Source: a virus. Taken from it: a DNA stretch of 64,000 nucleotides. Below the pieces are notes generated by a model. That model had not been told where the DNA came from. It worked only from the letters and a program-made list of their open reading frames with translations, and searched no databases. The position numbers were made by a program, and so were the translations under genes. Below, piece by piece: positions 1 to 64,000 of the stretch; the first letter of the stretch is position 1; each line of letters begins with the position of its first letter. The DNA is taken from positions 9,513 to 73,512 of IMG/VR virus record IMGVR_UViG_3300029825_000003; one strand, given 5' to 3'.

Positions 1-6
1 AAATAA

Positions 7-141
7 ATGGAATGTAAAAATTGTAAATTTTATAAACTGCTAGATAATGGGTATCATGGTCAGTGTGTTGTAGTACCAGAAAAGCATACATTAGTACATC
101 CGTATAGTTGCCAGTGTACTAAATTTGAGAAAAAAGAATAA
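7..141 (+). CDS. Small Cys-rich protein (44 aa, MECKNCKFY...GQC...CQC)
   Basis: Read by hand, below ORF-track cutoff; ATG 7, TAA 139-141. Confidence 0.7.
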   Translation: MECKNCKFYKLLDNGYHGQCVVVPEKHTLVHPYSCQCTKFEKKE

Positions 142-153
142 CGGTGAGGGAAA

Positions 154-372
154 ATGCAAGAAGGTAAAGTAAAAATAGCAGACGGCCGCCCTGAAACAAG
201 GGCCAGTCTAAGTAACTTCAAGAGTAAAATGCAATTAGAAAACCCCCTTGAAAAAATCACAATGGGGGATGCGATAGATTACGCGATAGTGCAGGCTGAA
301 AGAGTGCCTGCACTCGAAGAAGAAAACAAGAAATTAAAAGAGAGGATTGTGGAACTTGAAAAAGGGGAATAA
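154..372 (+). CDS. Hypothetical protein with C-terminal coiled coil
   Basis: ORF in co-oriented small-gene run; ALEEENKKLKERIVELE. Confidence 0.75.
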   Translation: MQEGKVKIADGRPETRASLSNFKSKMQLENPLEKITMGDAIDYAIVQAERVPALEEENKKLKERIVELEKGE

Positions 373-374
373 AA

Positions 375-617
375 ATGAAATCCAAATACGAAAAGGATCA
401 AGCTGATAGAGTAATAAAAGAACGTGCTGATAAATACAAAAATCGTATTTATGAATATATAAAAGAGAATAAAGAACTCCCTGACAGTTTAGATATAGCC
501 GATCATTTTAATATTCCTTGGGACGTTGCGGTTACTGCTACCCGGGATTTGGTAAAGGATGGGAAAATAGTGTGGAATGATGGATTGGAAATTAAAGGAG
601 AAAAAGAAGGAAAGTGA
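375..617 (+). CDS. Winged-helix DNA-binding protein
   Basis: IYEYIKENKELPDSLDIADHFNI...TRDLVKDGKI resembles a LexA-type wHTH. Confidence 0.6.
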   Translation: MKSKYEKDQADRVIKERADKYKNRIYEYIKENKELPDSLDIADHFNIPWDVAVTATRDLVKDGKIVWNDGLEIKGEKEGK

Positions 618-622
618 ATAAA

Positions 623-802
623 ATGAAAACTATCTCTAATTATTTATGGCAAATAGAAAGGCAATTTGGATTTTATCATTGTAAAAAATGTCGAATGTTG
701 GGTACAGATAAAAAATATTGCAGGTTCTGGAAAACGGGAGCTTCTGTAGGGCAATACTGCATTCATTGGGAGAGTAAGAAAAAATGATAAAAATAGGAGA
801 TG
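623..802 (+). CDS. Small Cys-rich protein (59 aa; CKKC, YCRFW, YCIHW)
   Basis: Read by hand; intact frame ATG 623 to TGA 800-802. Confidence 0.65.
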
Positions 803-874
803 AACTTTCTGAATTTGGTCAAGGAGGTCTTGCTGCATTGATTTTTGTATTCATTGAGGAAGGGGAATAAAACC

Positions 875-1044
875 ATGAAAGGATTCACAGCTATCATGGC
901 AGAAATAAAAGGATGTTATAACGTAAACGGCTATATATATATATATGTAAAGATTGCCCACGAGAACATGATGAATCAGAGTGTGAAGATTTTAGAGAAA
1001 AGGAAGAGATGGATTTACTGTATATTATAAAACTCACAGAATGA
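875..1044 (+). pseudogene. Cys-rich small gene frameshifted at a (TA)7T tract
   Basis: Removing one TA unit at 932-946 joins MKGF...NGYIYI to CKDCPREHDESECEDFREK, which matches the 1223..1414 protein at 10 of 21 positions. Confidence 0.6.
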
Positions 1045-1064
1045 GCTTGAGGAGATGAAATAAA

Positions 1065-1223
1065 ATGGGCCAACAATGCAAAAACTGTAAATCGTGGAAA
1101 CCACTTACCGAAGGATCTTGTTTAGGATATTGCACTGATTCGTTATCAGACACTCCCAATCTAGAATCAGATTGGTGTTGCGGATGGAAACCAATAAAAA
1201 TGTATGGTTCGGAGGTGTTTTAA
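1065..1223 (+). CDS. Small Cys-rich protein (52 aa; CKNCKSW...GYC...WCC)
   Basis: Read by hand; TAATG coupling to next gene. Confidence 0.7.
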   Translation: MGQQCKNCKSWKPLTEGSCLGYCTDSLSDTPNLESDWCCGWKPIKMYGSEVF

Positions 1224-1414
1224 TGCAGATTGGTTGTAGAAACAAGACTAAAAAATACATGTGCGAAGATTGCAACTGTATAACTGATAGTATAGAGTGT
1301 TATGAATTTAGAGATAAACACAGAGCGAGAACAGATATAAATGATAACGCGGAGCCTGTGCTGTTGACAGATGAGAAACGAAATGAGATATGGGAACGGA
1401 TGATAAACTCCTAA
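1223..1414 (+). CDS. Small Cys-rich protein (MQIGC...YMCEDC...EC)
   Basis: ORF track; start moved to ATG overlapping the upstream TAA. Confidence 0.7.
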   Translation: MQIGCRNKTKKYMCEDCNCITDSIECYEFRDKHRARTDINDNAEPVLLTDEKRNEIWERMINS

Positions 1415-1449
1415 ACATGAAGTTTTTGTAATCATAAAGAAGAAGGAGC

Positions 1450-1656
1450 TTGAGTAAAATGGTTAACGCCTGTGATGTATGCGAAGTATTTGAACAATGT
1501 GCAGAAGCATGTAACCGAAATGAAACTCGCCTCCCTGTTGAACTTGAAAAACTGGCAGCATGTAATTATGAGAGTCATGCAGAGTATGCGAAGGCAATAG
1601 GGAAGCCAGCTTATGTGATTGTGAAAAATGGAGAAGTTGTTGAGGGGCTTGACTAA
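1450..1656 (+). CDS. Small Cys-rich hypothetical protein
   Basis: ORF track; GGAG SD upstream; CDVC...C...C. Confidence 0.65.
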   Translation: MSKMVNACDVCEVFEQCAEACNRNETRLPVELEKLAACNYESHAEYAKAIGKPAYVIVKNGEVVEGLD

Positions 1657-1657
1657 A

Positions 1658-1936
1658 ATGAAATCCAAATACGAAACCATAACAGTAAAACAACTCGACA
1701 ACATGAAACACGCTCTCGGTCTCGATCAGACAAAAGCTAAACCAAAACGCGGGAAGTACACGGCTTATAGGAATTATTTCTGTACTTATGGGAAAAATGA
1801 CGAATGGGAATCACTTGTAGAATGTGGGCTGGCTACTTTCCATGTAGGAGATCCTTCTGTTTATTATCATGTTTCCGAAGAAGGGTTACAGTTTATGAGT
1901 GAGATTCTTGGGTTTAAGATAGTGGAAGGTGATTAA
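1658..1936 (+). CDS. Conserved phage-type hypothetical protein (MKHALGLD...YRNYFC)
   Basis: ORF track, start refined to MKSKYE. Confidence 0.75.
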   Translation: MKSKYETITVKQLDNMKHALGLDQTKAKPKRGKYTAYRNYFCTYGKNDEWESLVECGLATFHVGDPSVYYHVSEEGLQFMSEILGFKIVEGD

Positions 1937-2237
1937 AATGTATGAAATATTTGAATGTCTTCACTGTGGTTATATATTCGACATGACAGACGAAGGAAGA
2001 AAAGATTTCACAAAAACAGGAGGCTGTATAATAAAATGCCCTGAATGTGAATGTCTTGGATTAGAGCCTTACGATATGAAAAAACAACGCTCCGGTTGTC
2101 TATCATTTGAAACTAAAGAGTTTACATCTTGTGATGGTTGCTTCTTTGAATATCCGAACGATTGTAATGATTATAGGAGGGTTTCAAGGGTTTATCAGGT
2201 ATTGACTGTAGATTTTAAAGAAACTGTTTGGAAGTGA
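1929..2237 (+). CDS. Zinc-ribbon protein
   Basis: CLHC...CPEC and CDGC motifs. Confidence 0.7.
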   Translation: MIKMYEIFECLHCGYIFDMTDEGRKDFTKTGGCIIKCPECECLGLEPYDMKKQRSGCLSFETKEFTSCDGCFFEYPNDCNDYRRVSRVYQVLTVDFKETVWK

Positions 2238-2302
2238 AGAAAAATGCAATGCCCGTACTGTAAAAAACACTATACAATGAGATGATTAAGGAGATGGGAT
2301 AA

Positions 2303-2485
2303 ATGGATATAACAAAATTCAATACCGACCTCAAAAGAAAAAACGAATTATTGACGCAGATCGATAAAAAGATAACATGGTTAGAAGCGAGGTCTGATAA
2401 ATTATTTAACGAGATCAGAGAGATGTATAAAACTGCATACCATGAAGGACTTTGGTATAATGAAGAGGAGGATGAATGGAAATGA
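2303..2485 (+). CDS. Small coiled-coil hypothetical protein
   Basis: ORF track; coupled to neighbours. Confidence 0.65.
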   Translation: MDITKFNTDLKRKNELLTQIDKKITWLEARSDKLFNEIREMYKTAYHEGLWYNEEEDEWK

Positions 2486-2652
2486 AATTTGAAATACTCG
2501 ATACAGTTCAGACAAACGATTATTACAATGAACTTGTTGGAGGTTATTTTATTGGAACTGTGATTGGTGTAATACCCACTGAGAGATATAGATTAGACGT
2601 TGGAAAAGGGATTACTACGATAATTCATGAGAGTTTTATTAAGAAATTTTAA
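2482..2652 (+). CDS. Small SH3/KOW-like beta protein (56 aa)
   Basis: Read by hand: MKFEILDTVQT...GTVIGVI...YRLDV...IIHESFIKKF. Confidence 0.6.
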   Translation: MKFEILDTVQTNDYYNELVGGYFIGTVIGVIPTERYRLDVGKGITTIIHESFIKKF

Positions 2653-2790
2653 GAGGCAAAAGAGAAATGGAGTTGAATTTTTCAGAAGAAGACTTGCAGT
2701 ACTTCTTTATGAAGAGGAAAAACGATTCTGCGAGACGTTAATGTACAGTACGAAAATTGATGAATTAGAGAAGAGAAAGGAGCAATTAAT

Positions 2791-2949
2791 ATGAAATGTA
2801 CTTCATGTAAAAACTATAGACTCGAAGCGGGTTGTTGTGTACTAAACGATGAATTGGAAGGGTACGGTATGAATGTAAATGAAATTAATAGAATATGGGG
2901 AATATCCTTTGAAGATTGTAATAGATGTGAGGTTATAGTACAGGAATGA
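2791..2949 (+). CDS. Small Cys-rich protein (52 aa; CTSCKNY...GCC)
   Basis: Read by hand; intact frame. Confidence 0.65.
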   Translation: MKCTSCKNYRLEAGCCVLNDELEGYGMNVNEINRIWGISFEDCNRCEVIVQE

Positions 2950-2955
2950 TAATAA

Positions 2956-3183
2956 ATGCACATAAAAATAGGCAATATTCAAATATTTTCATTAGATTTA
3001 CCTGAGGACGTAAGAGTAGTTAGAACTTGGGTAGATCATGAATATAGAGCGATTTCATTTTTATTGGAAAGTGAGTCATTCGATGAAGTAGAGGAAGGGT
3101 ATAGAGCACCTGAAATAAATTACATGCAAGTAACTATTAAAAAACATGATACGGAGACTGTAAATGAAACTCCCCTCTTATAA
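2956..3183 (+). CDS. Hypothetical protein
   Basis: ORF track; last gene of plus-strand run. Confidence 0.7.
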   Translation: MHIKIGNIQIFSLDLPEDVRVVRTWVDHEYRAISFLLESESFDEVEEGYRAPEINYMQVTIKKHDTETVNETPLL

Positions 3184-3200
3184 TTGAAGAGGATAACTAA

Positions 3201-3410
3201 TTAATCTTTTTTTACCCATTTCCCAACACTACAAATCGCCACCCCACAAACCCATAATTTTTTCACCTCACAATAACCAACAAGCCCCTCCCAATCGGGT
3301 TGAAAGTTTTTACAAGAAATACATCGCTCGATTGTGAATTCTTTTGATTTTCTTAATTCCTCTTTTTGTGCGGCGATTTCTGCGAGAGTAGGATAACAAT
3401 TCATGCACAA
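3201..3410 (-). CDS. Small Cys-rich protein (CISCKNF...GYC...C)
   Basis: ORF track; same Cys pattern as 7..141. Confidence 0.65.
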   Translation of the reverse strand: MCMNCYPTLAEIAAQKEELRKSKEFTIERCISCKNFQPDWEGLVGYCEVKKLWVCGVAICSVGKWVKKD

Positions 3411-3507
3411 TTTTAAGACCCCCGGAGTAATAATAAGAGGACTATTGTGAGGGAAAGGATCTGGAGAAGAACTTCGGAGCGCATATTAAAGAGATGGAGA
3501 GTAAGAT

Positions 3508-3521
3508 AAAAAAGGAAAATT
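3508..3521 (-). terminator. Oligo-T terminator motif AATTTTCCTTTTTT
   Basis: Directly after the stop of 3520..3897; the same 14-mer recurs near 4798 and 24407 downstream of minus-strand genes. Confidence 0.55.
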
Positions 3522-3897
3522 AATTTAATTTAGTCAGATGCTCAAAAGCTATCCTTATATCCTTCCAGTTACCAATAAAGAAATAAGCTTGCGGGTTGCA
3601 CCAATCTTTTAAATCTTGATAATATTCCGGTTCAATAGCCTCAACTGTTTTAATAACTATCCATGCATATTGAGATAGAGTACTTAATGAGTATCCCGTA
3701 ATAGTCGTGTTATAGGAATCATCTACTTCATCTTTATATTCTGCGATCTGGTCAAGATACCAATCTTCCCCGATTAAGCGCATGTTGTAGCCTTCTGGTT
3801 TTCCGGCTTTCTCGAGAAAAGAGTCTGCTTCTTCTTCGGATTTGCCTTTTAGATGTGGAATTCTTGTTACTGTGCCTGATTTTAGTTTGAATATCAT
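3520..3897 (-). CDS. Hypothetical protein
   Basis: ORF track; GAGG SD upstream. Confidence 0.75.
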   Translation of the reverse strand: MIFKLKSGTVTRIPHLKGKSEEEADSFLEKAGKPEGYNMRLIGEDWYLDQIAEYKDEVDDSYNTTITGYSLSTLSQYAWIVIKTVEAIEPEYYQDLKDWCNPQAYFFIGNWKDIRIAFEHLTKLN

Positions 3898-3909
3898 AAT
3901 TAATCCTCA

Positions 3910-4773
3910 TTAAACTTTTATATCCCATTTTTGAGAGTCCTGGTCCCAATAAAGCCCGACTGAATCTTTTAATCTCTGCCACTCTTTCGCGTCTGTATCT
4001 GTCCCATCTCCCTTGTATATCTCGGCTCGATGTCTGCACCGGGGTTCTTGGAGCACTTTCTCAGCATAATTACTCTGGAGAGTATTCCAGGTGAAGACCT
4101 GGCCCAAGAGACAGACATGATGTGGGCGCGCGATTTCATCGGCAGGCCCTACAAAGACCCATTGAGAATGGTTCTTAATGTACGCCTGTTTGCGGCCTTC
4201 TTCATAGGCTCTGTGTGAGGCGATCTCGGCAAGGAGTGTAGAGTAGGTTAAGACACTCGCATAAAACGGCTTAGAAATGGTTTTAGAACGTTCCGATATT
4301 TTGAGATCTTTGTCTACATAGAGTTCTTTCTTTTTCTTACCGCCATTATCAATTACAATGTTTTCCTTTCCCTCAAAAACATCCTGGACGTATTTTTGGA
4401 TTTCTTCTTTGGAACTGCCAGCTTCGGACATCTCTTTAACTTTTGTCAATATCTGAGTTTGGGCTGTGGTATTGAACTTCTTAATATTACCTAAAAAGAG
4501 AGCTAAGAGGATAGCGAGTTCTGCTTTTTCTTCATCTGTGAGACCGTCTTCCTCTTGATCTTCAGCCGACTTAACGGCTGGGAGTTGTTTAGCTGGGATA
4601 CTTTTAGCTGGGAGGGTTTGTACTGGGATAGTAGATTGATGTTTTTCACCTGCTGTCCGTCCTGCTATGTAATTGATTGATATTTCTTGCGAGAGGGCTT
4701 CGGCTTGAGAGGATTCAATTTGAGAAAAGGCTTTTTTGAGGGACTTCTTGAATATGGTAAGATTGAGAGGCAT
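3910..4773 (-). CDS. MuF-like minor head (SPP1 gp7-type) protein
   Basis: C-terminal WVFVGPADEIARPHHVCLLGQVF...EPRCRHR motif; downstream of portal. Confidence 0.75.
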   Translation of the reverse strand: MPLNLTIFKKSLKKAFSQIESSQAEALSQEISINYIAGRTAGEKHQSTIPVQTLPAKSIPAKQLPAVKSAEDQEEDGLTDEEKAELAILLALFLGNIKKFNTTAQTQILTKVKEMSEAGSSKEEIQKYVQDVFEGKENIVIDNGGKKKKELYVDKDLKISERSKTISKPFYASVLTYSTLLAEIASHRAYEEGRKQAYIKNHSQWVFVGPADEIARPHHVCLLGQVFTWNTLQSNYAEKVLQEPRCRHRAEIYKGDGTDTDAKEWQRLKDSVGLYWDQDSQKWDIKV

Positions 4774-4797
4774 TGATAAAAAAAGGATAGGGAGTTT

Positions 4798-4811
4798 AAA
4801 AAAGGAAAATT
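4798..4811 (-). terminator. Oligo-T terminator motif AATTTTCCTTTTTT
   Basis: Just after the stop of 4817..5563. Confidence 0.5.
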
Positions 4812-4816
4812 AAAAA

Positions 4817-5563
4817 TTATTGTTTCACATATTCATTTATAGTCTTTATAGCCGCTGGATATTTTTCTCCAAATTTCTTCTGCCATCTGTCCCACATTTG
4901 ATAATCAATTTCCCATTTTCTAGGAAATGAAACTTTAACTCTACACATTTCAGTATTGATATTTTCAGCGTCTTCTAGATACCAACGTGGAACGTTTTCT
5001 TCTACAAGAATTTTGTAAGGCACAACACTATAACTTAACTGGCTGCCTCCAACTTCTTCCATTAATTTTAGATAAGTTTCGAGACTACGGTCATCTAGTG
5101 GGACTATTGTATGTCCATTTGTTTCGCATACAAAAGTTTGTGTGGATTTTTTTACTAATTCGTTTTGTGTTTTCCACACTCGTGATCTTTTATCATTTCC
5201 AGTTTCAGGACGTTCTAACGTCTTTGAAACCCACTGTATAAACTTAGCAGTAATTCCTTCTTCTTTAAAATTCTTAAAGTTCTCAACATCAGCTTTTATC
5301 TCTTCAGGAATTTTAAAGTAGTACGTTGCATAAGTGCAATCGAATTCGTCGTCTTCATCGGATATATAATAAGGACTGTTTATGAGGTTCTCATTGGGAT
5401 AATCTTCCCGATTTCCTCCTCCTGTTCTCGTATAGATGTAAATACCATCATCTGAAAATCCACAGTCTCTATATCTCTGAACATCGTTCTCTTTGAGTTC
5501 CAGAATTGCTAAAACGATATCTGTGTTTGGGTTTTTTCCAAAAAGTAAATTATATAAACTCAT
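4817..5563 (-). CDS. Conserved phage hypothetical protein (YRD...IYTRTGGGNR)
   Basis: ORF track; start refined to MSLYN after GGAG SD. Confidence 0.75.
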   Translation of the reverse strand: MSLYNLLFGKNPNTDIVLAILELKENDVQRYRDCGFSDDGIYIYTRTGGGNREDYPNENLINSPYYISDEDDEFDCTYATYYFKIPEEIKADVENFKNFKEEGITAKFIQWVSKTLERPETGNDKRSRVWKTQNELVKKSTQTFVCETNGHTIVPLDDRSLETYLKLMEEVGGSQLSYSVVPYKILVEENVPRWYLEDAENINTEMCRVKVSFPRKWEIDYQMWDRWQKKFGEKYPAAIKTINEYVKQ

Positions 5564-5576
5564 GTTATTTGCTCCT

Positions 5577-5768
5577 TTAATCTTTCCTGCTGAAAGTACA
5601 ATTCTCATTCGGGCACACTTTACCCTTCTTTACCCAAGTTTTAGTACTGTTATCATAGACTCTATAAGGCTGTAAATAATGTTTTTTACACGCAGGGCAT
5701 ATTTCCCTAGGCTTGCATTGTTTTTCATTTACTGTGCGTCCTTGTTGCTGTCTTTCACCGACTTTCAT
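5577..5768 (-). CDS. Small zinc-finger protein
   Basis: CPAC...CPNENC. Confidence 0.65.
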   Translation of the reverse strand: MKVGERQQQGRTVNEKQCKPREICPACKKHYLQPYRVYDNSTKTWVKKGKVCPNENCTFSRKD

Positions 5769-5788
5769 TTAATACCTCAAAAAATTGA

Positions 5789-5965
5789 TTAACAGAGAAG
5801 GTGTTCACCCCACATTCTCTTTGCATCCCCTCCGTGATTATATACCCAATCATAGAAACTTTCTGCTCCAGATTCTGTCTTGAAAACTTTGCTGTTAGTC
5901 GTAACGCCATTCATCGAGTAAACAACTTTGAAAGGATATTCGTGTTTTGGGTTTATTCCTAGCAT
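5789..5965 (-). CDS. Small hypothetical protein (58 aa)
   Basis: Read by hand: MLGINPKHEYPFKVVYS... Confidence 0.55.
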   Translation of the reverse strand: MLGINPKHEYPFKVVYSMNGVTTNSKVFKTESGAESFYDWVYNHGGDAKRMWGEHLLC

Positions 5966-6030
5966 CTTTTTGTCACGTCCTTTTATCTTACTTCTATATT
6001 CTAATACGCAGAACTCATATATAAAACTAT

Positions 6031-6129
6031 GTGTAATAACTACTAATTTTTACACTAAATAAAATTAATTTCTTGTTTTCGGTTTCATGGTTAAAATACA
6101 CTTGTAATAATAGTAATATTTACACAAGT
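6031..6129. promoter_or_regulatory. Divergent promoter region with two related imperfect palindromes
   Basis: TGTAATAA-N-TAAT-N-TTTACAC occurs at ~6032-6055 and ~6103-6125 between divergent genes. Confidence 0.55.
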
Positions 6130-6178
6130 TTTAAATACTTGAAAACTAATTACTATATACTAAGGTACTAGGAAGAGG

Positions 6179-6412
6179 TTGAGTCAAATGATAAGCAGAA
6201 AAGGCAGAATGAGCAAATGGGATAAAATCCAGAAAACACTTAAGAATGCAAACCCGAAGGATATACACGAAGTTTATACTCTCTTAGAACAGTTCCGGCT
6301 TACAGGTGCTGAAGAAAGACAAATCGCACAGAGCTGGCAGAGAGAACAGGAAATGTTAAGAGTACATGGAAAAGGGGCTTATGCTCCTTGTCCTACCCCA
6401 GTGGTGGTTTAA
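6179..6412 (+). CDS. Hypothetical protein (inverted insert between portal and MuF)
   Basis: ORF track; own TATA upstream. Confidence 0.65.
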   Translation: MSQMISRKGRMSKWDKIQKTLKNANPKDIHEVYTLLEQFRLTGAEERQIAQSWQREQEMLRVHGKGAYAPCPTPVVV

Positions 6413-6413
6413 A

Positions 6414-6557
6414 ATGGTTCTTCCTGTACGAACTGAGTTTTGTAACAACTGCAAATCAAGAACAAAAAGGTTCTTCTGTTGGAATAAGAATTCTGCTTAC
6501 TTTAGACATAGAGTAGCAGATGAGTTTTTTTGTATCTGCTGGAAAAAGAGGAATTAA
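6414..6557 (+). CDS. Small zinc-finger protein
   Basis: CNNC...C...CICW; start refined to MVLP. Confidence 0.55.
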   Translation: MVLPVRTEFCNNCKSRTKRFFCWNKNSAYFRHRVADEFFCICWKKRN

Positions 6558-8362
6558 TCTTCCTCAAAAACGGTTTCTATTGTATTCTTCCCTGTTTTAT
6601 ATGCATCCTGTAACTTTTTTACAAGTTCTTTTTCCTTAAATCCGCTTGGATCGGTAGGGGAAGCAGAGATTACCCCCTGCTCAGTCATTGCCCCGTAGAT
6701 GAGCGATTTCAAAATAGCATTAACCTGTTTTGCCTCGTCTTCTGTGATAGTTTCCTGCGGCTTTTCCTGCGCCTCGTAGTTAGCTAATTCTAATAGACCA
6801 TAACCATACTCCTCACCCAATGCCTGAACGTCTTCCTTAGAAGCTCCTACAGCTTTGATGTTTGTCAGTGTTTCCGCGTAAGTTTTAGCGACCTGAGCTT
6901 CGTTAAGAAGATCTTTTGTATCTGGAGTATCCAGAACGAAATGAGCTTTAATATCTTCAAATTTATATGCCCCGTCTGTGCCTTTCCATTCTCTTTCAGC
7001 AAACATTAATTTTATTAATCTGTCTGCTGCCGCTTCGTATTCTGTCCTTTCGCCTGCATGTACTGAATTGAATATTTGCAGGATATTTCGTGAAGAGGCT
7101 AGTTCAGTGCCTGTCGCATCAATAAGCGACATCGGGAAACCTAGAGCCTGCCCTATTTCTTTATTAAGTTGGTCGATTAACATTTGTATAAAGGAATCTG
7201 ATACTGATTTAGCACTTTCAACAGGCTCAAGAGTAATGTCAGGAGCAGTCGTTAAGGACCCTCCGGACTTCATGCTCTTTGTGACATTATCAGAAAGAGT
7301 CTGCATTGAGGCAATATAAGCGTTATAGTTTGCGATTTCTGCCGCGTAATTAAACGATCCTTCCGCAGGTTTTCTAGGGACTGACGTAATAAAAACAGGG
7401 TTTCCAGTCATGTCCTTGCCGATTTGGATCATGCCATTTTTAACATGGATAAAAGGACTGAGAATCGCATAAATGAGATTAGGCGCATTAACTAAGAGAA
7501 GCCTTTTCAACCATATCGCTAAAATAATACTATCCATCGGCGCATGATCTGTTTTATACTCCTCATCATAATAATAATTATGATCCTGCTTGACATCAGT
7601 ATTATGCATTGCCAGAATACGTTCTGCGGCTGCGATTCTTAGATTATTGACATCTGTGATATTATAATCAGTTTTATATTTCTCAAAAAGAGCTTTTACA
7701 GCTTCGTTATTTCCTGTTTCCCTCTGATCTATGTACGTCCCGTATGTATCCATGGTACTCCCAAAAGGAATAAACCAGGAATCTACATCCATAGTAGTTC
7801 CCATGGTAGACCAGGACGTTTTTACCATGGCACGTTGATGGTATGCTATTATTGAGCTATCCCATGGATCAGAAAAGACTTCCATGGTAGAAGGTTCTAA
7901 CTTTTCTAAGCGGGATATTTTACCGGCTTGGTCTTTATCCATTCGACGGTAAGAGTGACCTACAAGAATACCGAAATCCTTGTAATCATCCCTAAAAACC
8001 TGCATCAGTTGAATGGATTCTAACCAGTCTGTTATTTCCTCGATTGCCTGAGAATAGAGTTTATTGTCCTTTGTCTGGACCGTGAAGCCTTGTAGAAGAG
8101 TATTTTTCAGGTAGGGATAAATTGTACCGCTTAAGAGCGGATCTGCTTCAAACGCTTCTTGCCGGAGTTTAGGAGTCGCATGAGGGAGCTTGTGTTTAGT
8201 TTCATGAATCCATTTTAGAAGGTGCTCGTGATTGAGGAAATGCGATTCTATGGGTTCGGCTGCACTTGCTCCGACTGCGGTTGAGGTTTTATCTGTGGGT
8301 GGATTAGCAGATGAGAGTTTAGGAGAAGTAGAAAAAAGAGATGATAGTTTTGGGAGTTGCAT
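6554..8362 (-). CDS. Portal protein
   Basis: 602 aa, between terL and MuF; EADPLL...GFTV, GHSYRR...RLEKLEP, ALGFPMSLI motifs are portal-like. Confidence 0.75.
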   Translation of the reverse strand: MQLPKLSSLFSTSPKLSSANPPTDKTSTAVGASAAEPIESHFLNHEHLLKWIHETKHKLPHATPKLRQEAFEADPLLSGTIYPYLKNTLLQGFTVQTKDNKLYSQAIEEITDWLESIQLMQVFRDDYKDFGILVGHSYRRMDKDQAGKISRLEKLEPSTMEVFSDPWDSSIIAYHQRAMVKTSWSTMGTTMDVDSWFIPFGSTMDTYGTYIDQRETGNNEAVKALFEKYKTDYNITDVNNLRIAAAERILAMHNTDVKQDHNYYYDEEYKTDHAPMDSIILAIWLKRLLLVNAPNLIYAILSPFIHVKNGMIQIGKDMTGNPVFITSVPRKPAEGSFNYAAEIANYNAYIASMQTLSDNVTKSMKSGGSLTTAPDITLEPVESAKSVSDSFIQMLIDQLNKEIGQALGFPMSLIDATGTELASSRNILQIFNSVHAGERTEYEAAADRLIKLMFAEREWKGTDGAYKFEDIKAHFVLDTPDTKDLLNEAQVAKTYAETLTNIKAVGASKEDVQALGEEYGYGLLELANYEAQEKPQETITEDEAKQVNAILKSLIYGAMTEQGVISASPTDPSGFKEKELVKKLQDAYKTGKNTIETVFEED

Positions 8363-8406
8363 ATATTAGACTGATTGTAAAAAAGATATAAAAGAAAATT
8401 AAATAA

Positions 8407-8751
8407 TTACACTTCGTGCAGGATAATAATTATTGTATCACCTTCTTTTATTTCTCTAAAAAAATCCGCGTGAACTGGAAGCCTGCCTTTTTTTTGGAAT
8501 ATTGGTTTAAGTTCTGAAAAACATCTCCGCGTTCCTTGCCGGATATTGTCCTCATTGACTGTGAAAGAATCTTCAGTAGTAAGAAAGAACAAGCTTTTCA
8601 AAACAAGAACATCTATTTTAAGCCCTTGCGTTAGTTTGCTTGTTATGCTGCCCGCTTGAAGTTTTCCTTCATATTTTTCTGTCTTCGATATATCTGAAAA
8701 TGACTTAACGACTGTATGTTTAATTCCTGAAAATATTATTTTTGAAGTCAT
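8407..8751 (-). CDS. Hypothetical protein (insert between terL and portal)
   Basis: ORF track; followed by oligo-T. Confidence 0.7.
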   Translation of the reverse strand: MTSKIIFSGIKHTVVKSFSDISKTEKYEGKLQAGSITSKLTQGLKIDVLVLKSLFFLTTEDSFTVNEDNIRQGTRRCFSELKPIFQKKGRLPVHADFFREIKEGDTIIIILHEV

Positions 8752-8789
8752 TCGATATCCCCAGTTGCCAAAAATAGGAATTAGTTTTC

Positions 8790-9446
8790 CTATTCGGCTT
8801 CATCTTTGAGGGTTTCCTGCATAAGCTTAAGCTCGGTCTTATAGTCGGCTCTTGAGTGATTCACATACACAACGTCTTCGCTCTCAAGGGTTTCTATTAT
8901 ATTATCAAGAACTGTGTCATTGTCGAGATCTGAATCCATGAAATTGATGTTTGAATATCCAAGGAGATCTATTATATCAGAATATCTCTGGAACCCATCT
9001 CTTACATCGAAGTAATAATATTTGTCATGTTTTGGGGCTTCGATAATGGCATTTTCAATCTTTGACCATTCGCCATAAGCATCATCGTTTTCAAAACTGA
9101 ATCTGCCTTTCCAGTTTGAACCGTCCCAGAATAAGTCGAATTTGGCACCGATGTCCTGGAGAAGAGGTTGGATTTTTTCTTTGTAATAATCTGCAAACTC
9201 TTCAAAGTCTGTATCTTCTGGAATCGTAAATTCAGACGCAAGCCCATTCCAGACAGCTCCGTCAGTGGAATTTGTTTTCATCTGAGTTTCAACGATGGCA
9301 GTTTTCTTTTTCCAGTCAACATAAAGCATTATTCTGCAAATGCTCTGACTATTCTGCATGGGGTCGGCTTCCCAAAATTGGGCGGGTTTCCAGTTTTCAA
9401 CGTTCTCATTCTTCAGTGCAAAATTAGTGTTTTCGGTTGTCATCAT
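8790..9446 (-). CDS. Acidic hypothetical protein with its own promoter
   Basis: ORF track; upstream TATA and inverted repeats CTGTA-N5-TACAG and CACCCAA...TTGGGTG. Confidence 0.75.
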   Translation of the reverse strand: MMTTENTNFALKNENVENWKPAQFWEADPMQNSQSICRIMLYVDWKKKTAIVETQMKTNSTDGAVWNGLASEFTIPEDTDFEEFADYYKEKIQPLLQDIGAKFDLFWDGSNWKGRFSFENDDAYGEWSKIENAIIEAPKHDKYYYFDVRDGFQRYSDIIDLLGYSNINFMDSDLDNDTVLDNIIETLESEDVVYVNHSRADYKTELKLMQETLKDEAE

Positions 9447-9515
9447 ATGTCACCTGTAGTATATACAGTGCACCCAATATATTTAAGTGTTTGGGTGATT
9501 GGACTTTGAAAAAAA

Positions 9516-11039
9516 TTAAATTCTCATTCCACCTGCTGAAAATGCACCCATAAATGATGTTTCATAAGCCTGCTGTTGGAAAGGTTGATTAATTACAATT
9601 GCTGTAGCCGTACTTGTCACGTCTACCATATCATCGTGAGCCGCATTAGGAAAGCCTAATAACTCCGCTTCATAATCATTCAGCCAGGGAGCCCCCGCAA
9701 GGAAATAGACAACTCCTGCGGCTATCCGGGTAGCTGCCGGAATAAAACGAGTTACCTTATCTGTATCGGCATCGACCTTTTGAACGGGAAGCCCTTCTCT
9801 TATCAGAGTTTGATATAAAGAAATACCTAACCCTGTCTTTTCTACAGCTTGAAAAACAGGATGCCATCTGAGGTATTGCTGTTTGAAAAGGGGGACCTGA
9901 TCGGGAGTTTCTAATCGAGTTCGTATCAAGTCGATGAGTGCGAGTTCATTTTGTGGAGTTTGCGCCCAGGTTGCCAGGACAAAATAGTCTGCGCTCGTTT
10001 TCGTTGAGGCGGCGGGGTCACATGTCTGGAAGATCCTGCATTGTGGGAGTAAATACTGTTTATCCCCGAGATCGAGGATATTGTTTTGGAGTGTGCAGTA
10101 TTTGAATTGTTCTTTTTTTACGAGGTTACCTGCTGCTGCTGAAGGTCTTTGCTGATAGAGAGATAACCATGAATAAACAGGAAGTGTATTTTTTATTTTG
10201 TAAAGAACTTCTTCAGGGAATTTTTTTACCCATAACGACTGATTTGGAGCAGTCCTTTGATCATATTCAGGTATCACTTCTTCAGAGAGGGCAGGGAGTG
10301 TTATTATCTTACATTTATCAGTTCCTAATTCATTCTCTGAAATATCGATTACCTTTCCAATAAGATCTTCTTCGTGCCAACGAGTAGCTGTTATTAGTAC
10401 GGGAGCGTTATCTTCCCGCCGAGTCAAGAACACATCTGTATACCATTCAAAATTTTTTTCTCTGATCGTAGCACTTTCAGCTTCTTCGCGGTTCTTGAAG
10501 GGGTCGTCTATTATTCCTATCCCATCGAAACCCATACCAGTTATCCCTCCTCCAATTCCACAACTCCTATAAACCCCTTTGTGATTCACGATTTCAAAAA
10601 TATCAGAGTTTCTTAAGTATGATCCTTGTGCAGTTGTACGGACATTAGAAGAGTTTAATCGGGTTTCTGGGAAAATAAGAGAATAAATGGGGTCATCCAC
10701 CACACGTTGTACATCTCTATTCATTCGGCTGGAAAGGTCTGCACTATAAGAACATGCTATAATACTAGAATCAGGGTCTTTCCCTAATTTATAAGCCGGG
10801 AGTCTCCGTGAAACTATTTCAGACTTCCCAAATCGAGGAGGAGTTGAAACGATTAGTAATTCGTATTCACGATTGAGAAGATTGTCTATTTCATCACAAA
10901 TTAATTTATGATGCCAGTTTACGAGATAATCCGGTTTGGTAAACTTTGTAAATTCAATTAAAGATTCTGTCGCCTTTTTTCGCCTAAGCAACTCTTGAAG
11001 AATTTCACGCTTTGAAAATTGTTCTTCAATTTGTAGCAT
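9516..11039 (-). CDS. terL: Terminase large subunit
   Basis: Walker A STPPRFGKS, Walker B IIDDP, C-terminal nuclease CDPA...DY...HDDMVD. Confidence 0.95.
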   Translation of the reverse strand: MLQIEEQFSKREILQELLRRKKATESLIEFTKFTKPDYLVNWHHKLICDEIDNLLNREYELLIVSTPPRFGKSEIVSRRLPAYKLGKDPDSSIIACSYSADLSSRMNRDVQRVVDDPIYSLIFPETRLNSSNVRTTAQGSYLRNSDIFEIVNHKGVYRSCGIGGGITGMGFDGIGIIDDPFKNREEAESATIREKNFEWYTDVFLTRREDNAPVLITATRWHEEDLIGKVIDISENELGTDKCKIITLPALSEEVIPEYDQRTAPNQSLWVKKFPEEVLYKIKNTLPVYSWLSLYQQRPSAAAGNLVKKEQFKYCTLQNNILDLGDKQYLLPQCRIFQTCDPAASTKTSADYFVLATWAQTPQNELALIDLIRTRLETPDQVPLFKQQYLRWHPVFQAVEKTGLGISLYQTLIREGLPVQKVDADTDKVTRFIPAATRIAAGVVYFLAGAPWLNDYEAELLGFPNAAHDDMVDVTSTATAIVINQPFQQQAYETSFMGAFSAGGMRI

Positions 11040-11493
11040 TTATCATCCTCAAAAGTTGTTCTGTTGAAACTTCTTCCAACTTGACAGCGTTAATATTATT
11101 GATCGTAACCCCTTTATCCCCGGTCAATTTCCCCAGCCTCTTATCAAGACTGTCAAGCGCATTATTCGCCTCTTTGAATGCTAATACCCTAGTATGCTCA
11201 TTCTCTGCGCTCTGAGCGAGTCCTAGTAACCCTCGAATTACCGTCTTTCTATCTTCAATTGTGGAAATCTCAGCTTCCACAACTTTAGCTTTAAGCTGGA
11301 CTTTGTTCTCAATAATTTCAGCCGTGTATTTTTCATCTGATTTCAAAAAAGAGAATACTGAATCTTTGCTTATTTTGTGTCCGGTCTCTGTCGTTAAAGT
11401 GTCGGCAATGTCTCTTAATGATACCCCTTTTTCATTAAGTTCTCTTACCCTCGGTTCAAGGTTATATTTATTGATTTTGTTAACGGCTGACAT
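11026..11493 (-). CDS. terS: Terminase small subunit
   Basis: N-terminal HTH (SLRDIADTL), coiled coil, overlaps terL start, ends EEVSTEQLLRMI. Confidence 0.7.
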   Translation of the reverse strand: MSAVNKINKYNLEPRVRELNEKGVSLRDIADTLTTETGHKISKDSVFSFLKSDEKYTAEIIENKVQLKAKVVEAEISTIEDRKTVIRGLLGLAQSAENEHTRVLAFKEANNALDSLDKRLGKLTGDKGVTINNINAVKLEEVSTEQLLRMINATN

Positions 11494-11568
11494 TGTTTAG
11501 TCCTGTCTGGGATTGTCGAGTTTTGTCGAGATATATTTTTAGTGTTTAGAAATATAAATGAAAATTCA

Positions 11569-11733
11569 TTACTTCTCAACTTTCACATAAATATAAGCTC
11601 TCTCACCGACTGCAATACTATCCATACACTCCGGATCTGTCCGCGTTAATTCACAAGTTGAACAGTGTTTTTCTTCATCGCAGGTGAATCTATGATTGCA
11701 TCCCACAATTTCATAGTGTGTTGATTTTTTCAT
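11569..11733 (-). CDS. Small Cys-rich protein
   Basis: Start refined to MKKSTHY; C-x4-C-x5-C-x2-C. Confidence 0.6.
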   Translation of the reverse strand: MKKSTHYEIVGCNHRFTCDEEKHCSTCELTRTDPECMDSIAVGERAYIYVKVEK

Positions 11734-11975
11734 TGAATTGCCCTCATTAATATCCCGGGTAAATCCCACCCCATCAAATAAGCAACTACTCCGAAAACAG
11801 ACAACGCCCATAAAAAAGAAAAATACCCAAGCTGCATATTATCACCGCGTTTCCAATTTCGATACATGAAAGGAGGATATCCGATACAGTACAGAACATT
11901 CGCGTAAAATGCTTGATTAAATGTGCAGGCGAATTGAGCGAGAATGTTAGGGAGTGGGATTAAGAGCTCTAACAT
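11730..11975 (-). CDS. Small membrane protein (PQ-loop/PnuC-like)
   Basis: Two to three hydrophobic helices; family call by pattern only. Confidence 0.5.
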   Translation of the reverse strand: MLELLIPLPNILAQFACTFNQAFYANVLYCIGYPPFMYRNWKRGDNMQLGYFSFLWALSVFGVVAYLMGWDLPGILMRAIQ

Positions 11976-11978
11976 TGA

Positions 11979-12155
11979 TTACCTCAAATAAATACACCAT
12001 GGATCGTCAGAGCCATTTCCTTGAACTTTATACCTGCTTCCTTCGTATAAGATACTAGGTTTCCCGAAAAATGGTCTTATACATCTTAAGATAATCTTGT
12101 TACATTTGCCATCTTTGCCAAAAACTTTTATTTTTACTTGTGTTCCCAGTGGTAT
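11979..12155 (-). CDS. Small hypothetical protein with apparent ATA start
   Basis: 58-codon frame filling the gap; GGAGG 8 nt upstream of ATA. Confidence 0.45.
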   Translation of the reverse strand: MPLGTQVKIKVFGKDGKCNKIILRCIRPFFGKPSILYEGSRYKVQGNGSDDPWCIYLR

Positions 12156-12158
12156 AGG

Positions 12159-12329
12159 TTATTCCTCCTCATCGTCTACGTTCTCATCATGCTCAATGTC
12201 CCCTCTCATCCCACCCTGCCGAATAGGTTGACCTCTCCAATATGGATCTTGACAGGGAGAGGTATGTTTGATTGCAGAGCCGAAATTATAGGAGTTTGGG
12301 CTTGGATATTGGTCTTTATAGAGTGTCAT
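12159..12329 (-). CDS. Small hypothetical protein with acidic tail (56 aa)
   Basis: Read by hand; ends DDEEE*. Confidence 0.55.
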   Translation of the reverse strand: MTLYKDQYPSPNSYNFGSAIKHTSPCQDPYWRGQPIRQGGMRGDIEHDENVDDEEE

Positions 12330-12453
12330 TGTTGAGCCTCTGGATTTATCGGACCTGCTGCGTTACCTACATAGACAAAAGTTGGGATATACAAGTCATA
12401 TTTTTGTTTGTGCGTTTTTTCTTTTAGGGGGAAAGTTGTCTGCATGTGGCCTC

Positions 12454-12663
12454 TTACAACTTTTTAACCTCATTTGTGAGTTCTTTTATCACATTTGTTT
12501 TCATCTGCTCAGAAGCTAGTTTGAAGCAGTCAAGAATAGTGTAGTCTTTACCCCCTTCTGCACCTGCTGTAATTAACTGGTCTTCTATCAAAGTTGCCTC
12601 TATGAGTAGTTGTTCTTCGTCATTGCTGTACCCATCGTATTTGTGAATTAGTCTATTTATCAT
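12454..12663 (-). CDS. Hypothetical protein
   Basis: ORF track; GAGG SD. Confidence 0.7.
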   Translation of the reverse strand: MINRLIHKYDGYSNDEEQLLIEATLIEDQLITAGAEGGKDYTILDCFKLASEQMKTNVIKELTNEVKKL

Positions 12664-12685
12664 AGTAAAACCTCAAAAAAAAGAA

Positions 12686-12868
12686 TTAAATATTGAAATT
12701 TTGATTGGCTTCAAGTTCTAACTTTTTAGCAAGATACTCTTCATATGCAATTACTTGACCCCATTCAGGACATTTTCTTTTTGAAGATTCACTACCATGA
12801 CACATAATATTGTATTTTGTACATTTTGTAGAGTTATAATCAGGTTCAAAAACACATCCATTTCTCAT
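12686..12868 (-). CDS. Small Cys-rich protein
   Basis: ORF track; GGAGG SD. Confidence 0.65.
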   Translation of the reverse strand: MRNGCVFEPDYNSTKCTKYNIMCHGSESSKRKCPEWGQVIAYEEYLAKKLELEANQNFNI

Positions 12869-13050
12869 GATTTATTGCCTCCAGTTATCGATTTGTAATT
12901 AATACTAGTATATACTATTAAAAATTCAGTTTAACTTAATAAAGAAAAAAATTAAGTACAAAAACAGTATCTATCTAATCTAAAAAGAATTAATAATAGT
13001 ACTACATAGTAATATTATTAATTCGAAAGCGATATAGAAAGATGAGTTTT

Positions 13051-15123
13051 TCAGATTACCTTATAATATCCCTCCTGGGAACACAGTATATCTCCTCTCT
13101 CTTTCATTTTCCGAAGTAATTCTTCAGGTTCCTTAATCCCTTCGTTAAGACATTTCTCTATGATTTCCTCCCTTCTTACAGATTTATCTCTAGTTGTATC
13201 TTTATCAGAAATTGATTTTATTATATTGACTATCTTTCGAATCTTCCTAGATTGACTCATAGAAGTCCCACAGGCAAGTACATTCGCGTCAAGTTCACCG
13301 GTTTCCGGGTCTATTCCAACATTTTTAAGATTATTATAAAATATTTCAACTGCTGCCTTCGCGTCTTCTTCTTCAATCATATCAGATAATCTTAATCTGG
13401 CGTGCGCAGTTGCAAGCCTGTAAGCAGCTTCCAGTGTACGAGCTGTTATAGGGATTGTATCAGTTCTCCCACCTGCAGCCCCTCTTGTACCTACAAAAAA
13501 GTCTATTATCATTTCCTCGGCTTCATCGGTAAGCACCGGGAAAACATGAGTTCGAATATAAGCAATACATTTTCTTAAAAGTTCAAGGTCTATTTCTGGT
13601 TCAATAATTTCCTTTTTGCCACGTAAGGCCCCTAAAATATGTTTAGCGAGCTTCCTATCAGTATCAGGGTTCGGAGTGTCCCGTAAGATAAAAAGTAGGT
13701 CCATCCTCGAAATAAAAGCGTCTCCATGTGTGATCTGTTCAGCAATTGGTGTATATTTGTCATACCGCCCATACTTAGGATTTGCAGCCCCTAAAAAGGC
13801 AGTCCGGGTAAAAAGGTCAGCTTTCACAACTTTGTTAATATGTACTATCTGTTGCTCTAATGCTTCATGGATTGAACCTAATTGCCCCTGCTTCATTTTA
13901 TCAAGCTCATCGGCACAACATATACCACCATCCGCTAGTGTTAAGGCGCCCGGCTGAATCCACCATTTGCCGTCCATCTCGTCTTTAACAGCTCCACCTG
14001 TTAAACCGGCCTCCGAAGTGGACCTCCCTGAGAATTCTACGGCACGAGGGGAATATTTAGCTACAAACGCGAGTAATTGACTCTTTGCTACCCCCGGATC
14101 ACCTACTAACATCATATGGATATCTCCTCTTTTCCTGGTCCCATCTGGAAGGTCTATAGCCATCCCACCCACCATCTGAAGAGCAAGACCAAGTTTAACG
14201 TCTTCAAGTCCAAAAATAGAAGGAGCTATAGATCGGAGGATTTTAGCTTTCAGTACTCCTTCCGATGCCCACTGTTGAAATAAATCAGCTTCTTCTTTTG
14301 AAATCTCAATATTTTCATAATCAGAATCAGATTTCTCGATAGAATTAGCAATGAATGTAAAGTCCTGATATTTGCTTTTCTGAGTACCTATAAGTTTAAG
14401 TCGGCCTTTCAAGATCCCAGTTATTATTACTTTATCTCCTGGAGTAGTAGCCCCGGCAATATCATAAGAACACGATACATTAAGAAATTCAGGGAGTTTC
14501 CCTCTTAGATTCTCAATAGGCTCCTGAATCTTAACATATTGATGATCATATTTAACGGACTCATCTTCTTTAATTTTAAAGTGTTTTTTATTCCCACATG
14601 TAGTGTTTTCACACTCATACGGTTCAATTAAAGAGTCAACGTCATCCAACTGCATTATCTTGTTTACATGCCCACAAATCATACAAACATGTGCAGACTG
14701 TTTAAATGCTGGTCTTACTTCAGATGCCTTTGAAATAACGCACCTGATCGCTAAAAACTTTTCAAGGTGAATATCTCTCAATTTAGATATACTAACTTCT
14801 GAAGTCTGAGGGAGTCCAGTAACTCTAACTATAACATCAGGGAGATTCTTATCTAGTAAGTCAATCTCGGATATTGCTTCAGTTGCAGCCTCAAACCATT
14901 CAGAAGGAGCATTTAAAAGACGATCTGCAATTTCCTTATTATACAATGCAATATGCCTAAATTCAACATACAAACTTTTTTTATCAGGATAAATCTCACT
15001 TAAATATAATAGATCATCCCAATATTGTTTTGGTGCTAAATCTTTATGATTTTTCCCTTTATTTACGTATAACCCCCTACTAAAAAATATTTTAAGTTTC
15101 TCCTTCAGCATATCGTAATCCAT
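13051..15123 (-). CDS. mcm: MCM replicative helicase
   Basis: Zn finger CMIC...C, Walker A GDPGVAKS, Walker B ADGGICCADELDKM, IHEALEQQ, AANPKYGRY, SRMDL, TARTLE; no intein. Confidence 0.97.
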   Translation of the reverse strand: MDYDMLKEKLKIFFSRGLYVNKGKNHKDLAPKQYWDDLLYLSEIYPDKKSLYVEFRHIALYNKEIADRLLNAPSEWFEAATEAISEIDLLDKNLPDVIVRVTGLPQTSEVSISKLRDIHLEKFLAIRCVISKASEVRPAFKQSAHVCMICGHVNKIMQLDDVDSLIEPYECENTTCGNKKHFKIKEDESVKYDHQYVKIQEPIENLRGKLPEFLNVSCSYDIAGATTPGDKVIITGILKGRLKLIGTQKSKYQDFTFIANSIEKSDSDYENIEISKEEADLFQQWASEGVLKAKILRSIAPSIFGLEDVKLGLALQMVGGMAIDLPDGTRKRGDIHMMLVGDPGVAKSQLLAFVAKYSPRAVEFSGRSTSEAGLTGGAVKDEMDGKWWIQPGALTLADGGICCADELDKMKQGQLGSIHEALEQQIVHINKVVKADLFTRTAFLGAANPKYGRYDKYTPIAEQITHGDAFISRMDLLFILRDTPNPDTDRKLAKHILGALRGKKEIIEPEIDLELLRKCIAYIRTHVFPVLTDEAEEMIIDFFVGTRGAAGGRTDTIPITARTLEAAYRLATAHARLRLSDMIEEEDAKAAVEIFYNNLKNVGIDPETGELDANVLACGTSMSQSRKIRKIVNIIKSISDKDTTRDKSVRREEIIEKCLNEGIKEPEELLRKMKERGDILCSQEGYYKVI

Positions 15124-15127
15124 ACAC

Positions 15128-15637
15128 TCACCTGCTGTAAAAAACTCTCACTGCTTCCTCAGAGGGCCTGAATTTTGAATCCTTCAGGAAAACTTCTATC
15201 TTTGCAGCATCAACCCCGGAAAGATCAGAAAGTTTAGTGTATTGTAAAAAACCCATATCTTTTTTGAAAGCCTTGCACATTGTAAGTGTTTCTTTCACGA
15301 CTACGTTTATTTGAGCTTCAGCTTTCTTTACATCGTTAACTTCAATAACGGCCTTAGCTTCGAGCTGTTCTATTCTTCTCAAAATGACGGCTTCTTTTGC
15401 CAAATCTGACTGAATTCTCGCTCGAATCTCTTCTAACTGCCATTTAAGTTTAGGAAGATCTGAGTGATAATAGGCAATTTTGTTTAAGAAAGCCTCTCTA
15501 GCAATATCTTGTCTTGATTCTGGAAGATCCCCCGCGGCTATCCATAACTCAGGGTCCATGTACAATATATGCTGAGTCTCCCGCCCTGTATTTTTCTTGG
15601 GTCTTCCTCTACGTTTAGGTTGATTTTCATCTTGCAT
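15128..15637 (-). CDS. DNA-binding protein (AT-hook-like + RHH-like + coiled coil)
   Basis: KRRGRPKK; QHILYMDPELW; immediately upstream of mcm. Confidence 0.55.
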   Translation of the reverse strand: MQDENQPKRRGRPKKNTGRETQHILYMDPELWIAAGDLPESRQDIAREAFLNKIAYYHSDLPKLKWQLEEIRARIQSDLAKEAVILRRIEQLEAKAVIEVNDVKKAEAQINVVVKETLTMCKAFKKDMGFLQYTKLSDLSGVDAAKIEVFLKDSKFRPSEEAVRVFYSR

Positions 15638-16027
15638 TCATCGCACCCCCACAAAACACCGTCTCCCTCTCTTTTCAATAACGATCTCATCCGGCATCCC
15701 CTTCAAAATATACCACATTTTCCCATGTGAACAACCAAACGCCCTGGCCACATCCACAACACTCTTACCGGCGTGCCCCCTCACATACTCAACAATCTTC
15801 TCCTTAAACTGTCGGCTCTCTCCGCGTGGGATATGCAATGAAACCCCATGCGTCTTCCTGCTGCCATATTGTTTCTCACGGAGACAATGTGATACGAGAA
15901 TATGCTTTCCACAGACCGGGCAATCAAGAGAATCTAACGACATCTCAATTTCGATGTAATGTTTGGAAGTCCCTTGATATGGGCATAATTTTCGGGCAAT
16001 CATACGGTCACCCGGAGAGCCCCACAC
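15638..16027 (-). CDS. Zinc-ribbon + HTH protein
   Basis: CPVC; SVVDVARAFGCSHGKMWYILK. Confidence 0.65.
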   Translation of the reverse strand: MWGSPGDRMIARKLCPYQGTSKHYIEIEMSLDSLDCPVCGKHILVSHCLREKQYGSRKTHGVSLHIPRGESRQFKEKIVEYVRGHAGKSVVDVARAFGCSHGKMWYILKGMPDEIVIEKRGRRCFVGVR

Positions 16028-16773
16028 ACGGCTTGATATTCGACTTCTAAACGGGCCTTCTTCTTGAGAAGCTCAGAAACGTCATTATAAGGTTCTACAT
16101 CAAGTTTTAAAATTGAAGAATAGTTCTGCCTTATCCACTGCCTAATTAAGCTCTTGTAAAGCTCTATGGCGTTTTTCCTCGTACCCGCAAAAAGCACAGG
16201 AACTCCTCTCGTATAAAGAGAAGCTATCTTACCTCTGCGAGCCTCCACATTGGCCCCTATATGATTGATATTGCGTTCTTTCCCAGTAAAAGCCGGAGAA
16301 TACAGAAGGAAATCGTTAAGTGTGCATTCCGCGATAACAACCATCTGAGAGAAGCGCGGGTCCTCTCGGAAGCGGTCAATTTCCCGGTAAAACCTCGCAC
16401 AGTTTTCCGCACCCATTAGAGTAGAATAGAGATCTTCGCAACCCTTTCCTTTTCCACCCTTCCGTTCCGCGAGAATACCAACCCACCCGGCAAAACCAGG
16501 GCCTCGATAATAAGCTTGATAATCGCCTACCTGCTGAATTCCTGATTTTTCTTTTAAGAGCATTGGCCTAACTGGATAGCCTAAATCTTCTTGTTTCCAA
16601 GGTAATTGCTCATTGGATGCTGCAAAAATGGTTATGTTTACGAGTTTCGCCCAGGAACCCACTCTTGTATTTAATTTTGATTGAATAGTTTCATTATCGG
16701 GGTATTCCTTAAGTGCTTCATGAAGTTCCCTTATTTCATCAATATATGACTGAATTGTTTTTTTAGGAGGCAT
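16000..16773 (-). CDS. ERCC4/XPF-family nuclease
   Basis: EQLPW...VGDY...ERKGG...DL motif set. Confidence 0.85.
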   Translation of the reverse strand: MPPKKTIQSYIDEIRELHEALKEYPDNETIQSKLNTRVGSWAKLVNITIFAASNEQLPWKQEDLGYPVRPMLLKEKSGIQQVGDYQAYYRGPGFAGWVGILAERKGGKGKGCEDLYSTLMGAENCARFYREIDRFREDPRFSQMVVIAECTLNDFLLYSPAFTGKERNINHIGANVEARRGKIASLYTRGVPVLFAGTRKNAIELYKSLIRQWIRQNYSSILKLDVEPYNDVSELLKKKARLEVEYQAVCGALRVTV

Positions 16774-16979
16774 TAATAAGCCCCCACTCGTCTACCTTTG
16801 CACCTAACCTCAGCTATGAACTCCCATGCCCCTTCAATTTCATCTCTCAACTGTTTACATGTGGCACCTTCTCGGCTCCTATTGATAATCCTCTCAGCAC
16901 GTTCAGTGCGGTCAATTGGGTGAACATGCCTACGTTTGAATTCGTCCCACCGTGCACGTTCTTCAGGAGTGAGTTTCAT
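16773..16979 (-). CDS. Hypothetical protein
   Basis: ORF track; coupled to ERCC4 gene. Confidence 0.6.
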   Translation of the reverse strand: MKLTPEERARWDEFKRRHVHPIDRTERAERIINRSREGATCKQLRDEIEGAWEFIAEVRCKGRRVGAY

Positions 16980-17289
16980 GATCTGCCTCCATCACATTTT
17001 TGATACGTTCAATTGCCTCAGGATACCAAAAACGCAGGAGAGCAACACTAACAACCATCAAACCACCTTCTCAAAATAGATAATCTGTTCGTCTGGATGT
17101 TCATACCGATGTGCAAAAATACACCCAGAGCATTTCCCTTCAATGTGACAGATTGCAGTCCCTCTTATCCGGGGATCACAGGCAAGGATAGAACGGCTAT
17201 ATTGATTGTCCGTAGCCATTATATTCCTCTCCACAGTGTCAATAAAAAAAGAAAGAGTAGTCCGATGATTAGAAGATAAGTTCCTCTCA

Positions 17290-17574
17290 TCAAGCCACCT
17301 TCTGAAACTCCATACACTCCCCGATATTATCATTCTCTGAATTACAATCAGCCTTCTTCGCACACGAATTACAAATGCTTTCAATAACAAACAATTTGTT
17401 AAACTGTTGAAGAAGACATTTCAAAAGAATCTGCTCTTTCTGTGTGATCTCCTGAGCGCGAATGTCAAGGGGAAGCTCAAAAAGAGGGTTTTCCGGAAAT
17501 AATGCATTTTCACGTACATCAATGGACTTCAGAAGGAGGTTCTGAAATTTCTTTACAGAGGTTACAGGGATCAT
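17290..17574 (-). CDS. Hypothetical protein with C-terminal Cys cluster
   Basis: ORF track; CNSC...C...C. Confidence 0.6.
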   Translation of the reverse strand: MIPVTSVKKFQNLLLKSIDVRENALFPENPLFELPLDIRAQEITQKEQILLKCLLQQFNKLFVIESICNSCAKKADCNSENDNIGECMEFQKVA

Positions 17575-17796
17575 TAATAAGCCCCCATCATAGAAAAATT
17601 AAAATGGAAAGGGAGATTAATTTCTTCCAGAGTGATATCCCCGAGTACTTTTCTTCGATTGGCCTCGAATTTTTGACTGTGGGATTCACTCATTTCTTCA
17701 TCTCCGGCAGGTCTCTTTTGACATATAAAAAATAATTAGCAGCAAATAGATACAACACTGCTAGAATCACGGCTGTAGCACATGTTTGATCAGGGG

Positions 17797-18057
17797 TCAC
17801 GCTTGAACCACCTCCGCATAATCTTTCTTAATGTCAAAGCTGATATGTGCCTTTGGGATAGCCACTCTAAAACCCTGTTCACTCTCTCCCAAAAGTACAA
17901 CTTCACTTCCTTCCGGAATCACATTGTTATCAGCCGTCCACTGTTTAAATCTCATAAAATATCCTATCATTTCAGAGGGATACACGATAGGAAGCTTCAT
18001 CCCGGGTAGTTCTGTGGTTTTCTTGCGTGTATTTAATTCCCCGGCTTTGTCTTGCAT
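17797..18057 (-). CDS. SH3-like small protein
   Basis: IPEGSEVVLLGESEQGFRV pattern. Confidence 0.55.
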   Translation of the reverse strand: MQDKAGELNTRKKTTELPGMKLPIVYPSEMIGYFMRFKQWTADNNVIPEGSEVVLLGESEQGFRVAIPKAHISFDIKKDYAEVVQA

Positions 18058-18410
18058 TACAAATCACCTATCGTAATCGAAACACTTGCAGGAATCACAG
18101 TAGTCTTCCTAAACTGTTCAACAACAGGATGAACAGCAGCGTACCCCATCAGAGCTTTATCATCCCATGAATGCCTTTCATATTCTTTCTTAAAAGTAGC
18201 CTTTCCAGAATTACACTTAAAGGATTTTCCACTTGCCAGAACTTCCGATTTTATCTTTTCCTGAGTCTCAGTTATAATCTTCTCATAAGGCTCGGCAATG
18301 GCTTCAATTTCCTTCTCAAGAACCATAACTTTATCATGAAGTTCTCTGATTGCCTCGTTCCTCGATGCAATAGTTGCATATAATGTCTGAAAATCTGATT
18401 CTATACTCAT
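18057..18410 (-). CDS. Gam-like/Gp157-like coiled-coil protein
   Basis: Long coiled coil then GKATFKK...SWDDKAL; in replication/recombination block. Confidence 0.55.
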   Translation of the reverse strand: MSIESDFQTLYATIASRNEAIRELHDKVMVLEKEIEAIAEPYEKIITETQEKIKSEVLASGKSFKCNSGKATFKKEYERHSWDDKALMGYAAVHPVVEQFRKTTVIPASVSITIGDL

Positions 18411-18697
18411 TCTTATTTCCTCCTACACACAGGGCACAATCTTTCCAGATCCCCTTCAACCGCCACGAAAGACTTCTGGCAGTAATTACAAGTTCTCTGA
18501 ACTATACTTTCATCAGCAGCCATCAGAGCATCAACCATAGCCACTTGCCCGAATCCGGTCATTTCAGAGCCTCCATAGCTTCTTGTGCAGTCATAAGGTC
18601 GGGGGTAACTTCAAGAGTAATCCCAGGAACAGGTTTTTCAGCGATGATCTTCAACGATCTCGCAATGGATTCGAGAGCTATAATTAGACGCTCATTC

Positions 18698-18979
18698 TCA
18701 GACATTCAAACCCCTCGAAATTGGATACTGCATCCATTCATAATCTGTATAGTAAAAATTAGCAATGTCAGTACGCTTCCCAAGATGGAAAACTACTCCT
18801 ATAAAAACAGGATCTGGTGTTTTCTTTCGAAGCAAATTAAGATTAACAGTTTGTTCGCCTGTTTTTATCTTCTCAATCTCGATAACTTCAGAGATTCTTG
18901 AGATTATCTCTGGTACATCTTCCATGGAGTACCCTTTTTTTGTGCTCCATAGTTCAAAATCAATTATTCTTTCATTCAA
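18698..18979 (-). CDS. Hypothetical protein
   Basis: ORF track; first gene after the tRNA. Confidence 0.7.
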   Translation of the reverse strand: MNERIIDFELWSTKKGYSMEDVPEIISRISEVIEIEKIKTGEQTVNLNLLRKKTPDPVFIGVVFHLGKRTDIANFYYTDYEWMQYPISRGLNV

Positions 18980-19017
18980 TTTTTATCACCATCTTATTTT
19001 AAAAAAACCGTTTTTCA

Positions 19018-19090
19018 AACTCCTATCAGGATTCGAACCTGAGACCAAGAGTCCAAAGCTCTTGATGATTGCCCGCTACACCATAGGAGT
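19018..19090 (-). tRNA. tRNA-Gln (UUG)
   Basis: Complete cloverleaf ACTCCTA/TAGGAGT, GTG/CAT, AAGAG-CTTTGGA-CTCTT, TCAGG-TTCGAAT-CCTGA; archaeal A1:U72; no encoded CCA. Confidence 0.93.
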
Positions 19091-19096
19091 ATACTG

Positions 19097-19243
19097 GCCC
19101 CGGCACCGCCAGGGCAAACGTACGCTGAGAACTGATCCGGTTGCCTTACACCTCTGCAAGGCTCGTTTTTCTGGTAGAAACAAAGATCCGTTTTTACGAC
19201 TCATCCTACGTGTTTTTTTGTTATGTGTCCGGGTTGTCCCGGA
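19097..19243 (-). ncRNA. Multi-hairpin structured spacer RNA
   Basis: Stems at 19097-19115 (8 bp), 19143-19162 (8 bp) and 19228-19243 (6 bp); G-U pairs form only on the minus strand. Confidence 0.55.
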
Positions 19244-19314
19244 TGCCGTAAGAAGGATTCGAACCTTCATCACACGACTTTGCAGAAGTGGTCTGCCAGT
19301 TGATATATTACGGC
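19244..19314 (-). pseudogene. Degenerate tRNA-Cys(GCA)-like unit
   Basis: Perfect acceptor GCCGTAA/TTACGGC and T arm GAAGG-TTCGAAT-CCTTC; D loop TCAACTGGCAGA; anticodon arm 2 nt short and mispaired around CTGCAAA. Confidence 0.65.
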
Positions 19315-19369
19315 AATTTGTAGATAGGCGCGGTATGCAAGACGCCTACCCAGGTGTTTGAGGTATAAT

Positions 19370-19446
19370 CGCCGTACCGGGGAATTTCACCCCGCAGACC
19401 TCTATGCACAAAGGACGATTTTTTTGTCTGTCTCAGAGATTACGGC
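19370..19446 (-). ncRNA. tRNA-like unit sharing the GCCGTA acceptor with 19244..19314
   Basis: GCCGTA/TACGGC, T-like arm CGGGG-TGAAATT-CCCCG, central CCTTT-GTGCAT-AGAGG stem-loop. Confidence 0.5.
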
Positions 19447-19453
19447 ACGCGGT

Positions 19454-19482
19454 ACACCCCTGTAGGAGGTTAACAGGGGTGT
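19454..19482 (-). ncRNA. Perfect 10-bp hairpin with anti-SD loop UAACCUCCU
   Basis: ACACCCCTGT-N9-ACAGGGGTGT. Confidence 0.6.
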
Positions 19483-19492
19483 TTTATCGTGA

Positions 19493-19587
19493 AGCTGTCT
19501 TCCGGGTTTGAACCTGGAGGGGGGGGATTGTGGGGTAGTCTTTTTTGGGTGAAGAAAGAGACTTATCCAAACCCTTCATAAGACAGC
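19493..19587 (-). ncRNA. tRNA-like unit (acceptor plus T-like arm, enlarged middle)
   Basis: GCTGTCTT/AAGACAGC 8 bp; GG-TTCAAAC-CC T loop just 5' of the 3' acceptor strand. Confidence 0.45.
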
Positions 19588-19594
19588 ATTAAGC

Positions 19595-19753
19595 TCAAAT
19601 TTTAACAGATATCGGCTTGATGCCTTTTTCAATGTGCAGGGATTCAAGCCCCCTTCTCACGATATCCCGTTTTGCTTCTGCTACTGATTTGTACATCACC
19701 GGTACAAGCCTTTCAAGTTCTGTGTTTTGAATATCTGTTAAATCTTTGTCCAT
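19595..19753 (-). CDS. Small RHH/CopG-like regulator (52 aa)
   Basis: Read by hand: MDKDL...YKSVAEAKRDIVRRGLESL. Confidence 0.6.
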   Translation of the reverse strand: MDKDLTDIQNTELERLVPVMYKSVAEAKRDIVRRGLESLHIEKGIKPISVKI

Positions 19754-19759
19754 TTAGAT

Positions 19760-19920
19760 ACTACCTAATCAGTAATAATCTTACTGATTACTACTAAGTA
19801 GGTAATACTATTATAAATACCTTATCTTTTTGTTTGAGTTATACCACTAATAGAATACTATATGGGTGTGGAAAGGATACTTTATACCACTATAAAGGTA
19901 TCATGAAACTTATATATAGA
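19760..19920. promoter_or_regulatory. Divergent control region between two RHH genes
   Basis: AATCAGTAA-N5-TTACTGATT (19767-19789), CTACT-A-AGTAG, ATACCACTA twice, TATA boxes on both strands. Confidence 0.65.
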
Positions 19921-19941
19921 ATCCTCTCTAATTCGGTATCG

Positions 19942-20280
19942 ATGACAGAAGAAGTAGAATCGTCGGGGAACGTAATCAAAACATCAGTTTCTTTACCACC
20001 ATATTTATACGAATGGCTCCAATCCGTAGTGAAATCCAATAAATCTAAATTTCCGTCAAACTCATCGGTTGTAGTAATTGCACTCGCGGAACTCAAAGGC
20101 AAAATAGATTCTAAAGATATGATCACCGCCTCACATAAAAACGAACGTTCTGATTTCGAGATGTTCTTAGATACATACTTCCAAACTGAGGAAGGTATTG
20201 AATATTTGAAAAAATTAATGTCAAAAGAACACAACGATTTGCCAAAAAACGGTTTCAAAAGACGTATATTTTTAGAATAA
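19942..20280 (+). CDS. RHH-family repressor
   Basis: KTSVSLPPYLYEWLQSVV...SNSSVVVIALAEL; TATA at ~19910 supports a leaderless start at 19942. Confidence 0.7.
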   Translation: MTEEVESSGNVIKTSVSLPPYLYEWLQSVVKSNKSKFPSNSSVVVIALAELKGKIDSKDMITASHKNERSDFEMFLDTYFQTEEGIEYLKKLMSKEHNDLPKNGFKRRIFLE

Positions 20281-20413
20281 TCCTATTTATATTCAATATC
20301 TAATATATGTAGTCGTTTTTGAGAGTATACCGAAAACAGCATATACATTGATACTGCATTTTTATTTTTGGTGATTTCTATAAAAACGGCTATTCTTAAA
20401 TATGGTATAAAAA

Positions 20414-20689
20414 ATGCATGGTATTGTAATAGATCCTATTCATGACACTAGGTTTGTCGTCAATGTACTCATAATAGCAGATGAATACGAACGCGACGAC
20501 AAACTGTATGATGTTATGATAACGGACGTGGTAACAGAAGATCAATTTATACAAGATATTAAAAAACGGGTCAATTGCCTGGATAAACCCCCATCTGAAA
20601 TCAGGGAGTTTCTACGAAACGAAATGAGAATATCAGCGTCATACGCGGATGAACTCATGGGACGCATTGTGAAAGTAGAATCACTGTAA
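20414..20689 (+). CDS. Hypothetical protein
   Basis: ORF track. Confidence 0.7.
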   Translation: MHGIVIDPIHDTRFVVNVLIIADEYERDDKLYDVMITDVVTEDQFIQDIKKRVNCLDKPPSEIREFLRNEMRISASYADELMGRIVKVESL

Positions 20690-20693
20690 TTCA

Positions 20694-20750
20694 GTGCCCG
20701 CCGAGAAGAGGCCTCAGTCCTGGTAAGATAGAAATCTTCTCAACGAGCAC
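20694..20750 (-). ncRNA. Candidate small RNA, 16-bp stem with 25-nt loop
   Basis: Stem is continuous only on minus strand (three G-U); palindromic TATA element at ~20770-20789. Confidence 0.45.
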
Positions 20751-20851
20751 ATGTAGTACATCATACTAATATATAATTGTAATTATATAAGTGTTAATCA
20801 TTATACAAGTTTCAATTTCTTTTGAAATAACTCTTTCATCAATCCCATTAA

Positions 20852-21448
20852 TCACGTTTTCACTTTCGATTGCGTTCTATTTTTTCTCGAATATGCCTTT
20901 CTGCATTTATCTGAACATGTCTCTTTTCGCGGGTTCGCAGTTTCAAACAGTTCCCCACAATATTTACACGTTTTTTTAATCAATTCTGACAAATTACCCC
21001 GTATTACCTCTGTATTACTTGGTATTACGCTCGCAGGAGACTCAATCTGCTTGTATTCCATACTTTTAAAATAATACGTAAAAATACGGAGATCTTCGAT
21101 TTCTCTGTTCAAATCAGCTATTCGCCTGTCTTTTTCCTCAAGTAATTCGCGTATTATGCGAGTCTGAGCGCGTAATTCATAGAGTTCTGGGGAGTCCCGT
21201 ATTTCGTTTGTCTTACTTGAAATATTCTGTAAGTCACGCGTAAGACGTTGTATTTCTTTGTCTTTCTCTTGTATTACCGATTCAAAAAAAGAAGTCGATT
21301 GATATGTATTACTTAGTATTATTTCCAAGCTTTGTGTAATACAGTCAGTTTTATCATCGAATTTTTTAAGTTTTACAGCTTCTAAGAGTTTATTATGTAA
21401 GAGGGTTGGGATCTTAGCTGATATTGACGTTTTTGGTTCTTCCTGCAT
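20852..21448 (-). CDS. RHH + coiled coil + C-terminal zinc finger protein
   Basis: TSISAKIPTLLHNKL; CKYCG...TCSDKCR; operator GTATTACA-C-TGTAATAC (21455-21471) just upstream of ATG. Confidence 0.7.
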   Translation of the reverse strand: MQEEPKTSISAKIPTLLHNKLLEAVKLKKFDDKTDCITQSLEIILSNTYQSTSFFESVIQEKDKEIQRLTRDLQNISSKTNEIRDSPELYELRAQTRIIRELLEEKDRRIADLNREIEDLRIFTYYFKSMEYKQIESPASVIPSNTEVIRGNLSELIKKTCKYCGELFETANPRKETCSDKCRKAYSRKNRTQSKVKT

Positions 21449-21518
21449 GATAGCGTATTACACTGTAATACTTAAGAAAGTTACGAAATTGTTAAAAAAT
21501 GATTAAAAAATAGTGATT

Positions 21519-21839
21519 TTAATTATTTAAAGAATATATTTTTCTATCTGAATCCCACTGACATAAAGCAAACCGCCCGTCAACTACTTTATTGTACCAT
21601 ATTTTAAACGTGAAATCCTCAAATCTTACTACATACGCTTTTTCTTTTAATTCTTTCGAGAGCCATATTTGAGTTTCCTCTCGAATTCTCTGCACAGCTT
21701 TATCTATATTTTCCACTAAAACTGCATTAACCCATGTAGGGGCTGCGTATGATAAGTCAGTACAATACTTTGAGTATGAAATTGTATGCAGGTCTTCGTT
21801 TTTGATATAAGTTAGTTCTCCAAGACACGCGACTAACAT
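21519..21839 (-). CDS. Hypothetical protein
   Basis: ORF track; start refined after GGAGG. Confidence 0.7.
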   Translation of the reverse strand: MLVACLGELTYIKNEDLHTISYSKYCTDLSYAAPTWVNAVLVENIDKAVQRIREETQIWLSKELKEKAYVVRFEDFTFKIWYNKVVDGRFALCQWDSDRKIYSLNN

Positions 21840-22021
21840 TATTCCTCCTTCTTGCACTCTTTTAACTTTTTTTGTAATAACTCTATTTCTACGCCTCTTC
21901 TTTTATATCCTTCTATTATCTGTCGCAAAATTGCATCATCCGAAGGAGATCCAAATTCAATACCGATTTCTCTTATTTCGTTTAAAGTCCATTCACCGAT
22001 TCGTATAGGTTTTGTTTCCAT
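21839..22021 (-). CDS. Small RHH-like regulator, paralog of 54280..54531
   Basis: KPIRIGEWTLNEIREIGIEFGSPSDDAILRQII versus KQIRINEYTVEDLRRRGEQFGNPADDVIIRLIL. Confidence 0.7.
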   Translation of the reverse strand: METKPIRIGEWTLNEIREIGIEFGSPSDDAILRQIIEGYKRRGVEIELLQKKLKECKKEE

Positions 22022-22044
22022 ACTCCTTAAAGTGTAAAAAGGGG

Positions 22045-22127
22045 TATATATAACTACTTATTGTAGTAAAATATGCTACAAATTGTAGTAAACTATAAAT
22101 ACTTTCAAACCTATTACTTATTGCAGG
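22045..22127. promoter_or_regulatory. Back-to-back promoters with tandem palindromic operators
   Basis: ACTACTTATTGTAGT 22053-22067, GCTACAAATTGTAGT 22075-22089, third degenerate site ~22113; TATA boxes 22045 and 22094. Confidence 0.7.
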
Positions 22128-22178
22128 ACATAGAACAATGTCCTGACTTCTAATAATCAACTCTAAAGAGGCCAATCA

Positions 22179-22499
22179 ATGAGTGTTTATAACCAAACCA
22201 AAGCGATCCAGAAAAGAAGCCAGTACGCAAGGTATGGCAGAGATAACAACGTTCTCCTCTTCGAAGAATGGCTCCCAGGAAGAATCGAAGGTATGAAGAG
22301 AAACGGTTTTGACATCAGATCAAAGACCATCAATGGAACTGTTATGGTAGGACTCCAAAAAGGCTGTGAAAAACCTGTTATCATCACTGAGACACAGTTC
22401 AAGGATGAACTGTATAATCAGTATAAGGAGGAATATCTTTCAAGGTTTGGGTTGAACTGTTCAATTCCGTTTGAGGAAAACTCGGGGATTATCGCATGA
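22179..22499 (+). CDS. Hypothetical protein
   Basis: ORF track; GAGG SD. Confidence 0.7.
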   Translation: MSVYNQTKAIQKRSQYARYGRDNNVLLFEEWLPGRIEGMKRNGFDIRSKTINGTVMVGLQKGCEKPVIITETQFKDELYNQYKEEYLSRFGLNCSIPFEENSGIIA

Positions 22500-22621
22500 A
22501 CCCCTATTATATCCTCACAACCGGGTCATCCGTGTATACTCGGCGAACAGAAACCGAGGTCCAGAAACTCATCGCTCTTTTTGAGAGGTGTGGGATGACC
22601 TACACAAAGGAGGTCTTTTAA

Positions 22622-22768
22622 ATGCCCCCTGAAGTATGCGGGAACTGTGAATTTTGGATTCGCGTAAACGTTCCCGAACAATTAATGGGAACCTGTTCAA
22701 AATATGAACGCAGGAAACACCGAGACGGTGTCTGTATAAATAAAAGAGCTGCAAAAAATGAATATTGA
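22622..22768 (+). CDS. Small Cys-rich protein (CGNCEFW...GTC...C)
   Basis: Read by hand; TAAATG coupling. Confidence 0.65.
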   Translation: MPPEVCGNCEFWIRVNVPEQLMGTCSKYERRKHRDGVCINKRAAKNEY

Positions 22769-22940
22769 GGGTCTGGATGGGGGACGAATACGCTTATCAA
22801 GTGTATTGGGTGGATATGTGGGGGAAAGCACATTATTCAGATATAATATACTCTGAATTAGAGGCTGACAAATTCGCAGATGAGAGGATGTATGCGGGGG
22901 CAATGCATTATGATCCTCCAAGGGTAATTGTTTTGGAGTT

Positions 22941-23369
22941 ATGAAAATGACTGAAGAAACGCAAATACCGGAATGTTGTAAAAAGTATGATGAAGTAACA
23001 GGATTAATAACTGAGTTTGAAGACGAACTTTCAAGTTTAAACGAAGAAAAAATACAGGCAGTCGACACTATAACGGAATATCTTCAAATTATAAAAAATG
23101 CAGATGATCTGAATATCCAGATAGAATTCTTTAAAACTCGAATTATAGAACTTGATAAAGAATTGATGAGTATTCATTCGAGAATGAATGATAAACAACA
23201 TGAGTTGCAGACATTATATGAAAATCAGACAAAGATATTGAAAGAAGTTTATTATACAGGTTATGTAAAAATATTAAGTAATTGGATTACCGGAACTGAG
23301 CAAAAATGGATTACGAAAGAAGAATATACGAAGTACGAAAAATCCATATTTGTTCAAAGGTTAGTATGA
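22941..23369 (+). CDS. Coiled-coil protein
   Basis: ORF track; heptad-rich. Confidence 0.7.
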   Translation: MKMTEETQIPECCKKYDEVTGLITEFEDELSSLNEEKIQAVDTITEYLQIIKNADDLNIQIEFFKTRIIELDKELMSIHSRMNDKQHELQTLYENQTKILKEVYYTGYVKILSNWITGTEQKWITKEEYTKYEKSIFVQRLV

Positions 23370-23435
23370 AAAGAACTAAGTTTCCTATTAAATTATCAAT
23401 CTTAAATCTCTATTAACAGTATCCTAATAAATCAA

Positions 23436-23465
23436 GTCCGGCTATCAGTGGGGGAATAGTCGGAC
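23436..23465 (+). terminator. 10-bp hairpin in convergent intergenic region
   Basis: GTCCGGCTAT-N10-ATAGTCGGAC, G-U pair on plus strand, followed by T-rich tract. Confidence 0.4.
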
Positions 23466-23629
23466 ATTTCATCTGTTTTTCAGTAAAATATCAATCGCCT
23501 GAGTAAAAACCTATTCCATTTTGATATTTCCCTCGGCTCGATAATAAGCTTCATGGATTTTCAAAATTTCAACAGGCGTTTTATATCGACTTGCCGGAAG
23601 AAGATGCCGTTTTTCAATATCAATAAACC

Positions 23630-23980
23630 TTATTTCCCTTCCTCCTTCTTAGGGACAGTCTTAATTAATCTATTATTCCACGCAATACAATCATGTATCA
23701 TCTCTTTTGCCTTTTCCTCGTCAATCGTTCCGTCTTCACCAGGAGCTAACATCCTGAGATAATCAACGAGTTCGTCATCCATATTTAACTTCGTAAGCGC
23801 GTTCCCGTTCTGTTTTTTGACTGCGTGTATAATTTCTGAGGGGACTATCAATTTGGATAGCCAAATGTCAATATATCCCTTTTTCAAGAGATATCCTACA
23901 AATCCACTAATAGCAACCCCTACAAAAGCCCCACATTTCTCAAGAATTGCTATCGTGGCGTCATCAATTATAATAGACAT
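23630..23980 (-). CDS. Holin-like single-TM membrane protein
   Basis: GAFVGVAISGFVGYLLKKG TM; last gene of cassette following depolymerase. Confidence 0.55.
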   Translation of the reverse strand: MSIIIDDATIAILEKCGAFVGVAISGFVGYLLKKGYIDIWLSKLIVPSEIIHAVKKQNGNALTKLNMDDELVDYLRMLAPGEDGTIDEEKAKEMIHDCIAWNNRLIKTVPKKEEGK

Positions 23981-24055
23981 CTGTCCCTCATGCGACAGAC
24001 TGTCTTAAATACTGTCTCAACCTGGCCAATTTCAGTTTTAGAAATTCCACAATCA

Positions 24056-24370
24056 TTAATAATTCTCCTCGATCAAGTTTTTCAGGTCAGTAAAAACAGG
24101 ATTACTCAAGATCTCTTTCCCGTCTGCAATCAGTTTCTGGGCTTCCTCGTTTGAGATGTCCCCGTCGCTTGCAGCAAGTTCAAGGGAATTTAGTAGGCTA
24201 CCAAGATTTGAAAGGAGTCCGAGAATAAGCCCGCTCTCTTCTACAAACAATTTTATAGAGTTTTCAGCAAGTCGAAGCTGTGGGGAAAGTTGTTTTAGTT
24301 TCAGAGCAAGTACAGCGGAGGCCGTTGCGAAAAGTACAGTTAAAAGTCCTATAAAAGGTTGCGCGTCCAT
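24056..24370 (-). CDS. Holin-like membrane protein (N-terminal TM)
   Basis: FIGLLTVLFATASAVLALKLK; C-terminal AASDGDISNEEAQKLI pattern typical of small phage holin-like proteins. Confidence 0.55.
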   Translation of the reverse strand: MDAQPFIGLLTVLFATASAVLALKLKQLSPQLRLAENSIKLFVEESGLILGLLSNLGSLLNSLELAASDGDISNEEAQKLIADGKEILSNPVFTDLKNLIEENY

Positions 24371-24446
24371 ATATACACCTCATAAAAAAAATATGATATT
24401 GTTAATAAAAAAGGAAAATTGATTAGAGTCTCTTGACCAATATTTT

Positions 24447-24989
24447 TCAAACCTTCAAATAGATTTCCATTACTCTTCCCCCAATATGGGCTTTGAGGTC
24501 TTCTGAGAGGTTCATTGCGTCCTGTTCAGAGGTACAAATAATTTGAATACGTGCAGGAGTTCCAACAGGCATCTCTTCTTCTACAGGAGGTTTACCTGGG
24601 TCTACGACAGGATCTGTGACAACGTCTTCATACGAATAAGTGTAAGTACACAATTTCATCAGTGCTTTTGCAGTTCCTGACGTTTTAAGCCGCCATCGAA
24701 GAACCACATCCTTTCCGGCACCCACAAAAATATCAACAGCTTTACTTTTCTGCTGATAACTCGTTTTCCCTTCTTCCCATGTTGCAAGAGGTTCGGCTTT
24801 CCCGTCAAGAGTTATCCAAGCGGTAGCAGTTACCCCGAAGGCAGCCGCCAAAGAGCAACCTATGGAAGAAATTCTTATTTTCTTGCCTTCTTGCCCTCGA
24901 ATGGTTACGGTTTTTTGTATGCAGCCCGTCTTTGCACAGTCTTTGTATAGTGTTGTGTACACATTTCTAACATCAGTTACTATGGTCAT
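24447..24989 (-). CDS. Jelly-roll (carbohydrate-binding-like) protein homologous to two repeats in the Dit protein
   Basis: KKIRISSIGCSLAAAFGVTATAW aligns with HIWRIDRVFCQLRTAQTGQTAW and KKYRLDQFACLLATA in 29277..34100. Confidence 0.65.
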   Translation of the reverse strand: MTIVTDVRNVYTTLYKDCAKTGCIQKTVTIRGQEGKKIRISSIGCSLAAAFGVTATAWITLDGKAEPLATWEEGKTSYQQKSKAVDIFVGAGKDVVLRWRLKTSGTAKALMKLCTYTYSYEDVVTDPVVDPGKPPVEEEMPVGTPARIQIICTSEQDAMNLSEDLKAHIGGRVMEIYLKV

Positions 24990-26224
24990 TATGCACGCCT
25001 CAATATTGTTCTTCTAGGATACTTTTCCTTGATAGTCTTAAGCTCATTTTCCGAACAATCAAACATCAAAAAAGCCGGATTTTCAATTACTGGCTCAGGT
25101 TTTTCAACAACATTATAAAGATCTCTGACATTTCCAGAATATGAATTCCCCTGAGCTATAACTTTTGTATATTTTTGTGGTTTCAAATTACACAATGCAG
25201 TACCGGAAGCAGTGCCTACCGTATTACTTCTTTTAGTCCCATTGAAAATATTATTTTTCACAACTGCTGAATATCCTGAACCGGAAGCAGACACCGAAAC
25301 GTATTCCCCAAACAAAACACCATACCCGAGACATCGACTAAATGTGTTTTGTTCGACCACTACATCATCCCAGCCCTCACATGTTATTCCGCCTACACCA
25401 GGGATATGATGATAATCTGAATCCATATTTCCACAGTTCGAAAATAGATTATTTCTAACTGTCAACCCCGACGCTGCCGATACGGATTTGTTAGACGTCC
25501 CGATAATCCAGATCCCCGGCCCCCATGTGTCATGCACGTCATTATTTTCTATTATAATATTTCTAGAGGACATTCCAGATGTACTATTTTCTACCTGCAT
25601 CCCAGGACTCGATGCCCGCCCTCCATTTTTGTTGATAATATAGTTCCCATGCACATGTCCGCCGTCAACGTGTCGGAGCCTGCATCCTGAATTTGTCCGG
25701 AGTTCCACGTAATTATCAAAGACGTCGATGTTTTGGCCTTTATCGATGTATACCGCATCATGCCCACACCGAACGATTTTATTTTTATAATAGTTAACAT
25801 TTTTTACATTTGTCAGGCGTGCGCCGTCCCCCATACTGTCATGGATATGACAATCATGTATTGAGATGCCGGATGCTCCTGAGAGTCCTATGAAATTGTG
25901 AAATCCTTTTCCGAGAATTGTAGTTTGATTATTTGAATTTCCATCAAATGTCAATCCTGAAAACTCAAACCCCGTTCCTCCATAGACTTTAGAACCGATA
26001 ACGGGAGTCATCGAGGGAAAAATGGAAGTAGAAATGTGATCTTTTAGCCGGAAGACTGTATTATTTCCGGAGAGTTTCACACCAGGGAAGAATTTAACAG
26101 GGGATGCAATTTCAATATCATTTGTGGAAAAAATAAATTCAGTAGGCGTGTTGCCTGCGGTATTAATGAGATTTTGTAATTTTTGTGAGGAATCAATAGA
26201 AGAACCTACAGAGACGGTTTTCAT
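24989..26224 (-). CDS. Right-handed beta-helix glycosidase, disaggregatase-like (putative lysin)
   Basis: FDGN...GKGFHN, IHDSMGDG, CGHD, LRTNSG, HDTWGPGIW, VGGI match my recollection of Methanosarcina disaggregatase-family catalytic domains; no signal peptide. Confidence 0.75.
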   Translation of the reverse strand: MKTVSVGSSIDSSQKLQNLINTAGNTPTEFIFSTNDIEIASPVKFFPGVKLSGNNTVFRLKDHISTSIFPSMTPVIGSKVYGGTGFEFSGLTFDGNSNNQTTILGKGFHNFIGLSGASGISIHDCHIHDSMGDGARLTNVKNVNYYKNKIVRCGHDAVYIDKGQNIDVFDNYVELRTNSGCRLRHVDGGHVHGNYIINKNGGRASSPGMQVENSTSGMSSRNIIIENNDVHDTWGPGIWIIGTSNKSVSAASGLTVRNNLFSNCGNMDSDYHHIPGVGGITCEGWDDVVVEQNTFSRCLGYGVLFGEYVSVSASGSGYSAVVKNNIFNGTKRSNTVGTASGTALCNLKPQKYTKVIAQGNSYSGNVRDLYNVVEKPEPVIENPAFLMFDCSENELKTIKEKYPRRTILRRA

Positions 26225-26355
26225 ATTAAGAAGTAACACGAATGAGTATAAAAGAGAAAATTAAATTATTTAGTATAGTTTATAAAAATAATAAGAGAGT
26301 TAAATAGTTAAAGGTTGGTCATTGTTAAATACTGTAATGTACTATAATAGTACAT

Positions 26356-26508
26356 ATGAGTACAAAAAATATTATCCAAGTCGATTGTGGAGAATGTAAT
26401 ATACAATCACTTGGAAGGATTTCGATAAAGAAATATATGAAAAGGCATGGATTGAAAGATGGTGATACTGTAAAGGTGATACTTGAAGTTAAGGAAAGTG
26501 AAAAATAA
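26356..26508 (+). CDS. AbrB/MazE-like regulator (50 aa)
   Basis: GRISIKKYMKRHGLKDGDTVKVILE; operator TGTACTAT-A-ATAGTACA at 26338-26354 directly before a leaderless ATG. Confidence 0.7.
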   Translation: MSTKNIIQVDCGECNIQSLGRISIKKYMKRHGLKDGDTVKVILEVKESEK

Positions 26509-26900
26509 TGGAAGAAAACGAAGTCGCTATAGCTTTTCCATTAGATGATTACCATGTAGAAAAAATAAATAAACTCTGGAAAGCAAATAAAATTAACTAC
26601 GCTGATTTCAAATTCATTCCTATTCAGTACAATTCTATCATGGGTGAATATCTAAATGAATATGATATCCAACTTGAAACTAATGTGCCTCATATAGTCC
26701 TTGTTATACGACTGTATGATAATGTAAATCATGATAAAATTCAAAAATGGTTTGAATCTGAAGGTTTCAAGATAGTAGGGATCAGTGAGACAATTACATG
26801 CGCTGAATGGCACAATGGGATTAAATTTGAACAAGTTTATGCAACTGAAACTACAAAATATAAACATACAAACACTATCAAAAGAAGAGACATACAATGA
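26508..26900 (+). CDS. Hypothetical protein
   Basis: ORF track; TAATG coupling. Confidence 0.7.
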   Translation: MEENEVAIAFPLDDYHVEKINKLWKANKINYADFKFIPIQYNSIMGEYLNEYDIQLETNVPHIVLVIRLYDNVNHDKIQKWFESEGFKIVGISETITCAEWHNGIKFEQVYATETTKYKHTNTIKRRDIQ

Positions 26901-27271
26901 AATGCGAATCATGCCAAACCGAATTTACCGGAGAAGCCTGTCCAAATTGTGGACTCAAACCGCATAAACAACGCTGTAAAAGCTGTTCTAAAAAGTTTTA
27001 CTCTAGTTATCTAAAAGGAGGCTTCTGTCCTGATTGTTTTGGAATGTTAAAAGACGTCCCATATAAAAGCCCTCTTCTTGCGTTTGTGTTTTCAATTATA
27101 CCCGGAGCTGGTCATGTTTATTTAGGAATGAAAGAACGAGGGGCAGGTTGTTTTCTGCTGTTTTGTATTTCATTCTTGACCTTGATAGGATGGATTTTTA
27201 TAATTTTGTTTTCTGGAATTGATGCTTATATTTTAGCAAATCAAATGAATAGGTTGGATGGATATGAATGA
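26897..27271 (+). CDS. TM2-domain membrane protein with N-terminal zinc ribbons
   Basis: YKSPLLAFVFSIIPGAGHVYLG; CESC...CPNC, CKSC...CPDC. Confidence 0.8.
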   Translation: MKCESCQTEFTGEACPNCGLKPHKQRCKSCSKKFYSSYLKGGFCPDCFGMLKDVPYKSPLLAFVFSIIPGAGHVYLGMKERGAGCFLLFCISFLTLIGWIFIILFSGIDAYILANQMNRLDGYE

Positions 27272-27446
27272 AGATAATAAAAGAAATGCAATTGTACTAG
27301 ATATCAAACCAAAGAACTCTAAGTTTTTGGATGCCCTGTTACAAGTGGATGGGTGCGATAACCCTCTTTGGATTGAAGTGATTCCAACTGTTAAAGTTGG
27401 AGATTCCGTTTTTGTAAGCGAGTATTCAGTTAAAAAAATCAATTAA
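27258..27446 (+). CDS. Small OB-fold-like hypothetical protein
   Basis: ORF track; TVKVGDSVFV. Confidence 0.5.
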   Translation: MDMNEDNKRNAIVLDIKPKNSKFLDALLQVDGCDNPLWIEVIPTVKVGDSVFVSEYSVKKIN

Positions 27447-27457
27447 CGAGAAGAGAT

Positions 27458-27931
27458 TTGATAACTATGACACAACTATACATTGATGGAATTCGCATTA
27501 ATGGATTGACATACGATATTGGAATACCTGACATGCGAGAACGTAAAGCTTCTTTTAGTTATTATCTAATTTCTGAAGATGAAGGACAGATACTTCTTGA
27601 TAAGGCTATCTATAACGAGAATGAAGTCCATGAGTACTTTTTATCAAACGATTGCCAAACATGGGAATTTCAGGGAGAAGTAAGTAAGTACAATTTAATT
27701 CACGATGAGGTAAACCTTCCAATGGGCTTTTACGTGATGTTTATTGAAGTGGAGTTATGCGGTAAATTTAGGTATACCCGAAATGAAAAGCTTGTAATTG
27801 AAAGGGATTTTACAAATCTGTGGAAGAAAGGGGAGCAAGAGGCAGCTAAAATTTATGAAGAAATAATTAAGAAAAAAGAGTTTGAACAAAACGCATTGCC
27901 TAAAACATATGATGTAAATTTAATAAACTGA
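27458..27931 (+). CDS. Hypothetical protein; in-frame zinc ribbon follows its TGA
   Basis: ORF track; frame stays open to TAA 28070-28072. Confidence 0.7.
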   Translation: MITMTQLYIDGIRINGLTYDIGIPDMRERKASFSYYLISEDEGQILLDKAIYNENEVHEYFLSNDCQTWEFQGEVSKYNLIHDEVNLPMGFYVMFIEVELCGKFRYTRNEKLVIERDFTNLWKKGEQEAAKIYEEIIKKKEFEQNALPKTYDVNLIN

Positions 27932-28119
27932 CAAGCTGAATTAATCTGCCCTAGTTGTGCAACCGAACTAAAATTTCATTGGAATTTAGATGTTTGTATT
28001 ATTGAAGATTGTTATAATTGCCATACAAAATTTAAATTAATACCTGAAGAACTCCAACAAGAGAAGGATTAATTTAAATTACTTTTTTGTTTCTTTTTTC
28101 CACACGCCATAATCTCACC

Positions 28120-29274
28120 TTATTTACACTGATTTTTCTTTGCTGTCTTAACCGCTTTTGAAACCTGCCCGATATAATCATAAGCGGTCTTTCTCACTTT
28201 TCCCAAATCAAGGGACGTTGTATAATCCCCACCATCTATTAAATGAGATATCCTTTTCACAGTCAAATTAGTATGAATATAATCTCCGTTTAGATCAATC
28301 GAAGGAAACTTGCATTGAACAAGGTCGCATAATTCGACCTCGGGGGTTCCCATTAAAACAGCCTGTCCTGAGACTTCAGGAGTTTTGGCTTCGGTTAGTA
28401 GTCCAGTTGCTATAGTTTTACATTGGGGGGTACTTTTCACCCATGTCTGAGTCTCAACAGCCGCCCGCCGCCCATAGAGCGTGCTTAACGCGGTATCCTC
28501 ATCGTAATCAGTATACTGAGAGCCACCCGATGGCGTATCCCCATTCACTCTATAATAAGTTCTTACTCCTGTTCCTGCTATTTCAAAGTCTGCACTTAAT
28601 ACTCTCGGAGTGCCTTCAATTATTTTGTACTTATCTGTGGCAGTCGCGGGAAATGCTTTCCATTGAATATATCGAGTTGATAAATTACCATTTAGATAAG
28701 TAGGAACAATTTTTATAGCCCAATCATAACTCGCAACTTTCTCCATATCTGCAAAAAGATCTGACATATAAGTTTGATTTGCAGTAGTATCATACTGTGG
28801 AAACGTTTTTCCAGTATCAGCATAACCAGAGTCATAAGTCAACCTTGTAAGATATTTTTGAGCATAATAAGATAAAACCGTCTTTGCGTCCTGAGATGTA
28901 TGTGTGTAAGTCTCTGTTATGATAGCTGTTTCCGCTTCTGCTTCATGTCCTTGAGCATATATAGTGACATTATTATTATTGTCGGAATACTCGCAGGATA
29001 GATCCATTATTCGACCTTGGAAGATATCCTGCCAGATCGTTTTTTCATTGGGATTCATTTTTATTGAAACTTGCAACCTCACAATATCATCGAATCTTAA
29101 CTGAGAAATGTATGTAGACGTGGACCCTATTATATTGCTGGCAATTTCAATTTCAGCATATGAAATAGAAAAAGGATACGACTGTTGAGTGCTTGCCCTT
29201 AGCACAGAAGGATAATATTTTTCATGAGTTGTAGGCTTTTCAATCACTAAACGAGTTTGAACCCACCTGATCAT
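28120..29274 (-). CDS. Baseplate hub / Tal-like protein (gp27 fold)
   Basis: TMP-Dit-Tal position; IFQGRI, G-x-P-x-V-ELCDLV, TSLDLG C-terminal motif. Confidence 0.75.
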   Translation of the reverse strand: MIRWVQTRLVIEKPTTHEKYYPSVLRASTQQSYPFSISYAEIEIASNIIGSTSTYISQLRFDDIVRLQVSIKMNPNEKTIWQDIFQGRIMDLSCEYSDNNNNVTIYAQGHEAEAETAIITETYTHTSQDAKTVLSYYAQKYLTRLTYDSGYADTGKTFPQYDTTANQTYMSDLFADMEKVASYDWAIKIVPTYLNGNLSTRYIQWKAFPATATDKYKIIEGTPRVLSADFEIAGTGVRTYYRVNGDTPSGGSQYTDYDEDTALSTLYGRRAAVETQTWVKSTPQCKTIATGLLTEAKTPEVSGQAVLMGTPEVELCDLVQCKFPSIDLNGDYIHTNLTVKRISHLIDGGDYTTSLDLGKVRKTAYDYIGQVSKAVKTAKKNQCK

Positions 29275-29276
29275 GA

Positions 29277-32200
29277 TTACACCAACATGTCGGCATCTCT
29301 ATATTTCAGTGTCACAATTACGCTAGACGTTGAATCAACAACCGCCCCGAATGTGTTTACCTGCCCTTTGAATATTTTTGGATGTTCAGCGTCTATCGTT
29401 ACAAGGCTTGCATACATGAAAATAGAGTTTATCCTGAGTGTATCAGTTCCACCACTCGCAATTTTTAGATGGAATTTTGTAAGACCGTTCAAGATGCAAT
29501 CAGTTCCACTGTTCAAGAGCCTATAAGCCTGAGCGTTGCTGATATCCGTTGTTGTATTTCCATCGAGAGGATACCAAGTTCCGGGGCTTCCCGCGTTATC
29601 TTTAGCTATATAGATAGTCGGTGCTCCTGACATAACATTTAGGACAATGTAAGGAATCCCGGTGATTGGGTATTTTGTGTCGAATTTATAAATCAAATAC
29701 CCTGTAGCATTAAACAAGAGCATCTTATAATCATCATAATAAGTAACATAAGCAGAATCGGTAACTGTATATTCATATGCTGTATCTGCAAAATTTTCAC
29801 TATACTGATAACTTCCCGTTCCATCTGCGTTTATTGTAATTTTACAGCCAGGTTTCAACTCGTTACAAACTTCCATCCGAGTAAGAGTATCAGCCTCGTT
29901 ATAAATTGAAATAGCAGAGGATGTCACGGAAGGGATAATTTCAGTGTAAGTAAAAGCAAAATTATCCATATATGCTCTGCCGGCTGTACTTGAAGTTCTC
30001 ATATATACTTTGATTGTAACAGTTTCATTCGTTGCTGAATAAATTTCACTATTATATTTTCTTGTAGCATACGAGGAAAGCCTAGTAGTAGACGAGAATA
30101 CAACAACCTGCGTTTCCGCACCTGAATTAATGGAAGCGGCTTTTACCGTCACTCTTGCATATGCCGTTAATCCTGAAACGTTAGCAGTTGCCAATAAACA
30201 AGCAAATTGGTCAAGTCTATATTTTTTTCCGTCTGTGAGTGCAGGGAGAACATAAGTAAACTCTAGAGAATATGAAGTCAGATATTCAGAATGAATATCT
30301 GGATCTGTATACGTTTTTGTATCTCCATCGGTTTCATTCGTTCCGCTTTTTGAGGTGATTGCAGTCACTTCAACATCAGGGATAATATCTACATGTCCGG
30401 TAGTTGTGATGTCCTGCCCTGTAGTACCAAGTTCAAAATCGGAAGCTCTTTCAATCAAAACGTCATCGCAATATACCTTCGCTCCTGAATTTAGAGTGTC
30501 AACTCCATGAATCCGGATATAGGCATCGACAGGGGCAGTATCAAATCTTATTGTATCCTGCAATTGGGAATATTCACAGTCGGCATCCCAGAGAAGCTGA
30601 GTAATTATCGAATTTCCAGAATAGATATCAACAGATAATTGACCATGAGTTAAACCGGTTACTGCTCCCCATGCACTGACCACGTAAGAAACCCCTGGAT
30701 CAAACATAATGTACTGAGTTGAACGCCCGATGTCTTCTGTAAGTCCATCCCCTGATATCTCTAACGCATATAAACCGTCATGTGCAACTGAATCACTTCT
30801 AGTCTGCCCTTCGCTTTCAAGAGTCCAGCTAGCCGGGGTTTGAATGCCTCCATAATCAGAGGAGGTCATTATCCTGTTATTTGATCCTGTAGAACTTACT
30901 GATACAAACTGATTAAGATCAGAAGAATAACAGACAGAATTCCAGTTATTGTCGGCAGGAGTGTCACAGAGAACCCAATTAGCCGCATCATTTGACCTCA
31001 TTGCTCTGTTTCCTGTACCCGACTTCGCAACACATACCAAAACCGAGTCTTCAGGAGACCATGTAAGCCCCTGCCATGCGTTGTAGGTATATGAGACAGT
31101 TGCTCCACCTGCTCCATCGAATTCAGTTACTTCATATCCTATAAGGGTAGCATACGCCCTATAAGACGAATTCGAGGATTTCATATAACACTGAATAGTT
31201 ATTGCCTCATTTGCAGCCGTTTCAAATGTTACATCCAGTGTTTTGTCTTCATACGTCTGAGAGACAGAAGAGAATTCAGCCAGAACTGTTTCTGTTTTTG
31301 TTGCGGTTGTTGCGGTAATTTTTATCCATGCTGTTTGTCCGGTCTGTGCGGTCCTTAACTGGCAGAATACCCGGTCAATTCTCCAAATGTGATTATTTGT
31401 AAGGGCTGCAACTGAGAGAGTAGGCCCACCAGGATATTGAGTAGAATAAGCTGTGACTCCAGAACTATATACCCATCCTTCGGTTGTTGTAGATGTCGTT
31501 GTAGCTACATCAGTTCCAGTTCCAGGGGTAACTATAGACCCACATACAGGAGTTGTCTGCAAGGTCCATTCATCACCATCAGGAGAAGTTACAATCTGCT
31601 GAGTTCCATCTTCAGTACATGCAACAAAAAGACCAAGTGTTTCAGCCCATACAACACTCTTAAACTTCTGAGCAGGAGAAGGTACAGAAGAAGCTAAATT
31701 CCAAACTTCACCATAGTCAACAGAACTCATTATATTTCCATCATAGGAAACCGCAACCAATTTTAGGAGGGATTGTGAGTAACAAACTGAAACCCAAGTG
31801 TTTGCATCTTGGGTATACGTTGCAATTGACCACGTTACTCCACCATCATCTGAATACATGGCTCTGCCAGTACCTGATGATGCAACCGCGACATAACGGT
31901 AGACAAGATCAACGTCGTCCCTAACATAACATACAGAATTCCAGTTGTTATCGGCAGGCGTGGTTCTCGCAGTCCATGTTATTCCATCGTCTGAAGTCAT
32001 GCACCTGTTTCCAGACCCTGAAGAAGATACTGCAACCCATCTTCCCGGCAAGAGGTTCCCACCATCAAGCCCGATGGAATACCCCCACGCAAGCCCCCTC
32101 CAATTATTATTACAATTTGTTGCGCTTGTGAGTCCAGAAGGAACTGACCATGTATCACCGTCAGAGGATATCTGAACGCCATTATTGCTCCCACCCGAAG

Positions 32201-34100
32201 CAACCGCGCAATATTTTGCAAGCTCTCTTGACCATCTCACACAAGTCCATTCAATATCCGCTACACTCGTAGCAGTTGCCCAGGTCATCTCGCTTGAAGT
32301 AGCCCAATCCTCAAAAGAAGGATTTTTCAAGAGATTACCAGCGTAAGTATCATCTGCGGACCACGTACTCGATCCATATACATGCCTGCCCCTTACCTTC
32401 TGAGAGGCACTTTCTTTGTGAGGTTTTTCCATTTGGTATAAAATAGAATAAGGCTTTGCATTCTCAGGGACATCGGTTGTAAGTCTCAATTTAGAACTAT
32501 GGTCAACCGTGAGACCCCTGCACAGTGTACCCGCATAAGGACCGCCTAATTCTAGCTTAGACTGACCTCTTGAAGTGTCGTACCATGCAGCCATAACCTC
32601 ATCTAATTCATCAATAGAAAACGCAAAACAGTCTATGACAAGCCCCGTCCCCTTGAACCCAAAGTCTGTTAAGTTATCTCCTTCTATGCCCGGAGCTTTC
32701 TTTTGTCCTACTGATTTACCACCGTCAACGGCTAATTCTTGCCAATTGAATTTTACCCCGTTTATGTAGCCCTGTCTTGGTTCAGTTGAATCATAATAAT
32801 TGGTTAATTCCTCTTGAATAATCCGTATCGGAGGGATATATCTTGTAGTAGGGGTTGTTGTCCCCCCGGTTGAAGATCCTCCTGAATATGCACCGTTTGA
32901 GGTTGTAGAAGTTGAGATTGGAGTAACTTGATAGTAGTCTCCTGTAACATTTCCGCTTGAATAATTTTCTTCTGCGTATACAGCCATCTTGGATGGAACC
33001 ATATTCAAGATTCCGTATCCGCTAACAGGAAGCATACGAGTGGGATCTGTTGCGAGAGTAACCTTCGTATTCAGAATATTGTTATTATTTACCTGCATTG
33101 TGCAGCCTGAAGCAATGGAATCGAGAACAACAATTCCAGCATTATAACAGCCTGAAATTGTATTATATTCGATAGTAAGCCCATTACCCCACTTCCAGAG
33201 ACCAATACCGCCGTTATATTTGATGTTATGCATCCATCCACACGCGGTTATTGTATTATTCCAAATATGAACAGTCTGTGCGGTTGTCCCGGCTGCTCCA
33301 TAGGCATCCATCAGGAGAATGCCCACGCCTGCTCCGTCAGTTATTGTATTTTCGTAAATGTTAATATTTTGAGTAAGACGTGTTAAACCGTATGAAGCAG
33401 GTTCGTTCCCTATCTGAATTGCTCCGTTCCCGTTTGCCCCGGTTCCTGCGTATTTGTGAGTGTCATTATCATGGATGTTAATATTTTGACAGTTGTCTAG
33501 TCTCACACATGAATTACACTTCTGAACGATGTCATTAGTATAGATATCTCCACCAACCACATCTATGAAGAATACGCCCTCATGTCCCATTACGTCAACG
33601 TCATTATAATAATATTTGATATTTTCACCATGAGTAAGCCTCAATCCATCCCCTAAACTGTCATGGATTTTCATATTATAGACGGAAATATTCTTCACCG
33701 GACTACTCGCAGTGCCGGTTATCTGGATACAATTATAATAGGCATCTCCCTCAGATTCCGTTTGATTGGCTCTGTTTCCATCAATCTCGAAACCGTGAAT
33801 TTTTATATTGACGGAGGCATGACCATTACCTTCATACTGCCTAATGATTCCAACCATTGAAGCCCAACCAGCATTATTTTTCAGGCGAAGGCAGGCAGTA
33901 GAATCACCGGTTAATTCAGTATTATCCCCTAGGAGGACAGAGGTTTGAATATCGTAAGTACATGGACCTTTTAGGTATACAGTACTTCCAGGATTAGCGA
34001 CAGCCGCCGCTAGTGCAGAGTTTATTTCAGATTGGTCATTTGTCCCGTCTACAATGTATGTAGCCCCTGAACCTGAAGGACCTACCGTGTAAGTAGTCAT
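29277..34100 (-). CDS. Evolved distal tail (Dit-like) protein with N-terminal disaggregatase-like beta-helix and nested CBM, BNR-propeller and jelly-roll domains
   Basis: Directly after TMP; DGTNDQSEINSAL...VYLKGPCTY; NLLKNPSFEDW; ADNNWNSVCY repeats; Dit-type end HPKIFKGQVN...VTLKYR. Confidence 0.75.
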   Translation of the reverse strand: MTTYTVGPSGSGATYIVDGTNDQSEINSALAAAVANPGSTVYLKGPCTYDIQTSVLLGDNTELTGDSTACLRLKNNAGWASMVGIIRQYEGNGHASVNIKIHGFEIDGNRANQTESEGDAYYNCIQITGTASSPVKNISVYNMKIHDSLGDGLRLTHGENIKYYYNDVDVMGHEGVFFIDVVGGDIYTNDIVQKCNSCVRLDNCQNINIHDNDTHKYAGTGANGNGAIQIGNEPASYGLTRLTQNINIYENTITDGAGVGILLMDAYGAAGTTAQTVHIWNNTITACGWMHNIKYNGGIGLWKWGNGLTIEYNTISGCYNAGIVVLDSIASGCTMQVNNNNILNTKVTLATDPTRMLPVSGYGILNMVPSKMAVYAEENYSSGNVTGDYYQVTPISTSTTSNGAYSGGSSTGGTTTPTTRYIPPIRIIQEELTNYYDSTEPRQGYINGVKFNWQELAVDGGKSVGQKKAPGIEGDNLTDFGFKGTGLVIDCFAFSIDELDEVMAAWYDTSRGQSKLELGGPYAGTLCRGLTVDHSSKLRLTTDVPENAKPYSILYQMEKPHKESASQKVRGRHVYGSSTWSADDTYAGNLLKNPSFEDWATSSEMTWATATSVADIEWTCVRWSRELAKYCAVASGGSNNGVQISSDGDTWSVPSGLTSATNCNNNWRGLAWGYSIGLDGGNLLPGRWVAVSSSGSGNRCMTSDDGITWTARTTPADNNWNSVCYVRDDVDLVYRYVAVASSGTGRAMYSDDGGVTWSIATYTQDANTWVSVCYSQSLLKLVAVSYDGNIMSSVDYGEVWNLASSVPSPAQKFKSVVWAETLGLFVACTEDGTQQIVTSPDGDEWTLQTTPVCGSIVTPGTGTDVATTTSTTTEGWVYSSGVTAYSTQYPGGPTLSVAALTNNHIWRIDRVFCQLRTAQTGQTAWIKITATTATKTETVLAEFSSVSQTYEDKTLDVTFETAANEAITIQCYMKSSNSSYRAYATLIGYEVTEFDGAGGATVSYTYNAWQGLTWSPEDSVLVCVAKSGTGNRAMRSNDAANWVLCDTPADNNWNSVCYSSDLNQFVSVSSTGSNNRIMTSSDYGGIQTPASWTLESEGQTRSDSVAHDGLYALEISGDGLTEDIGRSTQYIMFDPGVSYVVSAWGAVTGLTHGQLSVDIYSGNSIITQLLWDADCEYSQLQDTIRFDTAPVDAYIRIHGVDTLNSGAKVYCDDVLIERASDFELGTTGQDITTTGHVDIIPDVEVTAITSKSGTNETDGDTKTYTDPDIHSEYLTSYSLEFTYVLPALTDGKKYRLDQFACLLATANVSGLTAYARVTVKAASINSGAETQVVVFSSTTRLSSYATRKYNSEIYSATNETVTIKVYMRTSSTAGRAYMDNFAFTYTEIIPSVTSSAISIYNEADTLTRMEVCNELKPGCKITINADGTGSYQYSENFADTAYEYTVTDSAYVTYYDDYKMLLFNATGYLIYKFDTKYPITGIPYIVLNVMSGAPTIYIAKDNAGSPGTWYPLDGNTTTDISNAQAYRLLNSGTDCILNGLTKFHLKIASGGTDTLRINSIFMYASLVTIDAEHPKIFKGQVNTFGAVVDSTSSVIVTLKYRDADMLV

Positions 34101-37100
34101 TTAAACCGCCGATTTTGTTTTAGTGGTTGAGGTTGATGTACCGTAATTGTTGACTGTGTTAACTCTATTATTGTTGTAAACCGTCATGTTTGCTTTTCTA
34201 GAAGCTGCTTCCCAATCTGTGTAACCATACACACTGCTCTTGTTGCTCCCTGAAGATTTAGAACTTGAAGAACTCCCTACTTCCATAAGTTTTGAAATTG
34301 TACTCTTAGCCTGGTTATAGACATCTACAAGTTTGTTGTAGACCCCACCAAGTCCTGAAATGGTTGTGGAGAACGAGAATCCTCCTAACGTGGAAAATGT
34401 ACTATTAGCATCCTTTCCTTTCTTATCAGCATCAAGGGTTTTTGTTCCTACAGTGCCGAGATTTCCAATAATACCCCCGAATGGAAGCCCGTTAGTAGTG
34501 CCAAAAGTAGAATTTAGAGTGCCTGCCTTTCCCGTATCATCCTGAGTATTAGAGCCAACTGTTGTTAGATTCCCCTGAATTGTGGAAAATGGAAGTGTGT
34601 TAGTGGTCCCAAAAGTAGAATTGAGTATTTCGGCTTTGGCAGTGTCGTCATACTCTAGTGTTCCTAAATTTGTAAGATTCCCGTCAATTGTTGTGAATGG
34701 AGTTGCATTTACATTATCAAGGGACTGCTTAAATAAATCTGCTTGGTTGGCTGCGTCTTTTTCTACGATAGTCATTCCAACTACTTCACCATTAACAACA
34801 GAAAACGAGACAGTACCAGCGCGGTTAAGTGCTTCTTCCCATGTGATCACGCTATCATTAGCAGTATTCACGTTTCCGTCTACAGTTGTAATTTGCCCGT
34901 TAAGGTTGTCTAATTTTGTATTATCAAGAACGACTACATCATTTCCCATATCCTTGATAAGTTTGTCAAGAGTTCCAGATTCGAGTTGAGCATCTGTTAA
35001 ACCATCTGTCAGGATTGTAATTGCTCCCCTGGTTGTATCAAAAGTAACTGCACCCATGCCTTCAAGTTTTGTAATTGCTCCATCTGCTGAAACTTTGACA
35101 AGTTCGTTATTATCATTTAGGATGATTAATTCATCATTAAGTGTCCTGATACCTCTTCTGAGGTCGTCCACGTCAACACCGGAAGTAAAAGATATTCCTG
35201 CTGTAGTTTTCGTTTGAACATCCTGCATTAAACTCTGAACAGCTTCCTGATATTTTGTAGCCGTCTCTGTCATTGAGTTAGTAACTTCATCATTTGCTGC
35301 CACAACATCATCCGACATTTCCCAAGCGTATTTACTCCACCGGGAATATGCATCTCCGGCAATTTCAGTAGTTCCATCTACAGAATCCCCTGCATCACCT
35401 GTGGAGAGTTCTAATTTCTTCGCGGCTTCTTCGTAGAAATCCGCAGATTCGTGGACGTTCTGAACGCCTTCAGACCATTTTGTTTTTATTGAATCCCATG
35501 CAGTACCGACAGCAGAAACCGCGCCGCTTAAACCTAGATCTTCAGCTATTCCTGAGAGTGTTTCTTTGAATCCGTCTATATATCCAGAGATATCCGAGAT
35601 AGCTTCGCTTATAGTTCCTGAAAGACCATACCAGACAACCCTACCCATATCATAAAGGAGATCAAACGCATCAGATACTAATCCGGTTTTTTCTTCGATG
35701 TATAGTAGAGCGACCCCTACAGCTACCGCAGGACCGGCAAAACTAATAAATCCTGCAACTACTCCAGATAAAGTCAGATCCAAAGCACCGAGAACAACCC
35801 CTACCCCATCTATAAGAATTCCAAAAGCACCGAGAGCAGTAACTACAGTTAGCCCGATTGTTGCCAGCCCTGCAAAAGCAATAACTGTTTTCTGAACCCA
35901 ATCAGGGAGCAGAGAATAAGCAGTTGATAATTCTGTAATCACCTTTACCATAGGTTTTAAGAAAAATGCAACATCTTCACCAATAGAGATTTTTAAATTT
36001 TCAAATGCTGCATTAAGCTCCCTTACTGCACCACCGAGACCCCCCTGCATCTCATCTGTCATTTGCTCCATGTAGCCGACATTATTCTCTAATTCGGCTG
36101 TGTTTTCTCGGAGTGATTGAGTGCCGGCTGTGATAATAGAGTACATCATAGGTCCGGCTCTCTGACCAAAAATAGTAACAGCGTCATTTAAAGTAAGCTG
36201 TTTATTATGAAGAACATCAATTACCTCATAGAGGTCTTTATTTGTGAGGTTTATATCATTCGCAGTAAGATTATATTTTGCTAAAGCATTTACAGCCGCG
36301 TTTGTGGGGCTGATCATCTGAACAAAAGCCTGTCTGAAATTAGTTCCTGCGGTAGTTCCCCGGATACCTGCATCCGCAGCAGCCATCATCAAAGCAGTTG
36401 TTTCTTCAAGGGAAATATTAAGAGGAGCAGCAGCTTGAGCCGCGTATTTTAGAGCAAATGCAAATTCTGAAATTTCGGCTGTAGATTCATTAGCACCCTG
36501 AGCAATGACATCCCCTATATGACCCATATCCTGAGCAGTCAGGTTATAGTTTGTCATTATGGCAGTCATGGTTTTTACAGACGTGCCTAAATCTGTAGCT
36601 CCCGCTCTCGCTAGAGCCATAACCGCAGGAAGCCCGGAATAAATTTCGTTTACAGATAGTCCAGCCTGAGCAGCTAAAACCATAGCGTTAGCCGTTTCCG
36701 TAGCCGTATAACCCATATCTGTGCCGGCTGTTCTTGCGAAAGAAGAAAGCGCCTTAAAATCCTCTTCAGATGCTCCGATAGCGGCTGAAACTCTCCTCAT
36801 AGCATCGTCAAAATCCATGAATGTACTTGTTGCTTCTGAAAACCCAGAAACAAGTTTACCCGTTGCAATTCCTGATATTGCCGTTTTAACGATGCCCATC
36901 TGAGAACAGAGGGACTGTGCTTTTGTAGCAAACCCGGAAAATGAATTTCCTAAGCTTGAAAGCCCATTTGAAATAGAAGATGTGAATGAATTTCCTATAG
37001 ATTTACCTATGTTAGATATCTTAGTTCCAGCAGAAGAAAAAGCCGAGGTGATACCAGCGAGATCTGAAGTAATAGTACTTCTTAATCCTACGGTTGCATA

Positions 37101-37127
37101 AATTGAACCTACATTCGTCTCGCCCAT
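34101..37127 (-). CDS. Tail tape measure protein
   Basis: TP901-type core (FDDAMRRVSA, ADAGIRGTTAGTNFR); 1008 aa. Confidence 0.93.
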   Translation of the reverse strand: MGETNVGSIYATVGLRSTITSDLAGITSAFSSAGTKISNIGKSIGNSFTSSISNGLSSLGNSFSGFATKAQSLCSQMGIVKTAISGIATGKLVSGFSEATSTFMDFDDAMRRVSAAIGASEEDFKALSSFARTAGTDMGYTATETANAMVLAAQAGLSVNEIYSGLPAVMALARAGATDLGTSVKTMTAIMTNYNLTAQDMGHIGDVIAQGANESTAEISEFAFALKYAAQAAAPLNISLEETTALMMAAADAGIRGTTAGTNFRQAFVQMISPTNAAVNALAKYNLTANDINLTNKDLYEVIDVLHNKQLTLNDAVTIFGQRAGPMMYSIITAGTQSLRENTAELENNVGYMEQMTDEMQGGLGGAVRELNAAFENLKISIGEDVAFFLKPMVKVITELSTAYSLLPDWVQKTVIAFAGLATIGLTVVTALGAFGILIDGVGVVLGALDLTLSGVVAGFISFAGPAVAVGVALLYIEEKTGLVSDAFDLLYDMGRVVWYGLSGTISEAISDISGYIDGFKETLSGIAEDLGLSGAVSAVGTAWDSIKTKWSEGVQNVHESADFYEEAAKKLELSTGDAGDSVDGTTEIAGDAYSRWSKYAWEMSDDVVAANDEVTNSMTETATKYQEAVQSLMQDVQTKTTAGISFTSGVDVDDLRRGIRTLNDELIILNDNNELVKVSADGAITKLEGMGAVTFDTTRGAITILTDGLTDAQLESGTLDKLIKDMGNDVVVLDNTKLDNLNGQITTVDGNVNTANDSVITWEEALNRAGTVSFSVVNGEVVGMTIVEKDAANQADLFKQSLDNVNATPFTTIDGNLTNLGTLEYDDTAKAEILNSTFGTTNTLPFSTIQGNLTTVGSNTQDDTGKAGTLNSTFGTTNGLPFGGIIGNLGTVGTKTLDADKKGKDANSTFSTLGGFSFSTTISGLGGVYNKLVDVYNQAKSTISKLMEVGSSSSSKSSGSNKSSVYGYTDWEAASRKANMTVYNNNRVNTVNNYGTSTSTTKTKSAV
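34340..34720 (-). repeat. About three ~36-aa tandem repeats near the TMP C-terminus
   Basis: PF(T/S/G)-x-I-x-GNL...(L/A)NSTF(G/S)T units. Confidence 0.7.
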
Positions 37128-37136
37128 AAACTCACC

Positions 37137-37822
37137 TCATTTATATATTACCTGCCCGCCCATAGCTACGGTTTGCTGTCTCAACATTAATTCATACTGT
37201 TCAATTGTTGGCTTCTCTTTCTTTTTCTTTGGCAAGAATTGTTCTACTTCGTAAGGGTACTTTGCTCCTTTCTTCAGATGAGGACCAAACGAAGTATTCA
37301 TTATTGCCGTTAGAACTTCAGCATGTTTTTGATTATCTCTCTCATAATCTAACCTTAATTTGTCTCCTGCTTTTTCGATCATGATCGAGATTTCAGCAGG
37401 AGTATATTTCCAGAATTCAAGGGGATCTTTTCCGCATGTCTGGAATAATACTCCTTGAAGCTCGTCAATTATTTCTTTGAGGGTTTTGCGTTGGGCTTCA
37501 TTTCCCCCTTATCAGCAACCTTTGTAGAAATGAAACCGGCTTCTTCTAGTCCTTTAGATATGATTGCTGTAACGTCTGACAGTGGGTTTTCCTGCATGAA
37601 TTCACTTATAATAGCTCCAACCTCTGAAGGTTGCAAGGTGGGGAATTTGTAAAGGAGTCCAGCCCATAACATCAAACGAAGCTGTTTAGGTCCAAGTCTA
37701 CGGAGAACTATATCAAAGTCCATGAAGGATTCGATATTAAGAGCTTCACAGACTTTTTCAAATGCGTCCCAATCATAACGGATAGTATATTCTTTAAAAA
37801 ATGGGATGTCTTTAAGTGGCAT
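37137..37822 (-). CDS. Tail assembly chaperone pair (G at 37469..37822; G-T via -1 frameshift ending 37137)
   Basis: The -1 frame is open from 37508 (GGNEAQRKTLKEII...GKDPLEFWKYTPAEI) into 37137..37382. Confidence 0.8.
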
Positions 37823-37826
37823 TTAA

Positions 37827-38543
37827 TCACGCCTTCGGTCTTGTGATGATTACCGTATAGACTGCTGCGGCTTTTGTGAGTTCCTTCACGACTACCTTCA
37901 CATCTTTTATTACATCTGTTCCTGCTGCACCTATTGTTATAGTGCCATTTCCTCCACTTGCTACAGTCGTACCATCTACAGTGATGGTAGCACCGGAAGC
38001 TCCCTGAGTCGGAACTATGACTGCCTGTGTATCTGCTGCTGCTATCACGGTTGTATATGTGTAAGAATCTGCTGCGAATGGAGCAGGAACCAAGACTTCC
38101 CCTGTCACTGAAAGATCTGTTAAAGCACTCTTTGTAGTTGAGAACGTGGGAGCACCTGAGACTTTGATCTTACAGGATATCATCAAAATCTGGTTTTCAA
38201 CAACATGATCATAGGTCTTGACTACACCGTAGAAACTTTGAGAAGACCCACCTGTAAAGGTTGTGACGAAAAGACAAGTTGAACCTGCTGCTGCGGCTGC
38301 TGCGAGTGCTACCTGCCCAGGGTCACTATCTACAGCGTTTGCTTTAAGTTCACATTCTCCACCGTCTTTCCTTCCGGCTTTGTACTCTTTCCAGTCCCCT
38401 GAATTCTGGTTAGTAACTTCTATGTCGTCTGTCGTTGTTTGTGGTTGAGGGATACCATCATCTGTAATTTCGGTGATTTCTACACCGTCAATAGTGACGA
38501 TCACCCCTCTTGCTACATTTGCCTGTGAATTCACATATGTCAT
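37827..38543 (-). CDS. Major tail protein with C-terminal cadherin/Ig-like domain
   Basis: DIEVTNQNSGDWKEYKAGRKDGGE; CKIKVSGAP; C-terminal beta-sandwich. Confidence 0.88.
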   Translation of the reverse strand: MTYVNSQANVARGVIVTIDGVEITEITDDGIPQPQTTTDDIEVTNQNSGDWKEYKAGRKDGGECELKANAVDSDPGQVALAAAAAAGSTCLFVTTFTGGSSQSFYGVVKTYDHVVENQILMISCKIKVSGAPTFSTTKSALTDLSVTGEVLVPAPFAADSYTYTTVIAAADTQAVIVPTQGASGATITVDGTTVASGGNGTITIGAAGTDVIKDVKVVVKELTKAAAVYTVIITRPKA

Positions 38544-38558
38544 GTTTGGAGTCTCCTG

Positions 38559-38975
38559 TTATTGTATTAAAAGAGAGAAATTAATCGAATATATTGTAAA
38601 ATTAGAATCAGAAGAGACAAGCCCAGGAGGACTTTTCGCCTGAATATACAAAAATTTCGTAGTGCCAATTATAGTATTATAAATATCGTAAAGTAAATTA
38701 TATATCGAATCGGCTTTCGTTTTCGCTGTATAATTTACAGAATTTCTAACAAGAATACTAAGGTTAATCTGCTGTGGATCTCGTTGCCCTGTGACTATTT
38801 TGTGAGTATTTGTACCCGGATAAGGAAGTAAAGAAATGCAATTAGTTGAAAGGTCAAATTTGCCGTAAAAAATGTCAGTGCCTACTGTTCCTATAGAATT
38901 CGTCTGGAGGTAAGCCCCTAAATCACTGAGATAAGTTTCAATTGTCAAGTGCTCCCTCCATAGCTGAATTGACAT
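38559..38975 (-). CDS. Tail terminator / minor capsid-like protein
   Basis: Position before MTP; LGAYLQTNSIGTVGTDIF. Confidence 0.7.
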   Translation of the reverse strand: MSIQLWREHLTIETYLSDLGAYLQTNSIGTVGTDIFYGKFDLSTNCISLLPYPGTNTHKIVTGQRDPQQINLSILVRNSVNYTAKTKADSIYNLLYDIYNTIIGTTKFLYIQAKSPPGLVSSDSNFTIYSINFSLLIQ

Positions 38976-39321
38976 TTGCCTGTAGTTTTCCCTGATACAT
39001 TAGAAGGGGGGTTTCCAGATACTTCCATTGAGCATTTGGAGGGTTATAGTGATTATACGGGATCGCCTCAACCCAATAAGCATAATTAACTTTTTCATTT
39101 CCATAGGAAATTTTCACAGTAAACCTTGAATTTGAGTCTTCTGAAACTACTTCTGTCTGCGAGTTTTTCAAATCACCAGATAATACAGGACAAAATGTTT
39201 CTTTTGAGATTGTGGCTATTTCGTGGGCTGTATCCTTTGTGGCTTCTTTAGCGGCTGACCACATTGCATTGGAAATGAGTCTCGTTCTAGCTGCACAAGC
39301 TGAAGCTCCGGAAGTGCTCAT
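38938..39321 (-). CDS. HK97 gp10-like tail completion protein
   Basis: CPVLSGDLKNS...YAYWVE...WKYLETP. Confidence 0.8.
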   Translation of the reverse strand: MSTSGASACAARTRLISNAMWSAAKEATKDTAHEIATISKETFCPVLSGDLKNSQTEVVSEDSNSRFTVKISYGNEKVNYAYWVEAIPYNHYNPPNAQWKYLETPLLMYQGKLQANVNSAMEGALDN

Positions 39322-39644
39322 CAGAAGCCTCCTTTGATTTCTTCGCCTAACCAGACCTCTACGCAGATTTCAAGACCAAGAGGAGGTTTAACGTGTTGAA
39401 TTAAAACTATGGGAGCAGTAGTATTATCTGAAAGTGTTATCTGATCGGTTTTTAAAATCGTAGTTGACGGGGGAAACTGAATCCATGCACATGTTAAAAA
39501 ATGTTTTTCATTCTGCCCCTTGATTACCTTTTCAACTTTTTCATAATTACATGTAAGAGTTGATGCCGTCCCGTAACTATCGTCCCATCCATTGTTAGAA
39601 GTCTTTGACTTTTTCGTCACTGACGAAGCAAAGAACATTAACAT
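39321..39644 (-). CDS. Head closure/stopper protein
   Basis: Position and GWDDSYG...DQITL pattern. Confidence 0.65.
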   Translation of the reverse strand: MLMFFASSVTKKSKTSNNGWDDSYGTASTLTCNYEKVEKVIKGQNEKHFLTCAWIQFPPSTTILKTDQITLSDNTTAPIVLIQHVKPPLGLEICVEVWLGEEIKGGF

Positions 39645-39740
39645 CCCTCCGATACTGATATGAAAAATAAAGGATCTCCTGACAGTGAGAACGATTCATA
39701 AGGGGTATACTGCCAGGAGATGAAGGGGTTTTCATCGGGA

Positions 39741-40130
39741 TTAATGGTGATGCCCTCCACAATGAGAATTAAAGCCGCATTGATAAGAGGGGCTTGAAAA
39801 AACGTAAGCTGAAGAATAATTATATTGTGAGATATACGACTGAGACTTCTTTTCGTATCTTTCAATATCTACGTCAATATTGTTTTGCTGTTTTGAACCG
39901 GGGGTTTCTCTACTGGCTGCCATTTCCCCTGTGGTTTTCATCCGGGTCAAAACAGCCGCAAGAATAGCATATTTCCCCGCTAAAATAACAAGAGGATTAG
40001 TTTCTACTGTAGTATTGCACTCTGTGAGAACGTCTTCTGAAACCTCTGTGATAATATCCGTGATGTCTGCATCTGCAAGAGTGCCCGTATAGATATGTGC
40101 TCTAACGTAATCTACATCACAGAGTGCCAT
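39741..40130 (-). CDS. Head-tail connector (adaptor) protein
   Basis: MALCDVDYVRA... start; first gene of neck/tail operon. Confidence 0.7.
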   Translation of the reverse strand: MALCDVDYVRAHIYTGTLADADITDIITEVSEDVLTECNTTVETNPLVILAGKYAILAAVLTRMKTTGEMAASRETPGSKQQNNIDVDIERYEKKSQSYISQYNYSSAYVFSSPSYQCGFNSHCGGHHH

Positions 40131-40318
40131 ACCTGAAAAAAGACTTCTGAAGGATATAAACAAAAATAGGAAAAGTTCTGACTAGATGGAAACTAACTAA
40201 AAAGAAACTCTTAAAATTCAAGGCATCCCATTTTAACAGTCTTCAAAATCACTCTAAAACAGAAATATTAAAATGTCTTCCGTAAAAAATACAATTCAGA
40301 CGATAAATAAAAAAGTCA

Positions 40319-40372
40319 TTTATATACTTTTTACGTCAACACGTAAAAGAAGTTTTACGCACTAGCGTAAGA
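40319..40372 (-). promoter_or_regulatory. Tail-operon promoter with two tandem palindromes
   Basis: TTTTACGT-N4-ACGTAAAA 40329-40348 and TTTTACGC-N4-GCGTAAGA 40353-40372, upstream of TATATAAA on minus strand. Confidence 0.65.
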
Positions 40373-40386
40373 GCTTATTATATAAT

Positions 40387-40959
40387 TCATTTTATGCTTA
40401 CTAAAACCCTATCTTTTTTATTAATCCACTCAATAGAAACCACATCTGGAAACATCTCTGTACTTTTCGTCATGATCTCCGATGCGGTGACTTGAATTCG
40501 TTCAGGATTTACCCTAATTCCTTCATCGACTTCCATTAATAGAAAAGATTGAATTTCTTTTGGAGTGATATACTTCATTTTGAGGAACTGATTTCCATTG
40601 AATAGTTTGATTCTTCGCTCGCTCATTGAAAGGAGCTTTTCCACGACGCATCGAATTCGTTGTTCAGTTTCGTTTCCTGTGATGAGATGGACTTCTTTTT
40701 CCTTGAGTCTCTTAGTTACGTCCGCATCATGCACGATTAACGCATATTCCCGGTTTTTCAAAGTCCCTTTCCGCAAAAACTCCGCCTGAGAGAGGTCTTT
40801 AAGGTGCTTCTCTTGGCATTCCTTAGAACAGTAGACATCCGCAGTCTTACCATATTTTAGATAGTGAAAGGTCTTTAATTCTCGTTTTTGTTCAACAGTT
40901 ATATAAAAAACATTTGAACACTCAGGATATGAACAATTAACAAGTGTCAGGGGCTGCAT
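40387..40959 (-). CDS. Zinc-finger-containing hypothetical protein (possible late regulator)
   Basis: CSYPEC...YCSKEC; sits directly upstream of the palindromic promoter. Confidence 0.6.
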   Translation of the reverse strand: MQPLTLVNCSYPECSNVFYITVEQKRELKTFHYLKYGKTADVYCSKECQEKHLKDLSQAEFLRKGTLKNREYALIVHDADVTKRLKEKEVHLITGNETEQRIRCVVEKLLSMSERRIKLFNGNQFLKMKYITPKEIQSFLLMEVDEGIRVNPERIQVTASEIMTKSTEMFPDVVSIEWINKKDRVLVSIK

Positions 40960-41146
40960 CTATGACTCCATTAATATAAGCTTCAGGGGATAGACAATAA
41001 GTTTCATAATCAATCGTGATAAGCCCGTCTAACTCGGAAGAATAGGCTTCATCGGCAAGACGGTCAACCGCTTCGATCAAAAAAGGGATTCTATTTTGTC
41101 CACAGTCTTGTCTTCTGGGACAGCGATTTGTGCATATCTCACCCAT
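40937..41146 (-). CDS. Small hypothetical protein
   Basis: Own TATA at ~41200; CTNRC...C. Confidence 0.55.
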   Translation of the reverse strand: MGEICTNRCPRRQDCGQNRIPFLIEAVDRLADEAYSSELDGLITIDYETYCLSPEAYINGVIDAAPDTC

Positions 41147-41224
41147 ATTATTATTTGAATGAGCTAGACATAACATAGTAAAATAATATTATATCAGTAG
41201 TATATAAAAATTGGGATAGTATAC

Positions 41225-41542
41225 TCAAACAGAACGCTGAACTTCCACTTTCAAATAACCTTCTTGCGGATACGTAATTTTGGCACCATCCTTAGAAATG
41301 AGTTCAAACTGTGCACTGAAAAATCCGGCTCTATCAAGATCACTGAACGGGATAGCCACCCCTCCTTTGCATACAGGGGTATAATTTTCAGACGGGATTG
41401 ACTGTCTAATACATTTTATCCTTTTCGAATAGTTCCTTTTATCCCCAAACTTAAAGTACACCTCTTTAAATGTCAGGTCTACACCGGGAATCACGAAATT
41501 TACTGTAATTGTATCCCCTTGATTCACAATAAATTCAGTCAT
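41225..41542 (-). CDS. BppU-N-like beta-sandwich virion protein
   Basis: FIVNQGDT...DLDRAGFFSAQFEL...ITYP. Confidence 0.6.
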   Translation of the reverse strand: MTEFIVNQGDTITVNFVIPGVDLTFKEVYFKFGDKRNYSKRIKCIRQSIPSENYTPVCKGGVAIPFSDLDRAGFFSAQFELISKDGAKITYPQEGYLKVEVQRSV

Positions 41543-41895
41543 AGTGTCACCTGAATTGCTGGATACACTTTCAACACATAATATTCATTTCCATTTGGAA
41601 TTATAGACAGTTCCCCGTTTTTATTCGCGACAAACTCACATTCATACTCGCCGTCGTGCTCTAATTGAATGGCTGTAAAGTTTATCGTGACACCGCCTTC
41701 TGAAGCAGGGTATGTACTATTACCAATCGTACATGGCACAGAAAAACTATGATTCAAACCGTCAGAAATGTTGAATACGATAGTGGTAAATGTAGTCAGG
41801 TCTATAGGTATCTCATTTTGGAGGAGTTGACAGATTACATTATCCGTGATACCTGTTTTATATTCGATGTCCGCAACTCCATTTTTTGTGCTCAT
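41539..41895 (-). CDS. BppU-N-like beta-sandwich virion protein (paralog)
   Basis: IDLT...GVTINFT...LEHDGEYECEF...IIP. Confidence 0.6.
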   Translation of the reverse strand: MSTKNGVADIEYKTGITDNVICQLLQNEIPIDLTTFTTIVFNISDGLNHSFSVPCTIGNSTYPASEGGVTINFTAIQLEHDGEYECEFVANKNGELSIIPNGNEYYVLKVYPAIQVTL

Positions 41896-42065
41896 GGGTC
41901 AATCACCGCGGAATATACATTTTTAATAAATGTGGCAGTGTAAATATTTTTTAATATTACAGATGTTAGTGGGTAATCCAACCCTTCGAAATCGAATGAT
42001 GTTACTGTCCTCGGGTATAACATATCAGGATATAACCCGGTTGGGAATAGTCCAGTTGGATACAT
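41892..42065 (-). CDS. Small protein with aromatic-Pro repeats (57 aa)
   Basis: Read by hand: MYPTGLFPTGLYPDMLYP...; TGA overlaps next ATG. Confidence 0.6.
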   Translation of the reverse strand: MYPTGLFPTGLYPDMLYPRTVTSFDFEGLDYPLTSVILKNIYTATFIKNVYSAVIDP

Positions 42066-42067
42066 AA

Positions 42068-42961
42068 TTACACCAATGTTATATTATTTAGTGTACGATC
42101 CCCTTTTGAATCCACAGTAAATGTCGCTGTACCCACTCCGGCAAGTGAAATTGTATACGTGCCTGCACCGCCACCGGCTGGTAATGTATAATTCCCAATT
42201 TCCATAATGAGACATTTTTTTATCATCGACCAATCGATAGTTGAAATAAGCGAGGTCTGCCCGTCTTTTATTGATTTCAATGAATCGGTGGCTGTCCACC
42301 CTACCCCTTTTACCTGTGAAAATGAATCATCAACTTCGAGTTTCGTAGGGACCCCATATGTACTCATCGCCTCGGATGTTTTAGCAAAAATGATATCAGG
42401 AGTGATCTTATCGGTACTCGTTTTGATTAATACTACATTTGACCCAATATTATCTACATTAGTAGAAATTGTTTTAAGTGTGTTTGTAGGCGTCCAGTCG
42501 ACACCCTTGATGTCATTGATAGCAGACGTGACATCATTTGCCGAAGCCGTACCGTATGTTTCGAGTGCAGTCCTTACTACCGATTCGATGTCAAGGAGAG
42601 TTAAGTTGTCGGTATTTGATTTTATTGCGGAAACGTTTGCGGCGATTGTATTTATGTCGCCGTCGATATCCGAAACATATATCCTGAATTTCCCGTCGAT
42701 AATATCTGTACCAGTTACTATTCCTGCGAGGATTGAGCCTGATGCAGGTATGGAAGTACCGGGAATTGTAACAAGGTACATATCCATTGTTGAATTGAAA
42801 ACAGCAGTGGCTCCAGTGATTTCCGCGGGAGTGCCTCCATTCACACTCCCTAAAATATGTAGATTTGTTATTACCGATTTATATTCTGCATAGGTAGATG
42901 AAGAAATTAACTCCATCCAGAATTTAGTTTCGGTGTTGGGTTGTGCGTTAATTTCTATCAT
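42068..42961 (-). CDS. Fibre-like virion protein with internal duplicated unit
   Basis: TYG...IKGVDWT...TLKTI and TYG...VKGVGWT...SLKSI. Confidence 0.6.
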   Translation of the reverse strand: MIEINAQPNTETKFWMELISSSTYAEYKSVITNLHILGSVNGGTPAEITGATAVFNSTMDMYLVTIPGTSIPASGSILAGIVTGTDIIDGKFRIYVSDIDGDINTIAANVSAIKSNTDNLTLLDIESVVRTALETYGTASANDVTSAINDIKGVDWTPTNTLKTISTNVDNIGSNVVLIKTSTDKITPDIIFAKTSEAMSTYGVPTKLEVDDSFSQVKGVGWTATDSLKSIKDGQTSLISTIDWSMIKKCLIMEIGNYTLPAGGGAGTYTISLAGVGTATFTVDSKGDRTLNNITLV

Positions 42962-42962
42962 G

Positions 42963-44798
42963 TTACCACCACAGGAAGGATCTTAGCCACCAGTATATTT
43001 GAGCAAGAGTAGATGGCATTGTCTCTTCTTCGATATTTAGAGTAAGTATAATTTCTGGGCCCGAAAGAATGGCAGGATTGGGGGAATACCATGTATTATC
43101 TGGATCAAATATTTTATAATCGGATTGCCCCGATTTTGTTGCCGTGATTTCTGATATATAAGTAGTTTCAGACGTTGTGTTTTTAAACATGTTAGGTATA
43201 GCCATCCAATTAGATCTGTTGCCAGAATCGTATAATCTCCCATTTTTATCTGTTACAAACCTCTCCTGCACTACCCCGTACCCATTTCTAGCAGTAGTAT
43301 TTGTTGTTAACACCGCGTTATCTACTGGATTACCACTTATATCGTTAATTACTATATTCGGATAATAATATTCCGTATAATCGTTTTGGTTGTCTGGGTG
43401 TAATATTACCCCGCCTTCGAAATAACTATTGATTATCGATGTGTTAAGGGCCCACACTAAATACGCTGCTGGATCATATCCATCACCGGAAAAATTACAG
43501 TCAATTAATTTAGTGTCATTTAAATATCCATCCACCCCTACCGATGTCGCACCAAGGGCAAACGCATATGGATCATTAACAGTTGACCCCGATGCGTTTA
43601 TAATTGTAAGATTTTCTCCTTTGTTTATATTCCCAAACTTTTTAGAGTTGTAGGTTATCGCGTTTTCTAGCCACACGTTGACAAAATTGTTCCATGATAA
43701 GTCCGAACCGGTTGCGTTTTCAGTATATAAGTTATAAATATATATATCATGGCTTGGTACAGTAATATTTCTTCCAGTTGGATATGTTCTAGTGTGGATA
43801 TTTGAAACGCACTCCACAGGACCTGTAATCATAAAATTTTCCATCAGTGAATGTCTAATTATAACATTTGTGAGAGTTACGTTAAATCCACTGTGCAGAT
43901 CAATCCCATTGTGCCCTGAATAATTAACTTCGATGTCACAACCGGTGAAGTTATATTCATGCCCAGACAAGGCAAACCCAGATCTCCCCGTACCGTTAAG
44001 TGAGATGTTCCACGCTTGATTATCGTGCCCCCCTGTATTAGTTTCATACAACCCTGACGTAACTGCGCCTGCAAAATACACTCCAGTAGTTGCATCCACG
44101 TTGTCAGGTATTGCTCCCTCAGCTGTGATATTGTAGATGACCGTGTTTGTCGCATTGCCAATTTCCAGAAAACGCCCTTCCATGTCCTGAAAATGGATAT
44201 CATGTAATATTCCCCCAACCATCCCAACAGTGCCTTCTATTTTTGGACCCATGTCCCCATTTAAAAATATAACATTAGACATTTCAAAATTTTTAACATT
44301 GTGGTATGGGAGAGAATATACTCCAAAATATTTAATATCGTTGAATCTTGAGTTTGTGATGTTAATTCCGGGTTTGATAGCAGATGCAAAACTAACCCGA
44401 GTGGGATAAACACATTTGATAGTCGAATTTGAAAAGTTGAATGGACCTAGATCATGTTCGGTACTAAGTGTAAGTGACCCATCTGCCCTCTGGTAATACG
44501 TTGTTTTATCTGAGTGATTGTACCATCCAGTATTATATTGAATTCTGCGAATATTGTTGAACATATACCCGTCTTCGTATGGGATGAAGACGTCATGTTC
44601 GGCCATATATGTACTATTATCAACGTGTTTTATATGGGTCGCTAAATACGATGCGTTCATTTCTCCCCCATATAATCTTAAGTATGGTTCGCCCCCCCAT
44701 CCATCTGGATCGTATGTTGCATAAGCGTCTGCACTCGCACAACCACATAACACCCCAACCAACATCAAAAAAAATACAACCCTAAATAAAAATCTCAC
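42963..44798 (-). CDS. Secreted beta-helix glycoprotein
   Basis: Signal peptide MRFLFRVVFFLMLVGVLCGCASA; beta-helix repeats; about 23 N-x-S/T sequons by my count. Confidence 0.7.
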   Translation of the reverse strand: MRFLFRVVFFLMLVGVLCGCASADAYATYDPDGWGGEPYLRLYGGEMNASYLATHIKHVDNSTYMAEHDVFIPYEDGYMFNNIRRIQYNTGWYNHSDKTTYYQRADGSLTLSTEHDLGPFNFSNSTIKCVYPTRVSFASAIKPGINITNSRFNDIKYFGVYSLPYHNVKNFEMSNVIFLNGDMGPKIEGTVGMVGGILHDIHFQDMEGRFLEIGNATNTVIYNITAEGAIPDNVDATTGVYFAGAVTSGLYETNTGGHDNQAWNISLNGTGRSGFALSGHEYNFTGCDIEVNYSGHNGIDLHSGFNVTLTNVIIRHSLMENFMITGPVECVSNIHTRTYPTGRNITVPSHDIYIYNLYTENATGSDLSWNNFVNVWLENAITYNSKKFGNINKGENLTIINASGSTVNDPYAFALGATSVGVDGYLNDTKLIDCNFSGDGYDPAAYLVWALNTSIINSYFEGGVILHPDNQNDYTEYYYPNIVINDISGNPVDNAVLTTNTTARNGYGVVQERFVTDKNGRLYDSGNRSNWMAIPNMFKNTTSETTYISEITATKSGQSDYKIFDPDNTWYSPNPAILSGPEIILTLNIEEETMPSTLAQIYWWLRSFLWW

Positions 44799-44805
44799 TA
44801 CTCTC

Positions 44806-45237
44806 TCACTCCATTACAATCTTTTTCAAATACTCAGTCACACCCTCAACCTGCCCAGCAAATACCTCATCAGGTGATTTCTCAACATACTCAGCAATCA
44901 GCGGTTTCAATACGGATCTCAATTCAAGTTTATTCGCTCGTTCCTGGGCTTGCTGAGATCCTCGTGTAACCGCCTCACTCATGAGAGATTCAATGAGGCT
45001 TTTCAGAGCTACCGTGTCGGATATGTCAATTGAGGTATTCTCGGGAATCTGAATACTCACGGGGATTTCAGGGTATTCCGGGAGAGGGTTGCCGTCATCA
45101 CCTAATTCAGATGTGAGTTTTATGTTTCCATTTTCATCGGTAAGTGGGTTTGCGATGTCTTCAAACAGTACAACGATATTTGATGAGTTATCCGGGATAT
45201 GTGGTATTTTTTTTCGTCGGAGGGAGATTTCAGCCAT
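44806..45237 (-). CDS. Hypothetical virion accessory protein
   Basis: Start refined to MAEIS (TAATG coupling). Confidence 0.6.
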   Translation of the reverse strand: MAEISLRRKKIPHIPDNSSNIVVLFEDIANPLTDENGNIKLTSELGDDGNPLPEYPEIPVSIQIPENTSIDISDTVALKSLIESLMSEAVTRGSQQAQERANKLELRSVLKPLIAEYVEKSPDEVFAGQVEGVTEYLKKIVME

Positions 45238-47468
45238 TAGATCACCATTCCGTAGGATTGTAAGAATTTCGAGAGAGAACCTTCTAGTGATGCCTCTAGG
45301 CAATCTGGGATATCATTAGAATCAGTATCGCGAGTGAGATCCGAGTAGTGGATTTGTCCGTGATAGAGTAATCCATTACCTGGATATAGTGTTAGTTCGT
45401 GGATCTGCCCGCTTTCGTTTCGTTTGAAGGAGAGGTTTCTTGGTCTGTGCGTGAATAAATAAAAATCAATTTCTGAGGTTGCGGGATCATAGAGAGCAAT
45501 CCACGGTTTGATTTGATTTTGGAGACCGTATGAGGCGTTTGTGGAGTTTGAGAATTCATATGTGGTTGCGCCCATGTTTTGAGCAATTGGTTTCAGGTGA
45601 CAGATCAGCCCGGTGGTGCTTACGGGCTGATTGTTTGTTATCGCCGTCATTTCTACAGGTGACAACGATCTGTTGTAAATCCAAACTTCTGAGATCAACC
45701 CCTTAAATAAATTTGTAGGATTAGTCGTTCTCGATATATACCATCCATTTAAATTTACAAAACTTCCGGTCCATACCTTAGAATCTACCTGTACCCCATT
45801 TTTATATGCAATTATATTCGTGCCCGTTGCAACTACTCCGTAATCGCGCCATTCGCCTGATGTGTATGTCATGGCTGGCATTGCAGACGGTACTACTCCA
45901 TTATCATCTCTTATTTGAATGTCAGAGTTCCCCGACCTAAACGCAATTGTTGATTTTGAGGGGGTTGTATTTCTAATGTCTATTATATGTTTTCCAGTGT
46001 CCCCTCCTGAACTGTCACACTTTGCACGTACTATTATAGTGCATTGTGAGCCTAGAGAGGTTTGCTTGTTATTTATTATGGCGGAACTTGAAATGCCGTC
46101 GAATACGAGTGCCGAGTTTTTGTTACCCAACCCGTCATCTGATATAGAACACCCTGAAACAGACAGTGTATTTCCTGTCTGTGAGATGTCTGGAACGACT
46201 TTCAGAACTCCGTTTATATCGTCATAATAAGTAATCACTTTCAGCCGAACCTTATTAAAATTAGTTCTCCCTCCATCAGAAGGCGGCAAATCAATTCTAA
46301 AACCTATCCTGTTGCGAGTGCCTTTATTCGCGCTGTAAGTTATATTTCCTGAACTTCCGGCTTTTGTGTCTCCTGATATGCCTTTAGGGAAATAAGCTCT
46401 GCCTAATCCAGATCCATAGACATCATCAAATTTTGTACCGTCTAACATTTTCATGTTTGCAGGAGTACTTGAAATATTTGAGTATGCACCATCGAGGGAA
46501 TCTCTGCGACATTCTGCGTATGCGCTGCCTCCCCAACATTGAACGATTGTTGAGGTTGCGGCGAGGTTGTTTGGGGTTTGTAATTCTATGTATGCTGATT
46601 TTGCGGAGTCTACTGCGACTCCATACATACTAAACGTAACCGATGAAAATGGTGCTCTACCAGTAATACCCACTCGGATGTGCGTAACATTCGACCAGTT
46701 CACCGTCCCGGCAATAAACGTGGGGCCAGCTAGCTCAGTATTGCCACCTCCAGGGTTTGCCAATGTTGTCGACTTCGCAGCACATATTACAAATGACGGG
46801 ACGTTAGGACTGATTACACAATTTGTTTTTGATACCCTATTACTCTCATCAGTACCAATTGATAGATATACCCTACCGCCAACTGGGTCTGAAATTCCAG
46901 CCATGTAAAAATATTTATTAGACATGTCAATTGATATCGTTTTTGATACTGCAAATTGGCCAGCTTCATCTGTAGTGCCTGCCACGGTGATTTTTGTTCC
47001 ATCCGAGGAAATTGAATGATTCTTGCCGATTATTCCACCCCATCCAACCGCACTGTCGCCGCTATCTATAACCGTAGGATTATTACTCTCAGCCGTATTT
47101 TCAACTATAAATTCCTCGGTAATCGTATGAGCATCAGTATCAACTGTCAAAAGTGATAACTCTTTTAACTTGCCCGCCGTTAATGTTTTCGTGGAATTTG
47201 TCCCTGACAAATCAGTCAGATATACTCCATCTGTCTGACAAAAAAGAGTACCCGGCGCATAATCAGGAGATCCAGAACCTTTTAAACCACCGAAAGGACT
47301 TTCTGTGACTGTAAGCCTGTTGCTATTGAGGGTGTATTCATTGAATGAAGGAAGAATCGTAGGGTTTCCAGTCGGGAGAACTAAAACTTTACCCTCTGTA
47401 TCTATTGATATCGATTCCCCCACAACAAAAACAGGTGAAAAAGGAGCAGATGGAGTTTTCAACTTCAT
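45237..47468 (-). CDS. LamG/concanavalin-domain fibre protein
   Basis: ALVFDG...WRDYGVV...YKNGVQV...FKGLISEVWIYNRSLS. Confidence 0.8.
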   Translation of the reverse strand: MKLKTPSAPFSPVFVVGESISIDTEGKVLVLPTGNPTILPSFNEYTLNSNRLTVTESPFGGLKGSGSPDYAPGTLFCQTDGVYLTDLSGTNSTKTLTAGKLKELSLLTVDTDAHTITEEFIVENTAESNNPTVIDSGDSAVGWGGIIGKNHSISSDGTKITVAGTTDEAGQFAVSKTISIDMSNKYFYMAGISDPVGGRVYLSIGTDESNRVSKTNCVISPNVPSFVICAAKSTTLANPGGGNTELAGPTFIAGTVNWSNVTHIRVGITGRAPFSSVTFSMYGVAVDSAKSAYIELQTPNNLAATSTIVQCWGGSAYAECRRDSLDGAYSNISSTPANMKMLDGTKFDDVYGSGLGRAYFPKGISGDTKAGSSGNITYSANKGTRNRIGFRIDLPPSDGGRTNFNKVRLKVITYYDDINGVLKVVPDISQTGNTLSVSGCSISDDGLGNKNSALVFDGISSSAIINNKQTSLGSQCTIIVRAKCDSSGGDTGKHIIDIRNTTPSKSTIAFRSGNSDIQIRDDNGVVPSAMPAMTYTSGEWRDYGVVATGTNIIAYKNGVQVDSKVWTGSFVNLNGWYISRTTNPTNLFKGLISEVWIYNRSLSPVEMTAITNNQPVSTTGLICHLKPIAQNMGATTYEFSNSTNASYGLQNQIKPWIALYDPATSEIDFYLFTHRPRNLSFKRNESGQIHELTLYPGNGLLYHGQIHYSDLTRDTDSNDIPDCLEASLEGSLSKFLQSYGMVI

Positions 47469-47828
47469 TCAACGCCACCTGTCGACCGAAACGGTAATTT
47501 CCGCAGTATTCACTGCATCTGTGTTAGTCGCTACTGCGTAAATATATTTAGGGATTGCGTCTTTCTCAATGTAGCAGCCTGCTGAACCTCCTGCGCCGAG
47601 TGTGAACGGTCTGAGGACATAAGAGATACCTCCGGTAGCTGCATTAACCGCATAAATTGAAACAGTCACATTTGTTGACGTGCCTGTATTTTTCACCGAT
47701 ATCTGCAATTTTGACATTCTTTCAACTGCAAGCCTTGAAGATGTCGCCGAGGGCGTTGCGCCTCCGGATACAGTGAGAGCCTGGGTAGAGAAAAGTTCAA
47801 CAGAATCAAAAGAAAGAGGAGAGTACAT
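47469..47828 (-). CDS. Small beta-rich virion protein
   Basis: Ala/Thr/Ser-rich, in structural operon. Confidence 0.65.
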   Translation of the reverse strand: MYSPLSFDSVELFSTQALTVSGGATPSATSSRLAVERMSKLQISVKNTGTSTNVTVSIYAVNAATGGISYVLRPFTLGAGGSAGCYIEKDAIPKYIYAVATNTDAVNTAEITVSVDRWR

Positions 47829-47837
47829 TTAATCCCC

Positions 47838-48344
47838 TCATACAACTGTATAGAAAATATAATATTTCCCTACAAGTGCACTTGCAGCCTCTGTCAAAAT
47901 CTGACCTGTAATATAGTCAGTTGTCCCGTCCTTTTCATCGAGAACGCAACCTATAGCTAGCCCATTACTGCCTTTGTTAGTGATGTTATCAAAAATACCG
48001 GTCTGATTAATATCAAGACCGTCAATAAGTGTATCACTATGGGTTGTTGCCGATGCTCCGGGGCCAACATCAATTACTGATGTCGCCGTCCCTCCGGCGG
48101 TCTCGATTCTAAGCATTACCCTAGTTACTAATATTTTTGAGGATTCTGGATTTTGCCAAGCGAGCGCGAAAGCATTTGCCGCTCCTGCAGTAAGCGTTCC
48201 TTTTACTATTTTGAGCCCTGCTGCATCTGTAGCCACAAGACTATCAAGTTCTGTATCAATAAGAGCAAGTTCAGAAGTGATTTTCTTAGCGAGTGATCCT
48301 CCACGCGCTGCAAATCCGGTTGTTCCGGGTGCTACATATGTCAT
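47838..48344 (-). CDS. Head decoration / head-fibre base protein
   Basis: Directly downstream of MCP; Gly/Ala/Thr-rich. Confidence 0.6.
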   Translation of the reverse strand: MTYVAPGTTGFAARGGSLAKKITSELALIDTELDSLVATDAAGLKIVKGTLTAGAANAFALAWQNPESSKILVTRVMLRIETAGGTATSVIDVGPGASATTHSDTLIDGLDINQTGIFDNITNKGSNGLAIGCVLDEKDGTTDYITGQILTEAASALVGKYYIFYTVV

Positions 48345-48396
48345 ATAAAAATCTCCTTGATATTATGTACTCAGGAAGTCCAAAAAGAAAAGGGGA

Positions 48397-49356
48397 TTAT
48401 ACCCCGGTGTCTCTTGCGATTGCATATGGTTCAATTGTGACAGGAGCATTATCATACCATAGCTGGATGATAGTCTCATGAGTTTCGTTATCGAAATACT
48501 TGTTAAAGTTGAAACCATAAGACAGGCTCTTACTCACTTTCTGCCCGTTCTGAATGGTAGTATATGACTCATTCATCACAGAGTACCTGGGAGAACTGTT
48601 GTAGAAAATGGTCATACCTGGGTTATTCTTGTCAAGTGCGATGATTGAGCCCTCGGAGATTCCTGAAAGAAGTCTATGAACAGTGACCCCTGCAACTGGA
48701 ATATTAAGGAGATCCGCACGCCCAGATGGATTGCCGTAGAGGTTCTGCTGTTTCCATTCATTAATATCTATGCTGGTAAGATACTTCCTTAATTCCTTGT
48801 AATTAGTTTTGTGGATAAAAAGATCTGTAAGCCTGTATGGGTAGCCTTCCCGGATAAAACAGTCTTCAAGATCTTCGATGTCGGCAATTGGCGTGGCGTT
48901 TGCGTTATCCCATGTGTAAGTTGGACCCCATGAAGTAGAGAGATCAGTCCCATTTGCATTTATTTCTGCAGATATCCTGTCGTTGTAGTCCTCAGCAATC
49001 CAGTAACCCGTTTTCCTGAAAGCTCTCTGAATTTCGTCCACTCCTTCAACATAATCAAGAGCGTCCTGGTCTATCTTGATAGCGAAACCGCGTTTGTTAA
49101 GGTTAGCTGCTTTCTGGGTGAACTGTGAGATTTCCACATAGGTCCACTGACCAGATGTAGTCAGAAGTTTCGGTTTTTCTTTTTTGGCGTCGCCAGAATC
49201 GCTCGTGGATTCCTGTTTGTAGGCAACTACTGGAGCAGTGGACTTAACCTGCGGGAATATGTCAGTCCATGCAAGCAGTGGGTTCATAATTTCGTACATT
49301 TTTGGAATGATGAACCGCTTAGTAAGAAATTCTTCATTAGGTGCTGATACGCTCAT
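48397..49356 (-). CDS. Major capsid protein (HK97 fold)
   Basis: 319 aa after protease and cement; KRGFAIKIDQDAL, ATPIADIED, DLFIH. Confidence 0.85.
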   Translation of the reverse strand: MSVSAPNEEFLTKRFIIPKMYEIMNPLLAWTDIFPQVKSTAPVVAYKQESTSDSGDAKKEKPKLLTTSGQWTYVEISQFTQKAANLNKRGFAIKIDQDALDYVEGVDEIQRAFRKTGYWIAEDYNDRISAEINANGTDLSTSWGPTYTWDNANATPIADIEDLEDCFIREGYPYRLTDLFIHKTNYKELRKYLTSIDINEWKQQNLYGNPSGRADLLNIPVAGVTVHRLLSGISEGSIIALDKNNPGMTIFYNSSPRYSVMNESYTTIQNGQKVSKSLSYGFNFNKYFDNETHETIIQLWYDNAPVTIEPYAIARDTGV

Positions 49357-49368
49357 CTTGATACCTCC

Positions 49369-49968
49369 TTAAGTCGTCACCGTTCCAAACCCTTTGAAAG
49401 CAATCAGAAGCGAGTATTCACCAGACGCTGCCTTAGCTACTGCATGAAGTGGAATCATATCAGAAGATCCTTCACTTGCAACATCGACAACTACTAGACC
49501 GTGAGCGGCTGTACTTTCGCTTGCGTCGATGTCGAGTTTTCCAGTAGTGCCTGGAGTGATGGCGGCTGCATTTGCGCATTTTATGGTTGCCTTGAATATT
49601 GACATCGGGAACACTTCAACTGTCGCAATTCTATAGTATTTACCTGTGAGCATATCAGCCCAAGTTGTCTGATTTGCTGATGGTTGTCTCACCCATTTTG
49701 GTTCGTCGTGTATACGCCCTAGACAGAAGTCTTTACCATTTGAGAGGGCAGTAACTACTGGAAGCCCATCAGTCGCGTCGAAAGTGTTTCCTGTGTCATC
49801 GGAAAGTGCTACGAAATCGCCTTGGCAGATTTCAGTTGCTAGCGTGCATACTGTCTGTTTTCCAAAGGGTCCGTATGCTGAGGAATTGACAGTAATATTG
49901 CCTTCTTTGAGAATTACTGGGATCTGTTTTACCTGCCCGTAATCTCCGCTAATTGTAGAAGTTGCCAT
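49369..49968 (-). CDS. Capsid cement/decoration protein
   Basis: Between protease and MCP; GDFVAL...LG...TVEV pattern. Confidence 0.65.
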   Translation of the reverse strand: MATSTISGDYGQVKQIPVILKEGNITVNSSAYGPFGKQTVCTLATEICQGDFVALSDDTGNTFDATDGLPVVTALSNGKDFCLGRIHDEPKWVRQPSANQTTWADMLTGKYYRIATVEVFPMSIFKATIKCANAAAITPGTTGKLDIDASESTAAHGLVVVDVASEGSSDMIPLHAVAKAASGEYSLLIAFKGFGTVTT

Positions 49969-49970
49969 GT

Positions 49971-50990
49971 TCAATCCCTCCCGAGCATCGCGTTCCATCT
50001 GGAGTTCATGGACTCGTATGATTCACCATTATCGGTATTCTGTGATTGTGAACTGCCTACACCCTTCGAGGCAGAAACTTTCATGATTGCAGTAATACTC
50101 TTAATTTGCTCAATAGTCGGATTCGTAGAAAGATAGGATTCGACAGCATCCTTACTCATTACTGAGTTAAGTTCTGTGACTGCTCCTTCTCTTTCTGCTT
50201 TACTCTTGAGATCAGCTTCCCAGGTTGCTCTTGCTTGAGAAACGGCAATTTCAACCCTCTTAGACTCGCCTGATTCAAGTTCTGTGTATTTTGTTTTCCA
50301 GGACGCAAGTTCATCACCTAGATTCTTGTTATCTGTTTCAAGAGTCTTTAACTGACTCCTGATCTCATCCTTTTCAGAGACGACTTTTTCATACGTCTCC
50401 ATACTTATGACGGCCCCGCCGCCTCCGTTGTTGTTTGTCATGATATTATCCTCATTAGTAGGATATTTTGATTGTAAAATGGCAGCCAATTCAGGACGAA
50501 TCCCTACGCCCATTTCAGGCGAAGCTGCCGGATTATAAGGAGATGTAACAACAGTTACGCCTGTGCCGTAGCCCTTGATAACATCGTAAGAATTTTTGCG
50601 GAATTCAATCGGGATACATTCTTGAGAAAGTCCCATGTAGTCGTCTGAATAAATGAGAGCAGATAACCACTCAGGAATTCCAGAAAAAGAGCAAATCACT
50701 AATTTCTTTTTAGCATCATATTCAATATCATGGATAGTAGCCCGTACCCAATCGTGGTTATTTTCATGATTGATAGAGACAAGCCCGCCTTCCCATGTTT
50801 TGTAATCGCGGGAAAGAAATTCTTCTGTAAGAGTGGCTTCGTCTCCCCACAATGAATAGGCATGTTGACCAGCGCAGGCTATAGCCATGCGGAGGTCGCC
50901 ATTGTCTAATTTTTCAGGAGTGAAAGAACGCAGAGGTTCTGTAATATAATGAGAAGGAGGAGGGTTAGACCCCTCAGTAAGTGACGCCAT
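49971..50990 (-). CDS. Prohead protease fused to scaffold
   Basis: VSINH and GLSQE catalytic-like motifs; C-terminal coiled coil. Confidence 0.8.
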   Translation of the reverse strand: MASLTEGSNPPPSHYITEPLRSFTPEKLDNGDLRMAIACAGQHAYSLWGDEATLTEEFLSRDYKTWEGGLVSINHENNHDWVRATIHDIEYDAKKKLVICSFSGIPEWLSALIYSDDYMGLSQECIPIEFRKNSYDVIKGYGTGVTVVTSPYNPAASPEMGVGIRPELAAILQSKYPTNEDNIMTNNNGGGGAVISMETYEKVVSEKDEIRSQLKTLETDNKNLGDELASWKTKYTELESGESKRVEIAVSQARATWEADLKSKAEREGAVTELNSVMSKDAVESYLSTNPTIEQIKSITAIMKVSASKGVGSSQSQNTDNGESYESMNSRWNAMLGRD

Positions 50991-51161
50991 GATTGAAAAG
51001 AAGTTAAAAAGATATAATAAGGAAAATTAAAAAATAGATAAAAATTAAATTTAGTGAGTAGTAAAGAATTACTTGACAACTTGATTATTATTCACGCCTT
51101 TTTTAAAATTCGTTTATCGCGTAAAAAAAGAAAGTTAATGTAATTGCTCAGACCACTTGGA

Positions 51162-51503
51162 TTAAAACGAATCTGTGACCAAATGAGAAGCCACTGGAAC
51201 TACTCCACCAAGAACCCAACTTCCAAAGAAATAATACTCCACTCCAAAGAGGATAATCCAAAAGAAAGGGTTATGCAGGGTTTTCCTATGACCAAAAATC
51301 TTGTCGATTATCCATCCAAATATCCCTAGTCTCTTTGTAGCCCTAGAATGCGTATCACTGTCGGGGGTAAAATAATACGAATTCCAGATCCACTTTGCAA
51401 TGAATAGGAGAGCAAATAGTATATCCACATGATGATAGCCTAAAAAGAAGATTGCCGGGAAGAGGGCATATTTGTTAATGGCTTCGTGATTTTTGCCGTT
51501 CAT
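51162..51503 (-). CDS. Membrane metal-binding hydrolase-like protein (DUF2227/YdjM type)
   Basis: TPDSD, GHRKTLH, ASHLVTD; hydrophobic helices. Confidence 0.75.
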   Translation of the reverse strand: MNGKNHEAINKYALFPAIFFLGYHHVDILFALLFIAKWIWNSYYFTPDSDTHSRATKRLGIFGWIIDKIFGHRKTLHNPFFWIILFGVEYYFFGSWVLGGVVPVASHLVTDSF

Positions 51504-51859
51504 TCTTCCTCTGGAATAAACGGAGCAACCGCATAAAATGAATCATCGACTTCCGCAAGTAAGAAACCATCCCAACAAACAAAAAAGAATCTGGCTTCTC
51601 CCTGTTCTTTTATATAGTCAATCAGATGCTTCTGATAATGTGCATCAATGCGGCATTTATTGACCATATGGATTCCTTGATATTCGTCTCCTTTGTAATG
51701 TAGGATTTCTTCTTTTGAGTCTACAACTTCATGGATATGTTTATCTAAACGTTGAAATTGAGCTAAAACGTTTTTAGGGAATTTCCAGAAGTTATCTGAT
51801 TTCATTATGATGTCGTTTTCGTCTTTGAATAAACCGTCTCTGATTTCTTTTAGTTCCAT
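51500..51859 (-). CDS. Hypothetical protein (possible clamp-like domain fragment)
   Basis: ORF track; ends YAVAPF. Confidence 0.5.
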   Translation of the reverse strand: MELKEIRDGLFKDENDIIMKSDNFWKFPKNVLAQFQRLDKHIHEVVDSKEEILHYKGDEYQGIHMVNKCRIDAHYQKHLIDYIKEQGEARFFFVCWDGFLLAEVDDSFYAVAPFIPEEE

Positions 51860-51885
51860 AGTTACTCCCTAATTTATTATCTCCT

Positions 51886-52272
51886 TTATTCCTCACAACA
51901 CATACAAATCGGTTTTCCATATACATCTTTTGAATATTCTATCTGAATATCAGGAGTTACAGGCTTTCCACATTTAGAACAGCAGGTGGGTTTCGAGAGA
52001 CACCATGTAAAAATACCTATGATAGAATCCTTGTTCACAAAATCGCTGAAATCCAGAATTTCCCTGTAGAATACCTCTCCTGAGTCTGATTCTTTAATCC
52101 CAATGAATGTCGGAAATGGATAATTTGTTTCAAATAATCGTTCTATTTGAGAATATTCTTTTTCAGTTAAGATCCTCACGGTATTGTTTTTGATTCCACT
52201 TTTCTCTTTTAGAAAGAAAGTAGGAATTGATTTGAATGTTATTATATTATTTTCGATTTCCAATTGTTTCAC
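51886..52272 (-). CDS. ASCH/PUA-like domain with C-terminal zinc finger
   Basis: FKSIPTFFLKEKSGIKNNTVR; CSKCG...YSKDVYGKPICMC. Confidence 0.6.
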   Translation of the reverse strand: MKQLEIENNIITFKSIPTFFLKEKSGIKNNTVRILTEKEYSQIERLFETNYPFPTFIGIKESDSGEVFYREILDFSDFVNKDSIIGIFTWCLSKPTCCSKCGKPVTPDIQIEYSKDVYGKPICMCCEE

Positions 52273-52388
52273 CCCATAACATTTATATATTTTTAACTCC
52301 TTTTATAAGTCACCTTTCCATTCTGTTTTTTTGCGGTGACTTTCTGGCAACTCTTTTCTCACACAAGAGGGTTGCCGTTTTTGGGAAA

Positions 52389-52514
52389 TTACTTATCCTG
52401 CTCCTTCGGACAATTCTTTTCTCTGCAAGCTTTCCACTTATTCTTTTTGTGGATGCACTGGCCGATCAATGCGTTAAAATGTTTGCAGGTGGAATTGTAA
52501 GCTTCATCTGTCAT
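52389..52514 (-). CDS. Small Cys-rich protein (41 aa)
   Basis: Read by hand: CKHF...GQC...C...CP. Confidence 0.6.
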   Translation of the reverse strand: MTDEAYNSTCKHFNALIGQCIHKKNKWKACREKNCPKEQDK

Positions 52515-52524
52515 TTATACCACC

Positions 52525-53034
52525 TTACAGTTCACAAGAATATCCATCATAGCTATCATAGTCACCGTTATATCCTATAAATTTAAAATCATCATCAGGA
52601 AGGGATTTCAATTCCTTTAACAGTTCCCCATATATCATATCTGCGATTTCTTCACATTTCTCTGATATCTCAGTAGTCTCAAAATTCCCATCTTGATTCC
52701 TTAAATACTGCATTATTTCTACACGTTTTTTAAAATCTCCCTGTTCAGGATGGAGTTTATCAACGTCTTCTGCAACATCAATCGCATATTCTTCTTCATC
52801 ATTCCAAGTGTCTAATATGAAACACTTGTTACATTGATATCCACATTCAATTGCCTCGATTATACTATATAAATGCCCGAAACAATGGCACCCTAGATGT
52901 TTACCACAATCTTTGCAATCAAACTTATGTCTGAACACATTCTCTATTGTATCCCAGTATATTTTTTCATCTGAGATGTCTATTTTTTCGTTGTCTTCAT
53001 TGTAGTAAAATTCTAGTTTCTTAAGCATGTTCAA
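52525..53034 (-). CDS. Acidic zinc-finger protein
   Basis: CKDC...C; CNKC. Confidence 0.7.
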   Translation of the reverse strand: MNMLKKLEFYYNEDNEKIDISDEKIYWDTIENVFRHKFDCKDCGKHLGCHCFGHLYSIIEAIECGYQCNKCFILDTWNDEEEYAIDVAEDVDKLHPEQGDFKKRVEIMQYLRNQDGNFETTEISEKCEEIADMIYGELLKELKSLPDDDFKFIGYNGDYDSYDGYSCEL

Positions 53035-53210
53035 ATCTCCTTCTGGAATTTAAATTTCTGACCACAAGACCAACAACTTCCATAATGCCCATCCATCTCA
53101 CTTAATAAATGTTGACTGTATTCGCTTGTCGCATTGCATGTTGGGCATATTACATATTTTGAGGTAAGATTTATTATCACGAAAGTGTCTGTAAGGAAAC
53201 TATCTGACAT
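53031..53210 (-). CDS. Small zinc-ribbon protein
   Basis: CPTC...CWSCG; start refined to MSDSF. Confidence 0.65.
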   Translation of the reverse strand: MSDSFLTDTFVIINLTSKYVICPTCNATSEYSQHLLSEMDGHYGSCWSCGQKFKFQKEI

Positions 53211-53360
53211 TGTTTTATTCCCCCCATTTAATCCCATTCCGCGACTGCGAGAGAAACGATCCCTGCACCCATGCAGACATAATTCCAAGCAAGTAATCCG
53301 TAGATTAAAGATACAATGCTTGCAGAGTAGAATATGAGTTTAGTTTTTGGTTTCATTGGT

Positions 53361-53519
53361 TTAGTCCTCCTTCAACGTTCCATAATATTTAGCAAGCTTC
53401 CCACCGTGGAAACATATTGATTCTTCGTCATTTCCTATTGCAATTTCACAATCTTTACATTCAATTTTATCACATGCTTTTCTGGATAATGGAATTATGG
53501 TGACTCTTACGTCTGACAT
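53361..53519 (-). CDS. Small Cys-rich protein
   Basis: Start refined to MSDVR. Confidence 0.6.
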   Translation of the reverse strand: MSDVRVTIIPLSRKACDKIECKDCEIAIGNDEESICFHGGKLAKYYGTLKED

Positions 53520-53527
53520 TGTTTTAT

Positions 53528-53725
53528 TCACTCCATGCTCTTTATTTTCTCCTGAATACATTCATCAAGAGAATGATATCCATAAACCCTAGCGCTCTCT
53601 TCGTTGTAAATTATTACATTCTGCAATTCACCATCTTTTATTATATCGAGAGTAGCATGGTCTTTGTAGACAACGAGAGTTTTTAGTGTGTTTCCTTCTT
53701 GTTTTGTATATGTTTGAGAGTTCAT
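53528..53725 (-). CDS. Small hypothetical protein
   Basis: ORF track. Confidence 0.6.
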   Translation of the reverse strand: MNSQTYTKQEGNTLKTLVVYKDHATLDIIKDGELQNVIIYNEESARVYGYHSLDECIQEKIKSME

Positions 53726-53739
53726 GGTTTAGTTCTCAA

Positions 53740-54066
53740 TTAACACAAATCCAACCAACTATCATCAACTTTCTCAATGTTACTAGGAGGTGTCTTGTAG
53801 ATCTCTCCGTCAGGTAGTTCAATTTCTACAGCCGGAACACATTCTCCATTGTAGTGAAATTCAGAGAATCCTTTTATTATTCCCTGCTGAACGGGTAAAG
53901 TGATATACCAAGGATAGTTAGTCCTTACGAGATCACCTGTTTTAAAGAGAATATTTCCATATTGGAGTTCACCTTTATTCTTAGGAGGCTCTATCACAAG
54001 TAGCCGCCCTCCGTGTTTTTTTACAATTTCTTCATAGTTTGTATCATCGTCACGCATTATTATCAT
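53740..54066 (-). CDS. KOW/SH3-like protein
   Basis: FKTGDLVR...GIIKGF...VEIEL. Confidence 0.6.
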   Translation of the reverse strand: MIIMRDDDTNYEEIVKKHGGRLLVIEPPKNKGELQYGNILFKTGDLVRTNYPWYITLPVQQGIIKGFSEFHYNGECVPAVEIELPDGEIYKTPPSNIEKVDDSWLDLC

Positions 54067-54069
54067 GGT

Positions 54070-54264
54070 TTAGTCCTCCTTCACATACAGTTTCTTACAG
54101 TTTTCTTTCTTACAGTTCTCATCGTCAAATTTGTATGAGCATATATCGCATAGATACACTGCCTTAAAATCTGTGCATCCTATGATCTTGAATGTTGCAA
54201 GCGCTCCTTTTTTTGTGAGGATATCTATCCCCTTTTGGATCATCTTTTCATCTATTGTTGACAT
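54070..54264 (-). CDS. Small Cys-rich protein
   Basis: ORF track; CDIC...C...C. Confidence 0.6.
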   Translation of the reverse strand: MSTIDEKMIQKGIDILTKKGALATFKIIGCTDFKAVYLCDICSYKFDDENCKKENCKKLYVKED

Positions 54265-54279
54265 GTTTTATTTCTCCTG

Positions 54280-54531
54280 TTAATCTCGCTTAATTCCAAT
54301 ATAATTCTCCAATGTTTTCCTGAATTCTGAAATCTCTTTTATAAGCATACTCTTCTCGCATTCCAACTTTTCTATTTTAACATACAGCTTCTCATTTTCA
54401 GAATAGAGTTTATCATTTTCTGCGAGGATGAGTCTTATAATAACATCATCCGCAGGGTTGCCAAATTGTTCTCCTCTTCTTCTGAGGTCTTCCACTGTGT
54501 ATTCATTTATCCTAATCTGTTTTAGTGGCAT
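54280..54531 (-). CDS. Small RHH-like regulator, paralog of 21839..22021
   Basis: See 21839..22021; leaderless, TATA 23 nt upstream. Confidence 0.7.
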   Translation of the reverse strand: MPLKQIRINEYTVEDLRRRGEQFGNPADDVIIRLILAENDKLYSENEKLYVKIEKLECEKSMLIKEISEFRKTLENYIGIKRD

Positions 54532-54553
54532 AGATACCTATACGCATTAATCA

Positions 54554-54635
54554 TATTTAAAGGTTGTTACTATTGGTAACTAATACGTTACTATTAGTAA
54601 CATTTAAGTACTTTGAAACGTATTACTATTCACTG
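54554..54635. promoter_or_regulatory. Back-to-back promoters with tandem palindromic operators
   Basis: GTTACTATTGGTAAC 54566-54580 and GTTACTATTAGTAAC 54587-54601 flanked by TATA boxes. Confidence 0.75.
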
Positions 54636-54665
54636 AAAAGCGCGGGAAAGATGCGCTGAGAAAAG

Positions 54666-56927
54666 ATGGAGACAAAAGACATGAATAAAACATGTAATGG
54701 ATGTAAAGCCCTACACACAGAAGGGCATGAAAGATGTGAAATTGGATATAAAATAGAACATGTGCTCAAATCAAGAGGCGTGTATAATTATTATGAAAGT
54801 TATGCAGTTCCATTGGAGAAATGTCCTAAACCTACGAAGTATAGTGAACTGATAGCGATTCAACTTGGGAATAAGGAGGAATAAATTATGGTTACATTAC
54901 GAGAAGCAAGAGCCGCAATAAAATCAATAGAAGGGGCAAAGCTCATACAAGACCGCAACCGAATCTACATCATTGTCCCAGATAAGAAGCTTGAAGAAAT
55001 GCTAGAAGGTGAAGGAGATAGCTGGATGATTGATGTTACAGGGATGCCTTCAAAGAATGCTGTAATTGAAGAGATTGAATTTTGCAGGAGGTAAATAAAT
55101 CATGAACAAAGCAGAACTTAAAGCAAGCCTGGAAAAGCTCTTGGAACAGCTTGAAACTGAAGAAGAGACCGCGATAAATTATTTCTTAGGAAAGTTTAAC
55201 GCTCCTGTAGAAGATTGGAAGCGTGAACAGAATTTAGAATATGAAAGAACTATGAAGCCTCTTTGGGATGCAGGAGAGAATCTTGCGAGTGCAATTCATT
55301 CATTGGAGGAATAAAAACAATGCCAAAACACTATAAAGTTATGAAAATGATTGTTTGTGATATAACAGGACAGCAATGCGGTGACACTATAAGTATTAAA
55401 GACACGTTTAATCAATGCTGTGATTATTGTAGAGATCTTTTAGAGTTCAAAAAATCAGGCATGTCACTTGAAGAATGGAAAGAGAAAGTTGAAAGAGAAG
55501 ATCTAAGGGAGAAGATGAGAAAATGATACAGGAAACAAACGAATACCAAGAACTCTTTGAGAAATGGAATAAACTAGCCAATAAAATAACTTATCTTGAG
55601 CCTACTGCTGAAAACTTCAAAGAACTAGCTGGGCTTTCTAAGGAATTGGCTGAAATGATAGAAGACAAAGAACAGAGTTTTAGGAACTGTGCGAAATACA
55701 GGAATGCTCAGTGTGATCCTAGACATGGAGATGATTGTTTAGAGTGTCCTGTGTTTGAGATGGTGATTTAAAATGTGCAATGGAGACTGTGCTACATGCA
55801 AGAATTCTCAAGAATGTGATGATTCTGATGGATATCAAAGACAAAGTGAAATTGAGCAATCAAAGGCGATTGCTGATTATTATGAACACCGCGAGGAATA
55901 AAAGATGACTGAAAAAACCTTAGAAGAAATTAAAGCATGGGCTAAAGAACGTGAACAAAAATACTTACAGGACTATCTAGTTGCCCCCCACTATCTAAGT
56001 TCCCATAATGGAATTCACATGAGTTCAAATGGAGAAGAGAAGGGACGATACCAGGTCGCAGTTGATTTATGTATTTTTTTAGGACTTCAGGATGAGATAT
56101 AAAATGGCATGGATACAAAAAATCTGGACTGAAACGGAATTGAAAAGATTATGCAGGAGAAATAAATGATTATCTCAAAATCTACAAAGAGACATCTAAA
56201 ATATTTGTATTATAAAGGCGTGCGACTTGGATATAGAGGATTGAGAAAATGAATAATCGAGCTTCAAACATCGAAAAAACTGTAGAATCGGCATATAATA
56301 ACTACATTGAAACGAGAAAAGTATCATATGTTTTTGATCCTGTGACCGGACAAATATCTTCAAATATAAGCAAATTTTGTATTATTGGATCTCATTTGTG
56401 TATTACTGCGTTGTGTGTTCCCATCTTTGAAGGAGGTATATACAAAGGATATTTCTTTGGAGAGAAGGTTAGACTTGTAAATGAGGGAGTTACGCGAGAA
56501 GAAGATATTAATGAGTATTTATTTAGGAAGTTGAGAAAATGAATAATCCATTCTCCAAAATAGCATCCCTCTTTTTGGTTGGCTTAATTGTAGGGAGCTT
56601 GACTGTTTTATGGGTTGTAAGGAAAGTGATAAAATGAAAGTAGGCAGATTTCAATTTCATAATAATAAATAGGGATTAATTAATAACAAATTCAACCGAT
56701 TACATTTTTGGAGATGTATTATGAAACTCCCCCTCTCTCAAATCCGCGACCTCGAAGAAGCCCCCGATCCAGAAGAAGACGATTCCCAAGAGGAAGCCTA
56801 TCACCAAGAAATGATGAGAACCGAGCATTCCCCTAATGATTATGTTTCTTTTTTGCGCCAAGCCGAGAAATCCTTGAAATCCGCTCAGTCTCTTTCATGG
56901 GCCGAAGTGTTGAGAAAGTGGGGGTAA
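54666..56927 (+). other. Run of about 12 translationally coupled small genes (54666, 54888, 55102, 55320, 55523, 55773, 55905, 56249, 56721 and shorter ones)
   Basis: ORF track plus short ORFs read by hand; recurring GAGGAATAA-N-ATG junctions; several Cys-rich. Confidence 0.7.
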
Positions 56928-57071
56928 TTTAAGATATTTTAGTTTAATGATCTTTCTTCTTAGTACTTTGATATTGACATCAAAAGCAAAGTGTTATATA
57001 GAAAGAGTGTGTATAGTATATTGTCGAAGGGCGGGATGCCCTGAGATAAAAGATAGGATTGGTGAACAAAA

Positions 57072-57294
57072 TATGAGAAAATATCTTGAAAAAGATGAAA
57101 ATGGTAGATTTATGAAAGTATTTGAACACATATGTGAATCTTGTGGAATTTTTTTCCAAATTAAGATTCCAAATGATGTTCTATCGGAGGAAGATCTAGA
57201 TAGAGTCCTTGAATTTGACTCTGCGTGGAGATCCCATGAAAATGGGAACCATGAATATAGAGAGTACTCCCAACTAATTACGGTGGTGAGATGA
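57072..57294 (+). CDS. Small zinc-finger protein
   Basis: HICESC...H...H; start refined to MRKY. Confidence 0.6.
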
Positions 57295-58179
57295 GTGGAT
57301 ATTAGAAATATATTTGGAGTGCTTACTTCAAAAAAGACAACTGAGAATGAAAAACAAAGAGCAATGAAAAAATTAGAAAGGAGGGAAGATTTTTTCTATA
57401 ATACATTAAATCGTAAGAGGAACATAAACAACTATGGTAAAACAATCAGGTACGACAATATAAAAACGTCAATTGTAGACATGAAACTGCGTGGGGTTCC
57501 CACGCTATATATAGAATGTATAAATGGGATATGTATCGTGTCCCTCAATAAAACAATTGAGTTATGTGAGGGAACATATAAAGAATGCAAACAATATATA
57601 GAAATATATATTGAGAAACTCGAATCAATTAAAGCTCCCGATATTATGGGGTATCTTGAAAAAATGGGATTTGAGCCTGAGAAATTAGGAAAGTTCCTAA
57701 AAACCCATGCAATCCCTGTAAGAATAAATGTCGATCCTATATCGTTGGATATACAGTCAGTTGAATATGAGATGGTCACTTGGGAAAAAGATACGCATAA
57801 ACAAATTGTAATAACCAAAGATGAGATAATCATTGGATTTCCAATTTATAAATATTTATTTGAAGAATATGGGATTTATATGCTAATACGTAATGGATAT
57901 AGATCCTCAATGAAGAGTACAGAATATTGGAGTGATCTGTACGAAAATGAGTATAAAAATTCCAACGACCCAACAAATATAAAATATTGGGTAAATGGGA
58001 ATTATAAAGATGATATTATATTAGGAATGATGAAAAAACGAGATGGGAATATCATATACATAGAACCATTCAGAGGATTAGAATTAACATACGGTGACTG
58101 TTCTCAGGGGAATTTTTGTGGAAGGTTGCAAGCATTTCATGGAGCATATGTGAAACTTTCAAAGCGGTATATAAGGTGA
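57295..58179 (+). CDS. AT-rich hypothetical protein (294 aa)
   Basis: ORF track; no motif recognised. Confidence 0.7.
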   Translation: MDIRNIFGVLTSKKTTENEKQRAMKKLERREDFFYNTLNRKRNINNYGKTIRYDNIKTSIVDMKLRGVPTLYIECINGICIVSLNKTIELCEGTYKECKQYIEIYIEKLESIKAPDIMGYLEKMGFEPEKLGKFLKTHAIPVRINVDPISLDIQSVEYEMVTWEKDTHKQIVITKDEIIIGFPIYKYLFEEYGIYMLIRNGYRSSMKSTEYWSDLYENEYKNSNDPTNIKYWVNGNYKDDIILGMMKKRDGNIIYIEPFRGLELTYGDCSQGNFCGRLQAFHGAYVKLSKRYIR

Positions 58180-58240
58180 TTTTGATACTGAAACGTGATG
58201 CAAGATCCCACCAAAATAAAATTCGCGGACGTGGTTTGTA

Positions 58241-58558
58241 ATGGCCCCCAACACAACATTTGAACCTTCCTCTTTCATTCCATTTCTCTCAGAAACACAA
58301 AAACAATCTGCTTCTGAAATAGCAGCCCTCAGAGGATGCAGTCTAAACACCGCAAAAAACGCCCTCCGAGAGCTGCAAAAAATGGATATCAAGGGATGGT
58401 CTGTCAAGAATAAAAAACTTGGTAGGACCGTTCTTTGGTGGAAGGAGAAGCGGTTGACGGAAGATGAAATCCGAGAAAAGGAGATTGGAGAGTTAAAGAG
58501 GTTGATGGCGAAATATAAGGAAGAAGTTATAGATATGCTAAGAAAAATGGAGGAATAA
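58241..58558 (+). CDS. Winged-HTH protein
   Basis: SASEIAALRGCSLNTAKNALREL. Confidence 0.75.
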   Translation: MAPNTTFEPSSFIPFLSETQKQSASEIAALRGCSLNTAKNALRELQKMDIKGWSVKNKKLGRTVLWWKEKRLTEDEIREKEIGELKRLMAKYKEEVIDMLRKMEE

Positions 58559-58561
58559 ATA

Positions 58562-58777
58562 ATGAGTCGAATGTTACCACTTCATACATGTGCGATATGC
58601 GGAAAAACTACTCCATGTCATAATCTTGGAGATCACTATGAATGTAATGATTGTTATGAGAGTCCATTCAAGAAGGATTGTACAAGAGTTGAAGCACATT
58701 GCAAGACAGGACAGGTATCTAGGAAGGGGTTTCTGAAGTGGGTGAAGAAGTACAGAGATGATAGGGTGAAAGTATAA
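58562..58777 (+). CDS. Small zinc-finger protein
   Basis: CAICG...CNDC. Confidence 0.65.
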   Translation: MSRMLPLHTCAICGKTTPCHNLGDHYECNDCYESPFKKDCTRVEAHCKTGQVSRKGFLKWVKKYRDDRVKV

Positions 58778-58829
58778 TGACCATGAGTGGAACGAATGGG
58801 CATATAGGTGATAAAAAAAGAGAAATTAA

Positions 58830-59177
58830 TTAAATTGTATTTTTCTTTTCTTTCATTATTTTATAAAGACTCTTATAATCTTCTTCACATTTGTAAGCAT
58901 CCACAACATCAGAAGCACTATCAAGGAACTCTATATACTTAAGTTCCTGCCCAGTGCTATCCGTAACCGCTCTTTTTTTTGCAAAAAACTTTTCTTCAAA
59001 GATCAATTCTTCTACTTGCCCTGGCTTAATATTTCCATCAATCATGTTTTTAACAGCAGTATCAACTGATGATATTCGTTCGGTAAGTCCAGAATCTGCA
59101 GAAGAAGTATCTGACATTATAAAAAATCCCCCTATCAGGATAGTAAAAACCGTACCTAATATGTATATTGGGTTCAT
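58830..59177 (-). CDS. Membrane-anchored small protein
   Basis: N-terminal TM IYILGTVFTILIGGFFIM. Confidence 0.7.
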   Translation of the reverse strand: MNPIYILGTVFTILIGGFFIMSDTSSADSGLTERISSVDTAVKNMIDGNIKPGQVEELIFEEKFFAKKRAVTDSTGQELKYIEFLDSASDVVDAYKCEEDYKSLYKIMKEKKNTI

Positions 59178-59746
59178 TCGTTCGATTCCCTCTTTATAAA
59201 TACCCTAAATTTGCAATTATGATATTTTTTTCCGGTCCAGATAACACCGTATTCATCAACTACTACCGGTTGGAATTTTTCAGGCCCTCTTGACCGTCTT
59301 AATTCGATCCAATCATTTCTATAAAATAAAATATATTTGTTATCACAGTTTTCAGTTCGTCCTTCTTTTCCGATTTGTATGTAAACCCTGACATCCATTA
59401 AGCTGTAATCTGTGCCTACTCCGATTCTATTCTCATCTATCATATGATTATCTATTTCCAACCACGTATCCAGTCCAAGCGCATAAAATTCATCTACAGC
59501 TTTTGAATCGTCATATTTTACTACACGTTTTGGCATTTGAGTAATATAGGGACAAGTCACAATATAAACATTTTCACTAGTTGACATGGTTGAATGTCTG
59601 GAACACCCAACATCTACACCGCCTGAGCAAGACCCGTACCGCCCGCTCTCCACGCATCCGGCCCCCAACTCTACCAACCAACCATCAGCAACCTTGGAAC
59701 AATGATCAGCAGATAAAAACGAAACAACTTTCTGAGATGTATTCAT
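59174..59746 (-). CDS. Hypothetical protein
   Basis: ORF track; co-oriented with the ATPase. Confidence 0.65.
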   Translation of the reverse strand: MNTSQKVVSFLSADHCSKVADGWLVELGAGCVESGRYGSCSGGVDVGCSRHSTMSTSENVYIVTCPYITQMPKRVVKYDDSKAVDEFYALGLDTWLEIDNHMIDENRIGVGTDYSLMDVRVYIQIGKEGRTENCDNKYILFYRNDWIELRRSRGPEKFQPVVVDEYGVIWTGKKYHNCKFRVFIKRESNE

Positions 59747-59783
59747 AAATTAACTCACCTTTCGCACATGTACCAAAAAAAAA

Positions 59784-62405
59784 TTAAGCTTCTAGAGCTT
59801 CCTTTGCTCCAGAAGTTGTGTTGATATTCTTGTATTTTGAAATTCTGATGTTCTCTACAAGCTTCCTAAACTCAGACCCTCTCAATACATAGAAATCCCT
59901 ACCTACTGCCTGTTTTACGTCAATTTCATTTTCTTTTTGGCATACACACATCCAGGTATCACAGAAGCGCATCTGATGGTTTTTCTGTTGTTCTAGCTCT
60001 TTGATACTCCTACTCCCAGGGTGAGCATATTCAATCCAGAGTTTCTTTCCTTCCGGAGTAACGCAGGTAACATCTGCATCATCAGTCCCCTGTCCACCGT
60101 AATGATGAATTATTACATCAGTGCAACCAACTCTTATGAGTTCCCCGGCTATTAGAGCATTTGTTATCCAATGGTCAGCAGATTCGCCGCCAATTAAAGC
60201 AGTGCCGTCTATTACTTCTTTTGTGAATCTAGATTCATCCAACCACATGACTCTTGAGAGGTCGTCAGATGGGGGCCAGAACTTCCCAACCCTCTTAAAT
60301 CCTTGAATTTCTGTATCTTCCATCTCTGAGATCCAGTCCCCTGACATAACGCCTTCCTCATCTCTGATAAATTCCAGCCCTTCTTCAAGTGTATAATTTG
60401 CCTGTGAATACATCTCTCCTGATACTTGTTCTGAGATGTCTTCATTGAAAATTACTCTCTTCTGAGTATTGCTTAACTTGACTAAAACTGGCAGTTTTAA
60501 ACCATGTTTTACGAAGTATATTTGTCTGGCTTCTTTCGGGTCTTTATTTTTCTCTTTAAGTACCTTTATGTCTTTCTCAGTAAATGAGAAATGTTTTTTG
60601 AATTCTTCTATCTCAGTATCATTCATGCTACAGAAGAATACCATAGCGTCAGTGTTTGTTTTTAAGATTGGAAGTATTTCCTTTACTCCTTCAGGGTCCT
60701 GATTATCGAGGATAATAGAGCACTTTCCAGCCCTCGCTTCCCTTAATAATTGAGGGATATATTCAGCCATACCTGCCATTTTAAGCAGGTTTGCTCCTTC
60801 ATCGAAGGCTATTATAGTTCTTTTCTTATTCTTGAAAGCTGTTGGATCTGGAGTTTTGAGTCTTGTACTTATCATATCTACAAGCAAGACAGTTATAGGG
60901 TCTTGGTATCTTTTGAGAATCCCAGATACATCTATAACCATTTTAGGAGCCGAGGGGAAGAATGTTTCGTGATTGTCAAGGAAGTTAAGGGCTTCCCCAG
61001 GTTCAAATAACGAAAGGTAACCTCTGATAGCTTCAAGACTTCTCTTATCCTTCTTATGAAGAGGATCATCAATCCATGTATCTACCTTTATAATAAGTTC
61101 TGTAAATGAAGGCCATGCTTCGCCGATAGTCCATTTTTCAATATTTTTAGGGGTGGAATCCTTAAGAACTAGCCCTGTGTCTGTATAAAGCTCCCTCATC
61201 ACCCTCTTTAAAGTACCTGACATTGCAGGACTAAAAGCGGCCCCAATAATCAAATTAAAGAAATTAATAAGTGTTTCCTTATGCCTGATAAAAGCGTTCT
61301 TCCTATCATTTAATTCATGCCCCTGAGTTTCTGGATTATAGAAACACATGAACGGGTTAAAAGATACATCTGGGATTTTAATAAGAACGCCTTCCAATGC
61401 TTGTATCATGTCAAGGTGAGAAGTCCCTAAGTCTTCTTTGGGTTCAAAAAGAATCCAATTACAATTTGCCCCAGTCGCATTCCAGAGCCAATATTGAAGA
61501 GCTGTACTTTTACCCTTCCCACTACCTCCGAACATTACTAAATGCTTGCAGTTATACGCAGGGTTTTCAGGGTTCCAATAAATAGGAACATTGGCCTTTC
61601 CTCCCAGATTGGAGAAGCCTAGTAAGATACCTTCCGTATCTAATCTTTTTACCCTGTTAATTCCTGGCCACATACAAGCTGCGACATTAGACATAACTTT
61701 AGATACACTGTTTTTTACTACCTCATTGCTTGCTAAAGAGGCCCGAAGGGCTTCCAATTGTCCTCCAAAAGGCACGTCTGTAAATACTCCATGACCTCTT
61801 AATATTGTTTGTAAATGAGTGCTATTAAATTCTACAGTCTGTCTATCATACCCGTCAACCCTTGCTATAAGGAGTTGCTTAAACTGTCTGTGCTCCCCAT
61901 CAAAAGACTGCTTTGAGAAGTTCTCTAAATCGTCACCCTGGTGATCAATCCACCGTGAATAACGACCCTTCAATTTTAGTTCAGTTGCTCTTATAAGATC
62001 CAGCTTTGCAAATTCCTTGTTTGTCTCTTTGTTCTCTTCTTCTGAAGACATTTTATAGAGAACCTGAGTAAGTGCAAAATCCATCTTTTTATTGTAAACT
62101 GTATCAAGTATTTTATTAAGAACGAATGGGTCTGCTGTCTTTCTTATCCCGCTTTCTGTCACATCAGTTTTAGCCGGACTCGCTATATAAAATAATTGTG
62201 AGTTGATTTGATGATTAAATGTAAGCCCCCTTCCGTCATCGTCTGAGTGAATAGAAGATGGGCAAGCAAGGAAAGCAGCTTCCGCAATAAGGAGCCTTTC
62301 ATGCTCTGTCTGGGTGAATTGATCATGTTTGTCTACTATCTTATTTACAATGCCTAATATTTCCCCTTTCAAGCTTCTCAATAGATGTTCTCTTAATCTT
62401 GCCAT
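59784..62405 (-). CDS. virB4: VirB4/TraG-like AAA+ ATPase with C-terminal nuclease-like domain
   Basis: HLVMFGGSGKGKST, ILFEPKED, SFNPF, IIAFDEGANLL, LLREAR...LDNQ. Confidence 0.85.
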   Translation of the reverse strand: MARLREHLLRSLKGEILGIVNKIVDKHDQFTQTEHERLLIAEAAFLACPSSIHSDDDGRGLTFNHQINSQLFYIASPAKTDVTESGIRKTADPFVLNKILDTVYNKKMDFALTQVLYKMSSEEENKETNKEFAKLDLIRATELKLKGRYSRWIDHQGDDLENFSKQSFDGEHRQFKQLLIARVDGYDRQTVEFNSTHLQTILRGHGVFTDVPFGGQLEALRASLASNEVVKNSVSKVMSNVAACMWPGINRVKRLDTEGILLGFSNLGGKANVPIYWNPENPAYNCKHLVMFGGSGKGKSTALQYWLWNATGANCNWILFEPKEDLGTSHLDMIQALEGVLIKIPDVSFNPFMCFYNPETQGHELNDRKNAFIRHKETLINFFNLIIGAAFSPAMSGTLKRVMRELYTDTGLVLKDSTPKNIEKWTIGEAWPSFTELIIKVDTWIDDPLHKKDKRSLEAIRGYLSLFEPGEALNFLDNHETFFPSAPKMVIDVSGILKRYQDPITVLLVDMISTRLKTPDPTAFKNKKRTIIAFDEGANLLKMAGMAEYIPQLLREARAGKCSIILDNQDPEGVKEILPILKTNTDAMVFFCSMNDTEIEEFKKHFSFTEKDIKVLKEKNKDPKEARQIYFVKHGLKLPVLVKLSNTQKRVIFNEDISEQVSGEMYSQANYTLEEGLEFIRDEEGVMSGDWISEMEDTEIQGFKRVGKFWPPSDDLSRVMWLDESRFTKEVIDGTALIGGESADHWITNALIAGELIRVGCTDVIIHHYGGQGTDDADVTCVTPEGKKLWIEYAHPGSRSIKELEQQKNHQMRFCDTWMCVCQKENEIDVKQAVGRDFYVLRGSEFRKLVENIRISKYKNINTTSGAKEALEA

Positions 62406-63256
62406 TACACCACCTGCCCCGGAAGAATACCATAAGTTACATGACCGTAAAACATGCCTAATATTTTATCTTCAGTCTCAAGAACTTCGCTTCCAATTTC
62501 CATATCAGATAAGATGTCCTGAACTCCACTGACAAGAATATCCAGCTTCCCTTTTGCCTTAACAGGATTTGCAGTATAATCGAGAAGGATAAGCATATGA
62601 TTCTCAGCTGACTTTGAATCCGCTTCTTCACACATCAACTGAAACTCAAACATGCTGTCTCTTACAATTTGAGGAATTCTGTTTCGGTGCAGTTCTTCTC
62701 TTATTGGTTTTGCATAGTCTGTAAGATCCGATCGAACATGTAAAAAGGTTTTAATTAGGGTCCGGTCTTCGTTTCCTATGAACATTCTTTCTATATTTTC
62801 TGCAAATACTTCCATATCTTCTGGCTGGAAACTGTGTATTTTAATCATCACTCCCCAATTATGAGGCCTTTCTTTTGTGAAGAAATATTCAATATATTTA
62901 CCGTCATGTATTTTTTTAATGTGAGTTAGATTCCTTGCTTTTTTAAGGCCATTTATTCCATGTTTTTCAATGTAGTCTTCTCCTTTGTAGATCTGTTTCA
63001 GGAATCTGCACCAACATTCAAAATGATAAAGGTTAGACGCACTGCTGGCAATATATATAAAAAATAATATCTCAATAACTGCCTGTCCAATTGCAACATG
63101 AACAGCCGTGTTCGGCCCTAAAACAAAAGTACCTATAAGAAACGTAGGCATTAACAGAAACGCTAAGAGTATAGCTAAATTCTGTTGGTTTTTCTGATAC
63201 CCATAAATAGTAGGGTTAAAGTTTCTGGTTACAGTCATTGGTCCATTATCTGCCAT
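62405..63256 (-). CDS. VirB3/PrgI-like membrane protein
   Basis: Two N-terminal TM helices then soluble domain; directly upstream of the VirB4-like gene. Confidence 0.6.
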   Translation of the reverse strand: MADNGPMTVTRNFNPTIYGYQKNQQNLAILLAFLLMPTFLIGTFVLGPNTAVHVAIGQAVIEILFFIYIASSASNLYHFECWCRFLKQIYKGEDYIEKHGINGLKKARNLTHIKKIHDGKYIEYFFTKERPHNWGVMIKIHSFQPEDMEVFAENIERMFIGNEDRTLIKTFLHVRSDLTDYAKPIREELHRNRIPQIVRDSMFEFQLMCEEADSKSAENHMLILLDYTANPVKAKGKLDILVSGVQDILSDMEIGSEVLETEDKILGMFYGHVTYGILPGQVV

Positions 63257-64000
63257 GTTTATTCCCTCTAATTCTGTTCATTTCTCTTGAAATTTTCATA
63301 ACCTTGTATCCAGCCCCGACTAAATATTGAGTGAAAATTTTAATTGTAATCCAAATCAAAGGACCTAAAACCATAATTAAGGCAGTTACAAAAGTTAGGA
63401 AGGAAGTGATTTGCATAACCCCTATTGATGCAAGCACTTTACCTGCTGTAGTTTCATGCTCTGCTATGTTCTGTACAGCCTTAGCTGAATACATTAAAAC
63501 AAGCGGGCGCATGAAAAGCACCGATATAAACCACGCTGATAAAATCTGAGCTACATATGTGAATAATCCCCAGGGGATTATGAATAAGATAATTACTTTC
63601 AGAATGTTTGCAGTATATTCATTGATGTATTGAATCCTAAGTGCGAATAAACCGCTATTAAGTGCATAAGATACTGTCTCGAATAACCATATTACAGAAG
63701 TGTCAGCAGATAATCCGATATATTCTAAAGAGTTTTCCATATATCCAGAAGACCACAACTGCTCCCATGTGAAGAGAGTATCCAGAATGAAAAAAGCCAT
63801 GAACGGTGCAAGTGCTAAGACTATAGTCATTTTAAATGAAAACGAATAGTCAAAGAATCCGTCCCTTCCTGTAAAATTATTATTTAAATCTGCTATTTTT
63901 TCAGGATATTTATCTTGTGCTATGTCCATAGCCACACATAGAACAATAATCAAAAGACTAAATATGTAATAATAAATTAAATCGTGAGTAAATGTATCCT
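63246..64000 (-). CDS. VirB6/TrbL-like polytopic membrane protein (5' end beyond window)
   Basis: Many TM helices; frame open with no stop to position 64000; typical position. Confidence 0.55.
   Translation of the reverse strand, partial: DTFTHDLIYYYIFSLLIIVLCVAMDIAQDKYPEKIADLNNNFTGRDGFFDYSFSFKMTIVLALAPFMAFFILDTLFTWEQLWSSGYMENSLEYIGLSADTSVIWLFETVSYALNSGLFALRIQYINEYTANILKVIILFIIPWGLFTYVAQILSAWFISVLFMRPLVLMYSAKAVQNIAEHETTAGKVLASIGVMQITSFLTFVTALIMVLGPLIWITIKIFTQYLVGAGYKVMKISREMNRIRGNKHGR

Follow-up and report, generated by a model that had tools for sequence, protein, structure and literature searches.

An array of tRNA-like elements in the genome of a probable methanogen virus resembles the t-elements that RNase P and tRNase Z cut

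The t-elements of plant mitochondria are substrates of RNase P and RNase Z (Forner et al. 2007, PMC1920247). These elements keep a non-canonical acceptor and T arm, they lie beside mRNA ends in the company of stem-loops, and the excised element can persist as a small RNA (PMC1920247). An archaeal case is described in PMC4326828: in Haloferax volcanii a t-element sets the 5' end of 5S rRNA (Hölzle et al. 2008, 2012, cited there), and engineered Haloferax t-elements release crRNA. In both settings, the enzymes that normally finish the ends of tRNAs act on structures that are tRNA-like.

Here, we analyzed a 64,000-nucleotide stretch of viral DNA, called the window throughout, that forms part of a virus record of 73.5 kb rated complete by CheckV (IMG/VR IMGVR_UViG_3300029825_000003). 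An initial annotation of this DNA had singled out a GC-rich, non-coding block beside a small gene labelled RHH. The composition was confirmed, with 49% G+C in the block and 39% in the window, and the RHH label was not, as the 52-aa ORF upstream of the array matched neither Pfam nor PHROG. The array region folds more strongly than shuffled sequences (z -4.4), and the G-U pairs in its folds fix the strand of the array as minus. When we scanned strictly for an acceptor stem plus a T arm, unit 3 and tRNA-Gln were found in the array, where 0.67 hits are expected for the whole window on both strands. Among public phage records, nothing matched the array region. The features of the locus are collected in Table 1 in the order of the presumed transcript.

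Table 1. Features of the array and its surroundings, with positions in the window
Feature	Position	Strand	Description
Small ORF	19595-19753	minus	52 aa, from the ORF list; head of the transcription unit; stop codon 7 nt before unit 1
tRNA-like array	19018-19590	minus	about 570 nt, non-coding; one tRNA, three look-alikes and hairpins
Unit 1	19493-19587	minus	95 nt, "U1 type" tRNA-like; 8-bp acceptor stem; centre conserved; predicted product
hp1 RNA	19447-19492	minus	predicted product, 46 nt, CCUCC loop
hp1	19454-19482	minus	10 bp, z -4.7; 9-nt loop with CCUCC
Unit 2	19370-19446	minus	77 nt, Y-shaped tRNA-like; specific to the window, an insertion relative to sister arrays; predicted product
hp2 RNA	19315-19369	minus	predicted product, 55 nt
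hp2	19321-19352	minus	11 bp, three of them G-U; its end lies 6 nt from unit 3
Unit 3	19244-19314	minus	degenerate tRNA; perfect 7-bp acceptor, 5-bp T arm, broken D stem; predicted product
153-nt RNA	19091-19243	minus	predicted product, hairpins at both ends
hp3	19228-19243	minus	6 bp; starts right after the unit 3 discriminator base
Spacer 2	19091-19227	minus	fold z -3.5; body and 3' hairpin (hp4) of the predicted ~153-nt RNA that starts with hp3
hp4	19097-19115	minus	8 bp; six bases before tRNA-Gln
tRNA-Gln(UUG)	19018-19090	minus	ARAGORN; Rfam RF00005, 51.6 bits; terminal array member; predicted product
T7 run	19001-19007	minus	directly after tRNA-Gln; likely terminator, by analogy with the known archaeal oligo-T signal
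MCM helicase gene	13051-15123	minus	

The initial annotation did not recognise this arrangement as a described system. That view has to be given up, since t-elements are known from plant mitochondria (PMC1920247) and from Haloferax (cited in PMC4326828), and the principle of the array would be the same. The settings differ. Mitochondrial t-elements are scattered by genes, whereas those of the array are clustered with a real tRNA and hairpin RNAs, and their ends are predicted from sequence. In Haloferax, tRNase Z and RNase P likewise cut tRNA-like structures in an archaeon, and the engineered release of crRNA resembles a CRISPR repeat that follows t-elements in a relative of our virus (see below); the natural element is cellular and single, however, and haloarchaea and Methanosarcina are so distant that a sequence relationship is not expected. 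Farther afield, the TMERs of murine gammaherpesvirus 68 and the MALAT1 mascRNA are reportedly built as a tRNA-like unit followed by hairpins, and tRNase Z is said to free the downstream RNA by cutting after the unit. The likeness lies in a tRNA-like part that is not used for decoding and in hairpins that follow directly. These systems differ in being eukaryotic and transcribed by RNA polymerase III or II, and their products feed the miRNA pathway, which to our knowledge has no counterpart in archaea. The tRNA cluster of phage T4 is reportedly transcribed as a polycistronic RNA that also yields, through tRNA-processing enzymes, two stable RNAs of unknown function (species 1 and 2). The T4 system is bacterial and consists mostly of real tRNAs, whereas only one of the four is real in the present array.

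Oligo-T is the termination signal of archaeal RNA polymerase. On the minus strand of the array we counted no T runs of at least five residues and five A runs of that length, and the T7 run beyond tRNA-Gln is followed by an A/T-rich, promoter-like stretch ahead of the next genes. The lack of internal oligo-T, together with the T7 run, suggests that the array is read as a single minus-strand transcript ending past the tRNA. As for the host, the closest relatives of the MCM helicase are found on metagenomic virus-like contigs and in Methanosarcina and other Methanosarcinales. A CRISPR spacer in a Methanosarcinales genome matches the viral tRNA-Gln gene at 25 of 25 bases (19018-19042), and a second Methanosarcinales spacer matches it at 34 of 35 (19037-19071). 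Because two Methanosarcinales CRISPR arrays hold spacers against this gene, the host is, judging from these matches, a Methanosarcina-like methanogen. The candidate host genomes encode both enzymes that matter here, with RNase P RNA at 193-206 bits and RNase Z at 375-383 bits.

To describe the members of the array, we combined ARAGORN, Rfam and folding. The tRNA-Gln had been called intact, and both programs agree; it scores above the RF00005 threshold and forms a full cloverleaf, as a functional decoding tRNA does. Unit 3 scores 35.6 bits with the Rfam tRNA model, over the threshold of 29. Its non-canonical pairs lie three of four in the D stem and one in the anticodon stem, ARAGORN detects it only at relaxed settings (an 8-nt loop or the mitochondrial type), and when folded alone its acceptor-like stem adjoins a 5-bp hairpin with a 7-nt loop. 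With this broken D stem, and with anticodon-equivalent bases that differ in its homologue on the metagenome contig L037, unit 3 does not qualify as a decoding tRNA. Neither do units 1 and 2, which matched no family in a 1-kb Rfam search at E<=10. Unit 2 folds into a 6-bp acceptor, a long arm of 7+7 bp that includes G-U pairs, and a T-like arm of 5 bp whose 7-nt loop is non-canonical, and it has its acceptor sequence in common with unit 3. The T arm of unit 1 is weak, at 4 bp with a bulged A, and in the free fold its T-arm region pairs with a 5' segment instead. The statement in the initial annotation that all three aberrant units keep an acceptor stem and a T-like arm stands for units 2 and 3 on their folds and, for unit 1, for the acceptor, the T arm there being weak. 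An intron-bearing or split archaeal tRNA was also considered for units 1 and 2: ARAGORN with introns allowed gave nothing credible there, its relaxed-threshold calls lay on the wrong strand or spanned several units, and no bulge-helix-bulge motif was seen on inspection of the units.

Homologous arrays occur in at least eight other Methanosarcina virus or provirus loci, and these allowed us to ask which parts of the units are kept. A BLAST search of 284 Methanosarcinales genomes returned two proviruses with an array (G218 and G225). A pattern built on unit 3 and hp3 recovered the same two proviruses in IMG/VR and, in addition, the contig L037, and a pattern for the viral-type tRNA-Gln recovered L041/L046, L048 and L050/L051/L052. 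An exact pattern from unit 1 had no match; a covariance model of it (R1) scores unit 1 at 79 bits and has five further full members, and it added three copies, in G242 and G266, to the loci found otherwise; the U1-type element is conserved in six loci. Among the sister arrays, unit 2 and hp2 have no homologue and are an insertion in this window only, and their support is the predicted folding by itself. When viral contigs were searched with the MCM helicase and the small ORF as single proteins, no relatives were obtained.

We next consider base pairing in two alignments. The first (A4) is a MAFFT alignment of eight units, unit 2 included, that was not fitted to structure, and 12 acceptor and T-stem pairs were examined in it. 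Of all cells, 93.5% are paired as compared with 81% in shuffles, of which none in 500 reached the observed value, and pairing dropped to 36-47% when the partner was slid. Both sides have changed in six of the 12 pairs, and no shuffle in 500 reached the covariation score. The second (A5) holds the six members of the U1-type family and was fitted to the model, which favours structure; with that in mind, 94.4% of cells are paired, both sides have changed in 5/12 pairs and 0/500 shuffles reached that score. Across all units the stacked acceptor and T stem measure 11-13 bp. Enzymes that process tRNA ends are known to measure this length. The rest of the unit is free to shrink: in the slot that unit 3 occupies with 71 nt, the sister arrays have elements of 67, 58, 55 and 33 nt, and the 33-nt element is a bare minihelix of a 6-bp acceptor and a 6-bp T stem. 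These alignments indicate that selection maintains the acceptor/T stack but leaves the D/anticodon half free to vary. By folds and pair counts, the units thus have the hallmark of a t-element, a non-canonical cloverleaf that keeps the acceptor stacked on the T arm, with the reservation that the T arm of unit 1 is weak. The broken D/anticodon halves reported earlier would then be those of selected, non-decoding look-alikes.

The same loci bear on the reading that the block is a decaying tRNA gene cluster and the three units functionless pseudogenes. In favour of decay, the tRNA model still recognises unit 3, the acceptor sequence common to units 2 and 3 would suit a duplication, and unit 2 has no homologue elsewhere. 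The pattern of change is not that of decay, however. Both stems are held by compensatory changes; unit 3 is 93% identical to its counterpart in L037, as against 52% for the flanking spacer; the same broken state recurs in loci whose flanks have diverged completely; and the U1-type element persists in its six loci. Uncompensated decay in homologous loci had been named in advance as a finding that would refute a function, and the comparison favours function, because in a decaying cluster the loss of pairs would be random and the units would not survive longer than their flanks. We hold decay to be highly improbable.

The tRNA-Gln genes of the window and L037 are 77% identical, less than the 93% of unit 3. 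Nearly all units start with GCC and end with GGC, and the U1-type family keeps its centre and a rival pairing beyond the acceptor/T stack. In that rival pairing, which RNAalifold prefers, a 5' G-rich segment pairs with the T arm, 91.5% of cells are paired and the T arm would be masked; its covariation in the U1-type family is not above that of shuffles, and it may be a switch or a relic. In sequence, both unit 3 and the U1-type centre are conserved more strongly than a mere cutting signal would require. This argues for a reading in which the tRNA-like RNAs themselves are the product, stable mimics that would bind or titrate a host factor reading the top half of tRNA, or mislead it, with the GCC...GGC ends as a possible identity element. 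Candidate factors would be the CCA-adding enzyme, an elongation factor, a synthetase, a modification enzyme or a defence nuclease acting on the acceptor/T region, and processing would then be only the way in which the mimics mature. Against this, the element in the unit-3 slot shrinks to the 33-nt minihelix without a conserved centre, and no gene for a partner protein lies beside the array. The anticodon-equivalent region has not been kept either, with bases that differ between unit 3 and its L037 counterpart in spite of their overall identity; the units would for that reason be poor mimics for anticodon-directed nucleases, mimicry of such targets is unlikely, and the suggestion that they act as decoys against tRNA-targeting defences found no support. 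We consider a role as mimics unlikely.

Another explanation would place the constraint in the DNA: the units could be attP sites, at which the virus would integrate and which would copy the ends of host tRNA genes. A proposed precedent exists in the halovirus HF2, an archaeal tailed virus in which a low-scoring tRNA-like gene lies by the integrase and matches host tRNA 3' ends (PMC8707807). Sister arrays do occur in integrated proviruses, and those of G225 and G242 are close to a predicted provirus end or to a fragment of a tRNA 3' part. Neither identity to a host tRNA end nor an integrase, which together mark an attP tRNA fragment, was found for our virus, however. In its 73.5 kb no tyrosine integrase domain (PF00589) was found, and in the 284 Methanosarcinales genomes no host tRNA matches units 1-3, the matches being to proviruses only. 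No second copy of a unit flanks the proviruses, and in the units both acceptor strands are present and covary, which is a constraint at the level of RNA and not of DNA. That the units are attP sites is almost certainly wrong.

The arrays follow a common plan. From the 5' end, a promoter or small ORF is followed by an optional U1-type unit, then by hp1 with its CCUCC loop and, after about 6 nt, by a tRNA-like element; an abutting hairpin, a poorly conserved spacer and a further hairpin come next, and after about 6 nt the tRNA-Gln. Most units, and every tRNA-Gln, are preceded by a hairpin at a distance of 5-7 nt, although L015 and L037 show spacings of 10 and 13 nt. In most arrays a hairpin also abuts the unit at its 3' end, and no oligo-T occurs inside the arrays. 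What stands between these parts varies. G225 has an ORF between two units; in L037 the order is tRNA-Ser, ORF, unit-3 homologue, tRNA-Gln and a 48-nt mini-unit; and in G266 and G242 a lone U1-type unit is flanked by ORFs. Each virus has one array and no t-elements elsewhere, and because they are confined in this way t-elements are not a general punctuation of messages. Within 8 kb, the nearest MCM relatives (L002-L006, 67-79% identity) show neither a tRNA nor an Rfam match nor any similarity to the array, with the caveat that two of the contigs break off 1.6-1.7 kb upstream of the MCM gene, where absence is uninformative. Since the nearest whole-genome relatives by MCM lack an array near the replication genes, the array is, on this comparison, accessory.

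The hairpins had been described largely as we find them. Folding reproduces the 10-bp stem (hp1), the 6-bp hairpin abutting unit 3 (hp3) and the 8-bp hairpin before tRNA-Gln (hp4). A fourth, placed at 19323-19350 with 8 bp, also exists and has G-U pairs that form on the minus strand only; its length was underestimated, as the stem is that of hp2 in Table 1. Hairpin hp3 is conserved in G218, G225 and L037. Homologues of hp1 with the CCUCC loop are present in L041, L048, L050 and L052, where one stem pair has changed from U-A to G-C, and in these four arrays a small ORF occupies the equivalent position and hp1 begins immediately 3' of its stop codon. The CCUCC, which resembles the 3' end of 16S rRNA, is kept in the loop in all arrays that have hp1. 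This conservation and position would suit an array that is mainly a regulatory leader or trailer, with hp1 and a switchable U1-type element controlling the translation or stability of neighbouring messages in cis and the likeness to tRNA being incidental to their origin. The two mutually exclusive conserved pairings of the U1-type element would suit it too. Yet no conserved complementary GGAGG partner for the CCUCC was found in the arrays, and such a reading leaves the retention of an acceptor/T stack of about 12 bp in every unit unexplained. We give it a slim chance.

Spacer 2 is conserved in its terminal hairpins and short motifs, and it is the remainder that is 52% identical to L037. A small protein was rejected for it, as the ORF of 48 codons in the window is reduced to 6 and 11 codons in G218 and G225. 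The conserved GGAUGAG motif in the spacers fits by eye neither a C/D box nor a hammerhead-like or K-turn-like structure, and Rfam gave nothing at E<=10. A 32-nt match of spacer 2 to the Methanosarcina genome G221 is single-copy and probably due to chance. The motif GAAAAACGG recurs just after tRNAs and within spacer 2.

The reading that we favour is that the units are probably t-elements, signals at which RNase P and tRNase Z cut a viral transcript carrying small RNAs and a tRNA. The layout is as expected for cutting by the host RNase P and tRNase Z, since ORFs and hairpin RNAs stand between the units, hairpins lie about 6 nt upstream of them and internal oligo-T is lacking. In this scheme, one early viral transcription unit, presumably transcribed as a whole, would comprise the small ORF, the tRNA-like elements, the hairpin RNAs and tRNA-Gln. 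The three aberrant units would derive from tRNAs and would have been retained only because RNase P and tRNase Z recognise their acceptor/T stack of about 12 bp. Predicted cuts at the 5' and 3' ends of the units and of tRNA-Gln would free the tRNA, set the 3' end of the small-ORF message at about 19588, and release the interspersed pieces as discrete small RNAs along with the tRNA-like units themselves, as listed in Table 1. A hairpin that precedes a cut by about 6 nt could then protect the new 3' end of the product on its upstream side, and one that starts right after the discriminator base could cap the 5' end of the next.

One of the relatives offers a hint of what such products might do. 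In the G225 provirus, the slot of tRNA-Gln is taken by a solitary 32-nt CRISPR repeat that is identical to the repeat of an 18-repeat array in G274, and G225 itself has only two copies of this repeat, which are scattered. Solitary repeats in viruses are the hallmark of RNA anti-CRISPRs (PMC10651486). Because such a repeat occupies a slot of the array in G225, the comparison suggests that the array serves to release small RNAs. A broader proposal joins these elements: top-half mimics would guide host enzymes to excise regulatory RNAs, with the CCUCC hairpin acting on translation, the G225 repeat acting as an anti-CRISPR and the U1-type element acting as a switch. As a whole we regard this as tentative and rather unlikely. 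Its parts would have the CCUCC hairpin display an anti-Shine-Dalgarno sequence and the U1-type element turn its own recognition on and off.

Full-text literature searches gave no paper that connects tRNA-like elements and RNase P with archaeal viruses. What appears to be new is the occurrence of t-elements in an archaeal virus, their assembly with a real tRNA and hairpin RNAs in one array, and the size series from 71 down to 33 nt. If the t-element reading is true, viruses of this kind rely on the tRNA-maturation enzymes of their host to obtain a tRNA, a message and several small RNAs from one transcript. Hardly any work exists on RNA processing in archaeal viruses, and the array offers precise predicted cut sites together with a natural series, from a near-complete tRNA to a 33-nt minihelix, that would show what archaeal RNase P and tRNase Z need. 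It also provides candidate viral small RNAs, among them a possible anti-Shine-Dalgarno mimic and, in a relative, a possible CRISPR-repeat mimic. More generally, the low-scoring "pseudo-tRNAs" in virus annotations can be selected elements.

A TATA-like box rich in A/T, together with two inverted repeats, lies upstream of the small ORF that heads the array (52 aa); these features resemble an early promoter under operator control. In four of the sister arrays, the hairpin hp1 begins immediately behind the stop codon of their small ORF. Every array that bears hp1 has kept an anti-Shine-Dalgarno-like CCUCC in the hairpin loop. Within the U1-type elements, the family of the first tRNA-like unit, a 5′ G-rich segment is complementary to the element's own T arm and this complementarity is kept across the family; the resulting pairing is one of two that are mutually exclusive. 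We also observed a recurring motif, GAAAAACGG, directly 3′ of tRNAs as well as within spacer 2. Two copies fall within 600 nt of each other here, compared to nine core 7-mers (AAAACGG) on the minus strand of the entire 64-kb window.

Features of the viral array, related proviruses and Methanosarcinales genomes
Feature	Locus	Position	Strand	Remark
Upstream region of small ORF	window	19754-19840	-	
hp1	window	19454-19482	-	
hp1	L041; L048; L050; L052	4518-4541; 5311-5334; 12148-12173; 3650-3675		sister arrays
U1-type rival pairing	window	about 19558-19571 with 19497-19511		columns 17-29 with 89-101 of six-member alignment A5
GAAAAACGG	window	19008-19016; 19194-19202	-	
GAAAAACGG	L050/L052; L037			3′ of tRNA-Gln; 3′ of tRNA-Ser
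tRNA 3′ part-like sequence	L060 (G242:C3 near 274300)	oriented 1640-1690		~60 nt past U1-type unit
Cys-x-Cys...Cys ORF	L015 (G218)	oriented about 1900 onward		
Cys-x-Cys...Cys ORF	L017 (G225)	oriented 1096-1440		
Spacer 2 stretch	window	19163-19194	-	
Site matching spacer 2	L024/L057	G221:C1:1216230-1216257		
Solitary repeat 1	L017/L053	G225:C1:1773634-1773665	-	32/32 identity to G274 array repeat
Solitary repeat 2	L056	G225:C1:1776826-1776857	+	preceded by A/T-rich promoter-like stretch
tRNA-Gln segment matched by CRISPR spacers	window	19018-19071	-	
Array with tRNA-Gln spacer	L021	G274:C1 near 739140		
Array with tRNA-Gln spacer	L016	G243:C58 near 284858		

The position of a small ORF with a Cys-x-Cys...Cys motif differs between two sister proviruses: G218 has it downstream of tRNA-Gln, G225 between two tRNA-like units. 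This implies that ORFs and tRNA-like units have been shuffled relative to each other. In G242, a sequence resembles the 3′ part of a tRNA (T arm and 3′ acceptor strand) but lacks the 5′ strand that would pair with it, and this may be an integration scar at a provirus end.

The G225 provirus also contains two solitary CRISPR repeats. The first, whose sequence is shared by an 18-repeat CRISPR array in G274, occupies the array slot held by tRNA-Gln in other arrays. The two repeats may be RNA anti-CRISPRs, or may together form a mini-array.

A 32-nt stretch of spacer 2 matches one Methanosarcina genome at a single site, which is intergenic, with 91% identity, and four other genomes lack it; this match is probably due to chance. 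Spacers of two CRISPR arrays in Methanosarcinales genomes match the viral tRNA-Gln gene, one at 25/25 bases and the other at 34/35. These matches show that the viral tRNA-Gln is distinct enough from the host's tRNA for CRISPR targeting. The same spacers link the virus group to Methanosarcina-like hosts.

Follow-up and report, generated by a model that had tools for sequence, protein, structure and literature searches.

How a tailed virus leaves a host cell that is embedded in a polysaccharide matrix is the question raised by four genes in the genome studied here. The exit of tailed archaeal viruses is largely unknown, and holin genes in archaeal virus genomes have been described as elusive in a 2024 review (PMC10791045). 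Methanosarcina dominates many digesters and landfills, and its methanochondroitin matrix shields cells from virus (PMC12369344). The virus in question has a complete 73.5-kb genome recovered from sludge and digester metagenomes, its DNA is present in sludge, digester and landfill metagenomes of nine studies, and its hosts are methane-producing, Methanosarcina-type archaea. Our window is a stretch of 64,000 nucleotides of this genome, in which a first-pass annotation had proposed a lysis cassette aimed at methanochondroitin. We found neither a link between disaggregatase and viruses nor such a cassette in the papers searched. In our analysis the four genes are the best current candidate for the exit of such viruses from matrix-embedded hosts, and a compact, conserved cassette of this kind offers a candidate exit mechanism that can be tested directly.

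Layout and transcription of the cassette

The four open reading frames proposed for 23630–26224 were found there, co-directional on the minus strand. The genes are real, and each of the four has homologues in further virus contigs. The features that matter below are as follows.

24989–26224, minus strand: p411, a signal-less right-handed beta-helix enzyme of a disaggregatase-related family, candidate matrix depolymerase
24992–25075, minus strand: C-terminal module of p411 (~28 residues), preceded by a Pro-rich linker and conserved in about 20 orthologues
24447–24989, minus strand: p180, candidate binding subunit: jelly-roll (CBM/TNF-like), then Pro-rich linker and C-terminal module
24056–24370, minus strand: p104, candidate holin-like membrane-disrupting protein: one transmembrane helix at the N-terminus, acidic helical tail
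23630–23980, minus strand: p116, one N-terminal transmembrane helix and a soluble domain of ~80 residues, second candidate membrane protein
26225–26355, no strand: divergent intergenic region with A/T-rich TATA-like boxes read from the sequence, putative cassette promoter
29277–34100, minus strand: tail-tip protein of 1607 residues with an N-terminal disaggregatase-like beta-helix, likely entry depolymerase
34101–37127: tape measure protein, directly before the tail-tip gene

The position ascribed to the cassette, after the tail genes, holds in that it lies beyond the last of them (28120–29274), but a 1.6-kb block of five small opposite-strand genes (26356–27931) intervenes. Given this block, and flanks that consist of one divergent and one convergent intergenic region, the cassette appears to be its own transcription unit; in four relatives (L008, L039, L043 and L044), too, genes on the opposite strand stand between it and the tail operon. 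No Shine–Dalgarno sequence precedes the p411 ATG in 26225–26355, so the transcript may be leaderless, and this region is the putative promoter of the cassette. A GTG upstream, at 26239, is an alternative start for p411; orthologues begin at ATG. The p411 stop and the p180 start overlap in the sequence TAATG, by which p180 is translationally coupled to p411, and the coupling of p411 with whichever gene occupies the second slot is conserved in relatives. Upstream of p104 there is a Shine–Dalgarno-like GAGGTG.

The enzyme, its neighbour and the small membrane proteins

The suspected homology of p411 to disaggregatase was confirmed from several sides. It matches Pfam Disaggr_assoc (PF08480) with 82.8 bits (gathering cut-off 22.6, E 4e-23) and Beta_helix (PF13229) at E 1e-17, and in BLAST it is 29–35% identical to eight secreted cellular family members in one Methanosarcinales host MAG; against Disaggr_assoc the cellular copies score 240–300 bits, compared with 83 bits for p411. 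Six polar positions, D133, H155, D156, R176, N178 and R182, are conserved, being identical or conservatively replaced (position 156 is D or E) in the eight cellular proteins and in both viral paralogues. The protein is also signal-less, as had been noted: its N-terminus is hydrophilic (the best 19-residue Kyte–Doolittle mean is 0.86), in contrast to all eight cellular homologues, which begin with a hydrophobic signal or anchor. By analogy, the difference parallels that between secreted autolysins and holin-dependent endolysins. Disaggr_repeat (DNRLRE/CBM96) modules were absent from both p411 and p180 in the Pfam search, and no homologue of p411 was found among GenBank phage records.

The AlphaFold2 model of p411 (pLDDT 91.6) is a right-handed beta-helix whose best structural matches are the A-modules of AlgE4 and AlgE6 (Z 39, rmsd 2.0–2.1 Å over 331–333 residues, 16–17% identity). 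A search of PDB sequences with the p411 profile gave nothing useful, including no detectable match to AlgE4 or AlgE6. As the closest folds are polyuronate epimerase and lyase enzymes, we counted the model in favor of an exit function, and p411 is a candidate beta-helix depolymerase that would act on polyuronate.

For p180, the jelly-roll that had been claimed is borne out at the level of prediction, covering residues 1–123 of an AlphaFold2 model with pLDDT 81. Its fold matches are CBM36, Pgp3 and the Bd1399 fibre tip (Z 9–10), of which CBM36 (Z 9.2–9.7, rmsd about 2.5 Å) lies only slightly above a background of Z 7–8, with TNF-like lectins and fibre tips scoring equal to it. There is no Pfam match to p180, and the comparison with carbohydrate-binding modules rests on the exchange of its slot with CBM96 proteins: in two relatives (L004 and L010) the second gene is a Disaggr_repeat/CBM96 gene (E 2e-81) instead of one of the p180 type, and the swap retains the same C-terminal module. 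CBM96 is known to bind a polyuronate (PMC9971899). A hydrophobic stretch at residues 43–61 of p180 was considered as a membrane helix and rejected, as the model places it in the beta-strands of the jelly-roll.

The C-terminal module of p411 comprises a hydrophobic strand, a conserved Cys, a short helix and a basic-ended strand, and is modelled with only moderate confidence (pLDDT 62–82). The modules of p411 and p180 find each other in reciprocal HMM searches at the correct position, with E 0.03–0.04 in 2150 ORFs, a marginal result that is suggestive of homology. Co-prediction of p411 and p180 scored 0.26 against a mark of 0.32, which counts neither for nor against binding. We consider p180 a candidate binding subunit that would associate with p411.

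The window had further been said to encode two small transmembrane proteins at this place, and hydropathy predicts one N-terminal helix in each. The hydrophobic segments span residues 5–23 of p104 (Kyte–Doolittle 2.13) and 10–28 of p116 (1.79), each with basic residues directly after it, and are followed by charged-rich tails of 79 and 84 residues, respectively, that of p104 containing 6 K+R versus 13 D+E. On hydropathy, the two proteins fit the build of holins, which are small, with at least one predicted transmembrane helix and a hydrophilic, charged C-terminus. Searches of Pfam, PHROGs and NCBIfam gave no holin family with E <= 0.1 for either of them or for a further one-helix family found in relatives (A8-type), which does not exclude holin function, as holins are very diverse. 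The small proteins gave no PADLOC match, and in the ESM Atlas p116 had no usable match and p104 only sub-threshold leads. Homologues of p116 form 14 clusters, in which the soluble domain is strongly conserved (55–72% identity) and far better conserved than the membrane helix. Such a pattern is unusual for holins and speaks against the exit reading. The three families share a short motif, G-x-I-S/D-x-E-E-A, and weak HMM and BLAST matches (E 0.005–0.07), but profile–profile comparison was not significant (probabilities 1.6–5%), so that common ancestry was set aside and they are treated as analogous or possibly distant relatives. In all, the small membrane proteins may represent two new families that occur across Methanosarcinales viruses, among them a provirus in the model strain M. 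acetivorans C2A.

Gene order in relatives and the readings of the cassette

Homologues of p104 occur in four other viruses (L018, L043, L044 and L045), each beside a p116 homologue, making the pair adjacent in 5/5 viruses. A free-standing Disaggr_assoc gene is followed downstream by a p116 homologue in 6/6 contexts, and in L043 the order of all four genes is identical. That the arrangement recurs in diverged viruses is as expected of a functional module; p104 and p116 stay paired, and stay behind the depolymerase gene, even where the depolymerases share only 33–55% identity. At the same place other relatives have small proteins with one helix (A8-type) or with two, and, by a crude test, small ORFs with a hydrophobic helix are over-represented downstream of the depolymerase gene (18/37 versus 52/321, Fisher p 2e-5). 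In temperate relatives, L044 included, the block stands at the end of the late genes, adjoining the integrase, which is the usual place of the lysis module in temperate siphoviruses; in non-integrated relatives it is linked to the late/structural end of the genome. Two observations on gene order count against an exit function. Several p411 orthologues (in L004, L008, L011, L019 and L020) have no membrane-protein gene downstream, and A8-type genes lie between terminase and portal in two proviruses, of M. acetivorans and of a MAG, far from any depolymerase.

The genome encodes three paralogues of the disaggregatase family. One is fused to the tail-tip protein (PF08480 at residues 245–396, E 1.4e-13), which has orthologues in L004 and L010, and the third is signal-bearing and membrane-anchored. 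As one paralogue is already part of the tail tip, free-standing p411 is not needed for entry. The pairing of one tail-linked and one separate copy recurs in four relatives (L008, L013, L020 and L039) and suggests a division of labour, with the tail-tip copy for entry and p411 for exit.

Our preferred reading, which we hold to be about evenly poised between right and wrong, is that the four genes are a separately transcribed, holin/endolysin-like cassette for lysis or escape, aimed at methanochondroitin. Lacking an export signal, p411 would build up in the cytoplasm during infection, with p180 made at a fixed ratio to it through the start/stop overlap and supplying a carbohydrate-binding jelly-roll; relatives would use Disaggr_repeat/CBM96 instead, a module that cellular disaggregatases carry in cis. 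The two small proteins would insert in the membrane, predicted N-out/C-in, and at the end of infection compromise it and perhaps the S-layer. Released p411 could then digest methanochondroitin around the cell and the aggregate, freeing the virions, the tail-tip copy having done the converse job at entry. The holin–endolysin analogy of the first-pass annotation is partly supported, by the disaggregatase homology, the recurrent linkage and the missing signal, and weakened by the absence of holin-family matches to p104 and p116. Digestion of methanochondroitin alone cannot lyse a cell, since the membrane and the S-layer still have to be broken through, so that 'endolysin analogue' is only partly apt for p411. 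A more elaborate version strikes us as a long shot. Here p104/A8-type proteins and p116 would be the holin- or pyramid-like exit proteins with which tailed viruses of S-layered methanogens breach membrane and S-layer, p411 and p180 would attach through their short C-terminal modules to the conserved cytoplasmic domains of these proteins, and a pre-assembled, membrane-tethered release complex would fire the depolymerase into methanochondroitin at lysis. If true, this would be a lysis system for an envelope of neither murein nor pseudomurein.

An alternative is that p411 and p180 are virion-attached accessories, a second tailspike-like depolymerase with a receptor-binding head, anchored to baseplate or tail via the shared C-terminal module, the downstream membrane proteins being a separate matter, holins or otherwise. 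Beta-helix depolymerases are classically virion tailspikes, and this fold is shared with many tailspikes and with phi29 gp12 (Z 35 to the p411 model). The PHROGs match of p411 is 'tail spike' (E 1e-10), and residues 27–122 of p180 share homology with two inserts in the tail-tip protein and resemble fibre-tip or TNF-like trimeric heads, all of which count against the exit reading. The block comes after the tail genes, the conserved C-terminal module is docking-like and unfolded in monomer models, and virion proteins lack signal peptides too. Against this, both the p411 model and its AlgE4 alignment start at residue 2–3 with a beta-helix cap, with no extra N-terminal domain to serve as an anchor, and p411 has 411 residues compared with the 570–900 of typical tailspike matches. 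The C-terminal module occurs in no structural protein of the genome or its relatives, the cassette is a separate transcription unit here and in the four relatives named above, and the tail already has its own depolymerase. We judge a virion role unlikely, though one to be taken seriously.

Quite improbable, in our estimate, is non-lytic remodelling of the matrix, in which release or export of the enzyme in the course of infection or lysogeny would disperse host aggregates, exposing new hosts or spreading lysogens, with p104 and p116 as an export or anchoring device and not as killers. We know of no export route that uses proteins like p104 and p116, the signal-bearing, membrane-anchored paralogue already exists for such a role, and lysis is the better fit for a block linked, in non-integrated relatives, to the late/structural end. 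That same paralogue can be cited in favor, as can the integrase-adjoining block of L044, where conversion genes also sit, and the conserved p116 soluble domain, which suggests a specific partner. Aggregation protects inner Methanosarcina cells from virus (PMC12369344), and for disaggregatase-related genes on Methanosarcina plasmids an effect on aggregation has been proposed (bioRxiv 10.64898/2026.10.06.756670). It is most improbable that the linkage has no functional meaning, p411 being a moron acquired from a host and the small ORFs encoding membrane proteins unrelated to it, superinfection-exclusion factors for instance, a view that fits the lack of family matches and the variable genes downstream of p411 orthologues but neither the retention of the p104–p116 pair after such diverged depolymerases nor the conserved coupling of p411 to the second slot.

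Comparison with known systems

In phage holin–endolysin cassettes, too, a signal-less enzyme against a wall polymer is encoded together with small membrane proteins whose tails are hydrophilic, the block closes the late genes, with the integrase next to it in temperate relatives, and catalytic and binding functions are similarly modular; PlyC, for example, is a two-gene lysin with a catalytic and a binding subunit. The present cassette differs in that its target would be methanochondroitin in place of murein, its enzyme is a candidate polysaccharide depolymerase with a beta-helix fold, the membrane-protein genes come after those for the enzyme, no holin family is matched, and membrane and S-layer need separate breaching. 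Among viruses of methanogens, wall-degrading exit enzymes have been described only in the form of the pseudomurein endoisopeptidases PeiW, PeiP and PeiR of Methanobacteriales viruses, the route by which these cross the membrane being unknown (PMC10791045). They are unrelated to p411 in fold and chemistry, being peptidases on pseudomurein, they face another host envelope, and linked membrane proteins have not been identified in those viruses. To the pyramid proteins (PVAP) of Sulfolobales viruses (SIRV2 P98 and STIV C92; roughly 10 kDa, a membrane helix at the N-terminus followed by a cytoplasmic part that is helical) p104 and p116 are similar in architecture, and they gave no Pfam match of any kind.

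With tailspikes, capsule depolymerases and phi29 gp12, p411 shares the right-handed beta-helix type that acts on surface polysaccharide, and the tail-tip paralogue is of this kind. In contrast to them, p411 has no N-terminal virion anchor, is free-standing and is separately transcribed. The AlgE4 and AlgE6 mannuronan C-5 epimerases are the best end-to-end fold match, and both families act on polyuronates; the likeness is one of fold without a sequence-profile match, and the reaction of p411 could be that of a hydrolase, a lyase or an epimerase.

Disaggregatase of Methanosarcina itself (PF08480 plus PF06848 Disaggr_repeat/CBM96-DNRLRE) belongs to the same beta-helix family as p411 and shares its GDG, GHD and R-x-N motifs. 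The viral enzyme is distinguished by the lack of a signal peptide, the identity of only 29–35%, the extra C-terminal module and its place in a virus genome beside small membrane proteins, and the viral binding module is a separate polypeptide, here with a different jelly-roll. In relatives, the catalytic gene has a Disaggr_repeat gene as its partner. As a candidate new class of virus-encoded matrix depolymerase, p411 could be of use where Methanosarcina aggregates have to be broken up, in genetics or in process control, the likely substrate common to the viral and cellular enzymes being the uronic-acid matrix of the host.

Genome context and gene order

The IMG/VR virus record (73,512 bp, of which the window is bases 9513-73512) is rated complete by CheckV and encodes a head-tailed virus with an MCM helicase, large terminase, capsid protein, scaffold protein and tape measure protein. 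The four cassette genes and the tail genes are arranged as follows.

34101-37127, tape measure protein
29277-34100, minus strand, tail-tip protein of 1607 residues, after the tape measure
28120-29274, tail protein of 384 residues, after the tape measure
26356-27931, plus strand, block of five small genes between tail genes and cassette
24989-26224, minus strand, p411
24447-24989, minus strand, p180
24056-24370, minus strand, p104
23630-23980, minus strand, p116

On one side of the cassette lies a divergent intergenic region, rich in A/T and containing TATA-like boxes; on the other lies a convergent one. The p411 stop overlaps the p180 start (TAATG), and an SD-like GAGG motif lies 5′ of both p104 and p116. 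DNA near-identical to window positions 23400-26400 occurs in sludge, anaerobic-digester and landfill metagenomes from 9 studies (2021-2025), with no RNA run among those listed. The opposite-strand block between tail genes and cassette encodes a 124-residue protein (26897-27271, plus strand; weak DUF6677 match, E 0.0025) with a Cys-rich zinc-ribbon N-terminal region and two C-terminal hydrophobic helices, which could be another membrane player. A 48-residue ORF (22622-22768, plus strand) resembles a Cys-rich mini-protein (47-68 residues, C-x-x-C ... G-x-C pattern) that recurs near the depolymerase cassette in many relatives (L006:3516-3722, L011:9310-9453, L018:5829-5984, L024:4015-4179, L045:7444-7638).

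The p411 enzyme and its partner

The first-pass annotation had proposed a resemblance between p411 and disaggregatase, the methanochondroitin-degrading enzyme of Methanosarcina, and this homology is borne out by a Pfam match, identity to cellular proteins and conserved polar residues. p411 matches Disaggr_assoc (PF08480; E 4e-23, 82.8 bits, cut-off 22.6) and also Beta_helix. It is 29-35% identical (E down to 3e-46) to eight cellular PF08480 proteins (240-300 bits) of an ‘uncultured Methanosarcinales archaeon’ MAG that also harbours a related provirus, and D133, H155, D/E156, R176, N178 and R182 are common to p411, its two viral paralogues and all eight cellular proteins. The AlphaFold2 model has high confidence (pLDDT 91.6), and its top structural matches, end to end, are the A-modules of the mannuronan C-5 epimerases AlgE4 and AlgE6 (Z 39, rmsd 2.0-2.1 Å over 331-333 residues), followed by phi29 gp12, alginate epimerase/lyases, the RbmB lyase, GH28 polygalacturonases and tailspikes; the fold therefore groups with polyuronate-acting enzymes. 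Cellular disaggregatase-related enzymes carry a signal sequence and in-cis repeats, and 8/8 of the MAG proteins start with a hydrophobic signal or anchor, whereas p411 has neither feature, hydropathy revealing no hydrophobic segment at its N-terminus. p411 thus belongs to the disaggregatase-related family as a divergent member with no signal sequence. GenBank phage records contain no homologue of it.

Three PF08480 proteins are encoded in the genome: p411, the N-terminus of the tail-tip protein, and one outside the window.

G000:C1:986-3274, minus strand, 762-residue PF08480 paralogue with N-terminal signal-like segment and C-terminal membrane helix

This last paralogue would be a virus-encoded surface-anchored enzyme. 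A tail copy combined with a second, free-standing copy in a unit of its own is also found in the related loci L008, L013/15, L020/21 and L039.

In the p180 model (pLDDT 81), residues 1-123 fold into a jelly-roll, which a disordered, Pro-rich linker joins to a C-terminal helix. Structural matches to this jelly-roll include CBM36, CBM6/35, TNF-like lectins and fibre tips, all with Z 9-10 and so barely over background, and residues 27-122 are homologous (E 1e-6 to 1e-3) to two internal jelly-rolls of the tail-tip protein (residues ~890-990 and ~1290-1386), so one binding fold serves both tail and cassette. In L004 (the MAG provirus) and L010, the gene abutting the p411 orthologue instead encodes a Disaggr_repeat/CBM96 protein (E 2e-81 and 2e-74); the polyuronate-binding CBM96 (DNRLRE) module was first noticed in archaeal disaggregatases (PMC9971899). 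Both kinds of protein in this second slot share a ~35-residue C-terminal module behind a Pro-rich linker, and p411 orthologues terminate in one that resembles it and has a conserved Cys, cross-family HMM matches between the two types being marginal. Our interpretation is that slot 2 provides a split enzyme with an interchangeable binding subunit, and we infer that this subunit associates with p411 through the C-terminal modules. A virion-attached accessory depolymerase/receptor-binding pair, to which the fold shared with the tail is congenial, seems rather unlikely; the C-terminal module is absent from every structural protein.

L004 and L006 also encode an extra 276-residue beta-helix protein 3′ of the binding-subunit gene (L004:12069-12899, L006:2328-3158; Pfam Beta_helix, weak GH28), which is without the C-terminal module and not found in this window. 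Between cassette and integrase, L004 further encodes a possible toxin-antitoxin pair (12984-13514), consisting of a DUF2683 protein with a partner of 86 residues.

Small membrane proteins

By hydropathy, p104 and p116 each have a single hydrophobic helix at the N-terminal end with basic residues after it, an arrangement from which an N-out/C-in topology is predicted. The tail measures 79 residues in p104 and 84 in p116. In L006, L010, L013-16 and L039 this position is taken by another one-helix protein (A8-type), often after a two-helix protein of 55-72 residues encoded between the binding-subunit and A8-type genes.

L010:10051-10224, two-helix protein
L013:7645-7863, two-helix protein
L016:9711-9914, two-helix protein
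L039:5826-5993, two-helix protein

Their two hydrophobic helices would form a hairpin, as in class II holins; this window has no such protein. Among 1.84 billion representatives, about 50 clusters belong to the A8-type family. Two proviruses carry its gene between the large terminase and a portal-like gene.

L036:6001-6330, A8-type gene, M. acetivorans C2A chromosome (AE010299.1)
L035:1498-1830, minus strand, A8-type gene, Methanosarcinales MAG provirus

The copy in the model strain C2A offers a genetically tractable site for tests of the family.

p104, p116 and the A8-type proteins match no holin family in Pfam, PHROGs or NCBIfam; the soluble domain of p116 is far more conserved than its helix; homology between p104 and A8-type is not significant; and several p411 orthologues have no such membrane-protein gene downstream. 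Together with the terminase-portal position of A8-type, these observations speak against a simple holin reading. Non-lytic matrix remodelling we consider improbable. Gene orders around members of the p104 and p116 families are as follows.

L043, 443-residue Disaggr, 183 p180-type, 111 p104-type, 112 p116-type; order identical to the window
L044, 477 Disaggr, 102 p104-type, 117 p116-type, integrase
L045, 458 Disaggr, 190 p180-type, several small genes, 95 p104-type, 116 p116-type
L018, 404 Disaggr, 114 p104-type, 112 p116-type
L024, p116-type, then A8-type one-helix protein, which stands in for p104

p104 and p116 are neighbours in 5/5 viruses, and p116 lies 3′ of a free depolymerase gene in 6/6 contexts, the depolymerases being just 33-55% identical among these viruses. 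A crude test on partly related loci shows an excess of small hydrophobic-helix ORFs in the 2.5 kb that follow the depolymerase gene (18/37 against 52/321, p 2e-5). That the gene linkage is meaningless is very improbable.

A candidate exit cassette and known systems

The most economical reading, which we hold with roughly even confidence, is that of an exit cassette, because the depolymerase belongs to the host's own matrix-degrading family and would accumulate in the cytoplasm, a putative binding subunit is coupled to it, the small membrane proteins are conserved, and the unit is predicted to be transcribed separately at the late-gene end, with an integrase adjacent in temperate relatives. p411 cannot be the lytic agent alone; it would build up in the cytoplasm and, following a breach of the membrane, remove the matrix. 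In Methanosarcina aggregates the matrix gives mechanical protection, while single S-layer-only cells are fragile; a virus would therefore gain from a matrix-removing enzyme after the breach.

Our literature search found nothing tying disaggregatase or methanochondroitin degradation to viruses. A disaggregatase-related gene has been described on Methanosarcina plasmids (2026 preprint, bioRxiv 10.64898/2026.10.06.756670), and a 2024 review of archaeal virus egress regards archaeal virus holins as still elusive (PMC10791045). The cassette falls outside the known endolysin and holin families; it is proposed to work like holin-endolysin modules, and its split enzyme is similar to two-gene lysins.

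Follow-up and report, generated by a model that had tools for sequence, protein, structure and literature searches.

The window, a 64,000-nt stretch of DNA, comprises the final 64 kb of a virus contig 73.5 kb long (IMG/VR IMGVR_UViG_3300029825_000003, labeled "linear" in that database), and the end of the window is the end of the contig. Its final part carries five ORFs, all on the minus strand at the places given in the original prediction, which had described a polytopic membrane protein, a 2-TM protein, a VirB4-like ATPase, an unknown protein, and a membrane-anchored protein. The genes are tightly coupled, with overlaps of 11, 1, and 4 nt (the 1-nt overlap joining g4 and g5) and one gap of 37 nt. 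The features of the locus are as follows.

63246..64000, minus strand: C-terminal 250 codons of g3, a polytopic membrane protein in the VirB6 position, its ORF (63246-63998) running off the window end
62405..63256, minus strand: g4, 283 aa, 2 TM, VirB3-like
59784..62405, minus strand: g5, an 873-aa VirB4-like ATPase
61506..61529, minus strand: Walker A codons of g5 (GGSGKGKS)
59787..60398, minus strand: C-terminal domain of g5 (residues 670-873), probable PD-(D/E)xK fold
59174..59746, minus strand: g6, 190 aa, soluble
58830..59177, minus strand: g7, 115 aa, N-terminal TM anchor
58778..58829, no strand: convergent intergenic gap, 52 nt, A/T-rich, with oligo-T runs on both strands

The stop codon of g7 lies 52 nt from that of the convergent plus-strand gene at 58562-58777, which belongs to a run of small viral genes; a separation of about 50 bp had been predicted. 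Upstream, the operon continues across the contig junction with the N-terminus of g3, a 41-aa ORF with a predicted TM segment, the 129-aa g2, and the 762-aa g1. The complete operon therefore comprises seven conserved genes (g1 to g7) plus the 41-codon ORF between g2 and g3, and it spans 8.3 kb (11% of the genome).

The last 99 nt of the contig repeat its first 98 nt, a 98-nt overlap of its ends. The end junction is bridged without interruption by five further contigs, which span both junctions; four of these come from other runs, with identities of 99.5-100%. Near-identical contigs occur in SRR1561989, SRR25909829, SRR19743519, SRR24199745, and SRR28820823. From the overlap and these independent contigs, we place the cassette inside a closed tailed-virus genome (CheckV, 100%). 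The circularity on which the original prediction had depended is thus supported, and the misassembled junction that it had named as a possible refutation is made very improbable. Terminase, portal, HK97-type capsid, and tail genes are present on one closed molecule, as in Caudoviricetes. TerL is of the normal T4 type (PHROG, 2.8e-91), and the genome also encodes a tape measure protein (1.1e-80), a major head protein (3e-10), and Mu F-like, scaffold, and tail-spike proteins. As predicted, no att site, integrase, tRNA, or host gene was found between the cassette and the capsid genes. Besides an MCM helicase, the genome encodes a single recombinase, a 212-aa serine recombinase of the resolvase/invertase type; with no integrase, this combination is compatible with an episomal state. 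The host is probably the methane-producing archaeon Methanosarcina, in line with the earlier proposal.

The only NCBIfam models matched by g5 are those of VirB4/TraC (VirB4_plasma, 6.8e-16; TIGR00929, 2.8e-12). Because its scores fall far under the curated cut-offs (45.7 bits versus 643 for TIGR00929 and 57.1 versus 590 for NF045975), we treat g5 as a very distant member and refer to it as VirB4-like. The Walker A motif (GGSGKGKS) occupies residues 293-300 and the Walker B motif (IIAFDEG) residues 531-537. In an alignment of 18 homologues, G293 to G298 except K297, together with K299 and T301, are invariant, position 300 varies between S and T, and Walker B is invariant. No other protein in the genome fits a strict Walker A pattern in a VirB4-type context. 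Relatives carry AAA_10, P-loop_TraG, TraC_F_IV, and PrgI domains, and one of them (P0113) combines PrgI, TraC_F_IV, and P-loop_TraG.

When the AlphaFold2 model of g5 (pLDDT 77) was compared with known structures using Foldseek, the best matches were TrwK/VirB4 of R388 (PDB 7O43, 8RTD; E 1e-18 over ~625 columns) and the C-domain of Thermoanaerobacter pseudethanolicus VirB4 (PDB 4AG5; TMt 0.78, range 0.75-0.78), with HerA (1e-10) and TrwB (5e-8) ranking lower. As modeled, the P-loop domain is closest to VirB4, ahead of HerA, VirD4, and FtsK. The likeness is structural: g5 shares 12-16% sequence identity with the two VirB4 proteins, its N-terminal region is ~150 aa shorter, and it has an extra C-terminal domain of ~200 aa. 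A profile of the whole ATPase matched no PDB sequence at E 0.01. Together, the VirB4 model matches and the structural matches to VirB4 agree with the predicted conjugation or type IV secretion-type module. A PHROG "terminase" label on g5 (2.3e-8) raised the possibility of a packaging ATPase; we rejected it, since a normal T4-type TerL is present and VirB4 is the best structural match.

The extra C-terminal domain of g5 probably adopts a PD-(D/E)xK (restriction endonuclease-like) fold. Its AlphaFold2 model (pLDDT 75, pTM 0.77) has an alpha-beta-beta-beta-alpha-beta core, and residues E741, D776, D778, and E792 are invariant in alignments, with K808 and Q811 near-invariant. Structural matches were weak but consistently to nucleases: Foldseek returned VC1899, HindIII, NucS, LmuA, Hjc, Mus81, and RecU at E 0.045-0.8, and VIA gave Z scores of 7.3 for VC1899, 7.0 for Can2, and 5.9 for Hjc, mixed with CheY-like folds. 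Motif III reads E-Y-[AE]-H and lacks the canonical E-x-K lysine. A Pfam search with this domain gave no match, CoiA included, PDB sequences yielded no usable hit either, and the name "CoiA-like" was dropped for want of sequence support there.

The original prediction had named g4 and g3 VirB3 and VirB6. Topology, gene order, and homology to genes of one coupling protein (T4CP)-bearing element favor these names; matches to the named families were not obtained. In g4, a TM hairpin (residues 27-45 and 51-69) precedes a cytoplasmic domain of ~210 aa. The g4 family (A3) aligned by hhalign with the first ~270 aa of a 1066-aa fused relative, P0074 (probability 96%, E 4.6e-9), and Atlas gave leads to TraC-like and VirB4 CD1110-type N-domains (TM 0.40-0.56), while Pfam and PDB sequences gave no match. 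By sequence comparison, g4 corresponds to the VirB3-like N-terminal portion of VirB3/VirB4 fusion proteins, the motor being split here, and g4 plus g5 match the fused VirB3/VirB4-type proteins of a conjugative element with a coupling protein gene. Full-length g3, whose N-terminus is located at the contig start (L001 2-364) and whose full-length gene lies at L028:8141-9160, has 339 aa, with a signal peptide, an ectodomain of ~70 aa, and about 5-6 TM segments. Its family (A6) aligned by hhalign with the family (A8) of a 303-aa membrane protein that adjoins a fused VirB3/4-like ATPase in the T4CP-bearing element (probability 96.9%, E 2e-10, 200 columns). That element (L026), the nearest non-viral relative, carries VirD4/TraG, ArdC, methyltransferase, and toxin-antitoxin genes; between its 302-aa protein and g3, hhalign found no match. 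Searches with g3 against Pfam (including the TrbL/VirB6 family) and PDB sequences gave no match, and an Atlas feature search gave nothing usable.

The first gene of the operon, g1, encodes a disaggregatase-like beta-helix protein (Disaggr_assoc, 1.5e-32) with a Sec-type signal peptide and a C-terminal hydrophobic anchor, and its paralogues in the same virus include the tail-spike and putative lysis enzymes. The second, g2, has a pilin-like topology, with a signal peptide, two hydrophobic helices, and a conserved G..SASDG loop. It matched neither Pfam nor PDB sequences, solved pilins included, and hhalign found no match between it and the 120-aa protein of element L026, nor a VirB2/VirB6-type relationship to g3 such as has been reported for other systems. 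At the distal end, g6 combines a variable Cys-rich N-terminus with a conserved C-terminal domain of ~120 aa; it is kept in 11 loci, and a family search assigned it to no family. The last gene product, g7, has an ectodomain of ~90 aa, predicted to be helical, behind its TM anchor, and it holds the same position in all relatives at 19-32% identity.

The cassette recurs in at least 10 diverged contigs, five of which also carry tailed-virus structural genes, so that the linkage the original prediction had proposed to look for in other genomes does exist. In diverged relatives with ATPase identities of 52-73%, it adjoins terminase and portal genes (L008), head-tail and tape-measure genes (L012 and G003), or scaffold and capsid genes (G001), and the gene order of the whole set is kept across a clade of tailed viruses. 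In four IMG/VR relatives, all of them fragmentary records, a search for TerL was negative. We considered whether the cassette could be an artefact or a recent passenger, that is, a chimeric assembly or a plasmid or ICE fragment that had landed in one virus genome. The "linear" label would fit such an origin, as would relative L009, which is degraded and has cell-like genes on its flanks, and a more distant clade (37-40% identity) found only on contigs of up to 25 kb that lack structural genes. Against it stand the five contigs across both junctions and at least five diverged genomes or fragments in which the cassette lies beside different structural modules. Furthermore, among near-identical variants, g3, g4, and g5 differ by 9 synonymous and 0 non-synonymous changes with every ORF intact, there are no flanking direct or att-like repeats, and composition does not break at the cassette. 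An artefact or passenger is scarcely credible on this evidence, and the sequence comparisons indicate that the cassette is a genuine part of the virus genome. (Among the near-identical variants, g6 varies most.) That it encodes a type IV secretion system (T4SS)-type machine integral to the virus appears very probable.

Extending the contig, as the original prediction had advised, yielded the pilin-like g2 but not the other parts of a conjugative element. Coupling proteins (PF02534, PF10412; search controls positive), relaxases of two families (PF03432, PF03389), a tyrosine integrase (PF00589), and an FtsK-like second ATPase were all absent from the complete genome, and no oriT has been recognized there. 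Neither the integrase and bounding att sites of an ICE nor the coupling protein of a self-transmissible element is present. The label of a virus-ICE hybrid is therefore unsupported as worded. To our knowledge, every characterized DNA-exporting conjugation system needs a coupling protein. As for relaxases, archaeal conjugative plasmids likewise have no recognizable ones (PMC9905601).

Several known systems resemble the cassette in part. Monoderm and archaeal conjugative T4SS (MPF FA/FATA; PrgI-PrgJ of pCF10 and CD1110-type ICE ATPases) share its VirB4 fold and motifs, the fusion/split relationship of VirB3 and VirB4, a homologous polytopic partner, and an operon-encoded dedicated envelope hydrolase. 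In contrast to these systems, the present cassette has no T4CP, relaxase (two families searched), or oriT recognized so far, its hydrolase is of the beta-helix disaggregatase type instead of a peptidoglycan hydrolase, and its replicon is a virus. Bacterial phage-plasmids and phage-ICE tandems also combine virion genes with plasmid- or ICE-type functions, but phage-plasmids move as phages, and their conjugation is not described in the review, whereas phage-ICE tandems are two separable elements, each with its own integrase (PMC7969092, PMC12282955, PMC13651849). Here, T4SS-type genes are embedded in a single archaeal virus genome and the DNA-processing half is missing.

In composition, the closest parallels are Ced (Sulfolobales, Aeropyrum) and Ted (Thermoproteales), which are archaeal DNA-transfer systems (Beltran et al. 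2023, PMC9905601). They consist of a minimal set of VirB2-like pilin, VirB6-like polytopic protein, and VirB4-like ATPase with no coupling protein or relaxase, which the cassette resembles through its pilin-like g2, g3 in the VirB6 position, and g5, and TedC shares with g2 a cleavable signal peptide on a pilin-like protein. They differ in being chromosomal and host-owned, so the virus-borne cassette would not be an orthologue. The cassette also has a divided motor, with VirB3-like and VirB4 components and a nuclease-like domain at the C-terminus, and an added anchored matrix depolymerase. Since coupling protein and relaxase are lacking, any DNA transfer by the cassette would be non-canonical in mechanism and Ced/Ted-like in composition.

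These features lead us to propose an intact T4SS-type envelope machine of the virus that would serve as a DNA conduit, a statement that, taken whole, we hold tentatively and regard as nearly evenly balanced. In this model, g2 would be a VirB2-type pilin or channel subunit, and g1, tethered by its C-terminal hydrophobic tail, would locally digest the methanochondroitin matrix of Methanosarcina, a role that we liken to that of the cell-wall hydrolases VirB1, PrgK, and CwlT in bacterial systems. Located at the surface of a cell that is infected or in the carrier state, the apparatus would form a conduit by which DNA might pass to or from a neighboring cell in the aggregate, with the nuclease-like domain of g5 as a candidate DNA-processing activity. 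Movement of DNA between cells, in either direction, is a plausible reading of the gene content, with a probability somewhat short of even; that the machine exports the viral genome itself we judge unlikely. We are similarly doubtful of a dual mode of transmission in a lineage of tailed archaeal viruses, in which virions with matrix-degrading tail spikes would serve for long-range spread, while a T4SS-type conduit with a nuclease-bearing motor and no coupling protein would hand the viral genome straight to adjacent cells within Methanosarcina aggregates.

The machine could instead be real and move no DNA, acting in protein secretion, as an adhesive pilus, or in remodeling of the matrix or surface, with VirB4 powering assembly only; it might, for example, open up the methanochondroitin so that virions can be released or spread, or keep cells attached to one another. 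The missing coupling protein and relaxase would suit such a role, and some T4SS without VirD4, such as the Bordetella Ptl system, secrete proteins. The matrix depolymerase encoded by the first gene has the tail-spike and putative lysis enzymes as paralogues, and in G001 and G003 the cassette has the same orientation as the candidate lysis cassette and structural genes, so a late, non-transfer role would fit as well. However, g1 needs no T4SS given its own Sec-type signal peptide, the conserved nuclease-like domain of the motor suggests that the substrate is a nucleic acid, and among archaeal relatives that lack a T4CP, those with a known function (Ced) move DNA (PMC9905601). On balance, we find a machine that moves no DNA somewhat unlikely.

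Alternatively, the cassette could import DNA from neighbors or lysed cells for recombination or nucleotides, in the manner of Ced or ComB, and export no viral genome. A pilin-like protein, a VirB6-position protein, and VirB4 with neither T4CP nor relaxase amount to the composition of Ced and Ted, which import DNA (PMC9905601), and the motor nuclease domain could process incoming DNA. The benefit to virus spread is not obvious, though, and the closest non-viral relative resides in a coupling protein-bearing element; import of this kind strikes us as distinctly unlikely. The original prediction had also suggested that g7 might be an exclusion factor. Exclusion proteins of conjugative elements are small and membrane-anchored, as g7 is by topology, and the cassette might then be a membrane complex for superinfection exclusion or defense that blocks rival viruses or conjugative elements. 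An operon of this size with an active-looking motor goes far beyond what exclusion would need, and g7 is conserved with the whole set instead of varying independently, which makes this explanation highly improbable.

A conduit for DNA remains our preferred reading, and the gene content suggests, but does not show, a virus able to move DNA directly between touching cells in addition to forming virions. A literature search found no paper on this cassette. Methanosarcina is a key methanogen of digesters and soils, and the cassette would provide a concrete, testable candidate for DNA movement within its matrix-enclosed aggregates. As a compact archaeal T4SS-type system with no coupling protein or relaxase, a split motor bearing a nuclease-like domain, and an envelope hydrolase that does not act on peptidoglycan, it might shed light on DNA processing by Ced-like and archaeal conjugation systems. 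Gene transfer by viruses and gene transfer by conjugative elements are regarded as distinct, and in archaea this distinction would be blurred by a conserved conjugation-type machine within complete genomes of tailed viruses.

Outside the cassette, the genome is that of a tailed virus, and the cassette lies within it. The window covers positions 9513-73512 of one 73,512-bp IMG/VR record. This record is 100% complete according to CheckV, and its last 99 nt (window 63902-64000) repeat its first 98 nt (1-98 of L001, the start of the same contig), with a single mismatch at the final base. This end-base mismatch is probably why the record is labeled "linear" in IMG/VR. The junction is crossed at 100% identity by a 54-kb ENA contig (L028) and at 99.5-99.9% identity by four Logan contigs (L029-L032) assembled from other runs. 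The genome is therefore either circular, at 73,413 bp, or circularly permuted, and the cassette lies inside it. The original prediction of a conjugation module in a tailed-virus genome is confirmed and extended to a closed genome. That prediction also noted no att site between the module and the capsid genes, and we found no att-like repeats flanking the cassette. GC content is 33-44% throughout, and the cassette shows no compositional break. The overlapping or abutting cassette genes span about 8.3 kb (11% of the genome), from an A/T-rich intergenic region with divergent genes to a point 52 nt short of a convergent gene.

Main features of the genome (window coordinates unless L001 or L028 is named; cassette genes in order of transcription)
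9516-11039: T4-type large terminase
13051-15123: MCM helicase
34101-37127: tape-measure protein, with head-tail genes
48397-49356: major head protein
Portal candidate, 602 aa, proposed from its position
Mu F-like protein and scaffold protein
Tail proteins
L001 986-3274, minus: g1, 762 aa; signal peptide, beta-helix/Disaggr_assoc domain (1.5e-32), C-terminal hydrophobic anchor
L001 503-892, minus: g2, 129 aa; signal peptide, acidic linker, two hydrophobic helices with a conserved G..SASDG loop between them
About 369-494 of the contig, minus (L028 8011-8136; between g2 and g3): 41-aa ORF; single TM
63246 onward, wrapping to L001 364, minus: g3, 339 aa; signal peptide, ectodomain, 5-6 TM
62405-63256, minus: g4, 283 aa; TM hairpin and cytoplasmic domain
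59784-62405, minus: g5, 873 aa; VirB4-like ATPase
59174-59746, minus: g6, 190 aa; soluble
58830-59177, minus: g7, 115 aa; N-terminal TM anchor

The C-terminus of g1 reads DPF, a hydrophobic stretch and then KRQ, an order reminiscent of PGF-CTERM-type archaeal sorting signals. The 41-aa ORF has its own ribosome-binding site (AGGTGA) and was called in one assembly; it is confined to close relatives, and g2 and g3 abut in more distant ones. Three proteins of the genome carry a disaggregatase-related domain typical of Methanosarcina, one related contig was binned into a MAG of Methanosarcina, and this genus is also the label on one homologue of g3. We infer that the host is probably Methanosarcina.

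The only NCBIfam matches of g5 were VirB4/TraC models, with scores far under the curated cut-offs. Its AlphaFold model (pLDDT 77) best matched TrwK/VirB4 of R388 in Foldseek (E 1e-18, about 625 columns) and aligned to the Thermoanaerobacter pseudethanolicus VirB4 C-domain with a TMt of 0.75-0.78; HerA (1e-10) and then TrwB (5e-8) ranked lower. Walker A and B are invariant among 18 homologues. A profile search of the full library recovered only 486 relatives at E <= 1e-3, many of them 790-900 aa and matched via the C-terminal domain, and some with AAA_10, P-loop_TraG, TraC_F_IV or PrgI domains. Searches of GenBank phage records and PLSDB plasmids found no close relative. One distant relative (P0078, 1259 aa) has an intein-like LAGLIDADG/Hom_end homing-endonuclease insertion inside the ATPase.

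Longer relatives of g5, at about 1070-1090 aa, are extended at the N-terminus, and in P0074, a fused VirB3/VirB4 relative, this extension aligns with the g4 family (probability 96%, E 4.6e-9). Thus, g4 and g5 are separately encoded counterparts of the two parts of a fused VirB3/VirB4-type protein. The element carrying P0074 encodes a VirD4/TraG coupling protein, ArdC, a methyltransferase and toxin-antitoxin genes. In that element, g3 has a homologue in the membrane protein immediately upstream of P0074 (probability 96.9%, E 2e-10, 200 collinear columns). Together, these alignments show that the g3-g4-g5 block as a whole has its homologue in a segment of a conjugation-type locus.

Residues 670-873 of g5 are kept in all relatives. 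Their predicted fold is alpha-beta-beta-beta-alpha-beta (pLDDT 75, pTM 0.77), and invariant acidic residues occupy positions used by PD-(D/E)xK nucleases. Almost all top fold matches were nucleases of this superfamily, intermixed with CheY-like folds, and were weak (Foldseek E 0.045 and above; VIA Z 7.3 and below). We consider this region a probable nuclease-like domain. Since it also occurs in coupling-protein-bearing relatives, it is not simply a coupling-protein replacement.

As the original prediction had proposed looking for, the same linkage occurs elsewhere. Cassette synteny was found in at least ten independent contigs (ATPase identity 37-87%), and tailed-virus genes adjoin the cassette in five of them, including the present genome. 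The cassette adjoins terminase, portal and Mu F genes in L008, and head-tail and tape-measure genes directly follow it in L012/G002. In two contigs, it is flanked on one side by the same beta-helix/holin-like pair and on the other by head-tail and tail genes, all on one strand (G003), or by scaffold and capsid genes, with capsid identity 65% (G001).

In a more distant clade, known from contigs no longer than 25 kb, the genes adjoining the cassette encode primase-polymerase, DNA polymerase A or Orc1/Cdc6. Primase-polymerase/helicase genes follow it in L033 (14733-18605, with DNA polymerase A genes also present) and L005 (10736-13543), whereas the present genome has an MCM-based replication module. 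Just past the cassette of G004 (IMG/VR 3300038316_000287; 12728-13216), also of this clade, is a short tyrosine-integrase-like ORF (PF00589, 1.1e-8) that has no counterpart in the present genome. The copy in L009 (6867-13260) is degraded, with only a C-terminal fragment of g1 and with g3 split into two ORFs. Its flanking genes are cell-like (glycosyltransferase, TatA, NikR-like), so it may be a remnant within a cellular replicon. Short cassette contigs (L022, L023, L024) and proteins P0191 and P0193 carry MAG labels of Gammaproteobacteria, Patescibacteria, Bacilli, Parabacteroides and Porphyromonadaceae, which probably reflect binning contamination.

Among near-identical variants, g3, g4 and g5 showed nine synonymous and no non-synonymous changes. 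Within the cassette, several non-synonymous differences occurred in g6 alone (3-4, with 5 synonymous; variants 99.5-99.9% identical), and the N-terminal half of this protein is unconserved between relatives.

In the complete genome, we found neither a coupling protein (PF02534, PF10412) nor an FtsK-like ATPase, and no relaxase of families PF03432 or PF03389 or tyrosine integrase. Its sole recombinase is of the resolvase/invertase type; therefore, the "ICE" part of the virus-ICE hybrid first proposed is not supported. This 212-aa serine recombinase (L001 7909-8547, plus; Resolvase 1.3e-28 and HTH) could serve to resolve multimers of an episome or to invert DNA.

The archaeal DNA importers Ced and Ted also lack a coupling protein, FtsK-like ATPase, relaxase and tyrosine integrase, and the cassette resembles them in composition, with the same parts missing (PMC9905601). 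In full-text literature searches, no tailed virus of archaea was described as carrying a T4SS-type module. Collectively, our results indicate that a clade of tailed viruses, the hosts of which are probably Methanosarcina, has this T4SS-type machine as an integral part of its genomes. The leading predicted role of the machine, which we put forward tentatively, is contact-dependent passage of DNA; the main rival is a surface or secretion role that does not involve DNA.
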